From NCBI GenBank assembly GCA_964473825.1, contig CAYYQL010000006.1, positions 1 to 64,000 on the forward strand: a stretch of 64,000 nucleotides of DNA. The letters are read 5' to 3'. The notes below the pieces were generated by a model, which was not told the DNA's origin, ran no database searches, and saw only the letters and a program-made list of their open reading frames with translations. The first letter of the stretch is position 1; each line of letters starts with the position of its first letter. Positions 1 through 64,000 of this stretch are shown in pieces. A program made the position numbers and the translations under genes. This DNA comes from an uncultured archaeon. GTDB lineage: Archaea > Asgardarchaeota > Thorarchaeia > Thorarchaeales > Thorarchaeaceae.

Positions 1-651
1 TCTTCCTTTCTTCTCCTTACGCTCAGCGCGAGCCCTGTCAGCCGCATCGATCTCCGCCCATTCCTTCATTCTCTCACGAATACGTTCGGATTGCGATTTC
101 ATGACGACCTTGAACTCTGGTGTCTTGGATGCCTCATCCACGAGTTCGTAATACGCGATGGTTTCACTATCAGTGAATTCGTAGGAAGTCGCGACTACCC
201 CATCTATGTGCATGTGCTCTGTGCCCTCCGTGAACCCCTTCTCTTCTAACAGCTCCATTGCCTCATCCACTCTCATCCTCCCAAGGTCTTCGGGGTCTGT
301 CTTCTCTCGCAGGGTTCTTATCAATGCCTTTTCTTGCTCCTTGAAGCTCCGATAGCGTTCTGATTCCTCAACAGAGAGAATCCTGAGATGCCACACCAGC
401 ATTCCCGGATTAATACCAAACTCCACTGCGTCTTCTGGAGAGACATGATCTAAGGTCTTGTCAATGACCCAACCATCCAGCAGTCTATCAACCACTCTGC
501 GAATGTCGTTCTCTGTACAGTCCATGCCTTCATCCTCAGAGAATCCAAGTAGCAGAGCGACGGCCTTGTCCAAGGGAAATCCATATTCTTCAGGATGAGA
601 TTCAATGATGTCCATGAGGTTTTCTTTCACGATTTGCGTATCGCATTTCAT
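1..651 (-). CDS. Hypothetical protein, runs off the window start (3'-partial)
   Basis: Hand-translated: ATG at 651 with GGTGAGG SD; 217 open codons (MKCDTQIVKENLMDIIESHPEEYG...KTPEFKVVMKSQSERIRERMKEW...). Absent from the ORF track because there is no stop in the window. Confidence 0.8.
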   Translation of the reverse strand, partial: MKCDTQIVKENLMDIIESHPEEYGFPLDKAVALLLGFSEDEGMDCTENDIRRVVDRLLDGWVIDKTLDHVSPEDAVEFGINPGMLVWHLRILSVEESERYRSFKEQEKALIRTLREKTDPEDLGRMRVDEAMELLEEKGFTEGTEHMHIDGVVATSYEFTDSETIAYYELVDEASKTPEFKVVMKSQSERIRERMKEWAEIDAADRARAERKEKKGR

Positions 652-860
652 GGTTCCTCACCTACAAAGTCATCATAATAGCATGGGTACACTGTGCTTT
701 TTAGCTCCTCTGCAACGGGTTTGGCTAGATCCGGTCTGCTTCTAACCCACTCCTTCATCTTCTCACGAACGCGTTCAGCCTGAAGTTCGGCGTTCCGCTT
801 GTACTCCACGGTCTTCATGAACTCGGAAACGATGCCATGGCGTGTCTATCCTCGTGGTCC
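648..860 (-). pseudogene. Remnant paralogue of the C-terminus of the 1..651 protein
   Basis: Frame reads IVSEFMKTVEYKRNAELQAERVREKMKEW vs LVDEASKTPEFKVVMKSQSERIRERMKEW. Its TGA overlaps the ATG at 651 (ATGA). An in-frame TAG lies just upstream. The 5' boundary is approximate. Confidence 0.5.
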
Positions 861-1397
861 CAATAGCTGAAGAAGTCTGAGTGAAGGCTCTTGAGGCGAG
901 GTTCGACATGGACCACCCGGAATGCAGAAGTCAGACCCATCCATGACCGGGTGCCCGTGATTCTGGAATCTTGAAAACGACTTGATTTCCTAGTCATTTT
1001 GTCAGAAAAAGTGTCAGATATATGTAAGATTTCCTCCTTGCCGACATGTAGTCTTGAACACTCGCAGGGGGGATTGAACACAGAAGTCTCTTGCAGGTGA
1101 CGTTCACTCACCAAATTGTAAGAAACGGATTATCTGGAGCCCGATGAAAAGAGTATCTGGTTAGATCCTGAGTCACCAGAGAAGACACTCATGGGCCTGC
1201 TAAATCACTTCCCCGATGGTCGGCTGGAGGTCATCGAGGTCGCAAGAGAAGTCAATGATCCAGAGAACAAGGGACCACAACTCATCCTTCCGGTTTAGGA
1301 TAGACCTCATCATCATAGACATTCTGCCACTGAGCCAGATATCCAGAGCAGATGCATTCAAATCCACGAAGACCAGTGCATTCAGAGGTGAGCGGTA

Positions 1398-1982
1398 GTG
1401 AATGCTGAGAGAGTATCACCCCAAAATCGGCGATTTGTCCCTCCCATGACAGGCCTATGGCCCGGGGAGAGGATAGTCTGGACCCGAAGAGCAGGAACCG
1501 GGTTCTGGATCACCTGCTGTGGAGTTCTGTTGATATCGAGCAGTATTTGGCTCCTCTTCGAGATTGTTTCCGATTTCGGTTTCTCAGACTTAGCTCCCCT
1601 GCTCTTTGCGACAGTGGGTGGTATTGTCATCTTGATGTACTTCTATATCGTGAGAAGACGTACCAGATACTACCTGACAGATGAGCGAATCATCGAGGTC
1701 CATGGCGACCGTATAGTCAAGGAGATTCCACTGGAGCGTTTCGCGGGAAGACCCATGGGACAGTTCTTGGAGTCACGCGTCACACATACTGTCAACAATA
1801 TGCCAATCTATGACATTCGGATATATGATCCTCTCTCAGAAGAGACCATGGTGCTCAGGAGTCTGGATGGTTTCTCTGCATCATCACTAGAAGAGATCGG
1901 GAAGATACGGGAGTGTCGGTATTGTGGCCTTGACAATATGGCAATAGCGGGCAGGTGCAAGAACTGCGGAGCTGTGTTATAG
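1398..1982 (+). CDS. Membrane protein with bacterial PH-like domain and C-terminal zinc ribbon
   Basis: Two TM segments, TRYYLTDERII (bPH-like), CRYC...CKNCG. Confidence 0.7.
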   Translation: MNAERVSPQNRRFVPPMTGLWPGERIVWTRRAGTGFWITCCGVLLISSSIWLLFEIVSDFGFSDLAPLLFATVGGIVILMYFYIVRRRTRYYLTDERIIEVHGDRIVKEIPLERFAGRPMGQFLESRVTHTVNNMPIYDIRIYDPLSEETMVLRSLDGFSASSLEEIGKIRECRYCGLDNMAIAGRCKNCGAVL

Positions 1983-2015
1983 CGGCGACGAGTAGCTGAT
2001 GCTTCAGGGAAGTAC

Positions 2016-2741
2016 TCAATCGTTGTACGAGAAGACAACCGTTTCTCCATCACAGCCAACAAGAATCTGAAATACAGAGTTCGTTCTTCTCGCGGCCAAC
2101 CCTCCCAGATACGGTTCTCGATCATCGGGCACCACAGAACGTTGAAAGATGGCTCGTTTCATACACATCATTGCCAGGTCATGGGTGATATGAAGGTGAA
2201 TCTCTGGTGCCTCCGTTTCGGCCAATCGACTGAAAGTATCTCCAAGTAGACGGGGAATATACTCCTCGAACGGCTCCATTCTCTCTCCGAACTCACCATC
2301 AGCCCAATGATTCACGAACTCGGTGACATTCTCTCCATCGGGATGAAGATTGGTCCAGACCTCCTTCTCACTGACATGAGGGCCCATCAGGACAGAGAGA
2401 GCTTCGATGTCACCCACAGTCCCGCCATTCGCAGTAATCCCCCCAGCTATGGCCTCGGCAGTCTGGAAACTCCGGGGGACTATACTCGTGAAGACGTGAT
2501 AGGGTCTATCCGTGGGTAGCCGTCGTCCTATCTCCATGGAGAGGTGTTTTCCGATCTCGGTCAACTCGCCAGTGACCATAGTTTCTACATCATCAATCTG
2601 TTCACGATGAGAGTGCCTCAAGAAGAGCAACAGAGAGGAGTCAGACGAGGAGTTTCTCGCCCACTCAACGAGTCTTTTCCCACTGTACAACCACTCAACT
2701 TCTGTCCAGTCATTCATGATTGCAGTCCACGAGGGGCGCAC
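2016..2741 (-). CDS. Histidine phosphatase superfamily protein
   Basis: LRHSHRE, TSxxxRSFQTA and HITHD motifs. Confidence 0.85.
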   Translation of the reverse strand: MRPSWTAIMNDWTEVEWLYSGKRLVEWARNSSSDSSLLLFLRHSHREQIDDVETMVTGELTEIGKHLSMEIGRRLPTDRPYHVFTSIVPRSFQTAEAIAGGITANGGTVGDIEALSVLMGPHVSEKEVWTNLHPDGENVTEFVNHWADGEFGERMEPFEEYIPRLLGDTFSRLAETEAPEIHLHITHDLAMMCMKRAIFQRSVVPDDREPYLGGLAARRTNSVFQILVGCDGETVVFSYND

Positions 2742-2870
2742 TCTCTCAGCACGGATAAACCTAGCTACTCAGGATGAGAGGGCTGGTTTCACAGCAGAAG
2801 ATGCTCCAGATGGCATTGTGTCGTCAGTGGAAGATACTTTATTCATCTTTTGTGTGTTCACTGAAAAGAG

Positions 2871-3104
2871 TTGGTGGGATTCTTGGAAGAGAAGGATGAA
2901 TATCGAGAGCTCAGGGAGTGCCCGTTCAGAAAGGTGAGATGTATTGCCAATGCTTGCATGTTCTGGACCGCCGTTGATGAACGGTCCGGGTTCTGCAACT
3001 TCAATGCAATGGAAGGCTCAACCAAGACAATCTCCACTGCGACAGCTTGCATTGCGGTCATGGTCATCATCCTGATTCTCATGATATTGAGCAGACCATG
3101 GTGA
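2871..3104 (+). CDS. Small Cys-rich protein with C-terminal TM helix
   Basis: CPFxxxxCxxxxCMFW...C pattern and hydrophobic tail. Confidence 0.5.
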   Translation: MVGFLEEKDEYRELRECPFRKVRCIANACMFWTAVDERSGFCNFNAMEGSTKTISTATACIAVMVIILILMILSRPW

Positions 3105-3437
3105 GTAGCCGTCCAGCTGACAATTGCCCTAGCGTATATCCTCGACGGGATTCCCTCCTCTCGCAATCTCAGATTCGTCTGGCATACTCCACTGATTCTG
3201 CTGCCTCGGATTCAGAAGGCTCTGAAGGATTACGCACCAGAGTCATTGTTCGTGATTGGTACGAAAGACCCGCACTACGATGAGAACATACTTTCTAGAC
3301 TTGTGAAAGAAGTAGACGGCATGATGGTGGTTATCGAAGGCGCAAACCACGGATTGGAGGTCTCAACTGATCCTGAGGAACTCTTGCAGGTCATAGAACA
3401 GGTGCTCCGAGGCCTGGAGCAGTACTTTGGTGCTTGA
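3105..3437 (+). pseudogene. N-terminally truncated alpha/beta-hydrolase
   Basis: Open frame TIALAYIL...VWHTPL...FVIGTKDPHY...IEGANHGLE keeps the Asp/His motifs, but the GxSxG elbow and a proper start are missing. Confidence 0.6.
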
Positions 3438-3471
3438 CGCAAGGCATCAAGTTGTTGAAATGTGAATTTGG

Positions 3472-3864
3472 CTACTGTTTCCCCTTTATCGCCAAGAGAT
3501 CCTCTAGGAAGAGCAGGCCAAATATCAGGTCACCGGTGACAACTCCCAAGACCAGAAGCGATGCCTCCGCAAGGAGGAAATAGTACAGTCCGATCACGAA
3601 GACCCAACATTTCTCGAAGATGGCTATCTGGACGAGGCCATGGTTCTCAGCAGTACTTCTGCTGATAAGGTAGAATCCAATACCGAAACCAAAGACTAGC
3701 CCCATGAAACAATCAAACCACAGCATGGTTGGTGGGATTGTATCCCCTGCCAACATGAAGTAGCTCATATCTATGCGAGGCAAGGTGAGGAAGACAATAG
3801 CGAGAATCCAGTTCCAGACCGCTGCGGCGAGGTACATGTACTTGTGATATCTCTCTCGATCCAT
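3472..3864 (-). CDS. Small polytopic membrane protein
   Basis: Four hydrophobic helices; likely start MDRERYHK at 3864. Confidence 0.7.
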   Translation of the reverse strand: MDRERYHKYMYLAAAVWNWILAIVFLTLPRIDMSYFMLAGDTIPPTMLWFDCFMGLVFGFGIGFYLISRSTAENHGLVQIAIFEKCWVFVIGLYYFLLAEASLLVLGVVTGDLIFGLLFLEDLLAIKGKQ

Positions 3865-4116
3865 GTGAATCCCTTCGGAGGGAACAATAGCATATCCTAG
3901 ATATAACTCCAGTGCCTCTACAAGGGGATTGGGGAGTGAAGGATTCTTCTCTGAATCAAGTGACGGACTCAATATCTCTCCTTTCGAGGGAACATCCAAA
4001 CATCGATGGGCCATAGATTTTACAGAATCGTGTTCGATCTACAGAGGTTCACAGAAGAACAGGAGATTAGAGAGTCCCAAAACGCCGACTGTGTGATGAG
4101 CGGATTCTGAAGAGCT

Positions 4117-5043
4117 TCAGAGAAGTATCTGCATGTGCTTTGCAGTTGAAAGGTTCTTTTCAGGTGCTTCAAGGTTCGGATCCAGTTTCAGGGCACGATT
4201 GAAGCACTCTATGGCACGCTTGACCTCGCCCTTTTCTCGTAGTAACACGCCCAAGTTATTCCATCCTCGAGGGTCATCAGGAACGGACGCGGTATACTCC
4301 TCCATAAAGGGAAGTGCAGCAGACCAGCGCTCCATGAACCAAAGGCTGTTTGCCAGACGTAGAAGAACAAGAGGGCGATCCCAATCAATGGTAAGGCACA
4401 GTCTGTAGAACTCGATTGCGCGTTCGTAGTTCTCGGCTTCGTAGCAGATATCCCCAACCTTCACTGCGGCGTCGCAAGAGTCAGAATCGAGTTCCATGGC
4501 CACATTCAGACTGATACAAGCCGCATTATATCGCGACTTTCGCGCCTGACAGATACCTCTCATCTCCCATACCTCAGCGACATCATCGTCTAGTTCAATG
4601 ATTAGGGAAGTTATATTCAGAACCTTACTGCATAAATTCAACCTAAAAGCAGCTCGCGCCAGAGTAAGAAGAGTATCAAGATCATCTCCACCCTTCTTGG
4701 TATAGTCCTCGAGAACGGAGAGGGCTTCCTCAAGACGACTCTCCGAGTACTCCAGATTACCGAGATATGCAAGAGAGGATATCCTTTCAGAGTTCAAGGA
4801 AAAAGCTCTTTGCAGGCATTCTCGAGCACGATCGACATCCCCTGTTCTAGTCGAGAGAACGCCGAGTTGTTCCCAGGCCTCATCATAGGAGGGAGATAGT
4901 CTCACTGCTTCTTGGAGTGAATCGATGGCTGCATGTATCTGGCCGAACTGGTGGAATTGCATCGCTCGTTGATAGTGAGCTGCTGCCTCTTCCCTTTGTT
5001 CTTCATGCACGTCCATCCAACATCCATCCCGGGAACTATGCAC
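4117..5043 (-). CDS. Tetratricopeptide repeat protein
   Basis: Repeated TPR consensus (AWEQLG, GWNNLG...A...FNRALKLDP). Confidence 0.9.
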   Translation of the reverse strand: MHSSRDGCWMDVHEEQREEAAAHYQRAMQFHQFGQIHAAIDSLQEAVRLSPSYDEAWEQLGVLSTRTGDVDRARECLQRAFSLNSERISSLAYLGNLEYSESRLEEALSVLEDYTKKGGDDLDTLLTLARAAFRLNLCSKVLNITSLIIELDDDVAEVWEMRGICQARKSRYNAACISLNVAMELDSDSCDAAVKVGDICYEAENYERAIEFYRLCLTIDWDRPLVLLRLANSLWFMERWSAALPFMEEYTASVPDDPRGWNNLGVLLREKGEVKRAIECFNRALKLDPNLEAPEKNLSTAKHMQILL

Positions 5044-5366
5044 GGGATTCCCGTGCCCGAGAGCCTCGTCGGTATCTTCTTTGCCTAGGTTTCTTATAAC
5101 TGACCAGCATAGTCATATTCTTTACTAGTACAATTCGAGTTCGACAGAGGAAAGTTTACGCTAGCAGGAGCACACTCTTTGGCCTCATGTTCCAGCCGAT
5201 ATCTCACGACATCAACTGTTGGTCCCCCACACTCCACGTAGATGTGCACGATAGATTTACATAATATTTTATCTCAGCTCCTATTAGAACGGGTCTGAAC
5301 CGAGAATCCTCGTTGATGCTGGGATAAGGCATTGCCGCCACAAAGACCCATTCTGGGTCCTACCGA

Positions 5367-5753
5367 ATGGAGTGTTCTTGCCAGATGAAATCACAAGTAG
5401 CCGGGAGCTTGGATGAAGTGCAATCATGCAAATGCGGTAGATGTGGATGTGTCGTTGTATACTCCGGAAGCCATTGTATATTCTGTGAAATGACAATCGA
5501 GATGATATGCGATCTTCTCAGGGAGTTCTCTATGGGGGTTGAGGGCGTGGTGATTGTTGATATTGAAAAGGAATGCAGTTGTGGGTGCTCGGCAGAAGTG
5601 TCAGCTCTGCCTGCAGTGAGAGTCTGTGACGAAACAGTCGTCGGACTCCCGGACAGGACAGAACTCAGGGACCTGCTGATTAATGCGATGATGAGCGAGT
5701 GCTTCCATCAGACTTGGGACTTGATGGCACTCCATTGTTCTCCCCAAGTGTAG
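5367..5753 (+). CDS. Cys-rich thioredoxin-fold protein
   Basis: VVYSGSHCIFC (CxxC), VDIE, ALPAV (cis-Pro), VVGLP. Confidence 0.6.
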   Translation: MECSCQMKSQVAGSLDEVQSCKCGRCGCVVVYSGSHCIFCEMTIEMICDLLREFSMGVEGVVIVDIEKECSCGCSAEVSALPAVRVCDETVVGLPDRTELRDLLINAMMSECFHQTWDLMALHCSPQV

Positions 5754-5782
5754 GAGTGACCAGCTAGACTGGCCAGGTTTCA

Positions 5783-6238
5783 TTAGAAATCGAGTCTCAG
5801 AGTTTCCCACTTCACCCTGCCTGCCTCTACAGCCTCCTTAATCCGTCTCTCAGTCTTGTTCAGAGAAGCTTTACCAGTCTTTATGTCGGCAAGAACTACC
5901 GTTATTGGCCTGTCAAGGTTACCATCCTTCACGGCAGTATACCCGTCGAAGATGAGATAGTCGATGGGAGCGCCTATGAACCGTGCATCAGAGGGATCAT
6001 AGCGGAATATGTCGCTCAATAGTGGAACCATGTGTTCAGCAATCTTTCCCTTCAACACGTAGCGACTTCTGTTCGCGGCGTCTTTTCTTATGGAGGACTC
6101 CTGCTCCGCCCATAGCTGTCTGAACTCAGCCTCTACAACATCGATTCGTTGACGGAGGCGCATTTTCATGGCAAAATAAACGACCATTGCAACTAGCAGT
6201 CCAGCGACGAGTCCAAGAATCATATCCTCAATAGGCAT
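5783..6238 (-). CDS. Membrane-anchored Holliday junction resolvase-like endonuclease
   Basis: N-terminal TM; GKIAEHMVP...DARFIGAPIDYLIFDG...DIKTG. Confidence 0.85.
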   Translation of the reverse strand: MPIEDMILGLVAGLLVAMVVYFAMKMRLRQRIDVVEAEFRQLWAEQESSIRKDAANRSRYVLKGKIAEHMVPLLSDIFRYDPSDARFIGAPIDYLIFDGYTAVKDGNLDRPITVVLADIKTGKASLNKTERRIKEAVEAGRVKWETLRLDF

Positions 6239-6535
6239 GACTCTATGTCATGCTGCGAGAATATAATCCCCCGTAATTGTCAGGTATTCGCTGGGCATTA
6301 TGTGGACCAAGAAAGGACCAAGATTCCATCTACTTAGTCGGGGGAATTGGCGATGGCTCCGAACTTCTGACTGTGAAATACCAGAGTTCTCACATTCATG
6401 GACCTTGACCCGAAACTCTCGATTCGGAGAGCTGGGAGAGAGTTCTGCCTGAAGGAACCACTTCAAAGGATTGAGATAGAGATATGAAGAGCACGACTTA
6501 AGAGCATTAGAACACTGAATCACTGATGATTTCCG

Positions 6536-7579
6536 ATGCCCAGTGATGTATTTAGAACTCTGAAGCTACTGTCAGAAACACCTAGTCCCGTAGGACGTGA
6601 GGAAGAGGTCCAGAAGAAGTTCATCTCTCATATTGAACCATATTGTGGAAAGATGAAACAGGATAAGATCGGGAACGTAGTCGCAACACTGGCGGGTTCA
6701 GAGAAGCATTTTGCCATTGTGGCTCATGCTGATGAGGTGGGATTTCTTATTTCAGCGATTGATTCGAACGGGTTCATGAAAACAAAGTGGAACACGCAGG
6801 GATATATGCCAGACCTTAGATTGCTGCCGGGCCAGCGAGTTCTCATCATGACTGATCAGGGGCACGTGCCTGGCTGTTTCTGTGTCAAGACTGCCCACAT
6901 TGCAGGAGCAAAGGGAAAGAAGAAGATTCCTGACTATGATGAGATTTTTCTCGATGTAGGAGAAGGCTCAGATGCGGACGTAGCAGAGAGGGGGATTAGA
7001 ATCGGAGACCCTGCAATCTATGACACTAGACTACAGCAGATTGGAAAGAACTGGGTGGGTAAGGCAATAGATGATCGTGTGGGGCTCACAGTCATGATAG
7101 AGCTTGCAGGAAGACTCTCAGGACTGGAAACTAGTCAACGGCCCACTGTGACGTTCGTGAGCACTGTCATGGAAGAACTCGGGGCCAAAGGCGCTGCCGC
7201 TGTAGCCGACGGGCTGGATGTGGACGGAGTCATCGTCCTTGACATAGGTCTCGCAGACGACTACCCGGGAACCTCTGGGGAGGCGAATGTAGCGCTGGGA
7301 GAAGGACCTGTCATTGTTGTTAAAGACAATCAGATGCACTACTCACACCACCTCAACAAACTAGTTTACCAAGCCGCACAGAACCGGAATATCCCCGTGC
7401 AACGCGCAGTCTATCACAACTACGCAACGGACGGTCAGAAGATTGCAAGTAGGGGACAGCGAGTATCTGCGATTGGTGTTCCCTGCAGGTACTCTCACAG
7501 TAGCTTTGAGACCATCAATCCAAATGACCTTGACTGGACAATTCAGCTGGTAGAAGAGTTCCTTATGAGCAGAACGTAG
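6536..7579 (+). CDS. M42 family metallo-aminopeptidase
   Basis: AHADEVG, KAIDDRVG, MEELG, LDIG, RYSHS metal-ligand motifs. Confidence 0.92.
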   Translation: MPSDVFRTLKLLSETPSPVGREEEVQKKFISHIEPYCGKMKQDKIGNVVATLAGSEKHFAIVAHADEVGFLISAIDSNGFMKTKWNTQGYMPDLRLLPGQRVLIMTDQGHVPGCFCVKTAHIAGAKGKKKIPDYDEIFLDVGEGSDADVAERGIRIGDPAIYDTRLQQIGKNWVGKAIDDRVGLTVMIELAGRLSGLETSQRPTVTFVSTVMEELGAKGAAAVADGLDVDGVIVLDIGLADDYPGTSGEANVALGEGPVIVVKDNQMHYSHHLNKLVYQAAQNRNIPVQRAVYHNYATDGQKIASRGQRVSAIGVPCRYSHSSFETINPNDLDWTIQLVEEFLMSRT

Positions 7580-7648
7580 ATTCAATACGCTAGTCACACC
7601 ATACCTGATATAAAGCAGACATCGCAGCACACTGTCTGAGGACTTATC

Positions 7649-8779
7649 GTGAAGACCGAAACCATTCAGGTTATGGCCGGAGCAGCGAGTCTTGCTGCAT
7701 TCACATATGTCCCAATACTAGCTCGCGATGTGCTGGGTGTCAACGAGTTCTACGTTACTCTCCTAGTGGGATCGTATGGGGCAGCGGGATTCGTTTCAAG
7801 CTATATCTTCGGGAGAGCGGGAGATATCTACGGGCGAAGAATCATACTGCGATTGGGACTTCTCATGGGGACGGTGAGTTTCGGACTCTTGTGCTTAGCT
7901 TCAAGTCCGGAATCTCTCTTCATTGTAAGAACATTGAACGGATTCGCCATAGGGATGTATCCAGGAGCGCTAGCTGCGTATGCATACGATTCCAAGATAA
8001 GGATGGGGAGGTTTGCGTCCTTTGGCGCCTTTGGATGGGGATTTGGAACTGCGTTTGCCGGTTATGCAGCCGGTTTCAATATCTACTACGCATTCCTGAT
8101 TTCGTCACTATTCTTCATGGTTGCATTTGCCAGCGCCCTGACGCTCCCAACGGTGCAAGAGATACATATTGATGTCCCCCGATTTCCCATTGAGACCATC
8201 AGACAAAACGCACCAGTCTATCTCGCAGTACTGATACGCCACAGTAGTGCCTTTGCCCTCTGGACACTCTGGCCACTCTTCCTGCTAGACCTTGGAGGAG
8301 ATCTCTTCACAATTGGGCTTGTTCAAGCAACGAACTCCATCGCCCAAGTCGTGTTCATGGTTGGGATAACTGATAGAATGGAGAAGCGACACCTCTTACC
8401 GTTGGGGCTCCTCAGCACCGGAGCCACATTTGCATGGTTTGCATTGGTGACAGATATATACCAGATATTCCCAGCTCAGGTCTTGCTTGGATTCTCCTGG
8501 GCATGTCTGTATGTTGGAGCGCTCAAGTACGTGACCGAAGACAATGAAGAACGTGCAACCGCATCGGGTATACTCACCTCCGTTATGTCCATGGCACAGA
8601 TCATTGGCCCAGCCATTGCTACAGTTCTCTATACAATCTGGCCGGGATACACGGCAATTTTGCTCTTTGGCGTTGGAATGTCGGTGATCGCAACGCTTGT
8701 CTTCATGATAACCAACAGAAGAAGAAACCAGAAACCGGGACATCAGCTTGCAGACCACAAGGTCGTCACTTCACGGTAG
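7649..8779 (+). CDS. MFS transporter
   Basis: About 12 TM; motif A GRAGDIYGRR. Confidence 0.9.
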   Translation: MKTETIQVMAGAASLAAFTYVPILARDVLGVNEFYVTLLVGSYGAAGFVSSYIFGRAGDIYGRRIILRLGLLMGTVSFGLLCLASSPESLFIVRTLNGFAIGMYPGALAAYAYDSKIRMGRFASFGAFGWGFGTAFAGYAAGFNIYYAFLISSLFFMVAFASALTLPTVQEIHIDVPRFPIETIRQNAPVYLAVLIRHSSAFALWTLWPLFLLDLGGDLFTIGLVQATNSIAQVVFMVGITDRMEKRHLLPLGLLSTGATFAWFALVTDIYQIFPAQVLLGFSWACLYVGALKYVTEDNEERATASGILTSVMSMAQIIGPAIATVLYTIWPGYTAILLFGVGMSVIATLVFMITNRRRNQKPGHQLADHKVVTSR

Positions 8780-9521
8780 CTTTCACAAACCAGTAGTCCT
8801 GTTCTCGGCCACCTGTACCTGAAACAGTGGGGGTGATGTCTATCATCACAAACTCTGAACTCAATAACTCTTGAATCTCTCTCGCGGAGAAAGCATAAGG
8901 CTGGGAATCAGGCTTCGGATGTCTCGGCCCTCGTACAATCGCGAGATACATCCCACTGGGATTCAGATAACTAGCAACAGAGTGAATGTATTTCTTCCTG
9001 AGACTCGAAGGTAGTGTCTGTAGAAAGGATCTCTCGAAGACATAGTCGTATTTGGAATAAGGTAATTCAACATCATCCATGAAATCGCCGACTATGGTAT
9101 GAATCGAGATGTTCATCTTCTCGGCGTTCTCTCGGATCTTGCTGATAGCTGCTGAGGAGATGTCTACTGCAGTAACATCGAAACCCCTTGCAGCCAGAAA
9201 GAGAGCATTCTCCCCGTTACCTGCCCCGGGCTCTAGCAACGTACCCGGAGTGATCGCTTCATTCTTCGTGAGGCTCACTACTACCGGATGAGGGAGACCT
9301 GTTGACCAGGGTAGTTTTTCTCGTTCGTAGGCGATTGCGTTTGCCATGAATGCCATGCATGAATAGTGGGCAAGCCCTTCTTCTCCAGTCATGTCCGCCA
9401 CCCAGCCCCTGACGGATACCGGCGGATCCTCCCCTGTGAAGGGGGCATCACAGAGAACACATCGCCCTTTGTTTTCGTGGTTCATCTTAGCTCTTTCCAA
9501 GTCACGGGTTGCTGTAGACAT
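8766..9521 (-). CDS. Class I SAM methyltransferase (TPMT/TehB-like) with N-terminal CxxC...HxxC module
   Basis: LLEPGAGNG, AVDISSAAI; CVLC...HYSC. Confidence 0.8.
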   Translation of the reverse strand: MSTATRDLERAKMNHENKGRCVLCDAPFTGEDPPVSVRGWVADMTGEEGLAHYSCMAFMANAIAYEREKLPWSTGLPHPVVVSLTKNEAITPGTLLEPGAGNGENALFLAARGFDVTAVDISSAAISKIRENAEKMNISIHTIVGDFMDDVELPYSKYDYVFERSFLQTLPSSLRKKYIHSVASYLNPSGMYLAIVRGPRHPKPDSQPYAFSAREIQELLSSEFVMIDITPTVSGTGGREQDYWFVKATVK

Positions 9522-9819
9522 TTGAACAAGAACGCGGCGCCCTTATAGATACATGGGCGAGTTACGGAAAATAGTGAGGTTCGGCCTTTTTTCTTCCAAC
9601 CTTTCCAAATCGCTTCCCTGGTATTGAACACTCTCCTGACAGACTATCATGGTAGTACACGGGGCACGGTCATATAGATGAGCTCATGGAGTTTCAAAAG
9701 ATTCTGGCGCGGATCAGGAGGGTCTAGAATCATAATGACAGGTATCCACACAAGGAAAACCATTTGTAACTTCGTGTGCAACACACCCGGGATTATCTGC
9801 TGAACGATGAGGGTGTCAT

Positions 9820-10821
9820 TTGAGCCGTAGAGTACTAATCAGTTACGCAATCAGAGCAATCGGGCTGTTCTTATTCGTCTACATAGTCATGAGTATAGAC
9901 ATTCAGCAAATGGTTGCAGTGGCACTTGATTTGGACTTGGTTGTGATCCTCGTGGTGATGTCGATTGTCGCCACTATAGTTATTCTGAGAGGCATAAGGT
10001 GGCAGGTTCTTGGTGAAGAGATGGGATTGAGTTTCACAAGAAGAGAGGCTGTTGATGCGCTCTGTGTGTCTCAAGTGACTGGTCTGGTCCTGCCCGGAGC
10101 CCTTGGGGATCTGATTCGCGTTCCCTATCTTACTTCAAGGGGAAATTCCACGGATGTCGCAACTCTCAGCATTCTTGTAGACGCAATCACAGCATCCGTC
10201 ATTCCCTATTCCGTGGCCATACTTGCCCTCATGCAGATCTTTGAAATCCCTGTCACTGTGAGTTCGCTTCTGATTCCTGTTCTCTGGATTGCAGGACTTT
10301 ATCTAGTGTACAGGATTCTGAAGGCAACATTGTGGCCATGGATAGTAACGGCACGGCTCAGGAAACTGATGACATCCGGAATCACTGGCAACGTTCTCTT
10401 CGATATACCTACCACAATCCGGTCTATCGGACTGAAGAAGACAGGACTTGCGATAATCCTGGCAGCAAGCTCGTGGTTTCTGTATACGGTACAAGGATAC
10501 CTCCTCGCAACTGCCATGGGGTTGAATATAACATGGGACTATCTTGCAATCTCTCTTAGTGTTTCAATAATGCTCACAGCAATTCCCGTTTCGATAGTTG
10601 GTCTGGGAATTCGAGAGGGGACTCTGCTGTTTATGTTTGGACTTGTGGGCATTGAGGCGGTGACCACGGTTGCATTCTCACTTACTCTTCTCGTGACATC
10701 TCTGATTCCTTCCATCGCAGGTATCATCAGCTGGATGAGAGACCCGTTCCTAGATGCGGAGACCCATCCCATGAATCTCTCACTAGGAGCAAGTCCTCCA
10801 GTCAATTGCGAACAAGAGTAA
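9820..10821 (+). CDS. Lysylphosphatidylglycerol synthase TM-domain / flippase-like protein (UPF0104)
   Basis: RGIRWQ, PGALGDLIR, PVSIVGLGIREG; multiple TM. Confidence 0.85.
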   Translation: MSRRVLISYAIRAIGLFLFVYIVMSIDIQQMVAVALDLDLVVILVVMSIVATIVILRGIRWQVLGEEMGLSFTRREAVDALCVSQVTGLVLPGALGDLIRVPYLTSRGNSTDVATLSILVDAITASVIPYSVAILALMQIFEIPVTVSSLLIPVLWIAGLYLVYRILKATLWPWIVTARLRKLMTSGITGNVLFDIPTTIRSIGLKKTGLAIILAASSWFLYTVQGYLLATAMGLNITWDYLAISLSVSIMLTAIPVSIVGLGIREGTLLFMFGLVGIEAVTTVAFSLTLLVTSLIPSIAGIISWMRDPFLDAETHPMNLSLGASPPVNCEQE

Positions 10822-10935
10822 GAGCTGTCATGGCGATAGAGATTGCGAGAAAGCACCTATTTGCTAACGAAGACAGGGCTTCCATAGACAGGAGGTTTCG
10901 CCTTCACGAGATTTCCCGGGAGGTTACTGGAGCAG

Positions 10936-11223
10936 ATGGAAATCCGACCGATGAAGAAGAACGACATTCCTTTCGCGATGAGGCTGACAATCTCAGAGGG
11001 CTGGTCAAGCATTCCACTGGATTTTGGGGGCCTCTTGAGATACGATTCCACTGCAGCATTTGTGCCTGAGAAAAGAAATGAGAGACTTGGCATGGTGAGC
11101 GCAGTCTCATACGGCTCCTTTGGATTCATGGGGAATCTGATTGTGGAGAAGGAGCAAACGGAACAGATGCTTGGGATGTGTCAAATCAAAGCAGTGAGCT
11201 ATAGCGGTAAACATTCTAGATGA
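10936..11223 (+). pseudogene. Truncated GNAT acetyltransferase
   Basis: IRPMKKNDI...EGW...GFMGNLIV, then loss of the RGxGxG acetyl-CoA motif and an early stop. Confidence 0.6.
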
Positions 11224-11393
11224 AACTGAAAGGCAGCGAGATATGAACAGATTTGTGGTTTCCGAGATTCGTTTAGATGCCTTCGTTGCAGAAGTATCAG
11301 GCCTCTATCAAATTGGCCAGCATACAGCGAACGGGGACACAATTTCAGTATAGGTGTTTGTGAGAATTAGCAGGAAATAATTGATAGAAGTAC

Positions 11394-11516
11394 TCATGTG
11401 GCTTCCCACGCGAGTACTTCTTCTCGGGTGATTACGTCTTCATGACGTTCTGAAGATGAGTCGCGCGCTTCTGTGGCAGATGCTCTTAGTTGATCAATGT
11501 CGTTATTCAAGGTCAT
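11394..11516 (-). CDS. Small peptide 4 (40 aa), divergent member of the peptide array
   Basis: MTLNNDIDQLRASATEARDSSSERHEDVITREEVLAWEAT. Its ATG directly follows the TAG of peptide 3. Shares MTxNND with peptide 3 and TEA with peptide 2. Confidence 0.45.
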   Translation of the reverse strand: MTLNNDIDQLRASATEARDSSSERHEDVITREEVLAWEAT

Positions 11517-11609
11517 CTACCTGTACAGATACGAGTAGGCAAGCGCCTGTGTTGACACTTCCTTCTTGTCCTTCTTTGGTCCGATTACACAGTCATTGTT
11601 GGTGGTCAA
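11517..11609 (-). CDS. Small peptide 3 (30 aa) of the Tyr-motif array
   Basis: TTG start 7 nt after GGAGGT; MTTNNDCVIGPKKDKKEVSTQALAYSYLYR*. Confidence 0.7.
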   Translation of the reverse strand: MTTNNDCVIGPKKDKKEVSTQALAYSYLYR

Positions 11610-11614
11610 CTCGT

Positions 11615-11713
11615 CTACCTCCGGTATGCAAATGCATAGCCAACAGCCTCAGTTGAAACAGCTATGGCCCTGTTCAGTTTTGCGTCGGACTCGTTTCTTG
11701 TGAAATGTGCCAA
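11615..11713 (-). CDS. Small peptide 2 (32 aa) of the Tyr-motif array
   Basis: TTG start 8 nt after GGAGGT; MAHFTRNESDAKLNRAIAVSTEAVGYAFAYRR*. Confidence 0.75.
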   Translation of the reverse strand: MAHFTRNESDAKLNRAIAVSTEAVGYAFAYRR

Positions 11714-11719
11714 CTGCTA

Positions 11720-11824
11720 CTACCTCCGGTATACATAGGCGTAGGCAACAGCCTCGACCTTCATCATTCGCGAGTCCAGATTCTTTCCAAGTGATTCCTT
11801 TCGGGTGTTCTTTGCTAGTGCCAT
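11720..11824 (-). CDS. Small peptide 1 (34 aa) of the Tyr-motif array
   Basis: ATG 6 nt after GGTGA; MALAKNTRKESLGKNLDSRMMKVEAVAYAYVYRR*. Confidence 0.75.
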   Translation of the reverse strand: MALAKNTRKESLGKNLDSRMMKVEAVAYAYVYRR

Positions 11825-11840
11825 TGTTTTTCACCATTTT

Positions 11841-11902
11841 TAGTTTGTTAAACAAACTATTCTTACGGTATTAGTTGTATACCTTTACCAATATAAAGGT
11901 TT
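11841..11902 (-). promoter_or_regulatory. Putative BRE/TATA promoter of the peptide array with two inverted repeats
   Basis: Minus strand AAACCTTTATATTGG; ACCTTTA-N6-TAAAGGT (11881-11900); TAGTTTGTT-A-AACAAACTA (11841-11859). Confidence 0.6.
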
Positions 11903-12310
11903 GCCTACCAAACTATCTATGCCCATATTGGTACATATGATGCACCTTAAACAGATTATACATTTATACATTGAACTGAAACTTGAACTGTCTGCAACCA
12001 CACAATCAGTTAGATGATCCAAGCACTCTGTGAGTCATCAGCACTCGTCGTGTGCCAGACTTGAGAGGGACAGAGGTCTCGAATCGCCACGAAATTAAGA
12101 TACTCCAATCAGAACTGTCTAGATCTGCAAAGGAAAGCGGAATCCATTTGGTCTATGGATCATCTTTTTCGCAGAGTGGTTTGTAATTGAGAACCGACAC
12201 CACCTAGGACATGCCGCCTTCCTCGATGCAAGTGAGGAGAGTATTCATACATAGCCGTTCAAGACATGGTTTATCGAATCAACTGCTTGCCGCTATATAG
12301 TTTGATACGC

Positions 12311-12366
12311 AAACGTTTATATTTGGAGCTGCAGACCTATACAGCTGTACAGAAGACTGTTCTGTA
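12311..12366 (+). promoter_or_regulatory. Putative promoter and palindromic sites of the wHTH regulator
   Basis: AAACGTTTATATTTGG; TACAGCTGTA (12340-12349); TACAGAA-N5-TTCTGTA (12348-12366). Confidence 0.5.
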
Positions 12367-12383
12367 GTAGTTCCAGCGGTGAG

Positions 12384-13139
12384 ATGCGAATGAATGAAGA
12401 AGAAATCACCGACTCGTTGAAGAGCGCGGATGAGATTGAGTTCTACGACAGGGGAAAGATCCAGAACGAGCTCATATTTATCACGCAGGATGATAAGATG
12501 CAGGCTCTAGACGACCCTGTTCGGTTAGCCATAGTCACCGTTCTTCGCAAAGGCGTCCCTGACACCCTTACCACGAAGAGAGTAGATGAGGAAACAGGAG
12601 ATATAATCATACGACAACGCGAAGTGCAGCGTCATGCACTATCAGTAGTTGAAATAGTCAAGATGTCACAGGAGCATCGCGATGTGGAAGAGATAACAAA
12701 GAACCAAGTCTATCACCATCTCCCAAAGCTTGAAGACGCCGGTCTGGTTGTGAAATATTGCACGGCGAGAACTGGGAAACGGACTACGGACTATTATCGG
12801 CGCACGGCCAAGGGCTTTGTGATTGCTGCCGGCTTTCTATCAGCCGACAAGAAACAGCGAGAAAAGAAGTTGGACTTGCTTGTTGAGAGACTGGACAAGG
12901 TTTTCGGGGTAGAACTCTCCGAGGAGGAGGCCGGCGAAGTGGAGCGCCTCATAAGAGAGGAATGGGAGATTGAAACCAAGGGACGATCCAAAGTGGCAAA
13001 CATGATTTGCGGGGACGTTGTGGACAGCGACGTTCTGGATCTGTACAATTACCTGGTCGACTTGTGGTCCTTAAAGAATGAGCGGCTTCTTGAAATCAAG
13101 GAGAAGCTACGAAGTATAGTCTTCTCTGAAAGCGAGTGA
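12384..13139 (+). CDS. ArsR-like winged-helix transcriptional regulator
   Basis: ALDDPVRLAIVTVL...NQVYHHLPKLEDAGLV...YYRRTAK. Confidence 0.85.
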   Translation: MRMNEEEITDSLKSADEIEFYDRGKIQNELIFITQDDKMQALDDPVRLAIVTVLRKGVPDTLTTKRVDEETGDIIIRQREVQRHALSVVEIVKMSQEHRDVEEITKNQVYHHLPKLEDAGLVVKYCTARTGKRTTDYYRRTAKGFVIAAGFLSADKKQREKKLDLLVERLDKVFGVELSEEEAGEVERLIREEWEIETKGRSKVANMICGDVVDSDVLDLYNYLVDLWSLKNERLLEIKEKLRSIVFSESE

Positions 13140-13188
13140 TGTCAGTAGTCTATGAGAGCAGATATCGACTGTCTGCTGATTCTCTCAA

Positions 13189-13425
13189 TCAGCATTCGGC
13201 GCATATGTTTGTTTCCGTTTCGAGTACTCCCTCAATGGTTCTCAGTTTATCTACGACAAAGTTGCCCATGGCCTCATTACTCTTGAATTCTCCTTTAACA
13301 ATCAAATCATAGGCCCCAAAGAGGATGAAGGCCTCCAAAATTTCATCAAGACTCTTAATCTCATCAAGTATCTCCTTGTTTCGATCAGGCCTGACCTTAA
13401 GCATGATGTAGGCATGTAGAGACAT
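13189..13425 (-). CDS. Stand-alone Lrp/AsnC ligand-binding (RAM) domain protein
   Basis: AYIMLKV...LFGAYDLIVK...LRTIEGVLETET. Confidence 0.9.
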   Translation of the reverse strand: MSLHAYIMLKVRPDRNKEILDEIKSLDEILEAFILFGAYDLIVKGEFKSNEAMGNFVVDKLRTIEGVLETETNICAEC

Positions 13426-13501
13426 CTGGTCACACTCTTCTCAAGAATTGGAACAGCATGAGAGGTTCCTCTTTATTACTGTTGCAGTGTCAAGACCGAT
13501 C

Positions 13502-13873
13502 TCACATAGAGCCCTTGAGTCCAATGGCGGTCATCTCAAGATCTACGATGGTCAAATCAGGAACCGCGCTTTTATCAACCCACGCGATGACCCATGTGTC
13601 ACCGATGACCCGCGCCATCATCAGGTGCCCGTTCTTATCACCTGCAGTTCCGACATAAAGATGTTCATCGTTTATCACGGCACTGTATTCGGTGTCACCA
13701 AGTGTGATGTTGGATCCGGTTCTCAAGGAGTCATGAATCCGTTCAATCTCGCCTACTAGATTCCAATTGGATGTCTGCCAGATTACCTTTGAGTCGGTAC
13801 TGACTGCAAACGCTTGGAACTTCGGGTTGTTATGGTAGAGAGAGTTCCAAGCCTTGTCGATAGCTGACTCCAA
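13502..13873 (-). CDS. Profilin-like protein, divergent paralogue
   Basis: QAFAV...VIWQTSNWNL...EY...GHL...VIAWVD; colinear with the neighbouring profilin. Confidence 0.75.
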   Translation of the reverse strand: MESAIDKAWNSLYHNNPKFQAFAVSTDSKVIWQTSNWNLVGEIERIHDSLRTGSNITLGDTEYSAVINDEHLYVGTAGDKNGHLMMARVIGDTWVIAWVDKSAVPDLTIVDLEMTAIGLKGSM

Positions 13874-13963
13874 GTTTCATCCCCAGTTTCTATTATGTGC
13901 AGTATTGAAGGGAATCGGAAACGAGTTCAACGAGAAGAAATCCAGCCCGAGAATCCCTCGAGA

Positions 13964-14344
13964 CTAGATCTTCCCTTTGAGGGACTTGGCTGCACGATCC
14001 ACGTCGACGTAAATCCCATCAGGTGATGCATTGGGGTCAGCCCATGCAACCACAAACTTCTCGCCCTCAATCTTCGCCAACACAAGGATACCATTCCCAG
14101 AGACGCTTCGAGCAACCAGGCTGTCTGGCGTTGTCCTGAGTGTGCTATACTTGACTTGGTTCTGAACTACTGATGTGGCATTGTTCTTGACAGCCGAACC
14201 TAGGGCTGTGGCGTCTTCTGCTAGGTCCCAATTGTCACTCTGCCATAACACGTTACCTGATGTCGTTATTACACCGAAGGCCTGAACCATCTCTTTCGAG
14301 TCGTTGTACGCTTGCGTATATGCTTCCATAACTGGATCTGCCAT
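13964..14344 (-). CDS. Asgard-type profilin
   Basis: GNVLWQSDNWDL...QVKYSTLRTT...GNGILVLA...VVAWADP...AAKSLKGKI resembles the Asgard profilin pattern (QTENW, GIKY, GKGH). Confidence 0.85.
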   Translation of the reverse strand: MADPVMEAYTQAYNDSKEMVQAFGVITTSGNVLWQSDNWDLAEDATALGSAVKNNATSVVQNQVKYSTLRTTPDSLVARSVSGNGILVLAKIEGEKFVVAWADPNASPDGIYVDVDRAAKSLKGKI

Positions 14345-14457
14345 TCTGCATTCACCCCGATTCAGTCTAACTGTCGGTCTATGGGCAAGAAGAACATTGA
14401 TTCCATTTTAACTTAATCGCGATAGCCTCCTCCGACTTCCGATAGCATAATAGTGGA

Positions 14458-14787
14458 GTGTCATCTCAATCAGAAAGAGTAAGAATGAATGACGAAGCTA
14501 TCTGGGAAGGTGAGGCCGGCACCTTTGTCAGGGTTGTTGTGAAGACGCAGTCAAGAGAGGAGGAATTCGTGGCTGACATTTCACCAGGCTTCATTGAAGT
14601 GAATCTCCGTAGTGCGCCCCGAAAGGGAAAGGCAAACAGGGAGCTCTTGAAGCAGTTCTCTGATCTTTTTGACTGCTCCACATCAGAAATCGTGATTGCA
14701 TCAGGTCATAGGTCGCGGGAGAAGGTACTTCTTCTTTTAGGACAGCACGCTGAAGAAGTCAGAAAGACCCTGGTCGAAAACGTATAA
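14458..14787 (+). CDS. DUF167/YggU family protein
   Basis: APRKGKANRELL...IASGHRSREK. Confidence 0.9.
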   Translation: MSSQSERVRMNDEAIWEGEAGTFVRVVVKTQSREEEFVADISPGFIEVNLRSAPRKGKANRELLKQFSDLFDCSTSEIVIASGHRSREKVLLLLGQHAEEVRKTLVENV

Positions 14788-14801
14788 ATGACACAGTCAC
14801 T

Positions 14802-17084
14802 GTGCCAGAGCAACCTCGACATGCTTCGGTACAATCTCGTAACTTCCACCTTGGCCATCGAACCCGGAGGCTTCATCGACTGACCGAGAGAACTCAATCT
14901 ACGCTAAGACTGCTTGCAGGACTATATGGAGCCTGCCTCTTCTATGTAGTTCTGGTGATGTTTGAGGGGAGATGGCAAGATCCCGCGATACTCGTGGCAC
15001 TGATGATCAATGTTTTGCTTCTTCTCTCCTCCATTGCTGGACGACATGTCACCAAGAGGAGACTGGCGGCCATCATTGCAGTGATGGGGGGCTATACGGT
15101 CGTTTCTGTAGCAATCGGCAATCTCTCTGAGGTTGTTATCATGACCTCGGGGGGGCTGGCATTGTACGGTGGTATGATGAGTGAGCCGCGGTTCCCCTTG
15201 ACAAGGCGGGCCATGACAACAGGTATTGCTGTCGCAGTCATAATGACGTTTCTGGGGATATACCTAGCCCTAAAAATTGGAGTAGTCTACTTCGTTGGTG
15301 CCGAGATGCTGGGCGCGATAATCCTCAGCGCCAATGGTCGATATACCAAAGAAGAGAATACGGTGGTGGTTGCGATAGCTAATACCTCGGCTATGGTCGC
15401 GGTTGGCGTTCTCATCACGTTTCCAGTAATAGCAATATTCCAGCCCACGATAGCTCCCATACTCATAACCTATCCATTCATTGCGTTTGTCACTGGAACA
15501 AGTGCAACATTCGGTCTCATTCTTCTTCTGCCCTTCCGCGATCGGTTCGAAAATGAAAGATGGCCCCAGGTCAGACCACAAGCTCAGTGTATAATCTCTC
15601 TTGGTGAAGATGCTGAAGCAAGAAAGAACGTGGGAAAAGGGCTAGTCGCTTCAGCCGGTTGGGTAGGGGCAACGAGAGTGGCCGAATATGCAACAGGAGC
15701 AAGTCTGAGCTCACTGCCTCACGCTCTTGGACCAATAGTTCCTGACGCGGCCACAATACCTGATTGGATAGGTGTGTCAAATTCGCCTCTAATTGGAGCC
15801 ATCGGGTTCTTTGTGGGCTGGAAAAGAGCAATTGTTCTCGCCCTCGGAAGCCTCGTTTCGTTCTTGATATGGATGATTCTCGAAGGAGCCGCCCTCATTA
15901 CATTCGGGGCACACTTGAGTAGACCGGAGATTCTGTATCTAGCCCTTGGTGTATTTGCCAGTGTCATTCTAAGTGACGTTCTCGTACGAGGAAGAAAAAG
16001 AAAATCAAGGCAATCAGACAGCGACCAGCTGGCTGAGGAGATGTGTCATGCAGAGCCCATGGGTGATGAAGAGGATAGGCCCTCCCAACTGGCAAGGATT
16101 GGTAGAGTCAGGGAGGAGATGTTCTCGTTAGAGGCCTTCAAGTATGAGATTCGTCAAATGATTCAGAACCCGAAAGAGTATCTGAGAACGCGACGTGGGC
16201 AGCTGCCGCCTTGGATTGCATTTATCTCTCTGGCGCTCTATGCGATAACTGGCATCATGGTGTTTTCTTTACTGAGACCGTTTCCAGCAATCGAGATTCA
16301 CTGGCTGCTGTTCATTCTCGGAACTCCACTAGCAATGATTTCAGCCTACTTCACTGCACGAGCAATCAGTGAGACTGGCATGCTCGCGGGATATATTTCA
16401 GATGCCGTGGCAATTCCGGCCGTCTTGTTCTTCAGGGCCTCATTTCAAGCGATCACCACCTTCATGTCCATGCTTGGAGCACTCCAAGATGCAGCGATTG
16501 CATTGCTTGCTCAGTTGAAACTGGGTAGAATGACTGGGGTCAGAGGAAGAGACATATTCAAAGCAGTTGCCATCGGCGTGACAGTGGGGACGTTTGTAGG
16601 ATCGCTGATAACCTACATGATATACATCACATATGGTTTCGGTACAGCTGATTTTCCAAGTCCTGCAGCCCAGCTATTCGGTTTCTTGATAATTGGTCTA
16701 AGGGGAATAGGAGAATTCCAGATGCCCGGACTCGATGAATTCCCAACATTACACCCTGCAATTGGACTTGCATATCTCCTGGGCTTCGGTGTGTTGGGTT
16801 TTCTCTTGGGACGCGAAGTGAACAAGCGAGAGATGAGTGCAATGAGTCTTGCAGTGGGCTTACTCATTCCGCCAGCAACATCAGTCACAATATTGATTGG
16901 TGGTCTTATAGATTACCGCCTCAAGAAAATGAGGGACAGAATCCCCGAAAGTGATCAGGATAGACAATCCCGTCATGAGGGGACACGAGAGAGAGATAGC
17001 AGACTCCTCAGTGGTGTTCTCGCAGGAGAAGCAATTGTAACAGTTATCTGGGTCTTCTGGAGTGCCATTGCTCTATTGTTCTAG
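14802..17084 (+). CDS. OPT/YSL family oligopeptide transporter
   Basis: LTRRAM...YLALKIG, EEN, FPSPAA, LAVGLLIP, SGVLAGEAI; many TM. Confidence 0.8.
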   Translation: MPEQPRHASVQSRNFHLGHRTRRLHRLTERTQSTLRLLAGLYGACLFYVVLVMFEGRWQDPAILVALMINVLLLLSSIAGRHVTKRRLAAIIAVMGGYTVVSVAIGNLSEVVIMTSGGLALYGGMMSEPRFPLTRRAMTTGIAVAVIMTFLGIYLALKIGVVYFVGAEMLGAIILSANGRYTKEENTVVVAIANTSAMVAVGVLITFPVIAIFQPTIAPILITYPFIAFVTGTSATFGLILLLPFRDRFENERWPQVRPQAQCIISLGEDAEARKNVGKGLVASAGWVGATRVAEYATGASLSSLPHALGPIVPDAATIPDWIGVSNSPLIGAIGFFVGWKRAIVLALGSLVSFLIWMILEGAALITFGAHLSRPEILYLALGVFASVILSDVLVRGRKRKSRQSDSDQLAEEMCHAEPMGDEEDRPSQLARIGRVREEMFSLEAFKYEIRQMIQNPKEYLRTRRGQLPPWIAFISLALYAITGIMVFSLLRPFPAIEIHWLLFILGTPLAMISAYFTARAISETGMLAGYISDAVAIPAVLFFRASFQAITTFMSMLGALQDAAIALLAQLKLGRMTGVRGRDIFKAVAIGVTVGTFVGSLITYMIYITYGFGTADFPSPAAQLFGFLIIGLRGIGEFQMPGLDEFPTLHPAIGLAYLLGFGVLGFLLGREVNKREMSAMSLAVGLLIPPATSVTILIGGLIDYRLKKMRDRIPESDQDRQSRHEGTRERDSRLLSGVLAGEAIVTVIWVFWSAIALLF

Positions 17085-18055
17085 CCTTGTTCTTCCACAT
17101 ACTCAGTGAGAGCTTGGAGAAAAACAGGGAAATCATTCGCTTTCATGCCAGCACCGGCGGCTTGGGGATGACCACCCCCGTGAGCATTCGGAATATCAGA
17201 AACAACCTCCCTCAGGGCCCTATTTAGGTTGATGGGAGAATTCCTTAGTCGTATTGACAAATCAATCTCGGCGTTGTAAGAACGCGCACTTATCCCAATC
17301 TGAGAATCTGTCGCATATGCTGCGAACTTAGCGCTCTTTCCTCGGTATCCACTAATAGGCATATCAAGTACATAGCCGACCTGTCCAAGCTTTCGAGCGT
17401 TGTTATTGACATAACGCAACACCTCATGCTCTATTCGCGTTGCTTTCATAGCTAGTGTCACAATATCATCCATTGAGCTTGGACTCATCCCGAGTGTCAA
17501 GAACCGTACTAGATCCTTTGCCGCTCGTTGATAGTCAATCTCCTGGAGTGCCTGAACAAGGATTCCCGATTCCAAGTAGAGAGTCCTCTTGTCAAAATCC
17601 TCGAAGTGTTCTCGGGCAAAGGGCGTATTATCACAGAAATCTCCTATTGCGCCATAGAGAGCGAGATGTAAGGCATGCTCTGGTAGTCGCTCAGAGAACT
17701 TGCGATAGGTCATCTCTGCAGCACTGGGGCCTCGCTCATGAAAGAAATCAACTCTCTGCCGGAGTTTGTTCTTCAGTCTGCTTGGTATTGGATGATGATC
17801 GATCCAATGGATTGTGGTAGTCTCAGGGAACCGTGCAATCGCCTGAAGAATCCTGTCAAATCGGGATATGTTGACTGCTATGTCGCTTATTGAAACCACT
17901 TTGGGATCATCTTTTGCAATCCGAAACAGATCATGGTGAATCTGGGAAGGTCTGGTGAAATAGAAGTCGGCTCCAGGAAACGCCAGCAATGCTATTGCGC
18001 CAGAAGTGATTCCGTCAAGGTCTCCATGTGAAAGAACAACGGACTTCATTTTCAA
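17081..18055 (-). CDS. DHH/DHHA1 phosphoesterase
   Basis: SHGDLDG, SD, WIDHH, GGGHPQAAG. Confidence 0.9.
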   Translation of the reverse strand: MKMKSVVLSHGDLDGITSGAIALLAFPGADFYFTRPSQIHHDLFRIAKDDPKVVSISDIAVNISRFDRILQAIARFPETTTIHWIDHHPIPSRLKNKLRQRVDFFHERGPSAAEMTYRKFSERLPEHALHLALYGAIGDFCDNTPFAREHFEDFDKRTLYLESGILVQALQEIDYQRAAKDLVRFLTLGMSPSSMDDIVTLAMKATRIEHEVLRYVNNNARKLGQVGYVLDMPISGYRGKSAKFAAYATDSQIGISARSYNAEIDLSIRLRNSPINLNRALREVVSDIPNAHGGGHPQAAGAGMKANDFPVFLQALTEYVEEQG

Positions 18056-18070
18056 CCAACTCTCAATCCA

Positions 18071-19444
18071 TCAACGCTTGTATGTTTCTTCCAAAACCCG
18101 ATCCCATTCGTCCTCCCCATCCTTCGGTCTGCTCTTGCGTGCTTCAGCACGTTCCCTTCTAGACTTGGCAGCTTCTTTTCTCCTCTTCTTGATCTCCCCT
18201 TCGCGCTTCTTGCTGAGAGATTTTTCTTCTTCAGACACAATGCGTTTTGCCTCCGCTCTCCTGGTCATCCAGCTGATGACCATCGCAGCAAAGACGAAAG
18301 TGAGTGTTGTGGGTACCAGAAACAGGAGCACAATCTCTGGTTGGAGAAGCTCGGCACTGTTCTCAATTCCCGGGGGCAATGACAGGATTTGCACAAAGAT
18401 GTTAGGACTCATCAAGAGAAATGAGAGTGCAACTACCGCCAAGAAACGAATCGCCGAACCCATCACGGTGGATGATAAAACATATCCCAGGGAGGGGGCT
18501 GCAGCTCTCGCAGTCAATTCGTTCTTGGCATTCGGGTCCTCATTCAGTAACTCATCTACGAATATCTGCAGACGGCGTACATCGCTGATGGCATCTAGGT
18601 TCTCCAAGGCACTTGTACTACCCGCAACCTTTCTCTCGATTGCCTCTCTCAGGAAAGAAAAGGCCGTTGCCCCTGTGGTCCGGCTCATGGCAGAATGAGA
18701 AGCGATATCCCCGCGCTCAACAGCGCTCTGTTTCTTGGTGGCAGTCCTCAGAGCGAGCAATTGTTTCTTGAGGGTTTCCTCTCGGTCTTCCACCGGTTTC
18801 CCCACAGAATGGCTGTAGACCATCTGATAGCTGATCTCAAGATATGCGAATGAAACAAGAACAAGAATCTGAAGCTCGGAAGTGACGAAGACAACAAAAT
18901 CCGTGGGGAATAGAGCATAATCATAGATCGGTAAATCTCTGAATGCGGCCACAATCAAGATGGCTTGAATGGATACAAAGGCGGCACCAACAAACTTGTG
19001 CTCCATTCTGACCAGTGACTGAAGGAAGAACGCAATACCCAAGGCTGCAAATAGGAAGTACAGAAAAGTGAATGTGCTATCGTAGAGCTCGAGGGCCATT
19101 GACATGATGTTGCCAACAAATGAGATGAACACTTCATTCACATTCGTGACTGGATCTGTTATCGCATATGGCTGGAGATACCACATTCGAAGAATTATGG
19201 TGTTATACAGACCGCTGAGAAGAGTGTTTAGGCTCTGACCTCCTGTGAATATAGCACCCAATCCATTTACAATCAATACAGCAACGAAGAAGACGATAAA
19301 GGAGAGCAGTCGAAATACAGTTACTATGAAGATGTAAGGAGCATCCCAGTCCCAATAGCCTGACAGAAGTGAATAGACTGTATACGCCATAATTGAGAAC
19401 GTGATTAGAGACAGGATTCGAAGAACCCAAGTAACAACCTTCAA
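18071..19444 (-). CDS. Polytopic membrane protein of unknown function, part of the MoxR operon
   Basis: About 7-8 TM and a charged C-terminal tail; start overlaps the DUF58 stop. Confidence 0.75.
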   Translation of the reverse strand: MKVVTWVLRILSLITFSIMAYTVYSLLSGYWDWDAPYIFIVTVFRLLSFIVFFVAVLIVNGLGAIFTGGQSLNTLLSGLYNTIILRMWYLQPYAITDPVTNVNEVFISFVGNIMSMALELYDSTFTFLYFLFAALGIAFFLQSLVRMEHKFVGAAFVSIQAILIVAAFRDLPIYDYALFPTDFVVFVTSELQILVLVSFAYLEISYQMVYSHSVGKPVEDREETLKKQLLALRTATKKQSAVERGDIASHSAMSRTTGATAFSFLREAIERKVAGSTSALENLDAISDVRRLQIFVDELLNEDPNAKNELTARAAAPSLGYVLSSTVMGSAIRFLAVVALSFLLMSPNIFVQILSLPPGIENSAELLQPEIVLLFLVPTTLTFVFAAMVISWMTRRAEAKRIVSEEEKSLSKKREGEIKKRRKEAAKSRRERAEARKSRPKDGEDEWDRVLEETYKR

Positions 19445-20784
19445 AACAGAGCAACCCCCCGCTGTTTGGCAAGATTATACTGTCGGATAATTGTGGGTAG
19501 AAAATCTTCGGGGCCGACGTTCACAACCTCTATTCCAAACCTCGCCAGAGCTCTGGCAATCTTCCTCCTCCGTTCCCACAACTCCTCGGAAACAGCCTCA
19601 GCCAAAACCTTCTCGACTGGACCAAACTGACCCACCGGAGCCTCAAACCACGGTCCGAAGGGACTGATGACCTGAGCCTTATGACCATTGGCAACAACAG
19701 TCTTCATGGCATTCAAGAGGGGAGCCGGACTCTCCTCGAGATCTGTAAGAAATATGAAGAGGCTGCGCTTCCTCGTGTTCTCAACTACATGTGCTACTGC
19801 ATTCTCATAGTCGCTCCATCCAGTCGGCTCAGCCATTGCAAGCGCCTCAAGTACGTCATACATGTGATTGGGCTTCAAGCTAGGCTTCACATAGGAGTGG
19901 ACGATGTCAGAGAATACACAGGTCCCAATGAGGTCTTTGCGCTCCAGACCCATGTAGGTGAGAAGTACAGTGGCCCGGATTGCATACTCCAGTTTTGTAT
20001 TATCGGGATAGCCATTTCCCATGCTACCCGAGGTATCAATCATGCAGACAACCTGAACATTCTTCTCCATCTCGTACTGCTTCACCATGAGATTGCCACG
20101 CTTGGCGCTGGTCTTCCAGTCAATTTTGCGGAAGGCGTCACCCGGGCTATACGGTCTGAAGCCAGCAAAGTCGGTCCCCATTCCAATGACCCTTGTTCGG
20201 TGGGCACCAAACATCAGTCCAAGCTGTCTCTGTTTTCCCAGAGACTCCATACGCCTTACGTCTTTCCAAGTGGGATAGACCAGAATCTCAGTTTCGGCCT
20301 CAAGAGTCCTGGTATAATAGTGAAACCCAAGACGGTCACGCATCACGACCTCGGTGGGTCCCAAGTAGTATCTGCCGCGGTTCTTTGCCTGTAGAATATA
20401 CGAAAAGGTCATGCTGCTTCCCGGTTCTATTCTAGACGCCATGAAATTCTCACCAATTGCCAGAATCCATGTTTCGGGATATCTATCCCATACCTCAATG
20501 AAGTCGAAGTGTCGTCTTGACTTGTTCCGAATGGTGACCCTCACTCTCAGAAAATCACCTGAGAATACCTTCACTTTGTCAACCTTTCGATCCACTTCAA
20601 TACCAGAGATGTTCGCAGTAGTCGCGAATAGAGGCAAGGTAACAACCAAGCCTACAATAAGATATACTCCCAGGGTGGTCAAATAGAAGTTCGAAAACGC
20701 AAATCCACTTGTGAGGAGTAGAACTCCTGCAAAGACAACCACGAAACCTCTCTCTGTAATCACTTTGGACCTTCTCCAGATCAA
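19441..20784 (-). CDS. DUF58 / vWA domain protein
   Basis: N-terminal TM, Ig-like segment, RPYSPGDAFRKIDWK, MIDAS IDTSGSM. Confidence 0.9.
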   Translation of the reverse strand: MIWRRSKVITERGFVVVFAGVLLLTSGFAFSNFYLTTLGVYLIVGLVVTLPLFATTANISGIEVDRKVDKVKVFSGDFLRVRVTIRNKSRRHFDFIEVWDRYPETWILAIGENFMASRIEPGSSMTFSYILQAKNRGRYYLGPTEVVMRDRLGFHYYTRTLEAETEILVYPTWKDVRRMESLGKQRQLGLMFGAHRTRVIGMGTDFAGFRPYSPGDAFRKIDWKTSAKRGNLMVKQYEMEKNVQVVCMIDTSGSMGNGYPDNTKLEYAIRATVLLTYMGLERKDLIGTCVFSDIVHSYVKPSLKPNHMYDVLEALAMAEPTGWSDYENAVAHVVENTRKRSLFIFLTDLEESPAPLLNAMKTVVANGHKAQVISPFGPWFEAPVGQFGPVEKVLAEAVSEELWERRRKIARALARFGIEVVNVGPEDFLPTIIRQYNLAKQRGVALF

Positions 20785-20794
20785 CCCACACAGA

Positions 20795-21781
20795 CTATCT
20801 TGGACAATCTACTTCTCCCAGAATCTTTGAAACTATGCGTTCAACCGTCAGCCCCTCAAGTTCAGCCTCAGGCTTCAGCATTAGGCGATGATTCATTGTC
20901 TGCACACAGAGCCTGCGCACATCTTCGGGGATGACGTAGTTCCTGCCTCGCATAGCAGCCCGAGCCTTAGAGGCGTTCATGAGAACTAGTGAGGCCCGCG
21001 GAGAGGCTCCAAGCAGTATCTGAGGGTCATTTCGCGTTCTAACTACAATGTCACGAATGTACGCTATGATATCCTCGTCGATGAAGACCGTCTTACATGC
21101 ATTCTGCATCTTTATGATGGTCTCCGGATTCGCCAGAGTCCTCAGATTCTCAGCTTCGCCAAGATGTTTTCGACGGATGACTTCAGCCTCTTCTATTCCT
21201 GTCGGATAGTCTAGTACAAGTCTGAACATGAACCGGTCCAACTGGGCCTCTGGGAGAGGATAAGTACCCTCCTGCTCCACCGGATTCTGGGTGGCGATGA
21301 TGAGGAAGGGCTTTGGTAGTGGGCGTGTGACCCCTTCTATGGATACTTGGCGCTCCTCCATCACTTCGAGTAGAGCACTCTGCGATTTTGGTGGGCAGCG
21401 ATTGATCTCGTCTGCCAACACCAGATTTGCAAACACAGGGCCCTTTCGGAACCAGAACTCGCCCGTACTCTGATTGAAGACGTTGCTGCCAAGTAAGTCT
21501 GCAGGCAGCGTGTCAACAGTGAGCTGAATCCGTCTAAACTCACATCCCAAAATAGATGCAAATGTGCGGGCCATGTATGTCTTAGCCAACCCCGGAACAC
21601 CCTCCAGTACAACATGGCCATTGGACATCATTGCAATCAGGCAATCTGTCAGTATGTCGGTCTTGCCAACAATGATCCGCTGCGCTTCTCGTATTATCTC
21701 AGTAGTCAGATTGTGTACCTCTTCGATACTCAGTATCTCCGACGTTCCACCTATCTGTCCACTCGTTTCGTCAACTGTCAT
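20795..21781 (-). CDS. moxR: MoxR family AAA+ ATPase
   Basis: EGVPGLAKT, LADEINR, ATQNPVEQEGTYPLPEAQLDRF, GASPR. Confidence 0.95.
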   Translation of the reverse strand: MTVDETSGQIGGTSEILSIEEVHNLTTEIIREAQRIIVGKTDILTDCLIAMMSNGHVVLEGVPGLAKTYMARTFASILGCEFRRIQLTVDTLPADLLGSNVFNQSTGEFWFRKGPVFANLVLADEINRCPPKSQSALLEVMEERQVSIEGVTRPLPKPFLIIATQNPVEQEGTYPLPEAQLDRFMFRLVLDYPTGIEEAEVIRRKHLGEAENLRTLANPETIIKMQNACKTVFIDEDIIAYIRDIVVRTRNDPQILLGASPRASLVLMNASKARAAMRGRNYVIPEDVRRLCVQTMNHRLMLKPEAELEGLTVERIVSKILGEVDCPR

Positions 21782-21792
21782 TTCGTGTTACC

Positions 21793-23193
21793 TCACCTTT
21801 TTGCATTGATAAGTTTAGATTCGATGTTTCTCACAAAGAAGAAGATCTCCATCATCTCATTCTCACCAATCTTCATACCTGGATTGGAGGAGATTTCTTC
21901 GATTCGCTCAATCTTCTCGAAGAAGCGTTCTTGCTTCAGTGTAGGATCTTTATGTTTCATCATCTCCCAGACTCGATGTGGGTCGTACTTTGTCCACATA
22001 TTCGTCTTTATGATGTCCCGACGCAGTTTCCGGTATATCATCTTCACAACTCGGGCATAGTTACCCTCACGTCTGTAATAGGACATCCTCTCACTGAAAT
22101 ATGTCTGACCCTTGCGCATGAATACTTCCGATACGGCCTTGACCTCAGGTTTCTTCATATCAGGGAGATACTTCCGGATCCCCACAGCTGTGACAAAGGG
22201 GTACAGGGCCGAGAAATATGGCATTGTTGAAAGCCAGAAGGCTCGTGCTAGATAAAGACCGTAGAAGAACTCCGCAGAGGTTGGCGGTACTTCTAACAGA
22301 TGCTCACAGAAGACTACGGGAATGCTGGAATTACCCTGAGTCAACCATCGAATAGCATTGCTTGCAAAACGTGCATTATCCGGCCATAGCTCAATCATGT
22401 CGTTTGTGAAAATGCTTGGATCGCTCGCAGCGACAATTCTACCTGTCACCGATGACGCACCGCCAAATCCAAGGTCTATCGCTCCAACAACAGGAAGAGA
22501 GCCATTCCATTCTCCCTCACTGGGCCAGGGGTCCTCCTTCTCAATATCAGTCTCACACCACGCACGTTCGGTGGTCCATGCTATACCTGCCAGCCCCAAG
22601 GCTGAGCGTGGACTGAGTGCTGTAGCCCAGTTTAGATGCAAGCTATTCACCCCTTGAGTCAGAGCGCCTCCATCAAGTCCTGGCCGCAAGTCAGTTATTA
22701 TGGGGAGCTTCGGGCTCTTGTCATAGGAATCAAGATCGAGAAGAACACCGCCGGTGAATGACAAGATGCCACTGACAGGTAACGGACTCGATCCACCCCA
22801 TGCATTGGAAATTAGAGTATTTAGCAGGAAGAATGAGTTGTTTGCAGTACCAAAGTCGTCTGCAATAAGCACACTACCGCCTGCCATCAGATGATCGAAT
22901 AGAACGAGTACTGCGTCAACACTGAAGTCACGGACTGGCCCCATAATCACGAGAAGCGCATCACCCTCGTATCGAGTAATCACACTCATAGAAGACTGAA
23001 TCGCGTGGGTCTCATACCCTTGTGCCTCTATCTGTTCTCTGAAGCTGCTCAGGCCATTCCAGTCTTCGTTGTAAATCCCGAAATCCTGGGGATATGTTTC
23101 CGTAACGTTGAATGCGGTAGTCGCAACTAACATGCCTACTGGAAACCAGGCAAATACGAACAGTATCATCCAGAGTCCGTCTTTCCAGCCCAT
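21793..23193 (-). CDS. DUF4350-like membrane-anchored protein
   Basis: YNEDWNGLSSF, GGSVLIADDFG, ASDPSIFTNDMI...NARF. Confidence 0.8.
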   Translation of the reverse strand: MGWKDGLWMILFVFAWFPVGMLVATTAFNVTETYPQDFGIYNEDWNGLSSFREQIEAQGYETHAIQSSMSVITRYEGDALLVIMGPVRDFSVDAVLVLFDHLMAGGSVLIADDFGTANNSFFLLNTLISNAWGGSSPLPVSGILSFTGGVLLDLDSYDKSPKLPIITDLRPGLDGGALTQGVNSLHLNWATALSPRSALGLAGIAWTTERAWCETDIEKEDPWPSEGEWNGSLPVVGAIDLGFGGASSVTGRIVAASDPSIFTNDMIELWPDNARFASNAIRWLTQGNSSIPVVFCEHLLEVPPTSAEFFYGLYLARAFWLSTMPYFSALYPFVTAVGIRKYLPDMKKPEVKAVSEVFMRKGQTYFSERMSYYRREGNYARVVKMIYRKLRRDIIKTNMWTKYDPHRVWEMMKHKDPTLKQERFFEKIERIEEISSNPGMKIGENEMMEIFFFVRNIESKLINAKR

Positions 23194-23226
23194 TAGTATT
23201 CACATCATTGGTTGACTCATCTTCAT

Positions 23227-26200
23227 CTACTCGGACATTGCTCCGACATCTATTCGTGGATAGATATCAGTGAATATGCGGACTGCCTCCTCATACGTTT
23301 CCCTGGAGATCTCGGATCCCGAGAACCGCGCCTCTTCGTAGATATACATGAACCTCTCCGCATCGGTGCTCTCCAAGGGGAGCGATTTGAGAACCCTGTC
23401 GAGGTATTCTCGAGCAGTTTCGGAAGCAAGTCGTTCCGAACCTATTTTCATTCCGCACATCTGTTCGAAGGTTCTGTACGCAAGTGTGATAGATTGGGCG
23501 TACTTGCCCGCACCTGCGAGTTTCTTGATATTGCGGAGCTTACTCGGTATGTCCATTCCCGTTCTCTTTGTGGGACTTCTGAACATTCCCTTCACATAGT
23601 ATAGGTACAAAAGCACAACAATCACTGCTCCAGCAAGTGCTATACTTGGTACCAAAATGTCAATGAAACTTTGCATGAAACCACCTGTATTAGTTTGAAT
23701 TTGAAGTGTATAAGACCCAACGGTCATGTTATTGGCATCGGAAAGAATCGTGATTGTGTAAGTGATAGATCCATTTCCCAGTTGCCCTAACCATTTGTGA
23801 CTGAAATTCCCGTCGCTATCGGTGATGACAGTCTCCTCCTGACCCCCGATGGAAATCACCAACGTACGCCCAGCAATCGGCAATCTCGTGCTGCTGCCAT
23901 CATTGTACAAGGTGCCGCTGATTATCAAGTCGTCTCCGAATTGGATGCGTTCAGGGGTTGTGTTATCAAGGTCTGCGCCTATGAAGACATGAACCGCCTC
24001 GGTAGACTGTACCTCATCACCGTTGATGAGGCCTCCACCATTATATGCAAGATTCACAAAATATCGCCCGCTGGCTCGTGACCAGTCAAGAGGAATAGTG
24101 ATAGTAATGGTCGTCCAGCTCAGGGAATTGATGCGCCGGCTCTCCACTTCGGTGTCATTCAGAAACAAAAGCACAGTTCCATCGATTGCGTTACCATCTT
24201 CGTCGAGAAGACGAATATCAATCTGGATCGTTTCTCCAGCCATGACATCTTCATTGGTCAACAGGTCTACAGACAGCTCAGAACGTAGATGTATCTCAAC
24301 AGTCCAAATATCAGGATTACTCTCAACATCAACATATGAGGATTCGGCAGCCACAGTAATCTCGTAGATAGCCGCCTGCGCATCTTGCGGAATCAGAATG
24401 TCAATTGAGAACTCGCCAGCTGTGTCAGTCACGGCGCTCTGACCCGTGGATGATCCATTTGCATAGACCGAGATGGTTACGTCGACGGCGGCGCCACCTT
24501 CATTGGAGGCCGTTCCAGTGATAGTCAGGGTATCACCGCGCTCCAATGTGAAGACTGATTGTTCATCGAGAACAATCACAACGAGGTCGCGGACCTGCAA
24601 GATCTGAGGAGAGGTCTGGGCATCTTCATAGGCAACTGAGGGAGAAACAAACCTGACAACAAAGGGCACATCCCCCAACCAGTGATCCCATGGAATTTCA
24701 TATGAAAGGGTGAAACCCCCACTACTATTTGTAGGTGATGCAGCCTCCACAGACCCATCCCAGACCAGTTCGACAGTGTAGCCAGCCATGGCGGTTCCGT
24801 TTCCAAAGGACAATGTGCCCGTTACAATCACATCTTCTCCCCGGTAGAGTGAAGACGAGATAGAATCGGCTGCGATTGCCACCGGAATGAGCTGGATATC
24901 GATAGATATGGAGTCAGACTGGCTCGGGCTCACGAAAGAATCAGGAGGTAAACAATACGCCCAAACGACAGTTGTGCCCAGTGGTGTGGTGCTATCCAGT
25001 GTGAAGACATACTGGAAGACTCCATTGATATCTGTCTGCACGGTCCCGAGGAGAATCTGACCTTCTGTATCGGACGAATGATCCCAGTAGATATCTACAT
25101 CAACGAAGCTATAAGGTGTCCCGTTGTCCAGAACCATTGTGCCGGTAATATTGAGGGAATGCTCCCGATATACAACAGAGGGTGTTGCCCCAATCGTCCA
25201 GACAATGGTCATAGCACTGATATTGAGAGTGCTCACATCGGACACGGTACCCGCAATCCAGTTCTCCGTTGGTTGGAGTTCGATCCATATGTCATATCTT
25301 CCCGGGCTCGTTGATTGTGGAATCTGCCACAGGATGTAGAAGTAGCCATCAGAATCTGTTGAGACCGTGCCGACATTATTGCCATCGAAGATGATTTGGA
25401 GAGTCACATATGCATATGGGACGTCCGGGCCAGATAGGTCGTAGAAGAGTGTACCATTCAGTGGGACGTAATCGCTGATGTAGTAGTCCGTAGAACCTCC
25501 TGTCATGAATCCGCTGATCAGGGTCTGCCACTGCTCAAGTTGGAGAGGTTCATGAACCGACTCGTTGGTAGACAAGAGTAGCGTACCTGCAAAGGTTGCG
25601 TAAATCTCGATTCCGACCCATTGTGTATGCTCCTGAAAGCCCGTGTGGACGAACGTGCTCTCGCCATTCGCATCGGTCAGGACCCAGTCTATCACATAGT
25701 CGGTTCCGTTATACCACCATATAGTCACATTCTCGCCCGAGATATCTGTTCCATTGGAGAAGTAGAGATGGACATAGATTGACAGAGACTCATTGAGCTT
25801 GACAGAGCTGGAGCTGATGCTGATGTCCAGATTCACCAAGTATCTCTGAGCGTTCACTGTAAGTAGAGAGGTCGTGGCATTGGCATCGAGAGGGCTAGTG
25901 CTTGTGTAGTTGCACTTGAAGTCATACGACCCCTCACTCTGGACACCAAGCGTGAAATTGTAGAGATAGCGAAAACCTCCCGAAGAGTTTGTCTGAACCG
26001 TACCAAGAAGAACCCAAGAATCGCCCTCAAAGAGATAAATTCGAACATCTGCGTCTGTCAGCGGTGGAGTACCGCTGCTGTAGGTCAGATTCCCTTGGAT
26101 GACGAGAGTTTCATCTAGGTAGACTGCTGCGGGAACGTCCATGCTGAAAGTGGGTTGATACAGAACAAGATCGAAACCAGCACCGGGCGCGGACGATGCA

Positions 26201-29200
26201 TTGCCCCAGAGCGCTTCGGTCGAGGTATACTCCGCCCAGACCGTGACAGCACCAGGAGAGTTCGTGGTGGGAGAGCAGGTGTAGGAGAAATTGAAGAACC
26301 CGGATGAGTTAGTCGTCAGTGCAGGATACGAGTCGATTGTACCATCTCCCCAGTCCCAGTAGAGTGTCACATCCTCCCCGGCTATTCCAGTACCGTCCAG
26401 AAAGGCAAGTTGACCGTATACCCAGATTGTTTCATTCAAATGATAGGATGTCGAGTTTGTGCTGGTGGTCAGTGTCAGCTCATAGGGAATGAGATCCACG
26501 TCCCGATTCGCGGACTGAGCATCAGCCCATAGATCAGGTTTGCTGCTGTTATAGGATGCCCAGAGGCGCACGGTCTCGAAACTATCACTTCCGACACTTA
26601 GATTATAGAAAAAGGTGAAAGCGCCGGCACTTTCTGTCAGTCTTGTGTATTGATATGTGGATGTGGAGTTCTGGTAGTATATGGTGACTGTTGCACCAGA
26701 GATAGGAGCACCGTTCTCATCGAAGGTCAGAGTGCCGGAGAACGTTATTGTCTCATCAAGATGATACTCGGTATTATCGGTGTTAGCATTCAGGTTCAGC
26801 TGATACAGCTGAAGCGTAATATCAGGCGTAAGAGTGTTGCTGGAATTGCCATACAGTCGACTCCAAGAAGTGAAAGCAACAGTGAGATTCACAGTACTGG
26901 GGCCATCAGAAGTGTCAAGCTCGTACGTGAAGTTGTACCAGCCAGTTGAGTTTGTGAGGCGCTGAAATGTCTGTTGAAGGGTGCCGTTGTCCCAGTAGAT
27001 ATCGATTGTGGCACCGGAGATTGGAGTCCCGTTTGTGAACTGAAGTTGCCCCCAGACATATACGGTTTCATTGAGATGATAATAGGTGCTGTTTGAGAAG
27101 ACAGAGACTGCCGTTGGATAGTAAGTGACCGTGATAGTGACATTATCTGATATGTCATTGGCGAAGACATCAGAGTCAGGGGCAAATTCTGCCCAGATAC
27201 TGAAGGTTTCATATCCATGGTTGAGGGGAACCTGATGGGTGAACTGATATTGACCATTTCCACCGTCCGTCAACACAACTGTCAGATTATGCGGACCCGT
27301 GCTATTGCCCCACCAGATTGTGACAGGTGCCCCTCCCAAGAGGGCGCCCATCTCAGGAACTGAAACATTCCCTGTGATATTCACATATTCAAGCGGGTGA
27401 AGCGTCGTTTCATCAACGTCTATCAACACTTCGGTGATCCATTTCTCAACTGAGATTGTCATATTAGATGAACGACTGCCGTCGTATTCTGGGTCTGTCG
27501 AGATAAACTCAGACCAGTAGGTGACAGGACCGAGGTAACCTACCGGCACCGTGTAATTCAGTTCGTAATAGCCGCCACCTGTTGTATCCACTGTCCCAAT
27601 CAACTGAGGGGTGGTTCCATTGTCCCAGTAGATATCAACTTCCTGACCAACAAGGCCAGAGCCGTTGAGAACGTCTGTGAGATAGCCAAAGATTGTGATA
27701 TTCTGGTAGGGATGGACTACTTCTGGTGCTCTTGGAGTTGAATCTATCGTGAGACTGCTTGCGCGAATAGTGACTTCAATCTGAACGGTATTACTCCAGT
27801 TTCCAAGAATGCCCGACAGGGTTGTTGTCCAGTTGGCAACAGCATCGTAGGTGCCTGTCTCTTGTCCAGCTGGGATGGTATAAGAACCACTGAAGCCGCC
27901 AGTAGAATTGGTCGAGTCGGAGTCTACTAGCACCCCATCAAAGAACATGTTGATGGTCTCGGAACTCAGAGGGGTGCCATTGAGCATCTCAGCAATTCCA
28001 TCGTAGAGAAGTTCAGCACCGGGATATGCACTTGTGGGCGTCACGGTGAGAGCAATCTCTATTTTCCCAGAGAGGGTGATTGTGGAGTTTTCTGCTGAAC
28101 GCGCTGGAAGGAGAATCGGGATTCCCTCGTCGTTGTATTCTCCCGCGTAACTGGACCATACTTCATGTGTACCCGGCGCCATACGAGAGTCAGCAGGATC
28201 GACGAATATGTCAAGCTCATACGTGCCGTCTGCTTGGATTGTGGCGTTGCCCATCCATGTCTCGTCCCACATGATCTGCATCTGGTCGTTGTTCAGAGTT
28301 GTCCCATCTACCGGTTCTCCTCCCACCGTCATGAGTCCATGGGCATATACTGTGTCGTCCCAAGCTCCAGTGTAATTGTCTGAACCCAGTTTGAGATTCA
28401 TGTCTATTGTTTCGGCAGGCGAAAAGACAGAATCGAAAGATGAAGGGAGGGGTTGCAGAGGATCTGGTTGAGCAACAACATAAAGCAGAGTGAAGTTTTG
28501 AACATCATAGGTTGAGGCGTGGTATGTAGCAGTGATGTTGTGGAGACCAGGAGTTGCTCCCGGTTCATAGGAATAGGTGATGTTTGCCAGAGGCAACTCT
28601 GAGCCCTGTTCAATCATCGTACTGCCCAGCAGCATGTTATCAGTCAGATCACGAAAGACAATGAACTCTGATGTGGAAACAGGGACATAGTTAACCATGA
28701 GGAGGGCACTCAGAGTAAATTCATCACCAATCTCTATCCACCCTTCTGGAACATTCGCCCAGACCCATAGCTGAACATCGCCTTGTTCTACATTCTCGGG
28801 TATCTCATCTCCACCCATGTCAGGAGGGAGGGGGATTGGAAGTATCTGTCGCCATTCTCCACCTTCTGATGATTCAGACATAGGGATGAAGACCTCAGCC
28901 CAGAACATCATGTGCTTCACCTTGAGAACACGATAGCCGTCCTGCGCATCACCGATTGCATAGCCCTTTGCAATCCGTGCAGGAATGTCCAAGTATCGCA
29001 TGAAGACGCAATATGCGGTGGCAAAGTCCATGGGCAAACCACCACCTCGTTCCAAGAACCAATCCGTGACTTCTTGGCCAGAATCTGGACGTTCAAAGAC
29101 CTCTGGTTCCTCAATCATGAGTTCAAATGTGCTCCGGAAATAGCTTTCGACAACGGATGCGGTCTGAAAGGCATTATCACCAACGTCCTCGAACTGAGTG

Positions 29201-30036
29201 ATATTGTCAATAACCCTTGTTGTCAATGATAGGTCAGCAAGAGTGGGAAGACCATATGTGTTGCGAATAGAAACCGGTGCTAGACTGCCCTCTAGAGCGC
29301 TTGCGGCCATATTGGCCAGATCTTGCTGCTCAAAGGTAATCTCAAAGCTGATGAGAACATGTTCACCCGTGGGCGCCTCCAAGAGTGGGCTGAAGAGCAG
29401 AGTGCCATAATCATCCGTTTCTAGATCGTACCGCACCAGCCTAGATTCTGCATCTGGCTGATAGCTTCCGGTTTCAACATGCCCCGTTGTGAACGAGTCT
29501 TCGATGACCAAGATAACGGGAAAGAGGGTGGGTAGTTCTATCTCACCAACATTGGGGCCTGCCGTCACATTGATGACGATGGTGTATATCTCATTACCAA
29601 GTAATTCTGCCTGAGCTCGAGTGATGATCTCAGGCCCCACGTCACGGATTGAGTCCCCCAGGGTTTTCCCCCAGCTCGAACCGTCGTATTCGTCATATGC
29701 TCCAGTCCGCCATAACTGAGGGGGTTGGTCGGGATACGCGTAGAAGACCACGTCATCTAAGTGATCAAGAATGTCGGGGGGGAGCTCTTGGTCCATGGGA
29801 ATATCTGTGTAGTTGACATTCTCAAACCAGTTTGACTGCCCTCCAGCCCAGCTTATGTCATAGGGCCAAGGAGCGACATCATCATACTCTTCATGTGGAG
29901 TGTTCGTCCGAACTGCCCCCATCTGTATCACAATGAAGGTGTTTGCAGCCCATACGATTGTCAAGAGAAGAAAGATAGAGCTGAGAATGGTTGTGATACC
30001 CATCTTACGTTTGGGCTTGACTTCGGCGGCACTCAC
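23227..30036 (-). CDS. Giant surface protein: TM, transglutaminase-like core (degenerate), about 15 Ig-like repeats, TM, DUF4129-like tail
   Basis: WRTGAYDEYDGSSW; DFATAYCVFMRYLDIPARIAKGY; FWAEVF; about 100-aa repeats with T[ND]xxG[YF]; ETAREYL...YEEARFS. Confidence 0.85.
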   Translation of the reverse strand: MSAAEVKPKRKMGITTILSSIFLLLTIVWAANTFIVIQMGAVRTNTPHEEYDDVAPWPYDISWAGGQSNWFENVNYTDIPMDQELPPDILDHLDDVVFYAYPDQPPQLWRTGAYDEYDGSSWGKTLGDSIRDVGPEIITRAQAELLGNEIYTIVINVTAGPNVGEIELPTLFPVILVIEDSFTTGHVETGSYQPDAESRLVRYDLETDDYGTLLFSPLLEAPTGEHVLISFEITFEQQDLANMAASALEGSLAPVSIRNTYGLPTLADLSLTTRVIDNITQFEDVGDNAFQTASVVESYFRSTFELMIEEPEVFERPDSGQEVTDWFLERGGGLPMDFATAYCVFMRYLDIPARIAKGYAIGDAQDGYRVLKVKHMMFWAEVFIPMSESSEGGEWRQILPIPLPPDMGGDEIPENVEQGDVQLWVWANVPEGWIEIGDEFTLSALLMVNYVPVSTSEFIVFRDLTDNMLLGSTMIEQGSELPLANITYSYEPGATPGLHNITATYHASTYDVQNFTLLYVVAQPDPLQPLPSSFDSVFSPAETIDMNLKLGSDNYTGAWDDTVYAHGLMTVGGEPVDGTTLNNDQMQIMWDETWMGNATIQADGTYELDIFVDPADSRMAPGTHEVWSSYAGEYNDEGIPILLPARSAENSTITLSGKIEIALTVTPTSAYPGAELLYDGIAEMLNGTPLSSETINMFFDGVLVDSDSTNSTGGFSGSYTIPAGQETGTYDAVANWTTTLSGILGNWSNTVQIEVTIRASSLTIDSTPRAPEVVHPYQNITIFGYLTDVLNGSGLVGQEVDIYWDNGTTPQLIGTVDTTGGGYYELNYTVPVGYLGPVTYWSEFISTDPEYDGSRSSNMTISVEKWITEVLIDVDETTLHPLEYVNITGNVSVPEMGALLGGAPVTIWWGNSTGPHNLTVVLTDGGNGQYQFTHQVPLNHGYETFSIWAEFAPDSDVFANDISDNVTITVTYYPTAVSVFSNSTYYHLNETVYVWGQLQFTNGTPISGATIDIYWDNGTLQQTFQRLTNSTGWYNFTYELDTSDGPSTVNLTVAFTSWSRLYGNSSNTLTPDITLQLYQLNLNANTDNTEYHLDETITFSGTLTFDENGAPISGATVTIYYQNSTSTYQYTRLTESAGAFTFFYNLSVGSDSFETVRLWASYNSSKPDLWADAQSANRDVDLIPYELTLTTSTNSTSYHLNETIWVYGQLAFLDGTGIAGEDVTLYWDWGDGTIDSYPALTTNSSGFFNFSYTCSPTTNSPGAVTVWAEYTSTEALWGNASSAPGAGFDLVLYQPTFSMDVPAAVYLDETLVIQGNLTYSSGTPPLTDADVRIYLFEGDSWVLLGTVQTNSSGGFRYLYNFTLGVQSEGSYDFKCNYTSTSPLDANATTSLLTVNAQRYLVNLDISISSSSVKLNESLSIYVHLYFSNGTDISGENVTIWWYNGTDYVIDWVLTDANGESTFVHTGFQEHTQWVGIEIYATFAGTLLLSTNESVHEPLQLEQWQTLISGFMTGGSTDYYISDYVPLNGTLFYDLSGPDVPYAYVTLQIIFDGNNVGTVSTDSDGYFYILWQIPQSTSPGRYDIWIELQPTENWIAGTVSDVSTLNISAMTIVWTIGATPSVVYREHSLNITGTMVLDNGTPYSFVDVDIYWDHSSDTEGQILLGTVQTDINGVFQYVFTLDSTTPLGTTVVWAYCLPPDSFVSPSQSDSISIDIQLIPVAIAADSISSSLYRGEDVIVTGTLSFGNGTAMAGYTVELVWDGSVEAASPTNSSGGFTLSYEIPWDHWLGDVPFVVRFVSPSVAYEDAQTSPQILQVRDLVVIVLDEQSVFTLERGDTLTITGTASNEGGAAVDVTISVYANGSSTGQSAVTDTAGEFSIDILIPQDAQAAIYEITVAAESSYVDVESNPDIWTVEIHLRSELSVDLLTNEDVMAGETIQIDIRLLDEDGNAIDGTVLLFLNDTEVESRRINSLSWTTITITIPLDWSRASGRYFVNLAYNGGGLINGDEVQSTEAVHVFIGADLDNTTPERIQFGDDLIISGTLYNDGSSTRLPIAGRTLVISIGGQEETVITDSDGNFSHKWLGQLGNGSITYTITILSDANNMTVGSYTLQIQTNTGGFMQSFIDILVPSIALAGAVIVVLLYLYYVKGMFRSPTKRTGMDIPSKLRNIKKLAGAGKYAQSITLAYRTFEQMCGMKIGSERLASETAREYLDRVLKSLPLESTDAERFMYIYEEARFSGSEISRETYEEAVRIFTDIYPRIDVGAMSE

Positions 30037-30229
30037 CAGGCTTTCACTCTCATAGACTCAGCGTGCACATTCTCGTTGTGGGAGATGGCGGTCTCTGACT
30101 AGTCCGGTTCGATGTATCTTCCTGAGGATTAAAGGATTTCTTGTCCAGTCTCAATACGATCGTCAAAGAGGACGCCTCAAGAGCGAAAGAGCCAAGAAAC
30201 CGAGATCTTGCTAGAAGATAGGACGGTGA

Positions 30230-30844
30230 ATGGCCTTGAACGATTATATTGAAATGATTCATGAGAGAGTCAAAGCTGCATTACAGGGTAATGAGCTAGG
30301 AGCACATACCTATGACCATTCATTACGCGTTCTCGAGATTGCTCTCAGAATAGGTCATGAAGAAGGTGCTAATCTGAGGGTTTTATCTGCAGCTGCACTG
30401 CTCCACGACATCGGTCGAGTAAGAGAGGGGGAGACTGGTACATCCCACGCCGTCCTGTCAGGACAGATGGCACGACCAGTCCTAGAAGAAGCAGGTTATG
30501 CAGATGAGGAGGTTTCTCTTGTCGTTGACGCAATCAGAACACATCGCTTCAGCGAAGGACTGAGTCCAAACACTCTGGAGGGGGAGATATTGAGTGATGC
30601 GGATAAGCTGGATGCTATGGGGGCCATAGGAGCATATCGTGCAATTGCTCAATCGGCAGTCACTGGTGTTGGCATGGAGGGCTTCTTGAAACACGCAGAT
30701 GAGAAACTGCTTCGCCTCTATGAACTCCTCTATACTCAGACAGCGAAGCAGCTAGGCAAACAGCGACATCGCATCCTAGAGCTGCTTGTTGAAGAGATGA
30801 GAAGAGAAGTCGCTTCCGCAGAACAGACTATGATTCACGACTGA
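30230..30844 (+). CDS. HD domain phosphohydrolase
   Basis: HTYDHSLRV, LHDIGR, DADKLDAMGAIG. Confidence 0.9.
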   Translation: MALNDYIEMIHERVKAALQGNELGAHTYDHSLRVLEIALRIGHEEGANLRVLSAAALLHDIGRVREGETGTSHAVLSGQMARPVLEEAGYADEEVSLVVDAIRTHRFSEGLSPNTLEGEILSDADKLDAMGAIGAYRAIAQSAVTGVGMEGFLKHADEKLLRLYELLYTQTAKQLGKQRHRILELLVEEMRREVASAEQTMIHD

Positions 30845-31406
30845 GTAGCAGTTCCAGATAAGACAGTCGGATTGAACGCTCGGGATCCAATCCCAAGATC
30901 TCTGCCAGTTCAAGCAGATGGTCTCGTTTCTCTTCAATCTGAGACTTGTACTCGGTCTCGGTCTCGAGTTCTATGAAATGGCCGAGAGAGTCCACTCTAT
31001 CCACTGAAACATGAGCGTCCTTCAAGAGGTAGTCGTGCCGCTCCTTGCGCACTGTATAGACCTTGGTGAATCCCAATGCGAGCAGTAATGACTCAGCACA
31101 CTCTCGGCTGTCAACAGGCACCGAAAGCTCAGCTCTTGTCTTGGACTTGTCATCAACCTTGGGACCCTTATAGGTCAACTCGATATGAGGGGGTGAGTTC
31201 GTCCTTGCATCGTTTTCCGGACGCTGATATCTGATTCGTAGAGCCTCATCAGTCTCGGCAAAGGTCCGACAGGGATGATCATAGTAGGTATCCTCCTGAA
31301 AGACTGATTCAGTCCTTTTCCCGCCTGCATCCATTAACCGTTCTATCACGTCTTCTACCTGATTTTCGAACACTCTGAACTTGGTTTCGACTTCGAACAC
31401 ATTCAT
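30828..31406 (-). CDS. cyaB: Class IV adenylate cyclase / CYTH domain protein
   Basis: EVETKFR, ALRIR, LTYKGPK, FIELE; GGTGA SD before ATG 31406. Confidence 0.85.
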   Translation of the reverse strand: MNVFEVETKFRVFENQVEDVIERLMDAGGKRTESVFQEDTYYDHPCRTFAETDEALRIRYQRPENDARTNSPPHIELTYKGPKVDDKSKTRAELSVPVDSRECAESLLLALGFTKVYTVRKERHDYLLKDAHVSVDRVDSLGHFIELETETEYKSQIEEKRDHLLELAEILGLDPERSIRLSYLELLLSRES

Positions 31407-31511
31407 GTAGGTCACCTTGTTCTCAAGACTCATGTGCGCCGTATCCGTCGTTGCACCGAGGCCGTAACTCACTTAACCATGCATATATGTCGTCCATATG
31501 TTGGTGACGGT

Positions 31512-32759
31512 TTGGTCAAATACAAGCAAATACAGTGTGCGGGATGTGGAAAGACCTATGACTTCAATGAAGTGCCCCCCAATGATGGGTGCGGAGGAAG
31601 GATAGACTTCCATCTCGACATCGACACACTCCGGAATGTCATCGAGAAAGAACGAAACAAAACGACTGGCGGTATATGGAAGTACTTTGATTTCTTGCCG
31701 CTCCGTCACAGAGACAGCGGGTTGACTCTGGGAGAAGGTAACACGCCATTGGTGAGGAGTCAAAGACTTGCCGAGTATCTCGGAGTGAAGAATCTACACT
31801 TGAAAATCGAAACAATGAATCCCTCCGGATCATTCAAGGACAGACCAATCTGTGTCGGCGTGAGCCGTGCTGCAGAAGATGGGGTGAAGACTGTAGCTGC
31901 GGCATCGTCAGGAAATGCCGCTGCTTCCATGGCAACTTATGCCGCTCGAGCAGGGCTTGATGCCGTTGTTCTTGTACCCGAAAAGACACCAGCTGGCAAG
32001 ACAGTACATCTGCAGACACTGGGAGCCCACGTCTTTAGGGTCAGGAAAGAAGACGAGGGCGTGGATCCAACAACCACGCTCCTGAAAAAAGCGTGCAATG
32101 AGTTTGGCTGGGTACCGATTCCGTCCTTCGGACCTTTCAATTGCTTTCAGTTCGAGGGAAACAAGACGATAGGATATGAAGTGTCAGAGCAGATGGAGTG
32201 GGAACCCCCAGAGTGGGTGCTCTTTCCCACAGGTAGTGGGGGGCTGATGGCAGGTACTATGAAGGGGTTCGTCGAATACGAACAGCTTGGCTTCATAGAA
32301 GATATACCACGACCTGTTGTGGTTCAACCAGAGGGCTGTTCACCCATAGTGCGTGCCTTTCAAGACCAGGTTGAGCCAGATAATATTATACCCTGGGACT
32401 CGAATGAAACTGTTGCGGGAGGCCTCGCAGACCCCTTCCCCTGGGATGGGGACGCAGCGCTCAAGTACCTAGATGAACTGGAGGGGCAGGCGGTTTCAGT
32501 CACTGATGAGAAGATAAAGGAGTATATGCTTCGTCTTGCCACCCTTGAGGGAATATTCGCGGAACCAAGCGGAGTCGCAGCACTGGCAGGTCTTGAGATT
32601 CTGCTGTCTGATGGCGTCATCAATTCAAGAGATTCAATATTGGTGCCAATAACGGGTTCAGGATTCAAAGATCTCGCCCTCGCTCAGACCCTTACTACTG
32701 AGGCTCCTGTAATCAGACCAAGAACAGAAGATCTCAACAAGCATCTTGGAGTGGACTAG
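31512..32759 (+). CDS. thrC: Threonine synthase
   Basis: LGEGNTPL, NPSGSFKDR (PLP Lys), ASSGNAAAS, PTGSGG, TGSGFKD. Confidence 0.88.
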   Translation: MVKYKQIQCAGCGKTYDFNEVPPNDGCGGRIDFHLDIDTLRNVIEKERNKTTGGIWKYFDFLPLRHRDSGLTLGEGNTPLVRSQRLAEYLGVKNLHLKIETMNPSGSFKDRPICVGVSRAAEDGVKTVAAASSGNAAASMATYAARAGLDAVVLVPEKTPAGKTVHLQTLGAHVFRVRKEDEGVDPTTTLLKKACNEFGWVPIPSFGPFNCFQFEGNKTIGYEVSEQMEWEPPEWVLFPTGSGGLMAGTMKGFVEYEQLGFIEDIPRPVVVQPEGCSPIVRAFQDQVEPDNIIPWDSNETVAGGLADPFPWDGDAALKYLDELEGQAVSVTDEKIKEYMLRLATLEGIFAEPSGVAALAGLEILLSDGVINSRDSILVPITGSGFKDLALAQTLTTEAPVIRPRTEDLNKHLGVD

Positions 32760-32760
32760 C

Positions 32761-33210
32761 ATGAATGCTGAGATGAAGCAATTCATGGATGAGGCAATCC
32801 GAGAAGCAGAGAGGAGCCTAGAAGAGGGCGGAATTCCTATTGGCTCGGTTCTAGTGATTGATGGAGATATAGTTGGAAAGGGACACAACAGACGCATACA
32901 GAAAGGAAGCGCCATTCTTCATGCAGAGATGGACTGTCTTGAAAATGCGGGCAGATTGTCTGCCTCCAAGTATAGACGCTCTACTCTCTATTCCACATTA
33001 TCGCCTTGCGATATGTGTAGCGGAGCGGTATTGCTGTACAGAATACCCAAGGTTGTAATCGGTGAGAACAAGAATTTCAGCGGGCCCGAAGACTATCTGA
33101 GAGAGCGAGGCGTCAACGTGGTCGTCCTCGACGATAGAGAGTGTGTTACGCTGATGGAGAGCTTCATCAAATCCAGACCGGATGTCTGGAGAGAGGACAT
33201 TGGAGAGTGA
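32761..33210 (+). CDS. Cytosine/nucleoside deaminase
   Basis: HAEMDCLENAGR, TLSPCDMC zinc motifs. Confidence 0.9.
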   Translation: MNAEMKQFMDEAIREAERSLEEGGIPIGSVLVIDGDIVGKGHNRRIQKGSAILHAEMDCLENAGRLSASKYRRSTLYSTLSPCDMCSGAVLLYRIPKVVIGENKNFSGPEDYLRERGVNVVVLDDRECVTLMESFIKSRPDVWREDIGE

Positions 33211-33243
33211 GGCTCTCCGAATTGCGCTCGGTGGTAGTGGTTC

Positions 33244-34212
33244 ATGAAGACAAGAGATAGGAAACAGAAAGCGAGGGAGTTGGCTCAGAGATTCGGATAT
33301 CTTCCCTACATGACCGAGAGATACCTGGCTCTATGGGGAGAGAACGAAACAATCGAATTCCTACAGGCATGTGAGAAGCCCCCTAGAACATCAATTCGAG
33401 TCAACACTCTGAAGACTGGAAAGAAGGAGCTCATGGAAGCACTCGACAAAAAGGATGTGGCTCTGGAGGAGATTTCATGGCTCGAAGAGGGCCTATATGC
33501 CGACTTCCAAGGATTCTCCCCAGGTTCACTCACAGAGTACATGCTAGGACACTACTATGTCCAAGGAGTCCCTTCGATGGCTGTGGTGAAGGCGCTTGAC
33601 CCTAGACCAGACGAAACTGTCTTCGACCTGGCAGCTGCACCGGGAGGGAAGACAACTCATATTGCTCAGCTGATGGATAACTCAGGGAAGGTCGTTGCCA
33701 TCGAACAGGACCGTGAGAGAATCAGGAGCCTTGAAAGCAACATTCTCCGTTGCGGAGTGAAGAATTCGATTGTTCTAAGAGGAGATGCCCGCAAACTAGA
33801 TGAGCTTGAAATAGAACCGGACAGGATTCTGTTGGATGCTCCCTGTTCCGGGGAGGGGCTCCTAGCAGTTGACCCCGAACGTAAGACCAGCAAGAGCATG
33901 GCGGATATCAGATTCTGCGCTACTATCGAGGATCAACTCCTTGACGCAGCAGTCCAATCTCTCCGTTCAGGAGGGGTTATTCTCTACTCAACATGTTCGA
34001 TTGCTCCTGAGGAGGGCGAGTATATTGTGGATGGAATGCTGCGTAAGCATCCAAATCTCAAACTCATTGACATTGAACCGAAGATGGGTGTGCCTGCGTT
34101 CACATCTCCATATGGTGTACAGATGGACGAGTCATTAGAGAAGGCAAGACGGTTGCTACCGCACCTACACGGAACTGAGGGGTTTTTCATTTGCAAGATG
34201 ATGAAGGATTGA
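33244..34212 (+). CDS. NOL1/NOP2/Sun RNA m5C methyltransferase
   Basis: DLAAAPGGKT, LLDAPCSGEG, YSTCS. Confidence 0.93.
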   Translation: MKTRDRKQKARELAQRFGYLPYMTERYLALWGENETIEFLQACEKPPRTSIRVNTLKTGKKELMEALDKKDVALEEISWLEEGLYADFQGFSPGSLTEYMLGHYYVQGVPSMAVVKALDPRPDETVFDLAAAPGGKTTHIAQLMDNSGKVVAIEQDRERIRSLESNILRCGVKNSIVLRGDARKLDELEIEPDRILLDAPCSGEGLLAVDPERKTSKSMADIRFCATIEDQLLDAAVQSLRSGGVILYSTCSIAPEEGEYIVDGMLRKHPNLKLIDIEPKMGVPAFTSPYGVQMDESLEKARRLLPHLHGTEGFFICKMMKD

Positions 34213-34268
34213 AATGATCATGAAATGGATCTCAACAACTCCGCAACCAGATCAGAAAAGAAAGACGG

Positions 34269-34817
34269 GTGAGATGCATGGTTAGTCTTATTGAACCCCA
34301 CTTCTGGGATGACATTAAGAGCCAGGTTGATAGAGACTTCGGAGAAGGAGTGACACAGAGACTACTGGGAAAGAGAGCCCCAGTGGTCATCGATCGTGGA
34401 AAGAAGCAGTCGGTCTATTTCATCCCAATGGATTGGGTTCATCTCGTTGACTCTGATTTTGGGAGATTCAGGCTTCGATGCCTTGGGACTTGGCTCGGCG
34501 AAATGTCGGGAGATACGTTAATGCTCAGCATCGGCATACTTGCAGAACTAGACCCTCTAACTGAGAGCAAGATAACAGTACATAGAAGGGGTGCAGAGGC
34601 CTTCACCTACGGAAGAAGCATTCTAAAGGAGTCTGTGTTCTCTCTTCCGAGTCATCTAAGCCGCGGACAACGTGTCCTTGTCATCGATGAACATGGTGCC
34701 TGTATTGGAATGGCTGCTCTGGCCATTGACGCAACACTTCTTGACCGTTTGGGACAGGAGAAGCTTGTGGCCAAGAATCTCGTTGATATCGGCTGGTATC
34801 TAAGACGCTATAGTTAG
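34269..34817 (+). CDS. Nip7-like PUA-domain ribosome biogenesis protein
   Basis: LGTWLG, AEAFTYGRSILKES, NLVDIGWYLR. Confidence 0.75.
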   Translation: MRCMVSLIEPHFWDDIKSQVDRDFGEGVTQRLLGKRAPVVIDRGKKQSVYFIPMDWVHLVDSDFGRFRLRCLGTWLGEMSGDTLMLSIGILAELDPLTESKITVHRRGAEAFTYGRSILKESVFSLPSHLSRGQRVLVIDEHGACIGMAALAIDATLLDRLGQEKLVAKNLVDIGWYLRRYS

Positions 34818-35557
34818 ACGAACATGTCCGTGGAACGGTCTTCGGACTCTATGGACTTTCGCATCTTTTCCAAGCGTTCAATCTCTTTGCTCTCCTCGAG
34901 GAGCTGGTCTACGTCTGCATCCAACCCGTATACTTCATTGATCTTGCCGAGCATGGTAGCTGCTGAGCGTGGATCGGGCCTACCGCGAGTGGCATAGGTC
35001 AAGAGGCCAAGCGCTGGTGCGTTGCGCATTTCAAGTTCGGCCAGAAGGAGAGCCAAGGGTCCGGCCACGAATAGACCTTCCTCCAAGACTGGAACGTTCC
35101 ACTTTTCCAGCTGGGGAGCATAGGCGGATGTGGGAACGCATCGCATATCCTCATCATCTTCTTGGAAACTGGCATCCAGCCCTCCCAGAAGAAGTATGTC
35201 CGCGAATTGATGTGTGCTGATCCATTCAGCAAGACGGCCGACAAAATTCCATTGTTCTGACTGATGAGGCTGGAAACGCGGGACTAGGAATACAATCTTC
35301 TCGTGGATATATATCTCGAAGGGTAGAACTAGTTTCTCATCTTCTATGGAAACAAAGAGGGGTAGCATATCGCTACGTATGAAGCCAATTTGTTGAGCAT
35401 CGAGTGTCCGAGCCAGATGTGCAGTGCTCAAGAATCCGACTTCGCCAAGTCCGTGAAATCCACATACAAATGTAGCATTCTTGGGTATCTTGACCCCATC
35501 CTTCAGAATTATCTCGAAATGTGAATCCCTTGTTGATACGAATGCCATTACGGTCAA
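34814..35557 (-). CDS. PAC2-family proteasome assembly chaperone
   Basis: GFHGLGEVGFL, LLGG, GPLALLL, PDPRSA. Confidence 0.85.
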   Translation of the reverse strand: MTVMAFVSTRDSHFEIILKDGVKIPKNATFVCGFHGLGEVGFLSTAHLARTLDAQQIGFIRSDMLPLFVSIEDEKLVLPFEIYIHEKIVFLVPRFQPHQSEQWNFVGRLAEWISTHQFADILLLGGLDASFQEDDEDMRCVPTSAYAPQLEKWNVPVLEEGLFVAGPLALLLAELEMRNAPALGLLTYATRGRPDPRSAATMLGKINEVYGLDADVDQLLEESKEIERLEKMRKSIESEDRSTDMFV

Positions 35558-35849
35558 ACCTCATGTCTTCAAATGGACAGTCTCACGTAGACTATCAGTG
35601 TTCATTAAGGAGCCACTGAGGACGTCCTTTTGTATCTGTGTATAATGCAGTTCTTGCAAGTATCATTGAGAATCGCCCGTCAGAAACTTCTCTATTCCGC
35701 CAGTACCCATCAGCATTCGCAGACCGAATCGCTCACTTTCTTCATTCATTGGAGACCCGGACTTTTTGTCGAGAGAGTATGCGAAAAACTAATAGCACTT
35801 GATAACCTCTACTATATAGTAGATATGCTATCAGGGGGGCGAAACCACC

Positions 35850-38069
35850 TTGAGTACGCTAAGAGAATTGGAACTTGAACGGATATCTCCACATCTGCTA
35901 GAGATACTAAGAAGACAGGGATACGCATCACTCAGTGAGTTCCAGAAGAGTGCATTAAGGGAGGGATTGATGCGTGACGAAAACATCATCATGCAGACGC
36001 ATGACTTCGATGAGGCGTACAGGATAGGCGAGATTGCGCTACTAAACCAGGTGGCATCAAACTTCCGAGCAAGAGGCATCATCCTCTGTCAGAACCCTCA
36101 TCAGGCGGAGAAACGGCTCTCCTCACTGAGCAAGAAGTGCAGCAGGCTTGGAATTAGGGTGACTCCGATAATAAGGAGAAGAGAAGCCACCGGCATCCTA
36201 CCAACACGCGAAAGAGTCATTGTGGCCACAATTCGCTCACTAGGTATTGCCATTCAGTCGCAACCTGGCCTGCTAGATGATGTTAAGTCGATACTAGTGG
36301 AGAGGATAGATAGGATAGGACAACCGAATTATGGTGCAACTCTCGAGGGGATTCTGGTCAACCTCATGGGTGTTTCTGAGAGGGTTCAGTATATTGCCAC
36401 ATGTCCTCCTGTGGCAGACATAGACGATCTAAGTAGATGGTTGAAGGCGGAGGTCGTTGAAGATCCAGAGCCAGAGATTAAGCGAATCTTCAGTGTGAAG
36501 GCCTTCCCTAGTATGGCCGAGTCACTCGCGGATCTTGCAGAATTTGTCCACTACAAAGAGGGACAGATCATGATACTCTGCTCAGACATCGATTCCGCGG
36601 AAGAGCTTGCGTATCAACTCACTGGCATTGATGATGTTCACGAAGACGCAGTACTAGACCTGCGACTCCTGCCTGAGAACCGCGACGAGTTAATTCGGCT
36701 TGCACAACAGATTGGAAGGCATTTCTTCGATTGCGAGTTGACTGACAGACTTCAGGATGTTGTTTCTAGGGGGGTTGCATTCTTTCATGAGGGAGTGCCC
36801 AGAATCCAAAGACGGATGATATCAGAGGCGTGGGAGGAACAGGTTCTCCCCGTCCTTGTAATGCCAACTCGTTTTGCGATTGCGAGCGGCCTCCGCGCCA
36901 CGGTTGTCTTCCTCCTTGGCGCATACATGAGGGACGTGTATTCGGACTTATCTGGTCAAGAGGATCTCACAGTCTTATCAGAACTTCAGCTGTCCGATGT
37001 TCTCGAAAGGGCCGGCAGACCAACATTGGATAAAGAGGGGTTTGGAATAGTAGTAGTGGGCAGCGACGCGGAAAGGAGGCGCGTACTTGAGAGGTATTTC
37101 ATCAAAGATGAGGACCGAAATATATCGCCAAGGCTCGGAGAGGTTGACAGCTCCATGGACGACCCGGAGAACTTTCAGGATCTCCTCCTGAATCAGCTTT
37201 GTGCGGATTCAGACAGCTCCGATAATCCCTTCTCAATTCTTGACCGAACATACTGGGCCGCCTCGAAACGCAAAGTCGGTATCACAGCCGACTTGATGTC
37301 TCCAGTTGAGAACGCCAATGCTGAAACACTGATAGACCTCAGGACCAACAAGTCCACCCGCACCCGAGCGGCAGACATTCCAGATTCAAGTGTCAGAATA
37401 GTATCAGTGACTCCATCCAAGATCGAAGGCCTGGTCCATAGTGGCTCACGGGAGCTCTGGCACTTTGTGGCCCTAAGAGCTGCCGAGGGCGTATCTTGTT
37501 CGTGCGAAGCATGGAAGTATCAGGGTATAAGCAGGCATCGCCTTTGCAAACACCTTGTGAAGTTCTCGAAGTTTGCTTTGGAAGACAATGATACGCGGCC
37601 TTATGCAGCTTCAGTCATCGAACAGGCACTTCGAGGGCTCAGCCTAATCGACGAATTGGAACAGGAAGGTCTGGTTGTGAGAGAAGATAACAGAATCAAG
37701 TGTACGGTGCTCGGAGGTAGCGTCGCAAGACTAGGAGTTCCGGTCGGCGATGCGAGACAGGCCCTGAAGGCGCTCTCCGATAAGAAGGGGGATCTCTACT
37801 CCATCCTACAGAGACTCTTGGTGAGTCGAACAGGTCTATCGGAAGACCTCATCCATGAAGTGCTCTCGTCCCTTCCCGCAGATTCCATTGAGCAGATAGG
37901 AAAGTGTGCAGAGCATATGCCCGGTGTTGTTGAGAACCTGCTCGAAGAGTCTCAGTATGTGAATTCCATTCTCCTTAGCCTCATGGCTAAAGATAAACGG
38001 AATGAACTCGGTCGAAGAAGCCTAGAGTTGCAAGACTCACTTATGACTCTCCTAGAAGACCATTCTTAG
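35850..38069 (+). CDS. Degenerate Ski2/Hel308-like helicase with SWIM zinc finger
   Basis: Q-motif FQ, RGVAFFHEG, ERAGRP; Walker A/B lost; CSC...CKH. Confidence 0.75.
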   Translation: MSTLRELELERISPHLLEILRRQGYASLSEFQKSALREGLMRDENIIMQTHDFDEAYRIGEIALLNQVASNFRARGIILCQNPHQAEKRLSSLSKKCSRLGIRVTPIIRRREATGILPTRERVIVATIRSLGIAIQSQPGLLDDVKSILVERIDRIGQPNYGATLEGILVNLMGVSERVQYIATCPPVADIDDLSRWLKAEVVEDPEPEIKRIFSVKAFPSMAESLADLAEFVHYKEGQIMILCSDIDSAEELAYQLTGIDDVHEDAVLDLRLLPENRDELIRLAQQIGRHFFDCELTDRLQDVVSRGVAFFHEGVPRIQRRMISEAWEEQVLPVLVMPTRFAIASGLRATVVFLLGAYMRDVYSDLSGQEDLTVLSELQLSDVLERAGRPTLDKEGFGIVVVGSDAERRRVLERYFIKDEDRNISPRLGEVDSSMDDPENFQDLLLNQLCADSDSSDNPFSILDRTYWAASKRKVGITADLMSPVENANAETLIDLRTNKSTRTRAADIPDSSVRIVSVTPSKIEGLVHSGSRELWHFVALRAAEGVSCSCEAWKYQGISRHRLCKHLVKFSKFALEDNDTRPYAASVIEQALRGLSLIDELEQEGLVVREDNRIKCTVLGGSVARLGVPVGDARQALKALSDKKGDLYSILQRLLVSRTGLSEDLIHEVLSSLPADSIEQIGKCAEHMPGVVENLLEESQYVNSILLSLMAKDKRNELGRRSLELQDSLMTLLEDHS

Positions 38070-38150
38070 TTGCCGGCACTCAAGCTTTTTATGGTAGCTC
38101 CTTTTGGCCCCGACTAGAAGCAATGTTCATTTTCTCATTGGTGAAAGGTA

Positions 38151-39296
38151 ATGAAACTGTTCGAACATGAGGCAAAAGATATCTTTCGGGAGTTCAAGAT
38201 GCCAACACCTCCCGGAGGTGTAGCAAAGACACCCGGAGAAGCGAAAAAGAGGGCCAAAGAGATTGGCAAACCGGTTGTTGTGAAGGCTCAGGTTCTCTCA
38301 GGTAAGAGAGGGAAGGCAGGCGGAGTGAAATTTGCAGATACTCCTGAAGAAGCTGAGAAACTCGCGGCAGAAATCTTGGAAATGCGAATTAACGACCTTC
38401 CTGTGGAAGCAGTTCTGGTCGAAGAAAAACTGAATGTCGCTCAAGAAATCTATGCAGGAATAACTATCGACCGGAATACACGACAGTATGTCGTGATCGG
38501 CAGTTCTTCGGGGGGAATGTCGATCGAAGAGCTTGCTGAAAGGAGTCCCGAGAAGATAATCAAGAAACCTGTTGACCCATTTCTCGGGTTCCAAGCGTAC
38601 GAGGCCCAAGAGATGGCTGTGGCAATGGGCTTTGAGGGCAAGGATATTCTCAAACTTGCTGGCTTTTTCCTGAAACTCTGGAAGATAGTCGAGAAGTACG
38701 ATGTCGAACTGACAGAGATCAACCCCCTGATACTGACGGATGAAGGAGAGTTTCTTGCAGCAGATGCGAGGCTCAATATTGACAACAATGCACTCTACAG
38801 ACATCAAGACCTGATGAAGAGTCTCGAAAGAAAGCCTCACGAACAGAATAAGAGGGAGCGCTTGGCTACTGAGGAGGGGATGGCATACGTTGAGTTAGAC
38901 GGCAACATAGCCTGTATCTGTAATGGTGCAGGACTCACTATGGCCACGCTCGATGCGGTTGAACTCTATGGAGGCAAGGCGAGTACGTTTCTCGACCTCG
39001 GTGGAGGAGCAGATGCTAAACGGGTGGAACGCGGTGTAGAGATAGCACTGATGTATCCGAAGGTCAAGGCCATACTGGTCAACATCATGGCCGGTATTAC
39101 TCGTTGTGATGAGGTGGCCCAAGGTCTGATATCTGCTAGAGATGATGGAGATATTACAGTCCCCCTAGTTGTCAGAATGGTCGGTACCAATGAAGAGAAG
39201 GGACAGAAGATGTTGGATGAAGCAGGAATACCTTTCCTGGAAACCATGGAAGAGGCGGCTAGAAGGGTCGTTGATATCGTACAGGAGGAGAAGTAG
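38151..39296 (+). CDS. sucC: Succinyl-CoA synthetase beta subunit
   Basis: KLFEHEAK, KAQVLSGKRGKAGG, EINPL, NGAGLTMAT. Confidence 0.96.
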   Translation: MKLFEHEAKDIFREFKMPTPPGGVAKTPGEAKKRAKEIGKPVVVKAQVLSGKRGKAGGVKFADTPEEAEKLAAEILEMRINDLPVEAVLVEEKLNVAQEIYAGITIDRNTRQYVVIGSSSGGMSIEELAERSPEKIIKKPVDPFLGFQAYEAQEMAVAMGFEGKDILKLAGFFLKLWKIVEKYDVELTEINPLILTDEGEFLAADARLNIDNNALYRHQDLMKSLERKPHEQNKRERLATEEGMAYVELDGNIACICNGAGLTMATLDAVELYGGKASTFLDLGGGADAKRVERGVEIALMYPKVKAILVNIMAGITRCDEVAQGLISARDDGDITVPLVVRMVGTNEEKGQKMLDEAGIPFLETMEEAARRVVDIVQEEK

Positions 39297-40166
39297 ATGG
39301 CGGTATTGGTAGACAAGGGCACAAGAGTGATCATCCAAGGAATAACGGGCGCTCAGGGAACATTTCATTCTCAAGCCATGAAGGAGTACGGTACCAGAGT
39401 CGTCGCAGGGGTCACCCCAGGCAAAGGGGGGCAAGAGATTGCAGGGATACCGGTCTATGATACTGTTGCACAGGCAAAAGAGGAGGAGAACGCAACAGCC
39501 TCAGTCATCTTCGTTCCCGCCCGTTTCGCAACCGACGCTGCACTGGAAGCGATCGCAGCAGACCTGAATCCCGTCGTCATAATAACGGAGCACGTACCTG
39601 TACGTGACGAGATTCGCGTGATACATGCTGCAGCAAGAAAGGGCATCACCATAATCGGCCCGAACACACCGGGTATTATCACTCCAGGAGCCAAACAGAA
39701 ACTTGGGATCATGCCAGGTCATGTCTTCTCGGCTGGCGATATAGGACTGATGTCTAGAAGCGGTACACTGACCTATGAGATTGCAGCAGGTATGACTGAC
39801 GCGGGCATTGGTATAACCACGGCAATCGGACTGGGCGGCGACCCCTGTGTTGGCCTCACCACGCTCGAGGCTGTCAAACTCTTCGAGAAGGATAAGGACA
39901 CCAAGGGGATGGTTCTCGTTGGTGAGATTGGTGGCGATGCCGAAGAACGGGCTGCTACGTACATCAAAGAGCACATCAATGTCCCTGTTGTTGGCTTCAT
40001 CGCAGGGCGAACGGCACCTCCAGGCAAGAGAATGGGTCATGCAGGAGCAATAATCAGTGGCGGATCAGGAACAGCAGCCTCCAAGATTGAGGCGTTGAAC
40101 TCAGCGGGTGTGAAAGTCGCTAAAAAGCCAAGCGACATCGCTCGGCTGCTCGAAGAGGCTATGTAG
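39297..40166 (+). CDS. sucD: Succinyl-CoA synthetase alpha subunit
   Basis: QGITG, SRSGTLTYE, RMGHAGA (phospho-His). Confidence 0.96.
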   Translation: MAVLVDKGTRVIIQGITGAQGTFHSQAMKEYGTRVVAGVTPGKGGQEIAGIPVYDTVAQAKEEENATASVIFVPARFATDAALEAIAADLNPVVIITEHVPVRDEIRVIHAAARKGITIIGPNTPGIITPGAKQKLGIMPGHVFSAGDIGLMSRSGTLTYEIAAGMTDAGIGITTAIGLGGDPCVGLTTLEAVKLFEKDKDTKGMVLVGEIGGDAEERAATYIKEHINVPVVGFIAGRTAPPGKRMGHAGAIISGGSGTAASKIEALNSAGVKVAKKPSDIARLLEEAM

Positions 40167-40174
40167 GACGTCTG

Positions 40175-40230
40175 TTCTTCAGCTGAGTCGATGTTAGAAC
40201 GATAGTTTTTTAACACGACTCGGCTGGGAA
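40175..40230 (+). terminator. Long imperfect hairpin after sucD (putative terminator or stabiliser)
   Basis: CAGCTGAGTCG/CGACTCGGCTG plus TGTTAGAA/TTTTAACA stems. Confidence 0.4.
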
Positions 40231-40284
40231 GCCTGAGGCGGCTCACGAGACCATCAACCGCCTTTACGCAAAGAGGTCTACAAA

Positions 40285-40443
40285 ATGCCAGTTGCAGATA
40301 TTGAAAAGCGCAGGTTAGCTCAACACTACTTGCTCTACAAGTCGGTGTGTCGCGAGTGCGGAGCAACAAATCCGTATAAGGCTAAGAAGTGCAGAAAGTG
40401 CAAGGGTAAAGACCTCCGACCGAAGAGGCGCTCCAGAAGATAG
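40285..40443 (+). CDS. rpl40e: Ribosomal protein eL40
   Basis: Hand-translated [52 protein letters not shown]; GAGGT SD; below the ORF-track cutoff. Confidence 0.92.
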
Positions 40444-40472
40444 TAACCATCTTGCGTGGCCAGTCTTATGAT

Positions 40473-40548
40473 GGGCCGGTGGTCTAGGGGTTATGACATC
40501 GCTCTCACACAGCGAGAATCAGGAGTTCGAATCTCCTCCGGCCCACCA
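40473..40548 (+). tRNA. tRNA-Val(CAC)
   Basis: GGGCCGG/CCGGCCC acceptor, TCGCT-CTCACAC-AGCGA, AGGAG-TTCGAAT-CTCCT, encoded CCA. Confidence 0.95.
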
Positions 40549-40584
40549 CAATCAAACTCAGCACACTTGAAAGAGGCTTAACAC

Positions 40585-40800
40585 ATGCCAAAGCAAATCC
40601 ACGATGTCGAGAAATTCCTCGAGATGACCGAGGATGCAACTGAATGTCGCGTCAAGAGGGGTTCAGACCAGGTCAAGCTTAAACTACGAACCACCAAGTA
40701 TCTCTATACACTCATTTTGGAGCCACAAGAGGCCGAGGCAGTTATCGAACAGGTCAAGTGTCAGGTTGTTGAGGCACGGCCAGAACCAGAGGAGATCTAG
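40585..40800 (+). CDS. rpl38e: Ribosomal protein eL38
   Basis: MPKQIHDVEKFL...VKLKLRTTKYLYTL matches eL38 (KFKVRCSRYLYTL). Confidence 0.88.
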   Translation: MPKQIHDVEKFLEMTEDATECRVKRGSDQVKLKLRTTKYLYTLILEPQEAEAVIEQVKCQVVEARPEPEEI

Positions 40801-40802
40801 CT

Positions 40803-42068
40803 CTAGATCTCCACGGTTTCGTCAGTCTCGGGTACATGTGCAGTTTTGCCTTTCTTTGTGAGCTTCTCTTGAAGTGCATCAGCTGACTCTGACTCACCGT
40901 GTACAATGTGGAACTCAGGCTCACCGGGGATCTTCATGAGCAAGTCCAGAAGACCCTCTGAGTCAGAATGGCTACTCAGATGATGATACATAATCTGAGC
41001 CTTCACGTCGTACTCTCTATTGCGGATGGTCACCTTTTTCTTCTCGAGCAGTTCTGCACCGGGTGTACCGGGAATCTGATAGCTCACCAGCACAATGGCA
41101 TTGTTGGGATTATCATGCACATCCAGGAAATACCTGTGTGATGCACCACCCTTGAGCATGCCTGCAGGTGAGATGATGATGCCGTTAGACTGTGCAGCCA
41201 TCTTCCGGTCCTTGTTGGTCCGAATGGTCCGAATTCTCTGCATCGCCTGTTTGAATGCCTTTGGCGAGCCTATGTAGTTCGGATGCTTCAAGATTATCTC
41301 GTTCACTTTACGGGCCATTCCATCAACATAGATTGGATACTCTTTCGGAATGTTATACTGCTCAAGAATACACATGATTTCTTGGCTACGGCCCACAGCA
41401 AACGCCGGGATCAAAACTGTACCACCGCGTTCTAGGGTTTCGAGAACTGTATCAACGAGAGCATGTTCGATTTCTTCTCGGTCAGGGTTTCGTCTTCTGG
41501 CATATGTGCTCTCAGTGACGACTACGTCGTGCTTTGGCAGGTTCTTCCTCGCACCAGAGCAGAGTCTTGATTCATCTCCGTTGAAGTCGCCAGTGAATAG
41601 CACTCTCTTTCCATTCACTCTAACCGATACCATAGCGCTTCCAGGAATGTGGCCTGCATTGAAGAGTGTGATCTCAAAACTCCGGCCTAGTGGAAAAGTC
41701 TCTTCGTATGGTGTATGATTGTACTGCCGCCTCAGGCGGGTTATGTCTTTTCGGGTGAATGGTAGACGCCCTTTAGAGATATGATACATGTCACGAAGAA
41801 GGAGCATCGTAAGATCACGAGTTGCAGGAGTGCAAAACAGTTGAATGTCAGGATTCTTCAGGATGATTGGGACGCCGCCCGAATGATCAAGATGTGCGTG
41901 AGTGATTGCAACGCCCTGTAGGTCATGAGTTGGTACAGTGGCTGGAAAGGCTGGAGGGTTCTGGAATTTGACGCCGTAATCTACGAGCATGGATTCGCCG
42001 TTTTCTTTGATAAGGAATCCTGAGCGTCCAATCTCTCTACAAGAACCCAGAAACGTTAATTGTGTCAT
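40803..42068 (-). CDS. MBL/beta-CASP ribonuclease (aCPSF2-like)
   Basis: THAHLDH, AGHIPG, TGD, ESTY, PAFAVGRSQE, SSHSD, VHGE; no N-terminal KH domains. Confidence 0.9.
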   Translation of the reverse strand: MTQLTFLGSCREIGRSGFLIKENGESMLVDYGVKFQNPPAFPATVPTHDLQGVAITHAHLDHSGGVPIILKNPDIQLFCTPATRDLTMLLLRDMYHISKGRLPFTRKDITRLRRQYNHTPYEETFPLGRSFEITLFNAGHIPGSAMVSVRVNGKRVLFTGDFNGDESRLCSGARKNLPKHDVVVTESTYARRRNPDREEIEHALVDTVLETLERGGTVLIPAFAVGRSQEIMCILEQYNIPKEYPIYVDGMARKVNEIILKHPNYIGSPKAFKQAMQRIRTIRTNKDRKMAAQSNGIIISPAGMLKGGASHRYFLDVHDNPNNAIVLVSYQIPGTPGAELLEKKKVTIRNREYDVKAQIMYHHLSSHSDSEGLLDLLMKIPGEPEFHIVHGESESADALQEKLTKKGKTAHVPETDETVEI

Positions 42069-42256
42069 CTATTCTACTTCCAAGGATAAGGCCGATGGAT
42101 TCTCAAGAAAAGGTTTGCGAAACAGTACATTGTGCATCTATCGAAAACTGTGCTAGTCTTTCTCTTTCATATTTGTCAATGTAATCGAAATCAATATTAG
42201 AACCACAACGCTTTATCAATGAGTCATATATAGCAACGACTGCGGAGAGAGCTTGG

Positions 42257-42565
42257 GTGACGGAGGAAGAATCCGGGAGCAGACCAAGAAAGAAACACAG
42301 CGAATCTACGATTCTCGTCGGGTCCAAGAACGTGATGTCCTACGTACTGGCGTGCAAGACGCTATTCGACAAGGGTGCATCTGAAGTCTCAATCAAAGCG
42401 AGGGGACGACTGGTCAGTAGAGCAGTAGATGTGGCAGAAATCACACGGCACAGATTCATGCCTGACCTTGAGGTGAAGGACATCATAATCGGTACTACTA
42501 CAGTGCAGACAGACAAAGGTAGCGACCTGAACGTTTCGACCATCAACATCATTCTTGCAAAGTAG
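42257..42565 (+). CDS. albA: DNA/RNA-binding protein Alba
   Basis: [30 protein letters not shown]. Confidence 0.93.
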
Positions 42566-42634
42566 TAAACAGAACGTTCATATGGCACTCGACACGAACT
42601 AGTTGTGTCCAGAGCTTGGGCGAGGTTTCATTTC

Positions 42635-43219
42635 ATGCGTTTACCTGTCTGTATATTTGATTTAGAGTCTGATATGCTATGCCCAAACTGTCAGAACAGG
42701 CTGGACACTGGACAGATAACTCAATTTGATGTAGATTTTTCAAAATGGCTTCTGAGCGAGTCGGATGAGCATCCATCTCTAAGAGATCTGAGTTTGCGAA
42801 GAGCTGTTAAGGCGGGACCACGAGTCGTACTGGTTGTCAAGAAGGAGAGGGACAAGGCCATTCTAGAATCAGCAGAGGGTCTACTGGATCAGATAGCTGA
42901 CCTCTACGGGAAACCTCTGATACTTACTGGACCAGTCAAGCTGCGTCGCGTGATAAGAACGCTCATAGATCCCATCATCGAGGTGGGTGTGAACAGCCTC
43001 TATCTGCCTGATGGCACTCGAGAGAGCATCGTGATGCTCAGACCAGAAGACCGGATGAGGATAGAGTACACTCCAGATGAATTGAGAATCATTGCATCGG
43101 CAGTCATAGGGGAAAGCGTCCTCTTCGAGTTCCAAGAGAAAGAGCAAGACGAAGAAGAGCAAGAAGACGCCTTTGACGAGAAGATGAGAGAGTTCAGTTC
43201 CCGGAGGAGAACCCGATAG
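42635..43219 (+). CDS. Archaeal NusA-like Zn/KH protein
   Basis: PVCxxDxxxxMLCPNC N-terminus; GVNSLYLPDG. Confidence 0.7.
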   Translation: MRLPVCIFDLESDMLCPNCQNRLDTGQITQFDVDFSKWLLSESDEHPSLRDLSLRRAVKAGPRVVLVVKKERDKAILESAEGLLDQIADLYGKPLILTGPVKLRRVIRTLIDPIIEVGVNSLYLPDGTRESIVMLRPEDRMRIEYTPDELRIIASAVIGESVLFEFQEKEQDEEEQEDAFDEKMREFSSRRRTR

Positions 43220-43225
43220 GAGAGC

Positions 43226-44584
43226 TCACACCCTCTCTATGGGATGATTCTTCATTATCTCCCTGAGTACTACGGTGGCATAGCACCCTTTCCGCAGCCT
43301 GAACCTCAGCTGGAGACCCCTGTCCATACACTTGGATTCCAGATCTGGAACGGAGATTGATATCAGATGAAGACCTCCTGCAGAATCGATTGCTCTGGAA
43401 TTCTCGTTCCTGAAGTCAAGAAGAGTGATACCCTCATCATCCAGAATTGAACGGAGTGCGTTCGTCTGAGAGGTGGGGGGCATCTTCGTGGCATAGCCCG
43501 GCACGGGAGCTGCAATGCCAAATCGGCCCTTCTCCACTAATTTGGCCCTTTCCTCTAGATTCTTCTCAGTAACATACAGCCATGAATCGCGACCAGAGTG
43601 AGGTTCATCCAGTTGTATCAGGAAGTCTCCAGGAACAGGAGAGTCAAGGGGTAGTCTGTCTTCATGTCGTCTGCTAATAAGGCGATTGAAGAGATAGGAT
43701 TGATAGGCATGTACAAAGAGAGTGCGAATTCGTGGAGATATCTGTCTGAAGGCTCGTTCATAATCGCCGGGATTCTTCGTGAGAAAGCGTGCGATGTTCT
43801 TCTCATATCTCAATCCATCAGGGAGGGCTTCAACGACCGACTCGTCAAAGACAAGCTCTTCGGCAAGCTGTTTCCGAATTGAAGTAATCTTCTCATCTTC
43901 GTATTGACTCAAAGTGGTAAGCATGATGCGGACTGCCCCTTCAAAATCACCTTTGATAGCAGCCTTTCCGACTAGGTGAGTATAGGGCCGGACTACACCG
44001 AATCGCTGTTCACCGAAGTAGTTGAGGAGAGGGGTCGTCTGCACTGCCTCTGCTGCCTCTAGAGCAGCCTCCTCAGATTCTATGTTCCGGAGATATATTG
44101 AGAAACGATTACCCCAAAGATCCCCAACACGCACCGGCTCGGGATTGTAGCATATATCCCTCAGGCATATATTGTACAGCTGTAACTGGTTGAGTTCAGC
44201 AGCAGACTTTGCAGGTACTGACATTGCCTGTGTAGTTATTGCCCTCTTGTCCTTAAGCCCGGCATATGAAACCAGATGCCGTGAAATGCCAAGTTCTGCG
44301 GCGATTATGTTTGCCACATCGAGGGTGGTGAGACCCATCTTCTGTACAACGAATCGCGCATACTTCGCTGGTTCCCCTGAAATGGGAAGCGTTTCTTCTA
44401 TCGATTGTTCATTGCTGTCTGACCACGCTTCCATGTGAAGAACTCGACCTGCAGGAGTGATCTCTTCGACCAGAAAGTCGTCGAAACGTGCTTTCAGGCG
44501 GCCTCCCACACCTTCTACATCTGTAGAGTAATACTCCATGCCAAGACTGCGTTCTAGAGGATAGGTGGTACGCATCAGGATCAC
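43226..44584 (-). CDS. truD: tRNA pseudouridine(13) synthase TruD
   Basis: DFLVEE, YAGLKDKRAITTQ, NYFGEQRFG. Confidence 0.95.
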   Translation of the reverse strand: MILMRTTYPLERSLGMEYYSTDVEGVGGRLKARFDDFLVEEITPAGRVLHMEAWSDSNEQSIEETLPISGEPAKYARFVVQKMGLTTLDVANIIAAELGISRHLVSYAGLKDKRAITTQAMSVPAKSAAELNQLQLYNICLRDICYNPEPVRVGDLWGNRFSIYLRNIESEEAALEAAEAVQTTPLLNYFGEQRFGVVRPYTHLVGKAAIKGDFEGAVRIMLTTLSQYEDEKITSIRKQLAEELVFDESVVEALPDGLRYEKNIARFLTKNPGDYERAFRQISPRIRTLFVHAYQSYLFNRLISRRHEDRLPLDSPVPGDFLIQLDEPHSGRDSWLYVTEKNLEERAKLVEKGRFGIAAPVPGYATKMPPTSQTNALRSILDDEGITLLDFRNENSRAIDSAGGLHLISISVPDLESKCMDRGLQLRFRLRKGCYATVVLREIMKNHPIERV

Positions 44585-44585
44585 T

Positions 44586-44954
44586 TCAGAGCAGCTTCAG
44601 GTCACCTGTGATTTTATCGACTTCGTTTGACCTCGCAGGACCTATGCCAATCACAGTGGTAGTGCCAGGTGCAAGTTCGGTCATCCCTGCATCTCTAATC
44701 ACAGCCCGAGGAAGTCCCTCAGCAATGGCCCTTCGTTCGAGGTCTAATATGGCCTCCTCAGAGTCGACTTTAACAACCACTTTCTTTTGACCCTCGCCCA
44801 TCCATGCACGCCAGACCTCTTGCCGACCTGATCTAGCCTTCTCTGCAGCGCTCACTGCACCATGAGCTACCTGTACCGCGATCTTACCTCGCGTCATGTC
44901 AAGATCAGTCCTGACAGCTATCACTTGTTTGAAGGCAAAGGATCTATTGGTCAA
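44586..44954 (-). CDS. pth2: Peptidyl-tRNA hydrolase Pth2
   Basis: RTDLDMTRGKIAVQVAHG, GQKKVV, DAGMTE. Confidence 0.96.
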   Translation of the reverse strand: MTNRSFAFKQVIAVRTDLDMTRGKIAVQVAHGAVSAAEKARSGRQEVWRAWMGEGQKKVVVKVDSEEAILDLERRAIAEGLPRAVIRDAGMTELAPGTTTVIGIGPARSNEVDKITGDLKLL

Positions 44955-45011
44955 CCATAATCAACTCCACAGGTTCCTCACGAAATCCAACCTGGGCCAC
45001 AGATAAAAAGG

Positions 45012-46241
45012 ATGGTATGTGTGTGTGGAGAGGAGCTGGTTTCGTTGAAGTATGACGCTGTTGTTGTTGGTGCCGGTCCTGCCGGGCTTCTCTCAGCCGG
45101 TACCATTGCACACAGAGGATTCGACGTTGCCGTCCTTGAAGAGCATGCAACTGTCGGAAAGCCTGTCCATTGCGCGGGTCTGTTGAGTACTTCAGGACTC
45201 AAGGCCTTGGGATTGAATCCACCTGATCATGTCATTCAGAATCAGGTGAAGGGGGCAAGAATATACTCGCCTTCATGTGATAGTATCGAGATTCAACGCG
45301 GAAAGAGTGAAGCTCTTGTGGTTGACAGAGGAGCCTTTGACAGATGGTTGGCCGAGAGAGCAAGAGATGAAGGAGCTAGGATTATAACTGACTCCAAGGT
45401 CGAAACCGCGTCTATCACCGAAACAGGAGTTGAGTTGCATTTTCAACAGGAGAGACCGATTGTGAGGGGGGAAGTGGTAGTGAATGCAGAAGGGAGCCGA
45501 TGTCAGATTTCGCGGAGTCTTGGGCTTCCAGTGGTCCCTCGTACATCAAAACTTCCTGCATATCAATACGAGATGAAAAATGTCGATGTAGATGAGGAAC
45601 AAGTTGAGATGTTCTATGGGAGACAACTTGCACTAGGCTTCTTTGCATGGATTATTCCAATTGGTAACCGACGTGCACGAGTTGGACTTGCATCGTACGA
45701 TAGAACTATGACTCGTTTGCGAGGGGCCATGAAACACCACCGAGTCTTGTCAAGAAGACTAGAGAAGGCATCAATTGAGAAGGGATTCGGAGGAATTGTT
45801 CTGGTGGGAACCCCCATAGAGAGGACCTATACCACAAAAGCAGTTGTAGTGGGAGATGCAGCAGGTCATGTAAAGGCAACCACCGGGGGAGGAGTGATTC
45901 TTGGTGGTAAGGCTGCGAAGATAGCAGGTGAAACGGTTGCAGACTCCCTTGAAAATGAGGATTATTCAGATGAGTCTCTTGCACGGTATGAAGACCTCTG
46001 GAAAGAGGAGCTAGGCTCAGAGTTTCGGACTATGTGGCTTGCGCAGAAGACTCTTACCGCGCTATCCGACAAAGGCCTAGATAGACTCGTTTCAGGGGCA
46101 AAAAACATGCACCTGGAGGATACCATCAGGAAGAAGGGGGACATGGATAGACAGGCAAGAGTAATTCGTTCCTTGCTACGGGAACCTCGGATGATTCTTC
46201 TTGGGTTTGATGTCATCCGTTTCTTAAGCCCTCTATTCTGA
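45012..46241 (+). CDS. Geranylgeranyl reductase family flavoprotein
   Basis: GAGPAG, HCAG, FAWIIP, VGDAAG...TGGG; true start possibly TTG 45045. Confidence 0.88.
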   Translation: MVCVCGEELVSLKYDAVVVGAGPAGLLSAGTIAHRGFDVAVLEEHATVGKPVHCAGLLSTSGLKALGLNPPDHVIQNQVKGARIYSPSCDSIEIQRGKSEALVVDRGAFDRWLAERARDEGARIITDSKVETASITETGVELHFQQERPIVRGEVVVNAEGSRCQISRSLGLPVVPRTSKLPAYQYEMKNVDVDEEQVEMFYGRQLALGFFAWIIPIGNRRARVGLASYDRTMTRLRGAMKHHRVLSRRLEKASIEKGFGGIVLVGTPIERTYTTKAVVVGDAAGHVKATTGGGVILGGKAAKIAGETVADSLENEDYSDESLARYEDLWKEELGSEFRTMWLAQKTLTALSDKGLDRLVSGAKNMHLEDTIRKKGDMDRQARVIRSLLREPRMILLGFDVIRFLSPLF

Positions 46242-46270
46242 TGCGATAGAACACTATTTTTAGGAACACG

Positions 46271-47677
46271 ATGATGACAGTATCCCCGAAGAGTGCCCCC
46301 ATGTCGAATGATCATAAGTATATACTACTAGAGAAGGCAATCAGTGTTCTAGAAGACCACATGCTTTGTGACCGCTGTTTGGGGCGGCTCTTCGCCTGGT
46401 TGAGTACCGCCACAACGAATCCCGAACGGGGGGCCTCAATCAAACTCGTTCTCTCCATGATTGCGAACCGTGAGATGAAAGCAGGAAACCGTGAGGTGGG
46501 AACCAGACTGCTTCGACACCTAGCCGAGAATGGGCTCTCAGAACAGGCAAGGGCACTTGCATTGAAAGAGGGCATCCCTGTTAGTGCATCTGGTGAGTGC
46601 GAAGTCTGCAACACCGATGGAAATAGTGTCTTCCAGAAGATTCCTGCCATCGCCGACAGGATTTTGGAATTGGTCGCCGGGGTGGAGTACGATACTCTGC
46701 TGGTTGGAAGTGTACCAATAGCAAGAATGGCAGAGAGAGAAGAAGAGATTCGAGGAAAATTCAATCTGCTCTATGGAGAACCGTTGAAATCTGAATTCAA
46801 CCGGGTGCTGGGTAAAGAGATACTCGACAGAACTGGTAAGAAGACGGACTTTGAAACACCTGATATTGTCTTCATATATGATATGGAAAAAGATGATGTT
46901 TCCCTTCAGATCAATCCAGTCTTCATCTATGGACGATACCGGAAACTGCAGCGAGGAATACCGCAGAGTAGGTGGGACTGCAGCGAGTGCAGAGGAAAGG
47001 GCTGTGAGGTCTGCAACGGAACCGGCCGTAGATATCAGGACTCGGTTTCCGAATATATTGGCGAACCCCTCCAAGAGATGGCAAAGGGCACGAGGTTCAA
47101 GTTCCATGCAGCGGGAAGGGAGGATATCGATGCGCTGATGATAGGGGCAGGCAGGCCATTTGTGTTGGAGATCTCAGAGCCGAAGGTGCGACAGCTTGAC
47201 CTAGATGAGGCAACACGGAGAGTCAATGAGCTGAGCAAGGGAAAGGTGGAGGTGCAAGGTTTGGAGATGACTGAGAAGAGTCGAGCTCAGAAGTTGAAGG
47301 CGGAATCGTCGAAAAACATCAAGGAGTATCGAGCACTCATCACCATTGATGGCAGTGTATCGAAGGAAGATTTGAAGCGGGCTGCGGATGCACTCTCAGA
47401 TATGACTATTCAGCAAAGGACCCCAAGGCGCGTTGCACATAGAAGAAGTGATAGAGTCAGGGAGAAACAAGTCTACGAAGTCAGACTGCTTCAGGTCGAT
47501 AAAGAGACTGTGGAAGGGTACTTCCGTGTTCAGGGAGGGACCTACATAAAGGAACTCATATCAGGTGATGAGGGCAGAACGAAGCCTTCAATAGCAGAGG
47601 TTCTTGGAGTCAATGCAGTCTGTAAGGAACTCAATGTGACAGCCATCCATTCATTGGATGCACACCATAATGCTTAA
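46271..47677 (+). CDS. pus10: tRNA pseudouridine(54/55) synthase Pus10
   Basis: LCDRCLGR, GRYRKLQRGIPQ, HAAGREDIDA, GGTYIKELISG. Confidence 0.95.
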   Translation: MMTVSPKSAPMSNDHKYILLEKAISVLEDHMLCDRCLGRLFAWLSTATTNPERGASIKLVLSMIANREMKAGNREVGTRLLRHLAENGLSEQARALALKEGIPVSASGECEVCNTDGNSVFQKIPAIADRILELVAGVEYDTLLVGSVPIARMAEREEEIRGKFNLLYGEPLKSEFNRVLGKEILDRTGKKTDFETPDIVFIYDMEKDDVSLQINPVFIYGRYRKLQRGIPQSRWDCSECRGKGCEVCNGTGRRYQDSVSEYIGEPLQEMAKGTRFKFHAAGREDIDALMIGAGRPFVLEISEPKVRQLDLDEATRRVNELSKGKVEVQGLEMTEKSRAQKLKAESSKNIKEYRALITIDGSVSKEDLKRAADALSDMTIQQRTPRRVAHRRSDRVREKQVYEVRLLQVDKETVEGYFRVQGGTYIKELISGDEGRTKPSIAEVLGVNAVCKELNVTAIHSLDAHHNA

Positions 47678-47768
47678 GTGGCGACTCCGGAGGTTTTGCT
47701 GGACCTCAGATATGCCACTCTATATTGCATCTTGCAGTACGATGAAGAAAGTTCGAGGTTGATGCCCC

Positions 47769-48065
47769 ATGGTCAAGAAAAGTCACGGATACAGAGCACG
47801 AACACGTAGTCTTATGACTAAGAAGGTACGGAAGCGTGGGTTACGTCCACTTAGTCAAGTGCTTGTTGACTATAAAGTGGGAGACAAAGTAGATATCATC
47901 ATCGACCCCGGTTTCCACAAGGGAATGCCTCACAGACGCTATCATGGAAGAACCGGTACTGTATCCGGTATCCGTGGACGCGCAGTACAAGTCCAAGTGT
48001 CTCTTGGCAAAGCTATGAAGAATCTTATAATCCGGCCTGAGCATCTCAGACCAAGCAGAGGTTGA
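47769..48065 (+). CDS. rpl21e: Ribosomal protein eL21
   Basis: SHGYRARTR, HKGMPHRRYHGRTG. Confidence 0.97.
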   Translation: MVKKSHGYRARTRSLMTKKVRKRGLRPLSQVLVDYKVGDKVDIIIDPGFHKGMPHRRYHGRTGTVSGIRGRAVQVQVSLGKAMKNLIIRPEHLRPSRG

Positions 48066-48075
48066 GTGGTAGAAT

Positions 48076-48411
48076 ATGCCGAAGAAGGTCATCAGTGAAG
48101 AAGAGGTTTCATTGCCTCAGGTTAAGAAAATCCTGAGTAAACGCTCCAAAGATGGAGAGTTGTCCTTTCAGCAGACAATAACACTGGAACATGCGAATAT
48201 GTTCTCAAGGATGGCTCCATCTGTATCCATAAAGACCGTGGAGCGTTTGATGAAGAACTATGCTCTCTCCAGAGCACAAGCAGTTCAGCTCGTGAACATC
48301 GCTCCCAATACAGAAGAGGAGATGAAGACTGTACTGGATACCCGCAAGACAGACCTCACAGATGACCAGATAGCAGAGATTGTTGAGATTATACAGAAGG
48401 CACGTTCGTAA
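48076..48411 (+). CDS. rpoF: RNA polymerase subunit F (Rpo4)
   Basis: ELSFQQ...AVQLVNIAP; conserved position after eL21. Confidence 0.88.
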   Translation: MPKKVISEEEVSLPQVKKILSKRSKDGELSFQQTITLEHANMFSRMAPSVSIKTVERLMKNYALSRAQAVQLVNIAPNTEEEMKTVLDTRKTDLTDDQIAEIVEIIQKARS

Positions 48412-48521
48412 AGGAGGAGAACACAGAAACGTTCTGGGTCTTCTTCTTGCCCGATTCATTTTTATCATAAGGCTGTCCATTCAAATCTAATGCGGTTATA
48501 TAATGCCAGGAGAACAACAGG

Positions 48522-49118
48522 ATGGAAAATCATCAGGGTAGAATGTACGAGAGTCACGCATATATCCTGGCAGTGATACCACCGAAGATGTACCTCAGAG
48601 ATTCTCGACCTCACAGCGGAACTGTTGTCCAAGCTATAGGCGAGAGCTATTTTACACTCCTCGAGCTCGTCCCACAGAAGAACGTGACTCTGAACCCGCA
48701 GGAGAGGGTATCAATCGAAAAGGGTGCTCGTGGCAAGATTGATCATGTTCAAAGACGAATCGCCTATGAGGATTTAGCTGCAGAGAGTGAGGCTGAACTC
48801 CCTCTTATTGTGGAGATTATTGTCACGAAACGTGAACAAAACTTCGTTCGCTTCTTCAACGAGGCCAAGCCAATTACAACCAGGATGCACTCACTTCAAC
48901 TTCTTCCCGGAATAGGCCAGACCATCATGTGGGCGATTCTGGAAGAGAGAAAGAAAGAACCTTTCAAGAGCTTTGACGATATCGCCGAGAGAACAAAGCT
49001 GCAGAACCCAAAGAGAGTTGTCACTGGACGAATCATTGAAGAGCTTCAGGGCGATGTAAAGCGTTGGCTTTTCGTACGCCCTCCACCAGAAGACAGCGAC
49101 AGAAGCCGTTCTAGGTGA
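48522..49118 (+). CDS. DUF655 RNA-binding protein
   Basis: QAIGESYFTLLE, RMHSLQLLPGIG. Confidence 0.92.
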   Translation: MENHQGRMYESHAYILAVIPPKMYLRDSRPHSGTVVQAIGESYFTLLELVPQKNVTLNPQERVSIEKGARGKIDHVQRRIAYEDLAAESEAELPLIVEIIVTKREQNFVRFFNEAKPITTRMHSLQLLPGIGQTIMWAILEERKKEPFKSFDDIAERTKLQNPKRVVTGRIIEELQGDVKRWLFVRPPPEDSDRSRSR

Positions 49119-49990
49119 GACTTCTGAGTAGGCACAGTATCAGGTCTGAATTGAGCAAGTATGGAGTAAGGCCTAAGAAGAGCTTAGGGCAGAGTTTCCT
49201 TGTTGACAGCCGAATCGCCCAACAGATTGTCGATGCAGCAGAGATAACTGATGATGAATCTGTACTGGAGATAGGAGGCGGTCTAGGAATTCTCACTGAG
49301 TTACTGGTTTCTAGAGCTAAGAAGGTCTACGTGGTTGAGATTGACAGGGATCTAGTACTGGCCCTTACAGAGAAACTGGGAGATGCTGACGGGCTCTCTA
49401 TCATACATGGCGACATTCTGAAGATTGACTTGCCCGATGTATCCAAAGTGGTTTCGAACCTTCCATTCAGTGTTTCCTCCCCCATCACTTTCAGACTACT
49501 GAGAGAACTGAAGCCCAAAGTCTCTATTCTCACATATCAGAAGGAATTCGCACAGCGACTAATAGCAGAACCAGGTTCGAGAGAGTATTCGCGTCTCACA
49601 GTCACAGTAAACTATCTTGCCGAAGTGGAACCTCTTTTTGAGGTGCCATCAGAGTCTTTCTATCCGAAACCTGCGGTTGACTCACTTGTCGTCAGGATGA
49701 CCCCTCGAGAGAGTGGTGCGTGGGCGAAAGACAACAGGGTCTTCTATTGGATGATACGAGGCCTCTATTCATACCCAAACAAACAGCTGAGACGAGCATT
49801 ACGAATCTGGTTGAAGAATATAGATATGAAAAGAGATATGGCCGATGATATTCTTGATTCAGTAGAACAGGTTGATAGTAAGGCACGACTAAGAAGTCTC
49901 ACTATCAATGAACTGGTGTGCTTGTCAGACCGAATCACCTCTCTGATTGAAGAGGGGATAATCCCTCACCCTGAGGAAGCAAAGACATGA
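49115..49990 (+). CDS. rsmA: 16S rRNA dimethyladenosine transferase KsgA/Dim1
   Basis: KSLGQSFL, LEIGGGLG, VSNLPF, FYPKPAVDS. Confidence 0.95.
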   Translation: MRLLSRHSIRSELSKYGVRPKKSLGQSFLVDSRIAQQIVDAAEITDDESVLEIGGGLGILTELLVSRAKKVYVVEIDRDLVLALTEKLGDADGLSIIHGDILKIDLPDVSKVVSNLPFSVSSPITFRLLRELKPKVSILTYQKEFAQRLIAEPGSREYSRLTVTVNYLAEVEPLFEVPSESFYPKPAVDSLVVRMTPRESGAWAKDNRVFYWMIRGLYSYPNKQLRRALRIWLKNIDMKRDMADDILDSVEQVDSKARLRSLTINELVCLSDRITSLIEEGIIPHPEEAKT

Positions 49991-50595
49991 AAGACAGCAA
50001 TCACAGGATTGCGGTCCAAGACCACGTGTATCCTCCATCGGAAGACACGTTCCTTCTGCTAGATGCAATAGAAGTTGCTCCCGACGAGTCATTTCTTGAG
50101 GTGGGATGTGGAAGTGGCTACATCCTTGTCAATGCAGCCACAATCTCATATCGGATAATTGGGCTGGATTGCTCCTTTGAGGCCGTGAAGAACACAAAGC
50201 AGAACCTCTTACACAATGACCTATACGAAAAGGCGGAGGTGTTTGTTTCGGATCTCTTGAAGGCCATCGCGCCAGATTCTCGTTTCGACGTGATTGCATT
50301 CAACCCACCCTATCTCCCTTCGGATGAAGATAGGACAGAACTCGACCATGCATTGGTTGGGGGGATTAGGGGGACAGAAGTAACTGAGAGATTCTTACAG
50401 CAGGCAATGCAGCATGTTTCGCCAGAGGGAAGAATCTACACCATGGTCTCCTCACTCTCCGACTACGGTCGCTTCGAGAGATTAGTGGAGAATGAAGGTT
50501 TTGAGATGACAACCGTCCAGACTGGTGTATTCTTCTTTGAAAGACTGTCTGTGATTGGAGTAGCATCCTCAAGGAAATCATTTTATAAGACCTAG
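49987..50595 (+). CDS. HemK2/PrmC-like methyltransferase
   Basis: VYPPSEDTFLL, EVGCGSG, FNPPY. Confidence 0.92.
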   Translation: MKDSNHRIAVQDHVYPPSEDTFLLLDAIEVAPDESFLEVGCGSGYILVNAATISYRIIGLDCSFEAVKNTKQNLLHNDLYEKAEVFVSDLLKAIAPDSRFDVIAFNPPYLPSDEDRTELDHALVGGIRGTEVTERFLQQAMQHVSPEGRIYTMVSSLSDYGRFERLVENEGFEMTTVQTGVFFFERLSVIGVASSRKSFYKT

Positions 50596-50640
50596 AGTGA
50601 GGGCCGCTGAGTGTAACAAGGCCGCAGGAGTAGTATCCCT

Positions 50641-51405
50641 TTGTCAGAAAAGAAGCCTAAGAAATCATCCAAGAAGAATAAGAAGACCAAGACAGAGAAG
50701 ACTGTCAAGGACAACAGCCTCATCTATGTGGACTACGTAGCTAGGACTAAGGAAGAAGGGCAGATTTTCGATCTGACAAATGAGGATGTGGCAAAGAACG
50801 AGGGGCTCTACAATGAAGACACTCGGTATGAACCGATGCTTGTAGCGGTCGGACAGAACTGGTTGCTTGAAACCGTAGAAAAGGAACTTGTAGGCATGAA
50901 GGTCGGAGAGAGTAAGACGATCGAAGTTCCGGCTGAGAAAGGAGCAGGAGCAAGAGACCCTAAGAAAATCAAATCCATACCACTCCTCAAACTCAAGAAA
51001 CAGGGAGTTGTCAGCCCCATGAAAGGAGATAGGGTCAAGTTCGGCAATGAAGAGGGAATCGTGACCCTTGTTACGGGAAGAAAGGCGCGCATCGACTTCA
51101 ACAGCCCACTTGCAGGCAAGACTCTGGTTTTCGAGGTCACCATAAGGGAGATCCTCACCAGAATGAAGGACAAGATAGCAGCTGTAATCAAGCGTCGAGT
51201 CCCAGCTCTCCCAGAGGACAAGTATGATGTTGCCATCAAGGCCGGGACCATAACCATCGAGCTTCCAAAGGAGAGCCGTTACATCGAGGGTATACAATAC
51301 GCAGAGATTGGAATAGCCGCAGATGCTCTCAAAGTGAATGAGAAAGCACAAGAAGTGAAGTTTGTCATCACTTACGAGCGCCCAGAGAAACCAAAGGAAG
51401 AATAG
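50641..51405 (+). CDS. FKBP-type (long, SlyD-like) peptidyl-prolyl isomerase
   Basis: VDYVAR, GMKVGE, IDFNSPLAGKTL. Confidence 0.9.
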   Translation: MSEKKPKKSSKKNKKTKTEKTVKDNSLIYVDYVARTKEEGQIFDLTNEDVAKNEGLYNEDTRYEPMLVAVGQNWLLETVEKELVGMKVGESKTIEVPAEKGAGARDPKKIKSIPLLKLKKQGVVSPMKGDRVKFGNEEGIVTLVTGRKARIDFNSPLAGKTLVFEVTIREILTRMKDKIAAVIKRRVPALPEDKYDVAIKAGTITIELPKESRYIEGIQYAEIGIAADALKVNEKAQEVKFVITYERPEKPKEE

Positions 51406-51519
51406 CCATCGGTGAACATAGTAATGTCCGCTGCAAAAACCTTTTAATAGGTTCGAAAATGCCCTTCTATTGTCACTAGTTCTCCAAGGCACAACTTCGT
51501 TGATAGGGAGTTACTTGAT

Positions 51520-52155
51520 ATGGAACAGCAAACGAAGCCACCGGAAGAATTGAAGACCGGAACAACAACAGTTGGTCTCATTGCGAAGGACTGCGTGGTT
51601 CTTGCCAGCGATCAGAGAGCCACAATGGGCTACCTGGTAGCTAGCAAGACTGCCAAGAAGATCTACAAGATCACCGACAGGATCGGTGCAACCATTGCCG
51701 GTTCTGTTGCCGACGCACAAACAATCATGGATCTCCTGAAGGCCGAGGCAAAACTCTTCGAGATTCAGAGAGAACGACCAATGAAAGTCAAAGCATTGAC
51801 TAGGCTTTTGAGCAATATCATGTTTCAGGCGCGCGGCGCCTACATCCTTCAGTGCCTTGTGGGAGGCTTTGACGACGAGGGACCACAGGTCTACTTCAAT
51901 GACTTCATCGGATCCGTCTTGTCAGACAAGTACACATCGACAGGCTCTGGTTCGCCGGTTGCCTTTGGTGTGCTTGAGGCTGGCTATGAAGATGATCTTC
52001 CAAAGGATAAGGCGATTGAGCTGGCCGTCTCCGCTATTGCCTCAGCCATCGAAAGAGATGCTGCAACAGGAAATGCAATCCTTGTCAGCGTCATTGACAA
52101 AGATGGATACCAAGAGTTGGACAGGGAAACCATAGACAGAATCTGGAAGAAATAG
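51520..52155 (+). CDS. psmB: 20S proteasome beta subunit
   Basis: KTG-TTTVG processing site, GSVADAQ, GSGS, RDAATG. Confidence 0.97.
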   Translation: MEQQTKPPEELKTGTTTVGLIAKDCVVLASDQRATMGYLVASKTAKKIYKITDRIGATIAGSVADAQTIMDLLKAEAKLFEIQRERPMKVKALTRLLSNIMFQARGAYILQCLVGGFDDEGPQVYFNDFIGSVLSDKYTSTGSGSPVAFGVLEAGYEDDLPKDKAIELAVSAIASAIERDAATGNAILVSVIDKDGYQELDRETIDRIWKK

Positions 52156-52280
52156 AGATCCGGACTTTCTCGTTCCTCGGGACAGATTGATTCATAATCT
52201 GTCTGAACTCAGCCCCGTGGTGGGGAGCCTTTAGTGAACCAAGGGGATACTATAAGCCCACAACAAAGAAGTGACTCTAG

Positions 52281-54191
52281 ATGGGTTCTAACAACAATAA
52301 CCACGTAGATATAAGAGAGGCAGTGCTGAAAGCACTACCTCGCTCTGCAGCCATAAGCTCAGTTGAATACGAGGGGCCAGAGATAGCAATCTACTCCAAA
52401 GCACCTAAGATTCTACTTGACGATGGTAATATGATCAAATCACTTGCTCGCAAGATGAGGAAGAGATTGGTTGTCCGGTCAGCCCCTGAGGTGAGACTAG
52501 GGCATGAAGAAGCCGAAAAGACGGTGCGGGAGCTGGTTCCGGATGATGCAGAAATCACATCAATTGACTTTGACGAGTCACGTGGTGAAGTGATTATTGA
52601 AGCACAGAAACCGGGTCTTGTCATAGGGAGAGGAGGATCTACTCTACGCGAGATTACTCGGCAGACATTCTGGCGTCCGAATGTTATGAGGACTCCACCC
52701 ATTGAGAGCAAGCTCATCAAACAGATACGATACATAAACCAATCTGAGGCTGCCACCCGTAACAAGTCATTCAGAGAGATAGGTAGAAGGATACACCGAG
52801 CTCCATTGTTTGACAATAGCTGGATTCGGTTGACAGCCCTAGGTGGCTTTAGGGAGGTTGGGAGGCAATGTATGTTCTTGCAGACCTCAGAGAGCAATAT
52901 ACTGATTGACTGTGGTGTTAATGTCGGTACACCTAGTAAGGCATTTCCAAGGCTTGACATGCCCGAGCTAAGCGTTGACAAACTGGATGCCGTAGTCATC
53001 AGCCATGCGCACCTAGACCATTGTGGCATGGTGCCCTTCCTATTCAAGTATGGGTATAGAGGCCCGGTGTACATGACCGCTCCTACACTCAACCTCTCAA
53101 CGCTCCTACAACTCGACTATCTAGACGTTGCAGAGAGAGAAGGAAAACTTCGCCCCTATCGTGATAGAGACGTGAAAGAGGCCATTCTGCATACAATACC
53201 CCTCAGCTATGGAGAGGTCACAGACATCGCGCCAGACGTGAGACTCACTCTGCATAATGCGGGCCATATTCTCGGCTCGTCAATCATCCATCTCCACATA
53301 GGCGACGGGCAGTATAACCTGGCCTACACGGGTGACTTCAAGTTTGGAAGGTCGCGGCTTCTTGAGCCAGCAACATTCACATTTCCAAGACTCGAAACAC
53401 TGATTGTGGAGAGCACATACGGCCATCCAACCGACAAGATGCCACCGAGACAGGAGGTAGAACGAAGGTTTGCATCTCTGATCAAGAAGACCATCGGCCG
53501 TGGCGGAAAGGTCCTCATTCCTGTACTTGCAGTAGGAAGAGCCCAAGAGATTATGCTGGTACTAGAGGACCTAGCATCAAAGAATAGGATTCCTCGTGTG
53601 CCCGTATATATAGAAGGGATGATTGCACAAGCAACAGCAATTCATACCACTCATCCTGAGGCTTTGAGCAAGAAGATACGTGAGATGATTTTCCATCAGG
53701 GCGTGAACCCGTTCCTTAATGATATATTTGTGCAAGTAGACAATCCGGATCAGAGAGAAGAGATAGTTGAGGGTGAGCCCTGTGTGATTATGGCTACTTC
53801 AGGCATGCTTGCCGGAGGACCCAGTGTTGACTATTTCAGGCTCCTAGCCCCAGAGGAGAAGAATATGATGATGTTTGTGAGCTATCAGGGTGAAGGCACT
53901 CTTGGTCGTCGAATTCAGAAGGGGTGGAAAGAGATACAGATGAGGAATCGAGAGGGAAATACCACCATGGTTCCGGTCAACCTTCAAGTTGAAACTGTTG
54001 AGGGTTTCTCAGGTCACTCGGATAGGAAACAGATTCTCAACTTCGTGAAGCGCGTTCAACCCCACCCAGAGAGGGTTCTGACATGTCATGGTGAAGCGTC
54101 GAAGTGTCTGAACCTGGCGTCTACAATACACAAGGCTCTCAAAGTAGACACAAAGGCCTTGATGGTCACAGAAAGCGTGAAACTGCGATAG
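52281..54191 (+). CDS. fttA: aCPSF1/FttA beta-CASP ribonuclease, transcription termination factor
   Basis: N-terminal KH domains (KPGLVIGRGG), SHAHLDH, FSGHSD; follows psmB. Confidence 0.95.
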   Translation: MGSNNNNHVDIREAVLKALPRSAAISSVEYEGPEIAIYSKAPKILLDDGNMIKSLARKMRKRLVVRSAPEVRLGHEEAEKTVRELVPDDAEITSIDFDESRGEVIIEAQKPGLVIGRGGSTLREITRQTFWRPNVMRTPPIESKLIKQIRYINQSEAATRNKSFREIGRRIHRAPLFDNSWIRLTALGGFREVGRQCMFLQTSESNILIDCGVNVGTPSKAFPRLDMPELSVDKLDAVVISHAHLDHCGMVPFLFKYGYRGPVYMTAPTLNLSTLLQLDYLDVAEREGKLRPYRDRDVKEAILHTIPLSYGEVTDIAPDVRLTLHNAGHILGSSIIHLHIGDGQYNLAYTGDFKFGRSRLLEPATFTFPRLETLIVESTYGHPTDKMPPRQEVERRFASLIKKTIGRGGKVLIPVLAVGRAQEIMLVLEDLASKNRIPRVPVYIEGMIAQATAIHTTHPEALSKKIREMIFHQGVNPFLNDIFVQVDNPDQREEIVEGEPCVIMATSGMLAGGPSVDYFRLLAPEEKNMMMFVSYQGEGTLGRRIQKGWKEIQMRNREGNTTMVPVNLQVETVEGFSGHSDRKQILNFVKRVQPHPERVLTCHGEASKCLNLASTIHKALKVDTKALMVTESVKLR

Positions 54192-54242
54192 TGGGGTTGA
54201 GATTGTAGCAGACGGTTGGGCACAGACGAACACATCTGAAGA

Positions 54243-54635
54243 TCAGATCTCGACAAATGAGGGAGCAACAATTACACAGTCATCGTTTACGAGGGCAAGA
54301 TCTGCCTGAATGCCTCTCGTTTCCCCCCGTATGCGTTCGATTATACGTTTCAATTCAAGGTGGCTCTGTTCGCCACCATTGTTCAAACGCGAGATGTCCA
54401 ACAACATTATGCGTCCTTCTTTAACCTCATTAACAACGCAAGGAACATCTTCAAGCGATTTGATTCTCTTTGATCGGATGTATATCCTATCAAGCTCAGC
54501 CAATCGCTTGCACTCCTGTAGAGGGTCATCTTGAGAGATTCTGTGGGCTGGAGAGAAGATACCTAAGCCGCCCGTCTTCTTCTCTTCTTCATCTGACTCA
54601 TCATTCTTATCCTTTCGCCCGAACGGGAAACGCAA
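54243..54635 (-). CDS. sepF: Cell division protein SepF
   Basis: Hydrophobic N-terminus; EVKEGRIMLLDI...LKRIIERI...VIVAP. Confidence 0.8.
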   Translation of the reverse strand: MRFPFGRKDKNDESDEEEKKTGGLGIFSPAHRISQDDPLQECKRLAELDRIYIRSKRIKSLEDVPCVVNEVKEGRIMLLDISRLNNGGEQSHLELKRIIERIRGETRGIQADLALVNDDCVIVAPSFVEI

Positions 54636-54779
54636 ATCGTGCCACCTCTTGCTACACTCAGAGAGTGCTTTGAGGTCTGAAAAGACCGTGTATTACTAAG
54701 TTGATGAAAACTCTTTCCAGAAGACTGTATCCAGTGATGAGTGAAATGACCTATATAGATGCCACAATCATAGAAGTGA

Positions 54780-57470
54780 GTGGTTCTGATGCCGAGTGAT
54801 GAATTATCGGACTCGGAGATGTCTGATCTCAAGTCGCGCTTGAAGGCCCTTGGCAACCGTTATGCCCTACAGAGCCTTGAGGTCCTCAGTCCAAAAACGG
54901 GCGAGATCATCCCAGAACTTGGTTGGGATGAGATTGTGGAAGGGATTCTGGCTCTTGAAGGATATGACAAACCAGAGAGGCAAGAGAGGAGAGAACGGAC
55001 GCACGAGCAGGTCATCTATGAAGAAGAGAAGGGGAGGTTGGCATCAGGAGGTACCCTCTATGAGAGCATGAATAAGCTGGTCAAGATAGGATTTGTCCAG
55101 GCCAGGGGAGAGAGGGGCAGAAAGAATAGACGTTTCAGGATAACTCATGATGGGCGACTCGCACTCTCAGCCATAAAGACGATGCAGGGCCTAATCGGAG
55201 GAGATACCGAAGTCAGTAAGACCGCAAGAGTTCTCCTTCGACACAAGAACTTTGTGAGCCTGCTTCCAGGACAGGAGAAGTTCCTCCGAGAGATTGACAA
55301 AGTTGAGAAGAATTTAGTAATCCAGATGCCACCTGGTTCGGGCAAGACCTTCCTGGCGATGATTATGATCGTCATCCATCTCCAAGCGGGAGAGAAGTGC
55401 ATCTATCTCACACCCTATACATCATTGAACAGACAGATTATTGACGAGTACGGTGAGCTGTTTGAGCAACTGGACTATTCTGTGGTGAAGTATGATGCGC
55501 AGTCCCGAGTCACGGAACGTGACCTAGAAGAGGCAGACCTCGTGGTGGGCATCTACGAGTCAGTCCTCTTTTCTCTGATGCATCAGAGGGATTGGACGCG
55601 AAGGATTGGGCTGGCAGTCATTGATGAATTGACTGAACTCGATTCTCTCACAAAACGTGTGCAGCCACAGAATCTTGGGACTGATAGGAGTTCTCGGCTG
55701 GATTTCCTGATTACTCTGTTGAAAGAGAAGGCACAAATCATCACGCTCTCGTCACGATTCGGGGAAACGGAGGAGGTCCTTGCATGGCTGAATGCAGATA
55801 TCTTCCGCCCGACCTTTAGACTGCAGCCAGATGAGTTCCTTGTGACACAGGGACAAGATGGTGCAATCATTGTAAGCAGTGACGGAGTACAGAGATGCAG
55901 ATGTAACGAGAAGAATCTGATAGATGCAGTGCATGAACATATAGACGATTACAAGACGAAGTCCATGCTATTCGTGGTTGGAACCCGACTGGGAGCGGAA
56001 GAACTCGCCAAGTGGTTGGCGAAGTCCCATCCCAGAGAAACATACAAGGGGGTCATCGAGAGGGTAGTAGGTCCCGCAGAGCGGACTTCACTAACTTCTT
56101 CTCTGTCTGAAACCTTAGAAAAGGGGATTGCATTCCACCATGCCGGGCTGCAGATCTCTCTCCGAGGGCGACTAGAGCAAGAAATCAAGAATGGCAGAAT
56201 CAAGTGTGTAGTTTCGACCACGGGAATAACTGCGGGAACCAGTTTTCCTTTCGACTCTGTAGTACTGGTCTTTGATGGTTCGCTTGAATTCCTCAGAACG
56301 CGCTCAAGATACCTACAAGTTTCCGGGCGAATAGGAGAATACCATCTTCATCGTCATGGAGGCAGTGTTTACTTGGTCTTTCTCCAACCCTCTCGGAGGT
56401 TCAGAACGGTTGATGACTTGCGTGACAGGCTTCTTCACTCACAGCTTGGACCTCTTACTCCAAATGCAGTAGATCCAATCTCCTTTACAGACCTCGTATC
56501 AAGAGAGATGTCGGAAAGCACCAGATTCAAACCTGACAGCCTGAAAGAGAGGGTGCTGAGACTCCTCAGAGGAAGTTTCAACGCCTTCATAGATGACGAC
56601 TATATCAACAAGTCTGAAAGAGATGTGGAAGCTCTGATCAAGTGGATGAAAGGCAGACGGTTGGTTGAGTCAACTGGTCAGTTCCTGAAACCAGCCACAG
56701 AAACAAGAGCCGCAATTCAGGCAGGACTCAGCATAATCGATTATGAACGAGTCCGAAGCACCCTTGCTTCACTCGATGAAACGGCTGAGCAGGAAGCCCT
56801 CATAGACATACTTCTGGAATTCAGACTTGTACAGTCAGCAAGACCTCGAACTGTAATGCCATCAGAGATCGAACTCTACTTGGCAGAACTAGCGAAGCCA
56901 GAGGGGTGGCTCCTAGAATTGACCGATGGTCGAAGGACTGTGAAGAGGCAGGCTCTCTTAGATTGGATATCGGAGATGACCATGGCAGAAGTGATAGGCC
57001 ATGCAGAACAAACAGCAGAGAACCTTAAGGTGGGCGACAGACCAGTTTGGGGATCCAGCTTGGACGATGGGGACTTGGTCAGCCTTGTGAACTGGTCCAG
57101 TGCCATTGCATTTACGATATCAGACTATCTTGGTAGAACTGGTGCAGACACGCTGTCCCAACGTTTCGAAACTCTAGGAAACCAGCTGAAGTACGGAGTG
57201 AAGCAGGACTTGGCCGAATCGGACTTGTTGAGGCTGGGGTTAAGAGATGATACAGGAGCATTATCGAGATCGGTTTCCCGTGCCGAGGCACGGACACTCT
57301 ATGAACATGGATACCATTCGATTGAGCAAGTGGTGAAGAAAGATGTGGATGCCTCAAAAGAGGGCTTGGCTAGAGAGCGCTTTGCGGCAAAATCTGGGCT
57401 GGACAAAGGTCTAGCATTGCGCATCTACAAATCCGCTCTAAGAGTAGTCCGACAAAGGCTTTCGGAGTAG
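54780..57470 (+). CDS. Ski2/Hel308-like SF2 helicase with N-terminal winged helix
   Basis: PPGSGKT, IDELT, AFHHAGL, QVSGRIG, ARTLYEHGY; N-terminal GTLYESMNKLVKIGFV...FRITHDG. Confidence 0.85.
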   Translation: MVLMPSDELSDSEMSDLKSRLKALGNRYALQSLEVLSPKTGEIIPELGWDEIVEGILALEGYDKPERQERRERTHEQVIYEEEKGRLASGGTLYESMNKLVKIGFVQARGERGRKNRRFRITHDGRLALSAIKTMQGLIGGDTEVSKTARVLLRHKNFVSLLPGQEKFLREIDKVEKNLVIQMPPGSGKTFLAMIMIVIHLQAGEKCIYLTPYTSLNRQIIDEYGELFEQLDYSVVKYDAQSRVTERDLEEADLVVGIYESVLFSLMHQRDWTRRIGLAVIDELTELDSLTKRVQPQNLGTDRSSRLDFLITLLKEKAQIITLSSRFGETEEVLAWLNADIFRPTFRLQPDEFLVTQGQDGAIIVSSDGVQRCRCNEKNLIDAVHEHIDDYKTKSMLFVVGTRLGAEELAKWLAKSHPRETYKGVIERVVGPAERTSLTSSLSETLEKGIAFHHAGLQISLRGRLEQEIKNGRIKCVVSTTGITAGTSFPFDSVVLVFDGSLEFLRTRSRYLQVSGRIGEYHLHRHGGSVYLVFLQPSRRFRTVDDLRDRLLHSQLGPLTPNAVDPISFTDLVSREMSESTRFKPDSLKERVLRLLRGSFNAFIDDDYINKSERDVEALIKWMKGRRLVESTGQFLKPATETRAAIQAGLSIIDYERVRSTLASLDETAEQEALIDILLEFRLVQSARPRTVMPSEIELYLAELAKPEGWLLELTDGRRTVKRQALLDWISEMTMAEVIGHAEQTAENLKVGDRPVWGSSLDDGDLVSLVNWSSAIAFTISDYLGRTGADTLSQRFETLGNQLKYGVKQDLAESDLLRLGLRDDTGALSRSVSRAEARTLYEHGYHSIEQVVKKDVDASKEGLARERFAAKSGLDKGLALRIYKSALRVVRQRLSE

Positions 57471-57474
57471 GCAT

Positions 57475-57981
57475 TCATTCTTTACCGAATTCCCAGAGCT
57501 CGTCACCCACATGGTGCTTCGAAAGGATGGCTTTTCCTTTCTTTGAGGAACGGATTTCGTCGGCATCCATCGTGGCAATACCTACGGCAAGAGGTTTGCT
57601 ATGGCGTTCATCAACAATGGACACCAATGCCCCCTTCTGCACCTCGTCGTCAACCGCGGTGATGCCTGGTCGCATGATGTCCGCACCGTTTGCGACGAAT
57701 CGTATAGCACCCATATCCACAGTGACTTCAGGTAACGAAACAAAATCATCCAGAAGCGCCCGAAGAGACGGAATCATCTTGCCCTCGGATTCGAAGAAGA
57801 GGATCTCTCCCTCATATAGAATGACGCGGCTCCCATCATCCGTGATCGCCTCCTCAAGCCTGCTGCCTTCTGGGAGGGTAATCTCTGTGCCCAGCTCGCT
57901 CTCGAAGGATGCAACCATCTGACCTTGGTCGCGCTCTTTCATGAGGTGTCGTTTCTTTATGCGTTCAATACGTGGCATCAT
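57475..57981 (-). CDS. PUA-domain RNA-binding protein (MCT-1/Tma20-like)
   Basis: VTVDMGAIRFVANGADIMRPGI, HHVGDELW. Confidence 0.92.
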   Translation of the reverse strand: MMPRIERIKKRHLMKERDQGQMVASFESELGTEITLPEGSRLEEAITDDGSRVILYEGEILFFESEGKMIPSLRALLDDFVSLPEVTVDMGAIRFVANGADIMRPGITAVDDEVQKGALVSIVDERHSKPLAVGIATMDADEIRSSKKGKAILSKHHVGDELWEFGKE

Positions 57982-58141
57982 GAAATCGACCCCCGTCCAC
58001 CTTTTGAAAGCTCCGCAAGAGGATCAGTAAATGAGAAATCTCCACTTACTCATCGTCATCTTTAAAAGCCGAGTCCAGAGCTTTGCGCCAGCGTCGGGAG
58101 CTCAAAGGCTATACGACGAGGGTTCTGTACTGGTGATATCA

Positions 58142-58399
58142 GTGAACGCAGGTAGACCGATGGATTTGCTTCAGAAGTCGATTGGCGCGCAGGTGCTTGT
58201 CGAACTGAAGGGTAAGAAGAAACTGAGAGGGAAACTGCGGGGATATGACCAACATCTGAACCTGATCCTCGAGGATGCTGATGAGATATCCTTTGACGAC
58301 GAAGCAGGACAAGAGATAATCGAGGTCATCAAGACCGTGATTGTCAGAGGCGATAATGTCGTGCTGGTATCGCCACCCCCAAAATCAGCTAGGGAGTAG
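58142..58399 (+). CDS. Sm-like archaeal protein (LSm/SmAP1)
   Basis: RPMDLL...[17 protein letters not shown]...[12 protein letters not shown]; likely GTG start 58142. Confidence 0.95.
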
Positions 58400-58406
58400 A
58401 ACAATA

Positions 58407-58595
58407 ATGGGAAAGGGAACTCCGTCAAAAGGCAAGAAGAACAATCCTCACCATATCAGATGCAGGCGATGTGGTAGAAGATCATATCATGTGAGAAATA
58501 AGCGATGTGCTGCCTGTGGATTCGGAGTCTCCAGCAAGATTCGGAGCTACAGCTGGGCTCATAAGAAGGTCAACGGGACACGAATTCGCGGTTAG
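58407..58595 (+). CDS. rpl37e: Ribosomal protein eL37
   Basis: [10 protein letters not shown]...CRRCG...CAACGFG. Confidence 0.96.
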
Positions 58596-58646
58596 ATTTC
58601 ATCCCTCATTGTCATTACTTCATTTTATATTATCCAAGCGAATACA

Positions 58647-59021
58647 ATGAGTATGAGCTCTCAGAAACTGGTCTTTGTATACAATGCTGACAGTGGCATC
58701 ACGAACGTGATGAAGGACTTCTTTCACAGATTTGTATCACCTGCAACGTATCCATGTAATCTGTGCGCAGTCACCTATGGCAACTTCGGAATGAAGGGCT
58801 CGTGGAAATCGTTTGTGGAGAGTCTTGAGGTGCCAGTGGCGTTCCTGCACAAGGATGAGTTTAGCGAAGAATACGCGATTCAGAGCGCAGAACTTCCGTC
58901 AGCATTCATCGAAGAAGAGGGGAAGCTGGAATACTTCATCACAGCGGAGGAGATGAACGCCGTCGTGTCAGTGGATGAGCTCAAGACTCTAGTCAGACGA
59001 AAGCTGGATGAGCAATTCTAA
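58647..59021 (+). CDS. Conserved hypothetical protein
   Basis: FVYNADSG...CNLCAVTYG...FLHKDEF. Confidence 0.7.
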   Translation: MSMSSQKLVFVYNADSGITNVMKDFFHRFVSPATYPCNLCAVTYGNFGMKGSWKSFVESLEVPVAFLHKDEFSEEYAIQSAELPSAFIEEEGKLEYFITAEEMNAVVSVDELKTLVRRKLDEQF

Positions 59022-59083
59022 GGATTGGTCATAAGTCGAAAATTTATTGGGTTCTTTAAGCGCCATCACAATCAGACTATGAT

Positions 59084-60940
59084 TTGAGAATGTCTGAAGA
59101 TGGGAAAAGATTCCTATATGGCATTGAGATAGCTGACATCCGACGAACCAGTTTTGAGCAGCTTACCGACCCGATTCAAGGGAAATCGCCAAGAGAATCT
59201 AGGTTTCTGCATAGATATGCGGATTCACTAGAAATAAGGAATAACCCAGCAGTTGATTCGAATCGCCTGGGTGAGAAGCCGATAAGTGACCTCTCGAGAG
59301 AGATGGGGGACTGGTTCTCCAAGGAATCAGGTGATAGACACAGTCTGCATTCCAAACTCGCTTTGAAGAATAGAATTCGGGATACACAGGAAATTCAGAA
59401 TCGGAGGAACGAAGCAGACAGAGAGGAAAGTCTGGAAGGCGACGGATTTCGAGTCGCCGTCAAACGAGGTGGCTCTATTCGGGATATCGAGAAACTCGCA
59501 GGCATTATATGCGGCGAAACTGAGAGAGATGGTAGGCGGGTTTCTTTCTACGAACTCAATCTTGACGGTCTAGACGATGAGAGTCTACGCAGATTCAAAC
59601 AAGCAGCTGATGATAACAAAAGAGTTCTTGAAGCGAATCTCAGAGAACGGATTCGGTTGAAGGGTCGCTATGAAGAACTCAGGGTTGGTCTAGCCGGTCT
59701 TCGTGTGTATGTCTGGAAGATCAATCGAACGCCAGACGATATGCTCAACGTCTGGGGCGACCGATATTTCTACTTCAAAAAAGGCGAATATGCCACGATC
59801 ATCGATAGGCTAAGCTCAGAATTGCAGCTACCGGAGGAGAAGTCGGAGAGAGCTAAGCATCTCAACGAGCTTATTCGAAACATGATTTCAGAGGATGCCA
59901 CAAGCAAGATTCTGCATCGAAAGGCCAGACCGCGTCTAATCGGAGATTTCCTCCACTTTATTCGTGACACAATAGGTGTGGACAATGCCTACTTCGAGGG
60001 GAAGATGACCAAGGTGACTTCACGATTCAATAGAGGTGCGATAGATAATCCCAAGCTCCCTACTGGACAAACACTTGAGATACTACGCGCAAAACTTGGA
60101 GCGGTTGTCAATAGTGATTGTTGGATCGGCGGAAACGGAATAATGTGGTACTATGAAGGCAATGTTGATCGCATAAGAATCGTGGAGAAGCTGTTTCAGC
60201 AACTTGGTGACATCAAGATGAAGATGGCAGAGGCGGAAAACAACACAAGCTACAGAATGCTTATGCCGCGCCACATCGGGAGAGCATTCATCTATTGGGG
60301 GTTTACAACCGATGACAAATCGATACGAAACCAGAGGCTAGTTGAGAGCATTCGAGAAGGCGCCCGTGAGGTGTGGAGTCACTATCTCAGAGAACTAATA
60401 CCGGAAGATGGATCGTTCAATAACATGAGCGGTTTTCAATGGAGCCGCTCGATTGTATTGAATCCCGGCCGGCAGGATGAAAAATACGGCGTGGCTCCCA
60501 AATTGAATGCTAGTCAGGTTTCATTCATCAAGGAGAATGGACGTCATGACAAGAAGAGAGGATATATTCACCTCCAGCTTACTGACTACCTCAAGGCCGA
60601 AGAAGAATCAAAGACTGAAGTCGTCAAGAGCTTCAAAGAGGTAGTTTCAGAGAACAGATGCAAGGTGTTAGACGATGAGGCAGGTCTTGCAGAGAATCTA
60701 GGGATAGGGGTGAGAATCTATCCAGAATGCATAACGCTATACGAAGGAACCGGAAGGGTTTCAATCAAATGGGTCGCTACTACGCAGGACGCGGAGAATA
60801 CCATCAGATGGTGTCTCATCGCGATGCCAGATGACATCCGAAAACGTGGGCTTGTGCAAGACTGGCTGGCTGAAAGGCCGGACGATGTTGAGAGAGTCAG
60901 AAGACAACTCGAACATCGTGGGCTTCTGGAGAAGGAATGA
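59084..60940 (+). CDS. Hypothetical protein with LAGLIDADG-like endonuclease domain
   Basis: KLGAVVNSDCWI and YLRELIPEDGSF about 100 aa apart; no intein terminal motifs seen. Confidence 0.6.
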   Translation: MRMSEDGKRFLYGIEIADIRRTSFEQLTDPIQGKSPRESRFLHRYADSLEIRNNPAVDSNRLGEKPISDLSREMGDWFSKESGDRHSLHSKLALKNRIRDTQEIQNRRNEADREESLEGDGFRVAVKRGGSIRDIEKLAGIICGETERDGRRVSFYELNLDGLDDESLRRFKQAADDNKRVLEANLRERIRLKGRYEELRVGLAGLRVYVWKINRTPDDMLNVWGDRYFYFKKGEYATIIDRLSSELQLPEEKSERAKHLNELIRNMISEDATSKILHRKARPRLIGDFLHFIRDTIGVDNAYFEGKMTKVTSRFNRGAIDNPKLPTGQTLEILRAKLGAVVNSDCWIGGNGIMWYYEGNVDRIRIVEKLFQQLGDIKMKMAEAENNTSYRMLMPRHIGRAFIYWGFTTDDKSIRNQRLVESIREGAREVWSHYLRELIPEDGSFNNMSGFQWSRSIVLNPGRQDEKYGVAPKLNASQVSFIKENGRHDKKRGYIHLQLTDYLKAEEESKTEVVKSFKEVVSENRCKVLDDEAGLAENLGIGVRIYPECITLYEGTGRVSIKWVATTQDAENTIRWCLIAMPDDIRKRGLVQDWLAERPDDVERVRRQLEHRGLLEKE

Positions 60941-60941
60941 A

Positions 60942-61078
60942 TGGTGGACCGGACGTGATTTGAACACGTGACCTCTTCCAGTTTGGAAGTCAGGCTAGTC
61001 CTTGACAGCTGCCAAGGAAGCGATCTATATCCCTGTGGCCTCAAGAATGAGGCTACAACCGGGCTAATCTACCGGCCC
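60942..61078 (-). tRNA. tRNA-Ala(GGC) with two introns (D-loop 61028-61058; canonical 60981-61009)
   Basis: GGGCCGG/CCGGTCC acceptor with G3:U70, CTTCC-TTGGCA^T-GGAAG, ACGTG-TTCAAAT-CACGT, CCA; removing 31 + 29 nt gives a 77-nt cloverleaf. Confidence 0.9.
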
Positions 61079-61822
61079 ACGTGTTGATTTCGAGTTCGTG
61101 AACAGATGGTTAAAAGAATTGTGGAGTGTATTGTGAGGGAATCAACGAATGCTCAGCTGCATTTCGCATAGTTCTCAACTGGGGCCACAACAGGTTTGTC
61201 ATCTGATTTGAACTTCATCTCTATTGGAGGACCAAGGGGGAGAGAAGCCGATCCGATTCTGACAACTGAAGCCGAGTGACAAGTACTGCAACCTGTGAAA
61301 GGAAGTGGTACAGTGCCAATCCCTCGTAATCATCTGGAGTGATCTCAGTCAAGTAGAGCAGCCTGTACCGATGGTCACAGGCTCTGACCAAGAATCGGTT
61401 TCTTTCGAATCTATAGACCCAGGCAAGAGTGACCTCGTCCTATTGGACATATGGAGGGTCGAAGAAGCAGGCGGGAATGATTCGTCCATTCTTGATTATG
61501 CTTCTAACTGACTCTTTGACTGGCTCTGTATTGGTCCATGCGGCCCTGAAAGCAAAGATGAATGCTGAGAGGTTCCCATCGCTATGATTTCTGAGATAGA
61601 AGAGAAGGGAAATCACTCTGCGTGTGATGTAATGGTGGCCTGGGTGATCCGGCGGATTCTTCGGAATCAGGCTGAACAAGTCAGATGCCGTGTCACTATC
61701 TCCATGGTAGATGCAAACTGTTTCAGGAAAATCATGATGGAAGCAACGGCGTAGATTCCATCCCATTCATCATCCACGCTAGAACAACGTATTGAAAAAG
61801 CCTGAAGGTGCGGAGAGATACT

Positions 61823-62395
61823 ATGAGCCACGAGTCGGACATCTTCACGACACCTGTTCAGAGGATTCCTCTAAGATACCTACCGGAGGAGGGGCTAGTT
61901 CTAGACATCGGCGGAGGCGGTGAGGGTTTAGTTTCAAGGCTGGAGGGAGAACGGGTCTGCGCGGTGGACATTCTTTTGAACAAAATCAGGGAGGTCCGAA
62001 TCTACGGTGTCAGGTCCCAGTGGATACAGGGCGACGCACGGAACCTGGGAATCAGAGATAGAACCTTCGATATCGTGGCCTGTTGGTTCTCGTTGGGCTA
62101 CCTGTCTGAAGTAGATGCTAAGAGGCAAGTGCTTGTGGAGGGCCATCGCGTGCTCAGGACGGAGGGACTGTTATCGATTATTGGCATGAGCATACCGGGG
62201 GATGTGGTCAAGCATGTATTTGATGCTGAGTTTATCTTTCCAGACGGCTATATCTCAAAGATGAGTTATGCGGTATCAGGAACTCAATACCAAACGATGG
62301 AGTCACTCATCGCTCTAGGGCAAGAGATAGGATTCACTCTTCAGTGTGCATTGGACCATGAACACTGGTTCGAAATCACTATGAGGAAAACATGA
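61823..62395 (+). CDS. Class I SAM-dependent methyltransferase
   Basis: VLDIGGGGEG, QGDAR, FDIV, RVLRTEG. Confidence 0.85.
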   Translation: MSHESDIFTTPVQRIPLRYLPEEGLVLDIGGGGEGLVSRLEGERVCAVDILLNKIREVRIYGVRSQWIQGDARNLGIRDRTFDIVACWFSLGYLSEVDAKRQVLVEGHRVLRTEGLLSIIGMSIPGDVVKHVFDAEFIFPDGYISKMSYAVSGTQYQTMESLIALGQEIGFTLQCALDHEHWFEITMRKT

Positions 62396-62459
62396 GTTTC
62401 TATGTTCCAAAAGCTTAAAGTGCGGACCAAAAACCTAGCGGGTAGACTGACGATTCAAG

Positions 62460-62987
62460 TTGAGTATTATGAGCCTTGCAGTTTGGTGGAGACGCGGTAG
62501 CAAGCCAGGACTGATTATCATGTTCCTAGGAATTGCTGGATTTGTGCAGGTTCCCGTGCTGTGGCATGCACAGACCTACGTGAAAGTTCTGAGTGCAGAG
62601 TTGCAGCTTATCGTTGCACTTGGTGCCATGGTTGTGCTTGGCGGTGCCTTCGTCATCATGGCTGAAGCGATGTACCGGTGGTCGCATATCGTTTCCAAGC
62701 GCAAGGTCAGAAGAAGGCAGAGGTCTCAAGCAGGATTCATCACCAGACTCTCAGAAGCAGTCAGGTCCTATACGGACTTGCCGGCATTCGTCGGCCTTGC
62801 CCTCTTGAGCTGCGTGTTCCTGATGCTCTACTTCGTTCCCTTTGGAATTGCAGACTTCACACAGCAACCATCATGGTTCGCCCCATTAGTGTTCGTGGAT
62901 TCGCTCTATGTATACCCACTTGCCGTGAACATCTCAGCCATCCTCAGCGCACTTGTTGCAAGTTACATGAATCACAAGATCAAGTAG
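62460..62987 (+). CDS. Membrane protein of unknown function
   Basis: Four TM helices with a basic loop. Confidence 0.7.
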   Translation: MSIMSLAVWWRRGSKPGLIIMFLGIAGFVQVPVLWHAQTYVKVLSAELQLIVALGAMVVLGGAFVIMAEAMYRWSHIVSKRKVRRRQRSQAGFITRLSEAVRSYTDLPAFVGLALLSCVFLMLYFVPFGIADFTQQPSWFAPLVFVDSLYVYPLAVNISAILSALVASYMNHKIK

Positions 62988-63070
62988 ATTCTCTCTTCTG
63001 ATTCTGCAGAGGGCGCTCCAAACAAAATGTTTAAGACACATAAGCGTTAACTATAGTTCATGTGATGTAG

Positions 63071-63547
63071 ATGAGCGACGGTCTAGAAATAGGAACAGAA
63101 GCACCAGACTTTACGCTCTTGGAGGCGCCTGGTGAATCAGTGACCCTGAGTGATGAACTCAAGAAGGGGCCTGTGGTACTTGCATTCTATCCAGCAGATT
63201 TCTCCTCAACCTGCCAAGAAGAACTCTGTAGACTCAGAGATGCACTTGCGGACTTCAACGAGCTCGGAGCAAATGTCCTAGGAGTGTCAGTGGACGGCAT
63301 CTTCAGCCATATAGCCTTCAAGAAAGCAAACGATATACAATTCCCGTTATTGTCAGACTGGGAGAAGGAAACCATCCACAAGTATGATGTGGTCTATCCA
63401 GACTTGGCAGGAATGAAAGATGTAGCGAAGCGATCCGTATTCGTCATCGATACGGACGGTACTGTTTTCTACAAGTGGGTAAGCGACGATCCGAGCAAAC
63501 TGCCACCCATTGATGAAATCGAAGAGGCAGTACGCGACCTACAGTAG
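63071..63547 (+). CDS. Peroxiredoxin (AhpC/TSA, BCP-like)
   Basis: APDFTL, FYPADFSSTCQEELC, FPLLSD, RSVFVID. Confidence 0.92.
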   Translation: MSDGLEIGTEAPDFTLLEAPGESVTLSDELKKGPVVLAFYPADFSSTCQEELCRLRDALADFNELGANVLGVSVDGIFSHIAFKKANDIQFPLLSDWEKETIHKYDVVYPDLAGMKDVAKRSVFVIDTDGTVFYKWVSDDPSKLPPIDEIEEAVRDLQ

Positions 63548-63621
63548 GTAGGTAATGTCCACTACCTCTATATCAGACTTAGAGCCGAAACGGGGATGCG
63601 GCCTCTCTCAGGCTCAGATTT

Positions 63622-63708
63622 GCCGTGATAGATTAGCCCGGGAGATCGCGCGGCTGAAGACTGCGTTATCGAGTGTTCAAATCGACCAGGATTTTCCCCC
63701 CTATCGTG
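63622..63708 (+). pseudogene. Truncated duplicate of tRNA-Phe (5' exon plus most of the intron)
   Basis: Three differences from 63801-63860 over the 60-nt exon; no 3' exon or CCA. Confidence 0.75.
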
Positions 63709-63800
63709 GATAGATATCGTCCTGGTTTTGCATCAATGCCGAGAATGGTTGTGTTGACTACGCTATCTTTATATTTCGACAACCTCGGTAGTAGTTCTGA

Positions 63801-63906
63801 GCCGAGATAGATTAGCCCGGGAGATCGCGCGGCTGAAGACCGCGTTGTCGAGTGTTCAAATCGACCGGGGAATCCCCCCATCGTGAAACTCACTCTCTCG
63901 GCACCA
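63801..63906 (+). tRNA. tRNA-Phe(GAA) with 29-nt T-loop intron (63861-63889)
   Basis: GCCGAGA/TCTCGGC, CGCGG-CTGAAGA-CCGCG, GAGTG-TTCAAA^T-CACTC, CCA; BHB present; TTTATAT box at 63768. Confidence 0.92.
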
Positions 63907-64000
63907 CCTCCCTTTTCCTCGATACCGGGCCGAGGAGCATCTATCGAAGCTAGTTTCCGACCAAATGTCAACGACATATCCCTAGATGCTACCATGGCTC

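Follow-up and report, generated by a model that had tools for sequence, protein, structure and literature searches.

Positions 11386-11915 of the 64,000-nt stretch that was analysed (the window; contig CAYYQL010000006.1 of an uncultured Thorarchaeaceae archaeon) were best explained as a single, self-contained transcription unit, belonging to a micropeptide operon particular to one Thorarchaeota family. The unit contained four minus-strand open reading frames, P1 to P4, and all four frames were open across genera. P1, P2 and P3 encoded basic peptides of one type (Y peptides) and were under purifying selection at the amino acid level. The conserved end of the acidic P4 proved to be an RNA element first. 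According to comparative sequence analysis, the cassette is one copy of an undescribed multi-copy operon found only in one family of the Asgard (Thor) archaea. The features of the region are collected in Table 1.

Table 1. Features of the peptide cassette and its upstream flank, in window positions
Feature	Positions	Strand	Basis or remark
3' RNA hairpin, candidate terminator or stabiliser	11386-11421	-	Inverted repeat I3; T-rich stretch 3'
P4, T-type tail ORF, 40 aa, acidic, ATG start, C-terminus E-E-V-L-A-W-E-A-T	11394-11516	-	ORF
P3, Y-type, 30 aa, TTG start, C-terminus L-Y-R	11517-11609	-	ORF; stop adjoins the P4 ATG
P2, Y-type, 32 aa, TTG start	11615-11713	-	ORF; final codons hold the P3 SD
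P1, Y-type, 34 aa, basic, ATG start	11720-11824	-	ORF and family-profile match
SD-like GGTGA, 6 nt ahead of the P1 ATG	11831-11835	-	Sequence reading
O2, perfect 9-1-9 palindrome, downstream of the presumed transcription start and upstream of the P1 SD	11841-11859	.	Repeat search
TATA-like TTTATATT box ahead of the peptide operon; P1 starts ~65 nt downstream	11890-11897	-	Sequence reading
O1, GTTTG-N5-CAAAC palindrome immediately next to the cassette TATA box	11897-11915	.	Kept in G001 and G002; present in G005
O3, GTTTG-N5-CAAAC palindrome abutting the TTTATATT box that faces the regulator gene	12298-12316	.	Kept in G002
Winged-HTH regulator gene, 251 aa, PadR / HTH_20 / ArsR-like	12384-13139	+	Pfam

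Architecture of the window cassette and evidence of coding

By their coordinates the four ORFs were separated by gaps of 6, 5 and 0 nt, in line with an earlier reading of the letters alone (the sequence-only reading), which had placed them 0-6 nt apart. The C-termini that it had quoted for P1-P3 were exact, and its 31/36-nt match between P1 and P2 was recovered as a repeat (D2, 36 nt at 86%). The GGTGA Shine-Dalgarno (SD) sequence of P1 was present where it had been placed, as was the GGAGGT formed by CGG-AGG-TAG ahead of both P2 (11722-11727) and P3 (11617-11622), the P2 site being carried by the last codons of P1. The assertion that the N-terminal halves of P1-P3 were unrelated had to be abandoned: the family start MAL-[AT]-x-N-N was conserved, P1 keeping all of it and P3 a part.

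P1 matched the family profile with an E-value of 1.7e-11. The dN/dS ratios against the orthologs were 0.07-0.29 for P1, 0.28-0.66 for P2 and 0.13-0.26 for P3, and the TTG starts of P2 and P3 were kept in three species. The sequence TGGTGAA ahead of the ATG was kept in all five cassettes of the genome. The Tyr-stripe codon pattern was recorded twice in the window, against 0.01 occurrences expected. In the lineage of genomes G001, G002 and G005 the window cassette was kept together with its promoter as a block, the conservation extending from ~95 nt upstream of P1 to ~30 nt past P4.

The same signs of coding were seen across the family. At the conserved positions of the Y ORFs all synonymous codons were in use, six for Ser (including AGY), four for Ala and five for Leu. 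The dN/dS values, estimated by the Nei-Gojobori method on orthologous cassettes of three congeneric genomes, were mostly 0.03-0.3, with a value of 0.34 for the pooled pairs, which were non-independent. The retention of frame, stop and SD and the bias towards synonymous change, on which the sequence-only reading had staked its proposal, were observed: the frames were open, the stops examined lay at the conserved position and dN/dS was well below 1. The last 9 nt of nearly all examined Y ORFs held a GGAG- or GAGG-type site, for example within CGG-AGG-TAG, AGG-AGA-TAG or CTG-AGG-TGA. The conservation of the C-terminal codons pointed out earlier was real, but its Arg-(Arg)-stop part was largely explained by the SD of the next ORF embedded there.

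Distribution and sequence of the Y peptides

A six-frame motif scan of the 3.27-Mb assembly located four other loci, on contigs C2, C13, C30 and C36, with ORFs of 27-35 codons carrying the motif 3-5 residues ahead of the stop. The genome contained 10 Y ORFs in 5 cassettes in total. A first profile matched 21 of the 24 family genomes searched and none of 16 genomes from elsewhere. When a broader profile of 44 sequences was applied, 68 of 76 family genomes were matched, with every one of the 16 genera represented, and none of the 224 other Asgard genomes, which belonged to 29 other families of the phylum. The names attached to database matches assigned the organism to Candidatus Thorarchaeota. 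This whole-genome search returned about 490 Y matches; those listed were all full-length open frames of 26-91 aa, mostly 31-45 aa, without internal stops. The cassettes were dispersed, with 5-12 per genome. When 1.84 billion proteins were searched exhaustively with a profile, 45 clusters were obtained, 44 of which consisted of stand-alone peptides of 29-63 aa. The remaining one, a 90-aa database protein, was considered as a fusion of a Y and a T ORF and rejected; it reads Gln where its relatives have stops and is most likely a gene call made under another genetic code.

The Y consensus began with M-A-L-[AT]-x-N-N-R, followed by a variable middle rich in Lys, Arg, Asn, Ser and Thr and then by Q-S-T-x-A-[LIV]-x-Y-A-Y. 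The C-terminal core was the most conserved part, represented in P1-P3 by S-T-x-A-Φ-x-Y-A-Y ahead of the C-terminal Arg. Three endings were distinguished (x-Y-R-R, x-T-Φ-Φ-R and F-R-R), and the distance from the Y-A-Y core to the stop was 3, 4 or 5 residues in the three subtypes. The peptides were very hydrophilic, with a pI of ~10.4, a net charge of ~+5 and a Lys plus Arg content of 21%, and hydrophobic residues were confined to the last ~10 positions. No signal peptide or double-Gly site was detected in the Y peptides.

The sequence-only reading had known of no described family of this kind. This agreed with our searches: the Y peptides gave no NCBIfam match and no Pfam match above the threshold (CreS_N was sub-threshold on one paralog), the window cassette had no match in Rfam, an ESM Atlas search with the peptides produced no usable match, and no paper on these peptides was found in the literature searched. 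The proposed SD-coupled, co-transcribed micropeptide family gained comparative evidence from recurrence, amino-acid-level selection and the SD sites within stop codons.

Several known motifs were tried and discarded. P3 ends in L-Y-R like an HbYX proteasome-activator motif, but the penultimate Tyr was specific to the window lineage, and Y peptides outside it ended in Y-R-R, F-R-R or Φ-Φ-R. A PqqA-like E-x3-Y was dismissed, the Glu position varying between K, E, D and Q across the family. PIP-box and similar motifs were, by inspection, in a mismatched register.

The T ORF and the 3' hairpin

Across genera the cassettes began with the promoter and Y1, to which a second Y1 was sometimes added, and continued with a shorter Y2 ending in A-Y-F-R-R and then an acidic T ORF with the consensus end [ED]-[ED]-V-L-A-L-E-A-T. 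P4 was the T ORF of the window cassette. The T products had a pI of ~4.4 and a net charge of ~-4 (compared with 10.4 and +5 for Y). The dN/dS of P4 was 0.44-0.91, with only its last 10 residues conserved. For T outside the conserved end dN/dS was 0.3-0.9, and the T codons showed little synonymous diversity.

The hairpin was made up of the final 8 codons of P4, the stop codon and 8 nt of the 3' UTR, and its folding energy was -24.1 kcal/mol (z = -5.0). Across cassettes the T-ORF hairpin had a 12-bp stem followed by a T tract. Compensatory changes were recorded at three stem pairs among 17 cassettes. In the window the Leu-to-Trp change of P4 was compensated on the other side of the stem by a synonymous change of an Ala codon, and the switch of the T stop codon between TGA and TAA covaried with the paired Leu codon. 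Tracts of the CTCTTTTT type lay 3' of the hairpin in sister cassettes, and a weaker T-rich tail in the window; a scan for terminators of the bacterial type did not recover the window hairpin. A stable stem, compensatory change and a T tract, as in an intrinsic terminator, were all found.

Since T codon diversity was low and the rest of T nearly neutral, the conserved P4 end is an RNA element first. P4 may even have no peptide function, because the hairpin alone explains the conserved end and the remainder is almost neutral. Where present, the T frame was always open, always began with ATG after an SD and was always acidic; it is probably translated. It was absent from the C13 and C30 cassettes of the window genome and from all operons in which Y ORFs precede a transporter gene of the major facilitator superfamily (MFS). 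P4 had earlier been taken for a divergent member of the peptide family. The 40-aa ORF itself was real, but it belonged to a distinct class of acidic tail ORF in which the conserved end is the RNA hairpin. The idea that P4 was left over from the acidic N-terminal part of the MFS protein was rejected, as a profile-profile comparison returned a probability of 0.14%, and only acidic composition and the MT start were common to both. Likewise, the P4 end did not resemble bactofilin C-termini, which end in V-D-Q-L-P-x-P-acidic, and mimicry of these tails was rejected.

Predicted promoter, operators and divergent regulator

The TTTATATT box of the cassette was invariant in three species and probably acts as the promoter of the peptide operon. 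O3 had the same palindrome-plus-TATA geometry as O1. The pattern GTTTG-N5-CAAAC occurred three times in the 3.27-Mb genome, and all three occurrences fell within 11841-12316; as about three such palindromes were expected by chance anywhere in the genome, the signal lay in their clustering within 470 bp.

The product of the divergent gene matched HTH_20 (6.7e-8, 32.8 bits, cut-off 27) and PadR (2.8e-6, 27.7 bits, cut-off 27) in Pfam, and its NCBIfam matches of ArsR type were weak. The synteny with this winged-HTH (wHTH) gene that had been suggested as a check held in part: an ortholog adjoined this type of cassette in two genomes, G002 and G005, whereas G001 had none there. We proposed that the divergent wHTH protein is a candidate regulator, an autoregulated repressor or activator, of its own gene and of the peptide operon, where its binding to the operators is predicted from their geometry only.

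The other four cassettes of the genome, and most cassettes in other genera, had a different promoter of ~95 nt in common, which was conserved better than the coding part. It comprised a GT[CA]ACA-N3-TGTGAC palindrome, two more GTGAC/GTGGC boxes, a TTATATA box and GTGAA ahead of the ATG. In a search whose scope was 25 genomes, the palindrome-plus-TATA unit was found in 14 of 15 family genomes and in 0 of 9 others, and never with a reversed-pattern control. Its long form stood ahead of Y cassettes. The short form stood, mostly once per genome, ahead of a gene of 410-440 aa with a bactofilin domain, usually located 3' of a 104-aa HTH_45/Sso10a-like wHTH gene; bactofilin was downstream at 8 of 9 class-B operator loci, and the HTH_45 gene was upstream at 7. 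In the window genome, even with 2 mismatches allowed, operator and TATA box occurred together only at the four sister cassettes and the single bactofilin gene, and the operator was absent from the window copy. The window cassette represents a different, older paralog lineage, found also in G001, G002 and G005, with a replaced promoter.

The bactofilin ortholog, the palindrome and in part the HTH_45 gene were also present in other Asgard families without Y peptides and in two high-quality genomes of the family that lacked Y matches. It follows from these Asgard genomes without Y peptides that the operator is ancestral and that the Y cassettes recruited it.

Neighbouring genes and the linked transporter

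The genes flanking the cassettes were unrelated housekeeping genes, some of them syntenic across genera (URO-D, PolX, flavodoxin, HDAC). Among 103 genes flanking ~30 cassettes the top Pfam families were URO-D, PolX, EamA, MFS and flavodoxin. Recurrence was seen for none of the radical-SAM, P450, YcaO, lanthipeptide, peptidase and ABC-exporter families. The window neighbours were LPG_synthase_TM, methyltransferase and wHTH proteins. The absence of an adjacent modifying enzyme, remarked upon earlier, was therefore borne out both by these neighbours and by the Pfam scan of the flanking genes. Co-occurring radical-SAM, P450 or peptidase genes, for which a search had been advised, did not recur in the flanks, and the suggested role as precursors of RiPPs (ribosomally made, modified peptides) lost ground with them.

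The only recurrent functional neighbour was a transporter. An MFS_1/MFS_3 gene had orthologs in 39 of 77 family genomes, in six genera, and one to three Y ORFs lay directly upstream of it in 29 of 30 ortholog loci, the stop of Y2 being 0-40 nt from the MFS start. The operator was located upstream in 26 of the Y-MFS loci. In four further loci a second, unrelated MFS gene lay 3' of the Y ORFs. The N-terminal tail of the first MFS protein was acidic and rich in Ser and Thr, like P4; homology between the two was undetectable. No linked MFS ortholog was found in the window genome or its genus, where the best match was 25% identical and had no Y ORF upstream.

Predicted structure

AlphaFold2 (AF2) with the family alignment modelled P1 as a single helix over residues 7-32, at moderate confidence only for this peptide of 34 residues (mean pLDDT 72; block means of 88 for residues 21-30 and 80 for residues 31-34). 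On such a helix the conserved Ser, Ala, Leu, Ala, Tyr and Arg, including an Ala-x3-Ala pair, would lie on one face, which we read from residue frequencies on a helical wheel. The model of P4 had low to moderate confidence, and the prediction of a P1 + P4 complex from the family alignments scored 0.02, a value counted neither for nor against an interaction.

Proposed function and rival explanations

We proposed, giving the proposal about an even chance, that the region is an autonomous, tightly regulated operon of stand-alone, trans-acting small proteins whose helix docks on a partner, probably within a membrane and cytoskeleton regulon, and that the window copy has been rewired. Transcription would start from the TTTATATT box, and the divergent PadR/ArsR-like regulator would control the unit through three GTTTG-N5-CAAAC operators placed at the TATA box (O1), ahead of the SD (O2) and at the regulator's own promoter (O3). 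Ribosomes would move from ORF to ORF by termination-reinitiation, yielding roughly stoichiometric peptides, and the products would work in trans as stand-alone small proteins. Each would consist of a basic tail and a short helix, whose Ser/Ala/Leu/Ala/Tyr/Arg face with its small-xxx-small Ala pair may dock on the partner. The likeliest partners would come from the membrane and cytoskeleton regulon with which the family is connected at other loci, because the sister operator is common to the bactofilin gene and Y ORFs are coupled to MFS genes in six genera. The window copy would be a paralog rewired to a local regulator.

The most elementary objection to this proposal, that the region is non-coding and the similarity only that of a repeated DNA or RNA element, was considered to have a negligible probability. 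P1 and P2 do have 31 of 36 nt in common, and P4 does end in an RNA element. However, the Y ORFs exist in hundreds of copies, of which the listed ones lacked internal stops and the examined ones kept the stop in place, starts and SD sites were conserved, no Rfam match was obtained, and the non-coding reading was rejected because of the codon diversity (with AGY/TCN switches at Ser), the low dN/dS and the conserved TTG starts. If the ORFs are translated, the Y peptides might instead act in cis as leader or arrest peptides. The conserved C-terminus of the growing chain would work inside the ribosome tunnel close to the stop codon, a paused ribosome covering or freeing the embedded SD and so setting the translation of the next ORF, be it another Y, P4 or, in other genera, the MFS gene, while ribosomes running through P4 into the hairpin would adjust termination or the stability of the mRNA. 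Conservation concentrated in the last ~13 residues by the stop, lengths of 27-38 aa that fit the tunnel, an SD for the next ORF within the last codons, the position of Y ORFs directly before the MFS gene and of the P4 stop inside the hairpin, and the bacterial precedents ErmCL (PMC5499644) and PepNL (PMC11890864) all speak for such a device. We nevertheless regarded it as unlikely. In most cassettes, the window one included, no long gene follows, only a micro-ORF and a terminator; the N-terminus is conserved as well; the core stands at no fixed distance from the stop, which is unusual for a stall at one codon; and an element acting purely in cis would hardly be expected in 5-12 scattered copies per genome. 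The leader-peptide role suggested earlier found no footing at the window locus itself, where nothing was conserved 3' on the same strand, yet Y ORFs do precede the MFS gene elsewhere.

Another explanation takes the opposite charges of the Y and T products (pI 10.4 and 4.4, net +5 and -4) as its starting point: harmful or strongly binding Y polycations, directed for example at nucleic acid or membrane, would be neutralised by the acidic P4, as in a toxin-antidote or storage pair. The fixed gene order, the translational coupling and a T frame that stays open and acidic despite sequence drift suit this module, but T is missing from many cassettes (C13, C30 and all Y-MFS operons) and RNA structure accounts for the one segment of it that is conserved, so that the module was judged very unlikely. 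Even less probability was assigned to Y peptides as precursors of a modified and exported product, such as a Tyr-rich RiPP, a signal or an antagonist, with the enzyme encoded elsewhere and export through the MFS protein. The conserved Tyr-x-Tyr core does resemble substrates of aromatic cross-linking enzymes, the many dispersed precursor-like genes recall prochlorosins, and in six genera the next gene downstream encodes a transporter of the MFS_3 'secretion effector' type. Against this, such precursors pair a conserved leader with a variable core and the Y peptides show the opposite layout, and neither a neighbouring enzyme nor a cleavage site was found; the peptides are very hydrophilic polycations without signal peptide or double-Gly site, and the window genome has 10 Y genes and no MFS ortholog. 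The RiPP reading was disfavoured because no modifying enzyme was enriched nearby, peptidase and ABC-exporter families likewise not recurring in the flanks.

A bolder reading was held to be distinctly unlikely as a whole. According to it, the Y peptides would be either the first archaeal sensory nascent-chain regulators or Asgard-specific small-protein switches, their Tyr/Ala helix coupling an ancestral bactofilin-cytoskeleton regulon to MFS export; orphan Y-Y-T cassettes would serve as tunable trans-acting reservoirs, and ribosomes on P4 and the hairpin would set the fate of the mRNA.

Significance and comparison with known systems

Small proteins are almost unexplored in the Asgard archaea, the closest prokaryotic relatives of eukaryotes. 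The Y family escapes standard annotation yet is kept in 5-12 copies per genome across an archaeal family. Its architecture is compact, with the SD in Arg-Arg-stop codons and the terminator in the last codons of an ORF. The control site of the sister cassettes is common only to a bactofilin gene and, in 39 of 77 genomes, an exporter operon. The family offers entry points to regulation in Thorarchaeota, through two operator/regulator pairs, to small-protein and transporter biology, and to the question of nascent-peptide control in archaea.

The psm-alpha operon of Staphylococcus aureus encodes phenol-soluble modulins (PSMs), which are amphipathic, membrane-active and exported by an ABC system. 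The Y cassettes resemble it in their tandem paralogous helical peptides of 20-35 aa without signal peptides, in the short operon with a dedicated transcription factor site and in a linked exporter. Tandem short ORFs under one promoter were found, but an amphipathic helix and homology to PSMs were not. Unlike PSMs, the Y peptides are archaeal hydrophilic polycations with a short conserved C-terminal helix, and they are encoded in dispersed cassettes with an acidic ORF or an MFS gene 3'.

Prochlorosins have a hypervariable Cys-rich core behind a conserved leader and are modified by the ProcM enzyme. They are likewise encoded by many short paralogous genes scattered over a genome; in the Y peptides, however, it is the C-terminal core that is conserved, and a search around ~30 cassettes revealed no enzyme. 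The divergent regulator gene, with identical palindromes abutting both TATA boxes, is arranged as in self-regulated wHTH systems of the PadR/ArsR type, except that the target is a micropeptide operon and not an efflux or detoxification gene and that operator binding is predicted.

We know of no archaeal example of an arrest or leader peptide. In bacteria TnaC is a regulatory peptide of this kind. ErmCL is another (PMC5499644), as are NanCL and PepNL, the latter arresting at the stop codon (PMC11890864). The Y ORFs are similar to these four where a short ORF lies just upstream of a gene, with a conserved C-terminal pattern by the stop and the downstream SD within reach of the ribosome. They differ in their variable spacing from core to stop, their conserved N-terminus and their numerous scattered copies, and in that most Y cassettes control no long gene.

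The peptides AcrZ, MgtS, MntS and KdpF, of 30-50 aa, bind a larger membrane protein (AcrB in the case of AcrZ, MgtA for MgtS and MntP for MntS), and some are encoded beside it or co-regulated with it. Most of these transporter partners are single-copy and many are transmembrane, whereas the Y peptides are soluble, basic and multi-copy and persist in genomes without a linked MFS gene. This class of transporter partners was considered the most likely functional class for the Y peptides.

Genes adjoining the peptide cassettes

The window operon of basic, Tyr-rich Y peptides was convergent with a gene for a membrane protein of the LPG_synthase_TM type (lysyl-phosphatidylglycerol synthase/flippase-like), and this synteny was conserved in two other genomes, G001 and G002. 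A stand-alone Lrp/AsnC ligand-binding (RAM) domain, lacking a DNA-binding domain, was encoded just past the wHTH gene of the window. In another cassette of the same genome (G000), on contig C30, the third ORF was acidic but had no hairpin-forming end; a tRNA-like sequence followed this cassette immediately on the opposite strand.

Elsewhere, in three genera, Y ORFs were located directly upstream of a second MFS_1 transporter gene (486 aa; L010, L012, L013 and L015), the product of which was unrelated to the first Y-linked MFS exporter. A public database entry of 90 aa, P0069, was a single gene call spanning a Y peptide, a T peptide (the acidic tail) and further sequence. Both sites corresponding to the Y and T stop codons of its relatives were occupied by Gln, and the entry was probably predicted under an alternative genetic code.

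Promoter and bactofilin module

The short form of the operator-plus-TATA promoter was also observed in G005 at L065. Here the gene that it preceded was not the bactofilin gene but encoded a multi-pass membrane protein, which contained internal repeats and had an acidic N-terminus. This gene is possibly an additional member of the regulon. In G000, a wHTH gene, a palindrome with a TATA box and a bactofilin-domain gene formed a conserved module, which was found, palindrome included, in Asgard families without Y peptides as well (L086-L088).

Locations of the features described
Feature	Location	Strand	Length
LPG_synthase_TM gene	window 9820-10821	+	333 aa
RAM-domain gene	window 13189-13425	-	78 aa
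tRNA-like sequence	L003 ~5230-5400 (G000, C30)		
Short-form promoter	L065 ~69190-69230 (G005, C29)	-	
HTH_45/Sso10a-like wHTH gene	within L073:1170-2842 (G000, C9)		104 aa
Palindrome GTCACAAATTGTGAC with TATA box	within L073:1170-2842 (G000, C9)		
Bactofilin-domain gene	within L073:1170-2842 (G000, C9)		414 aa
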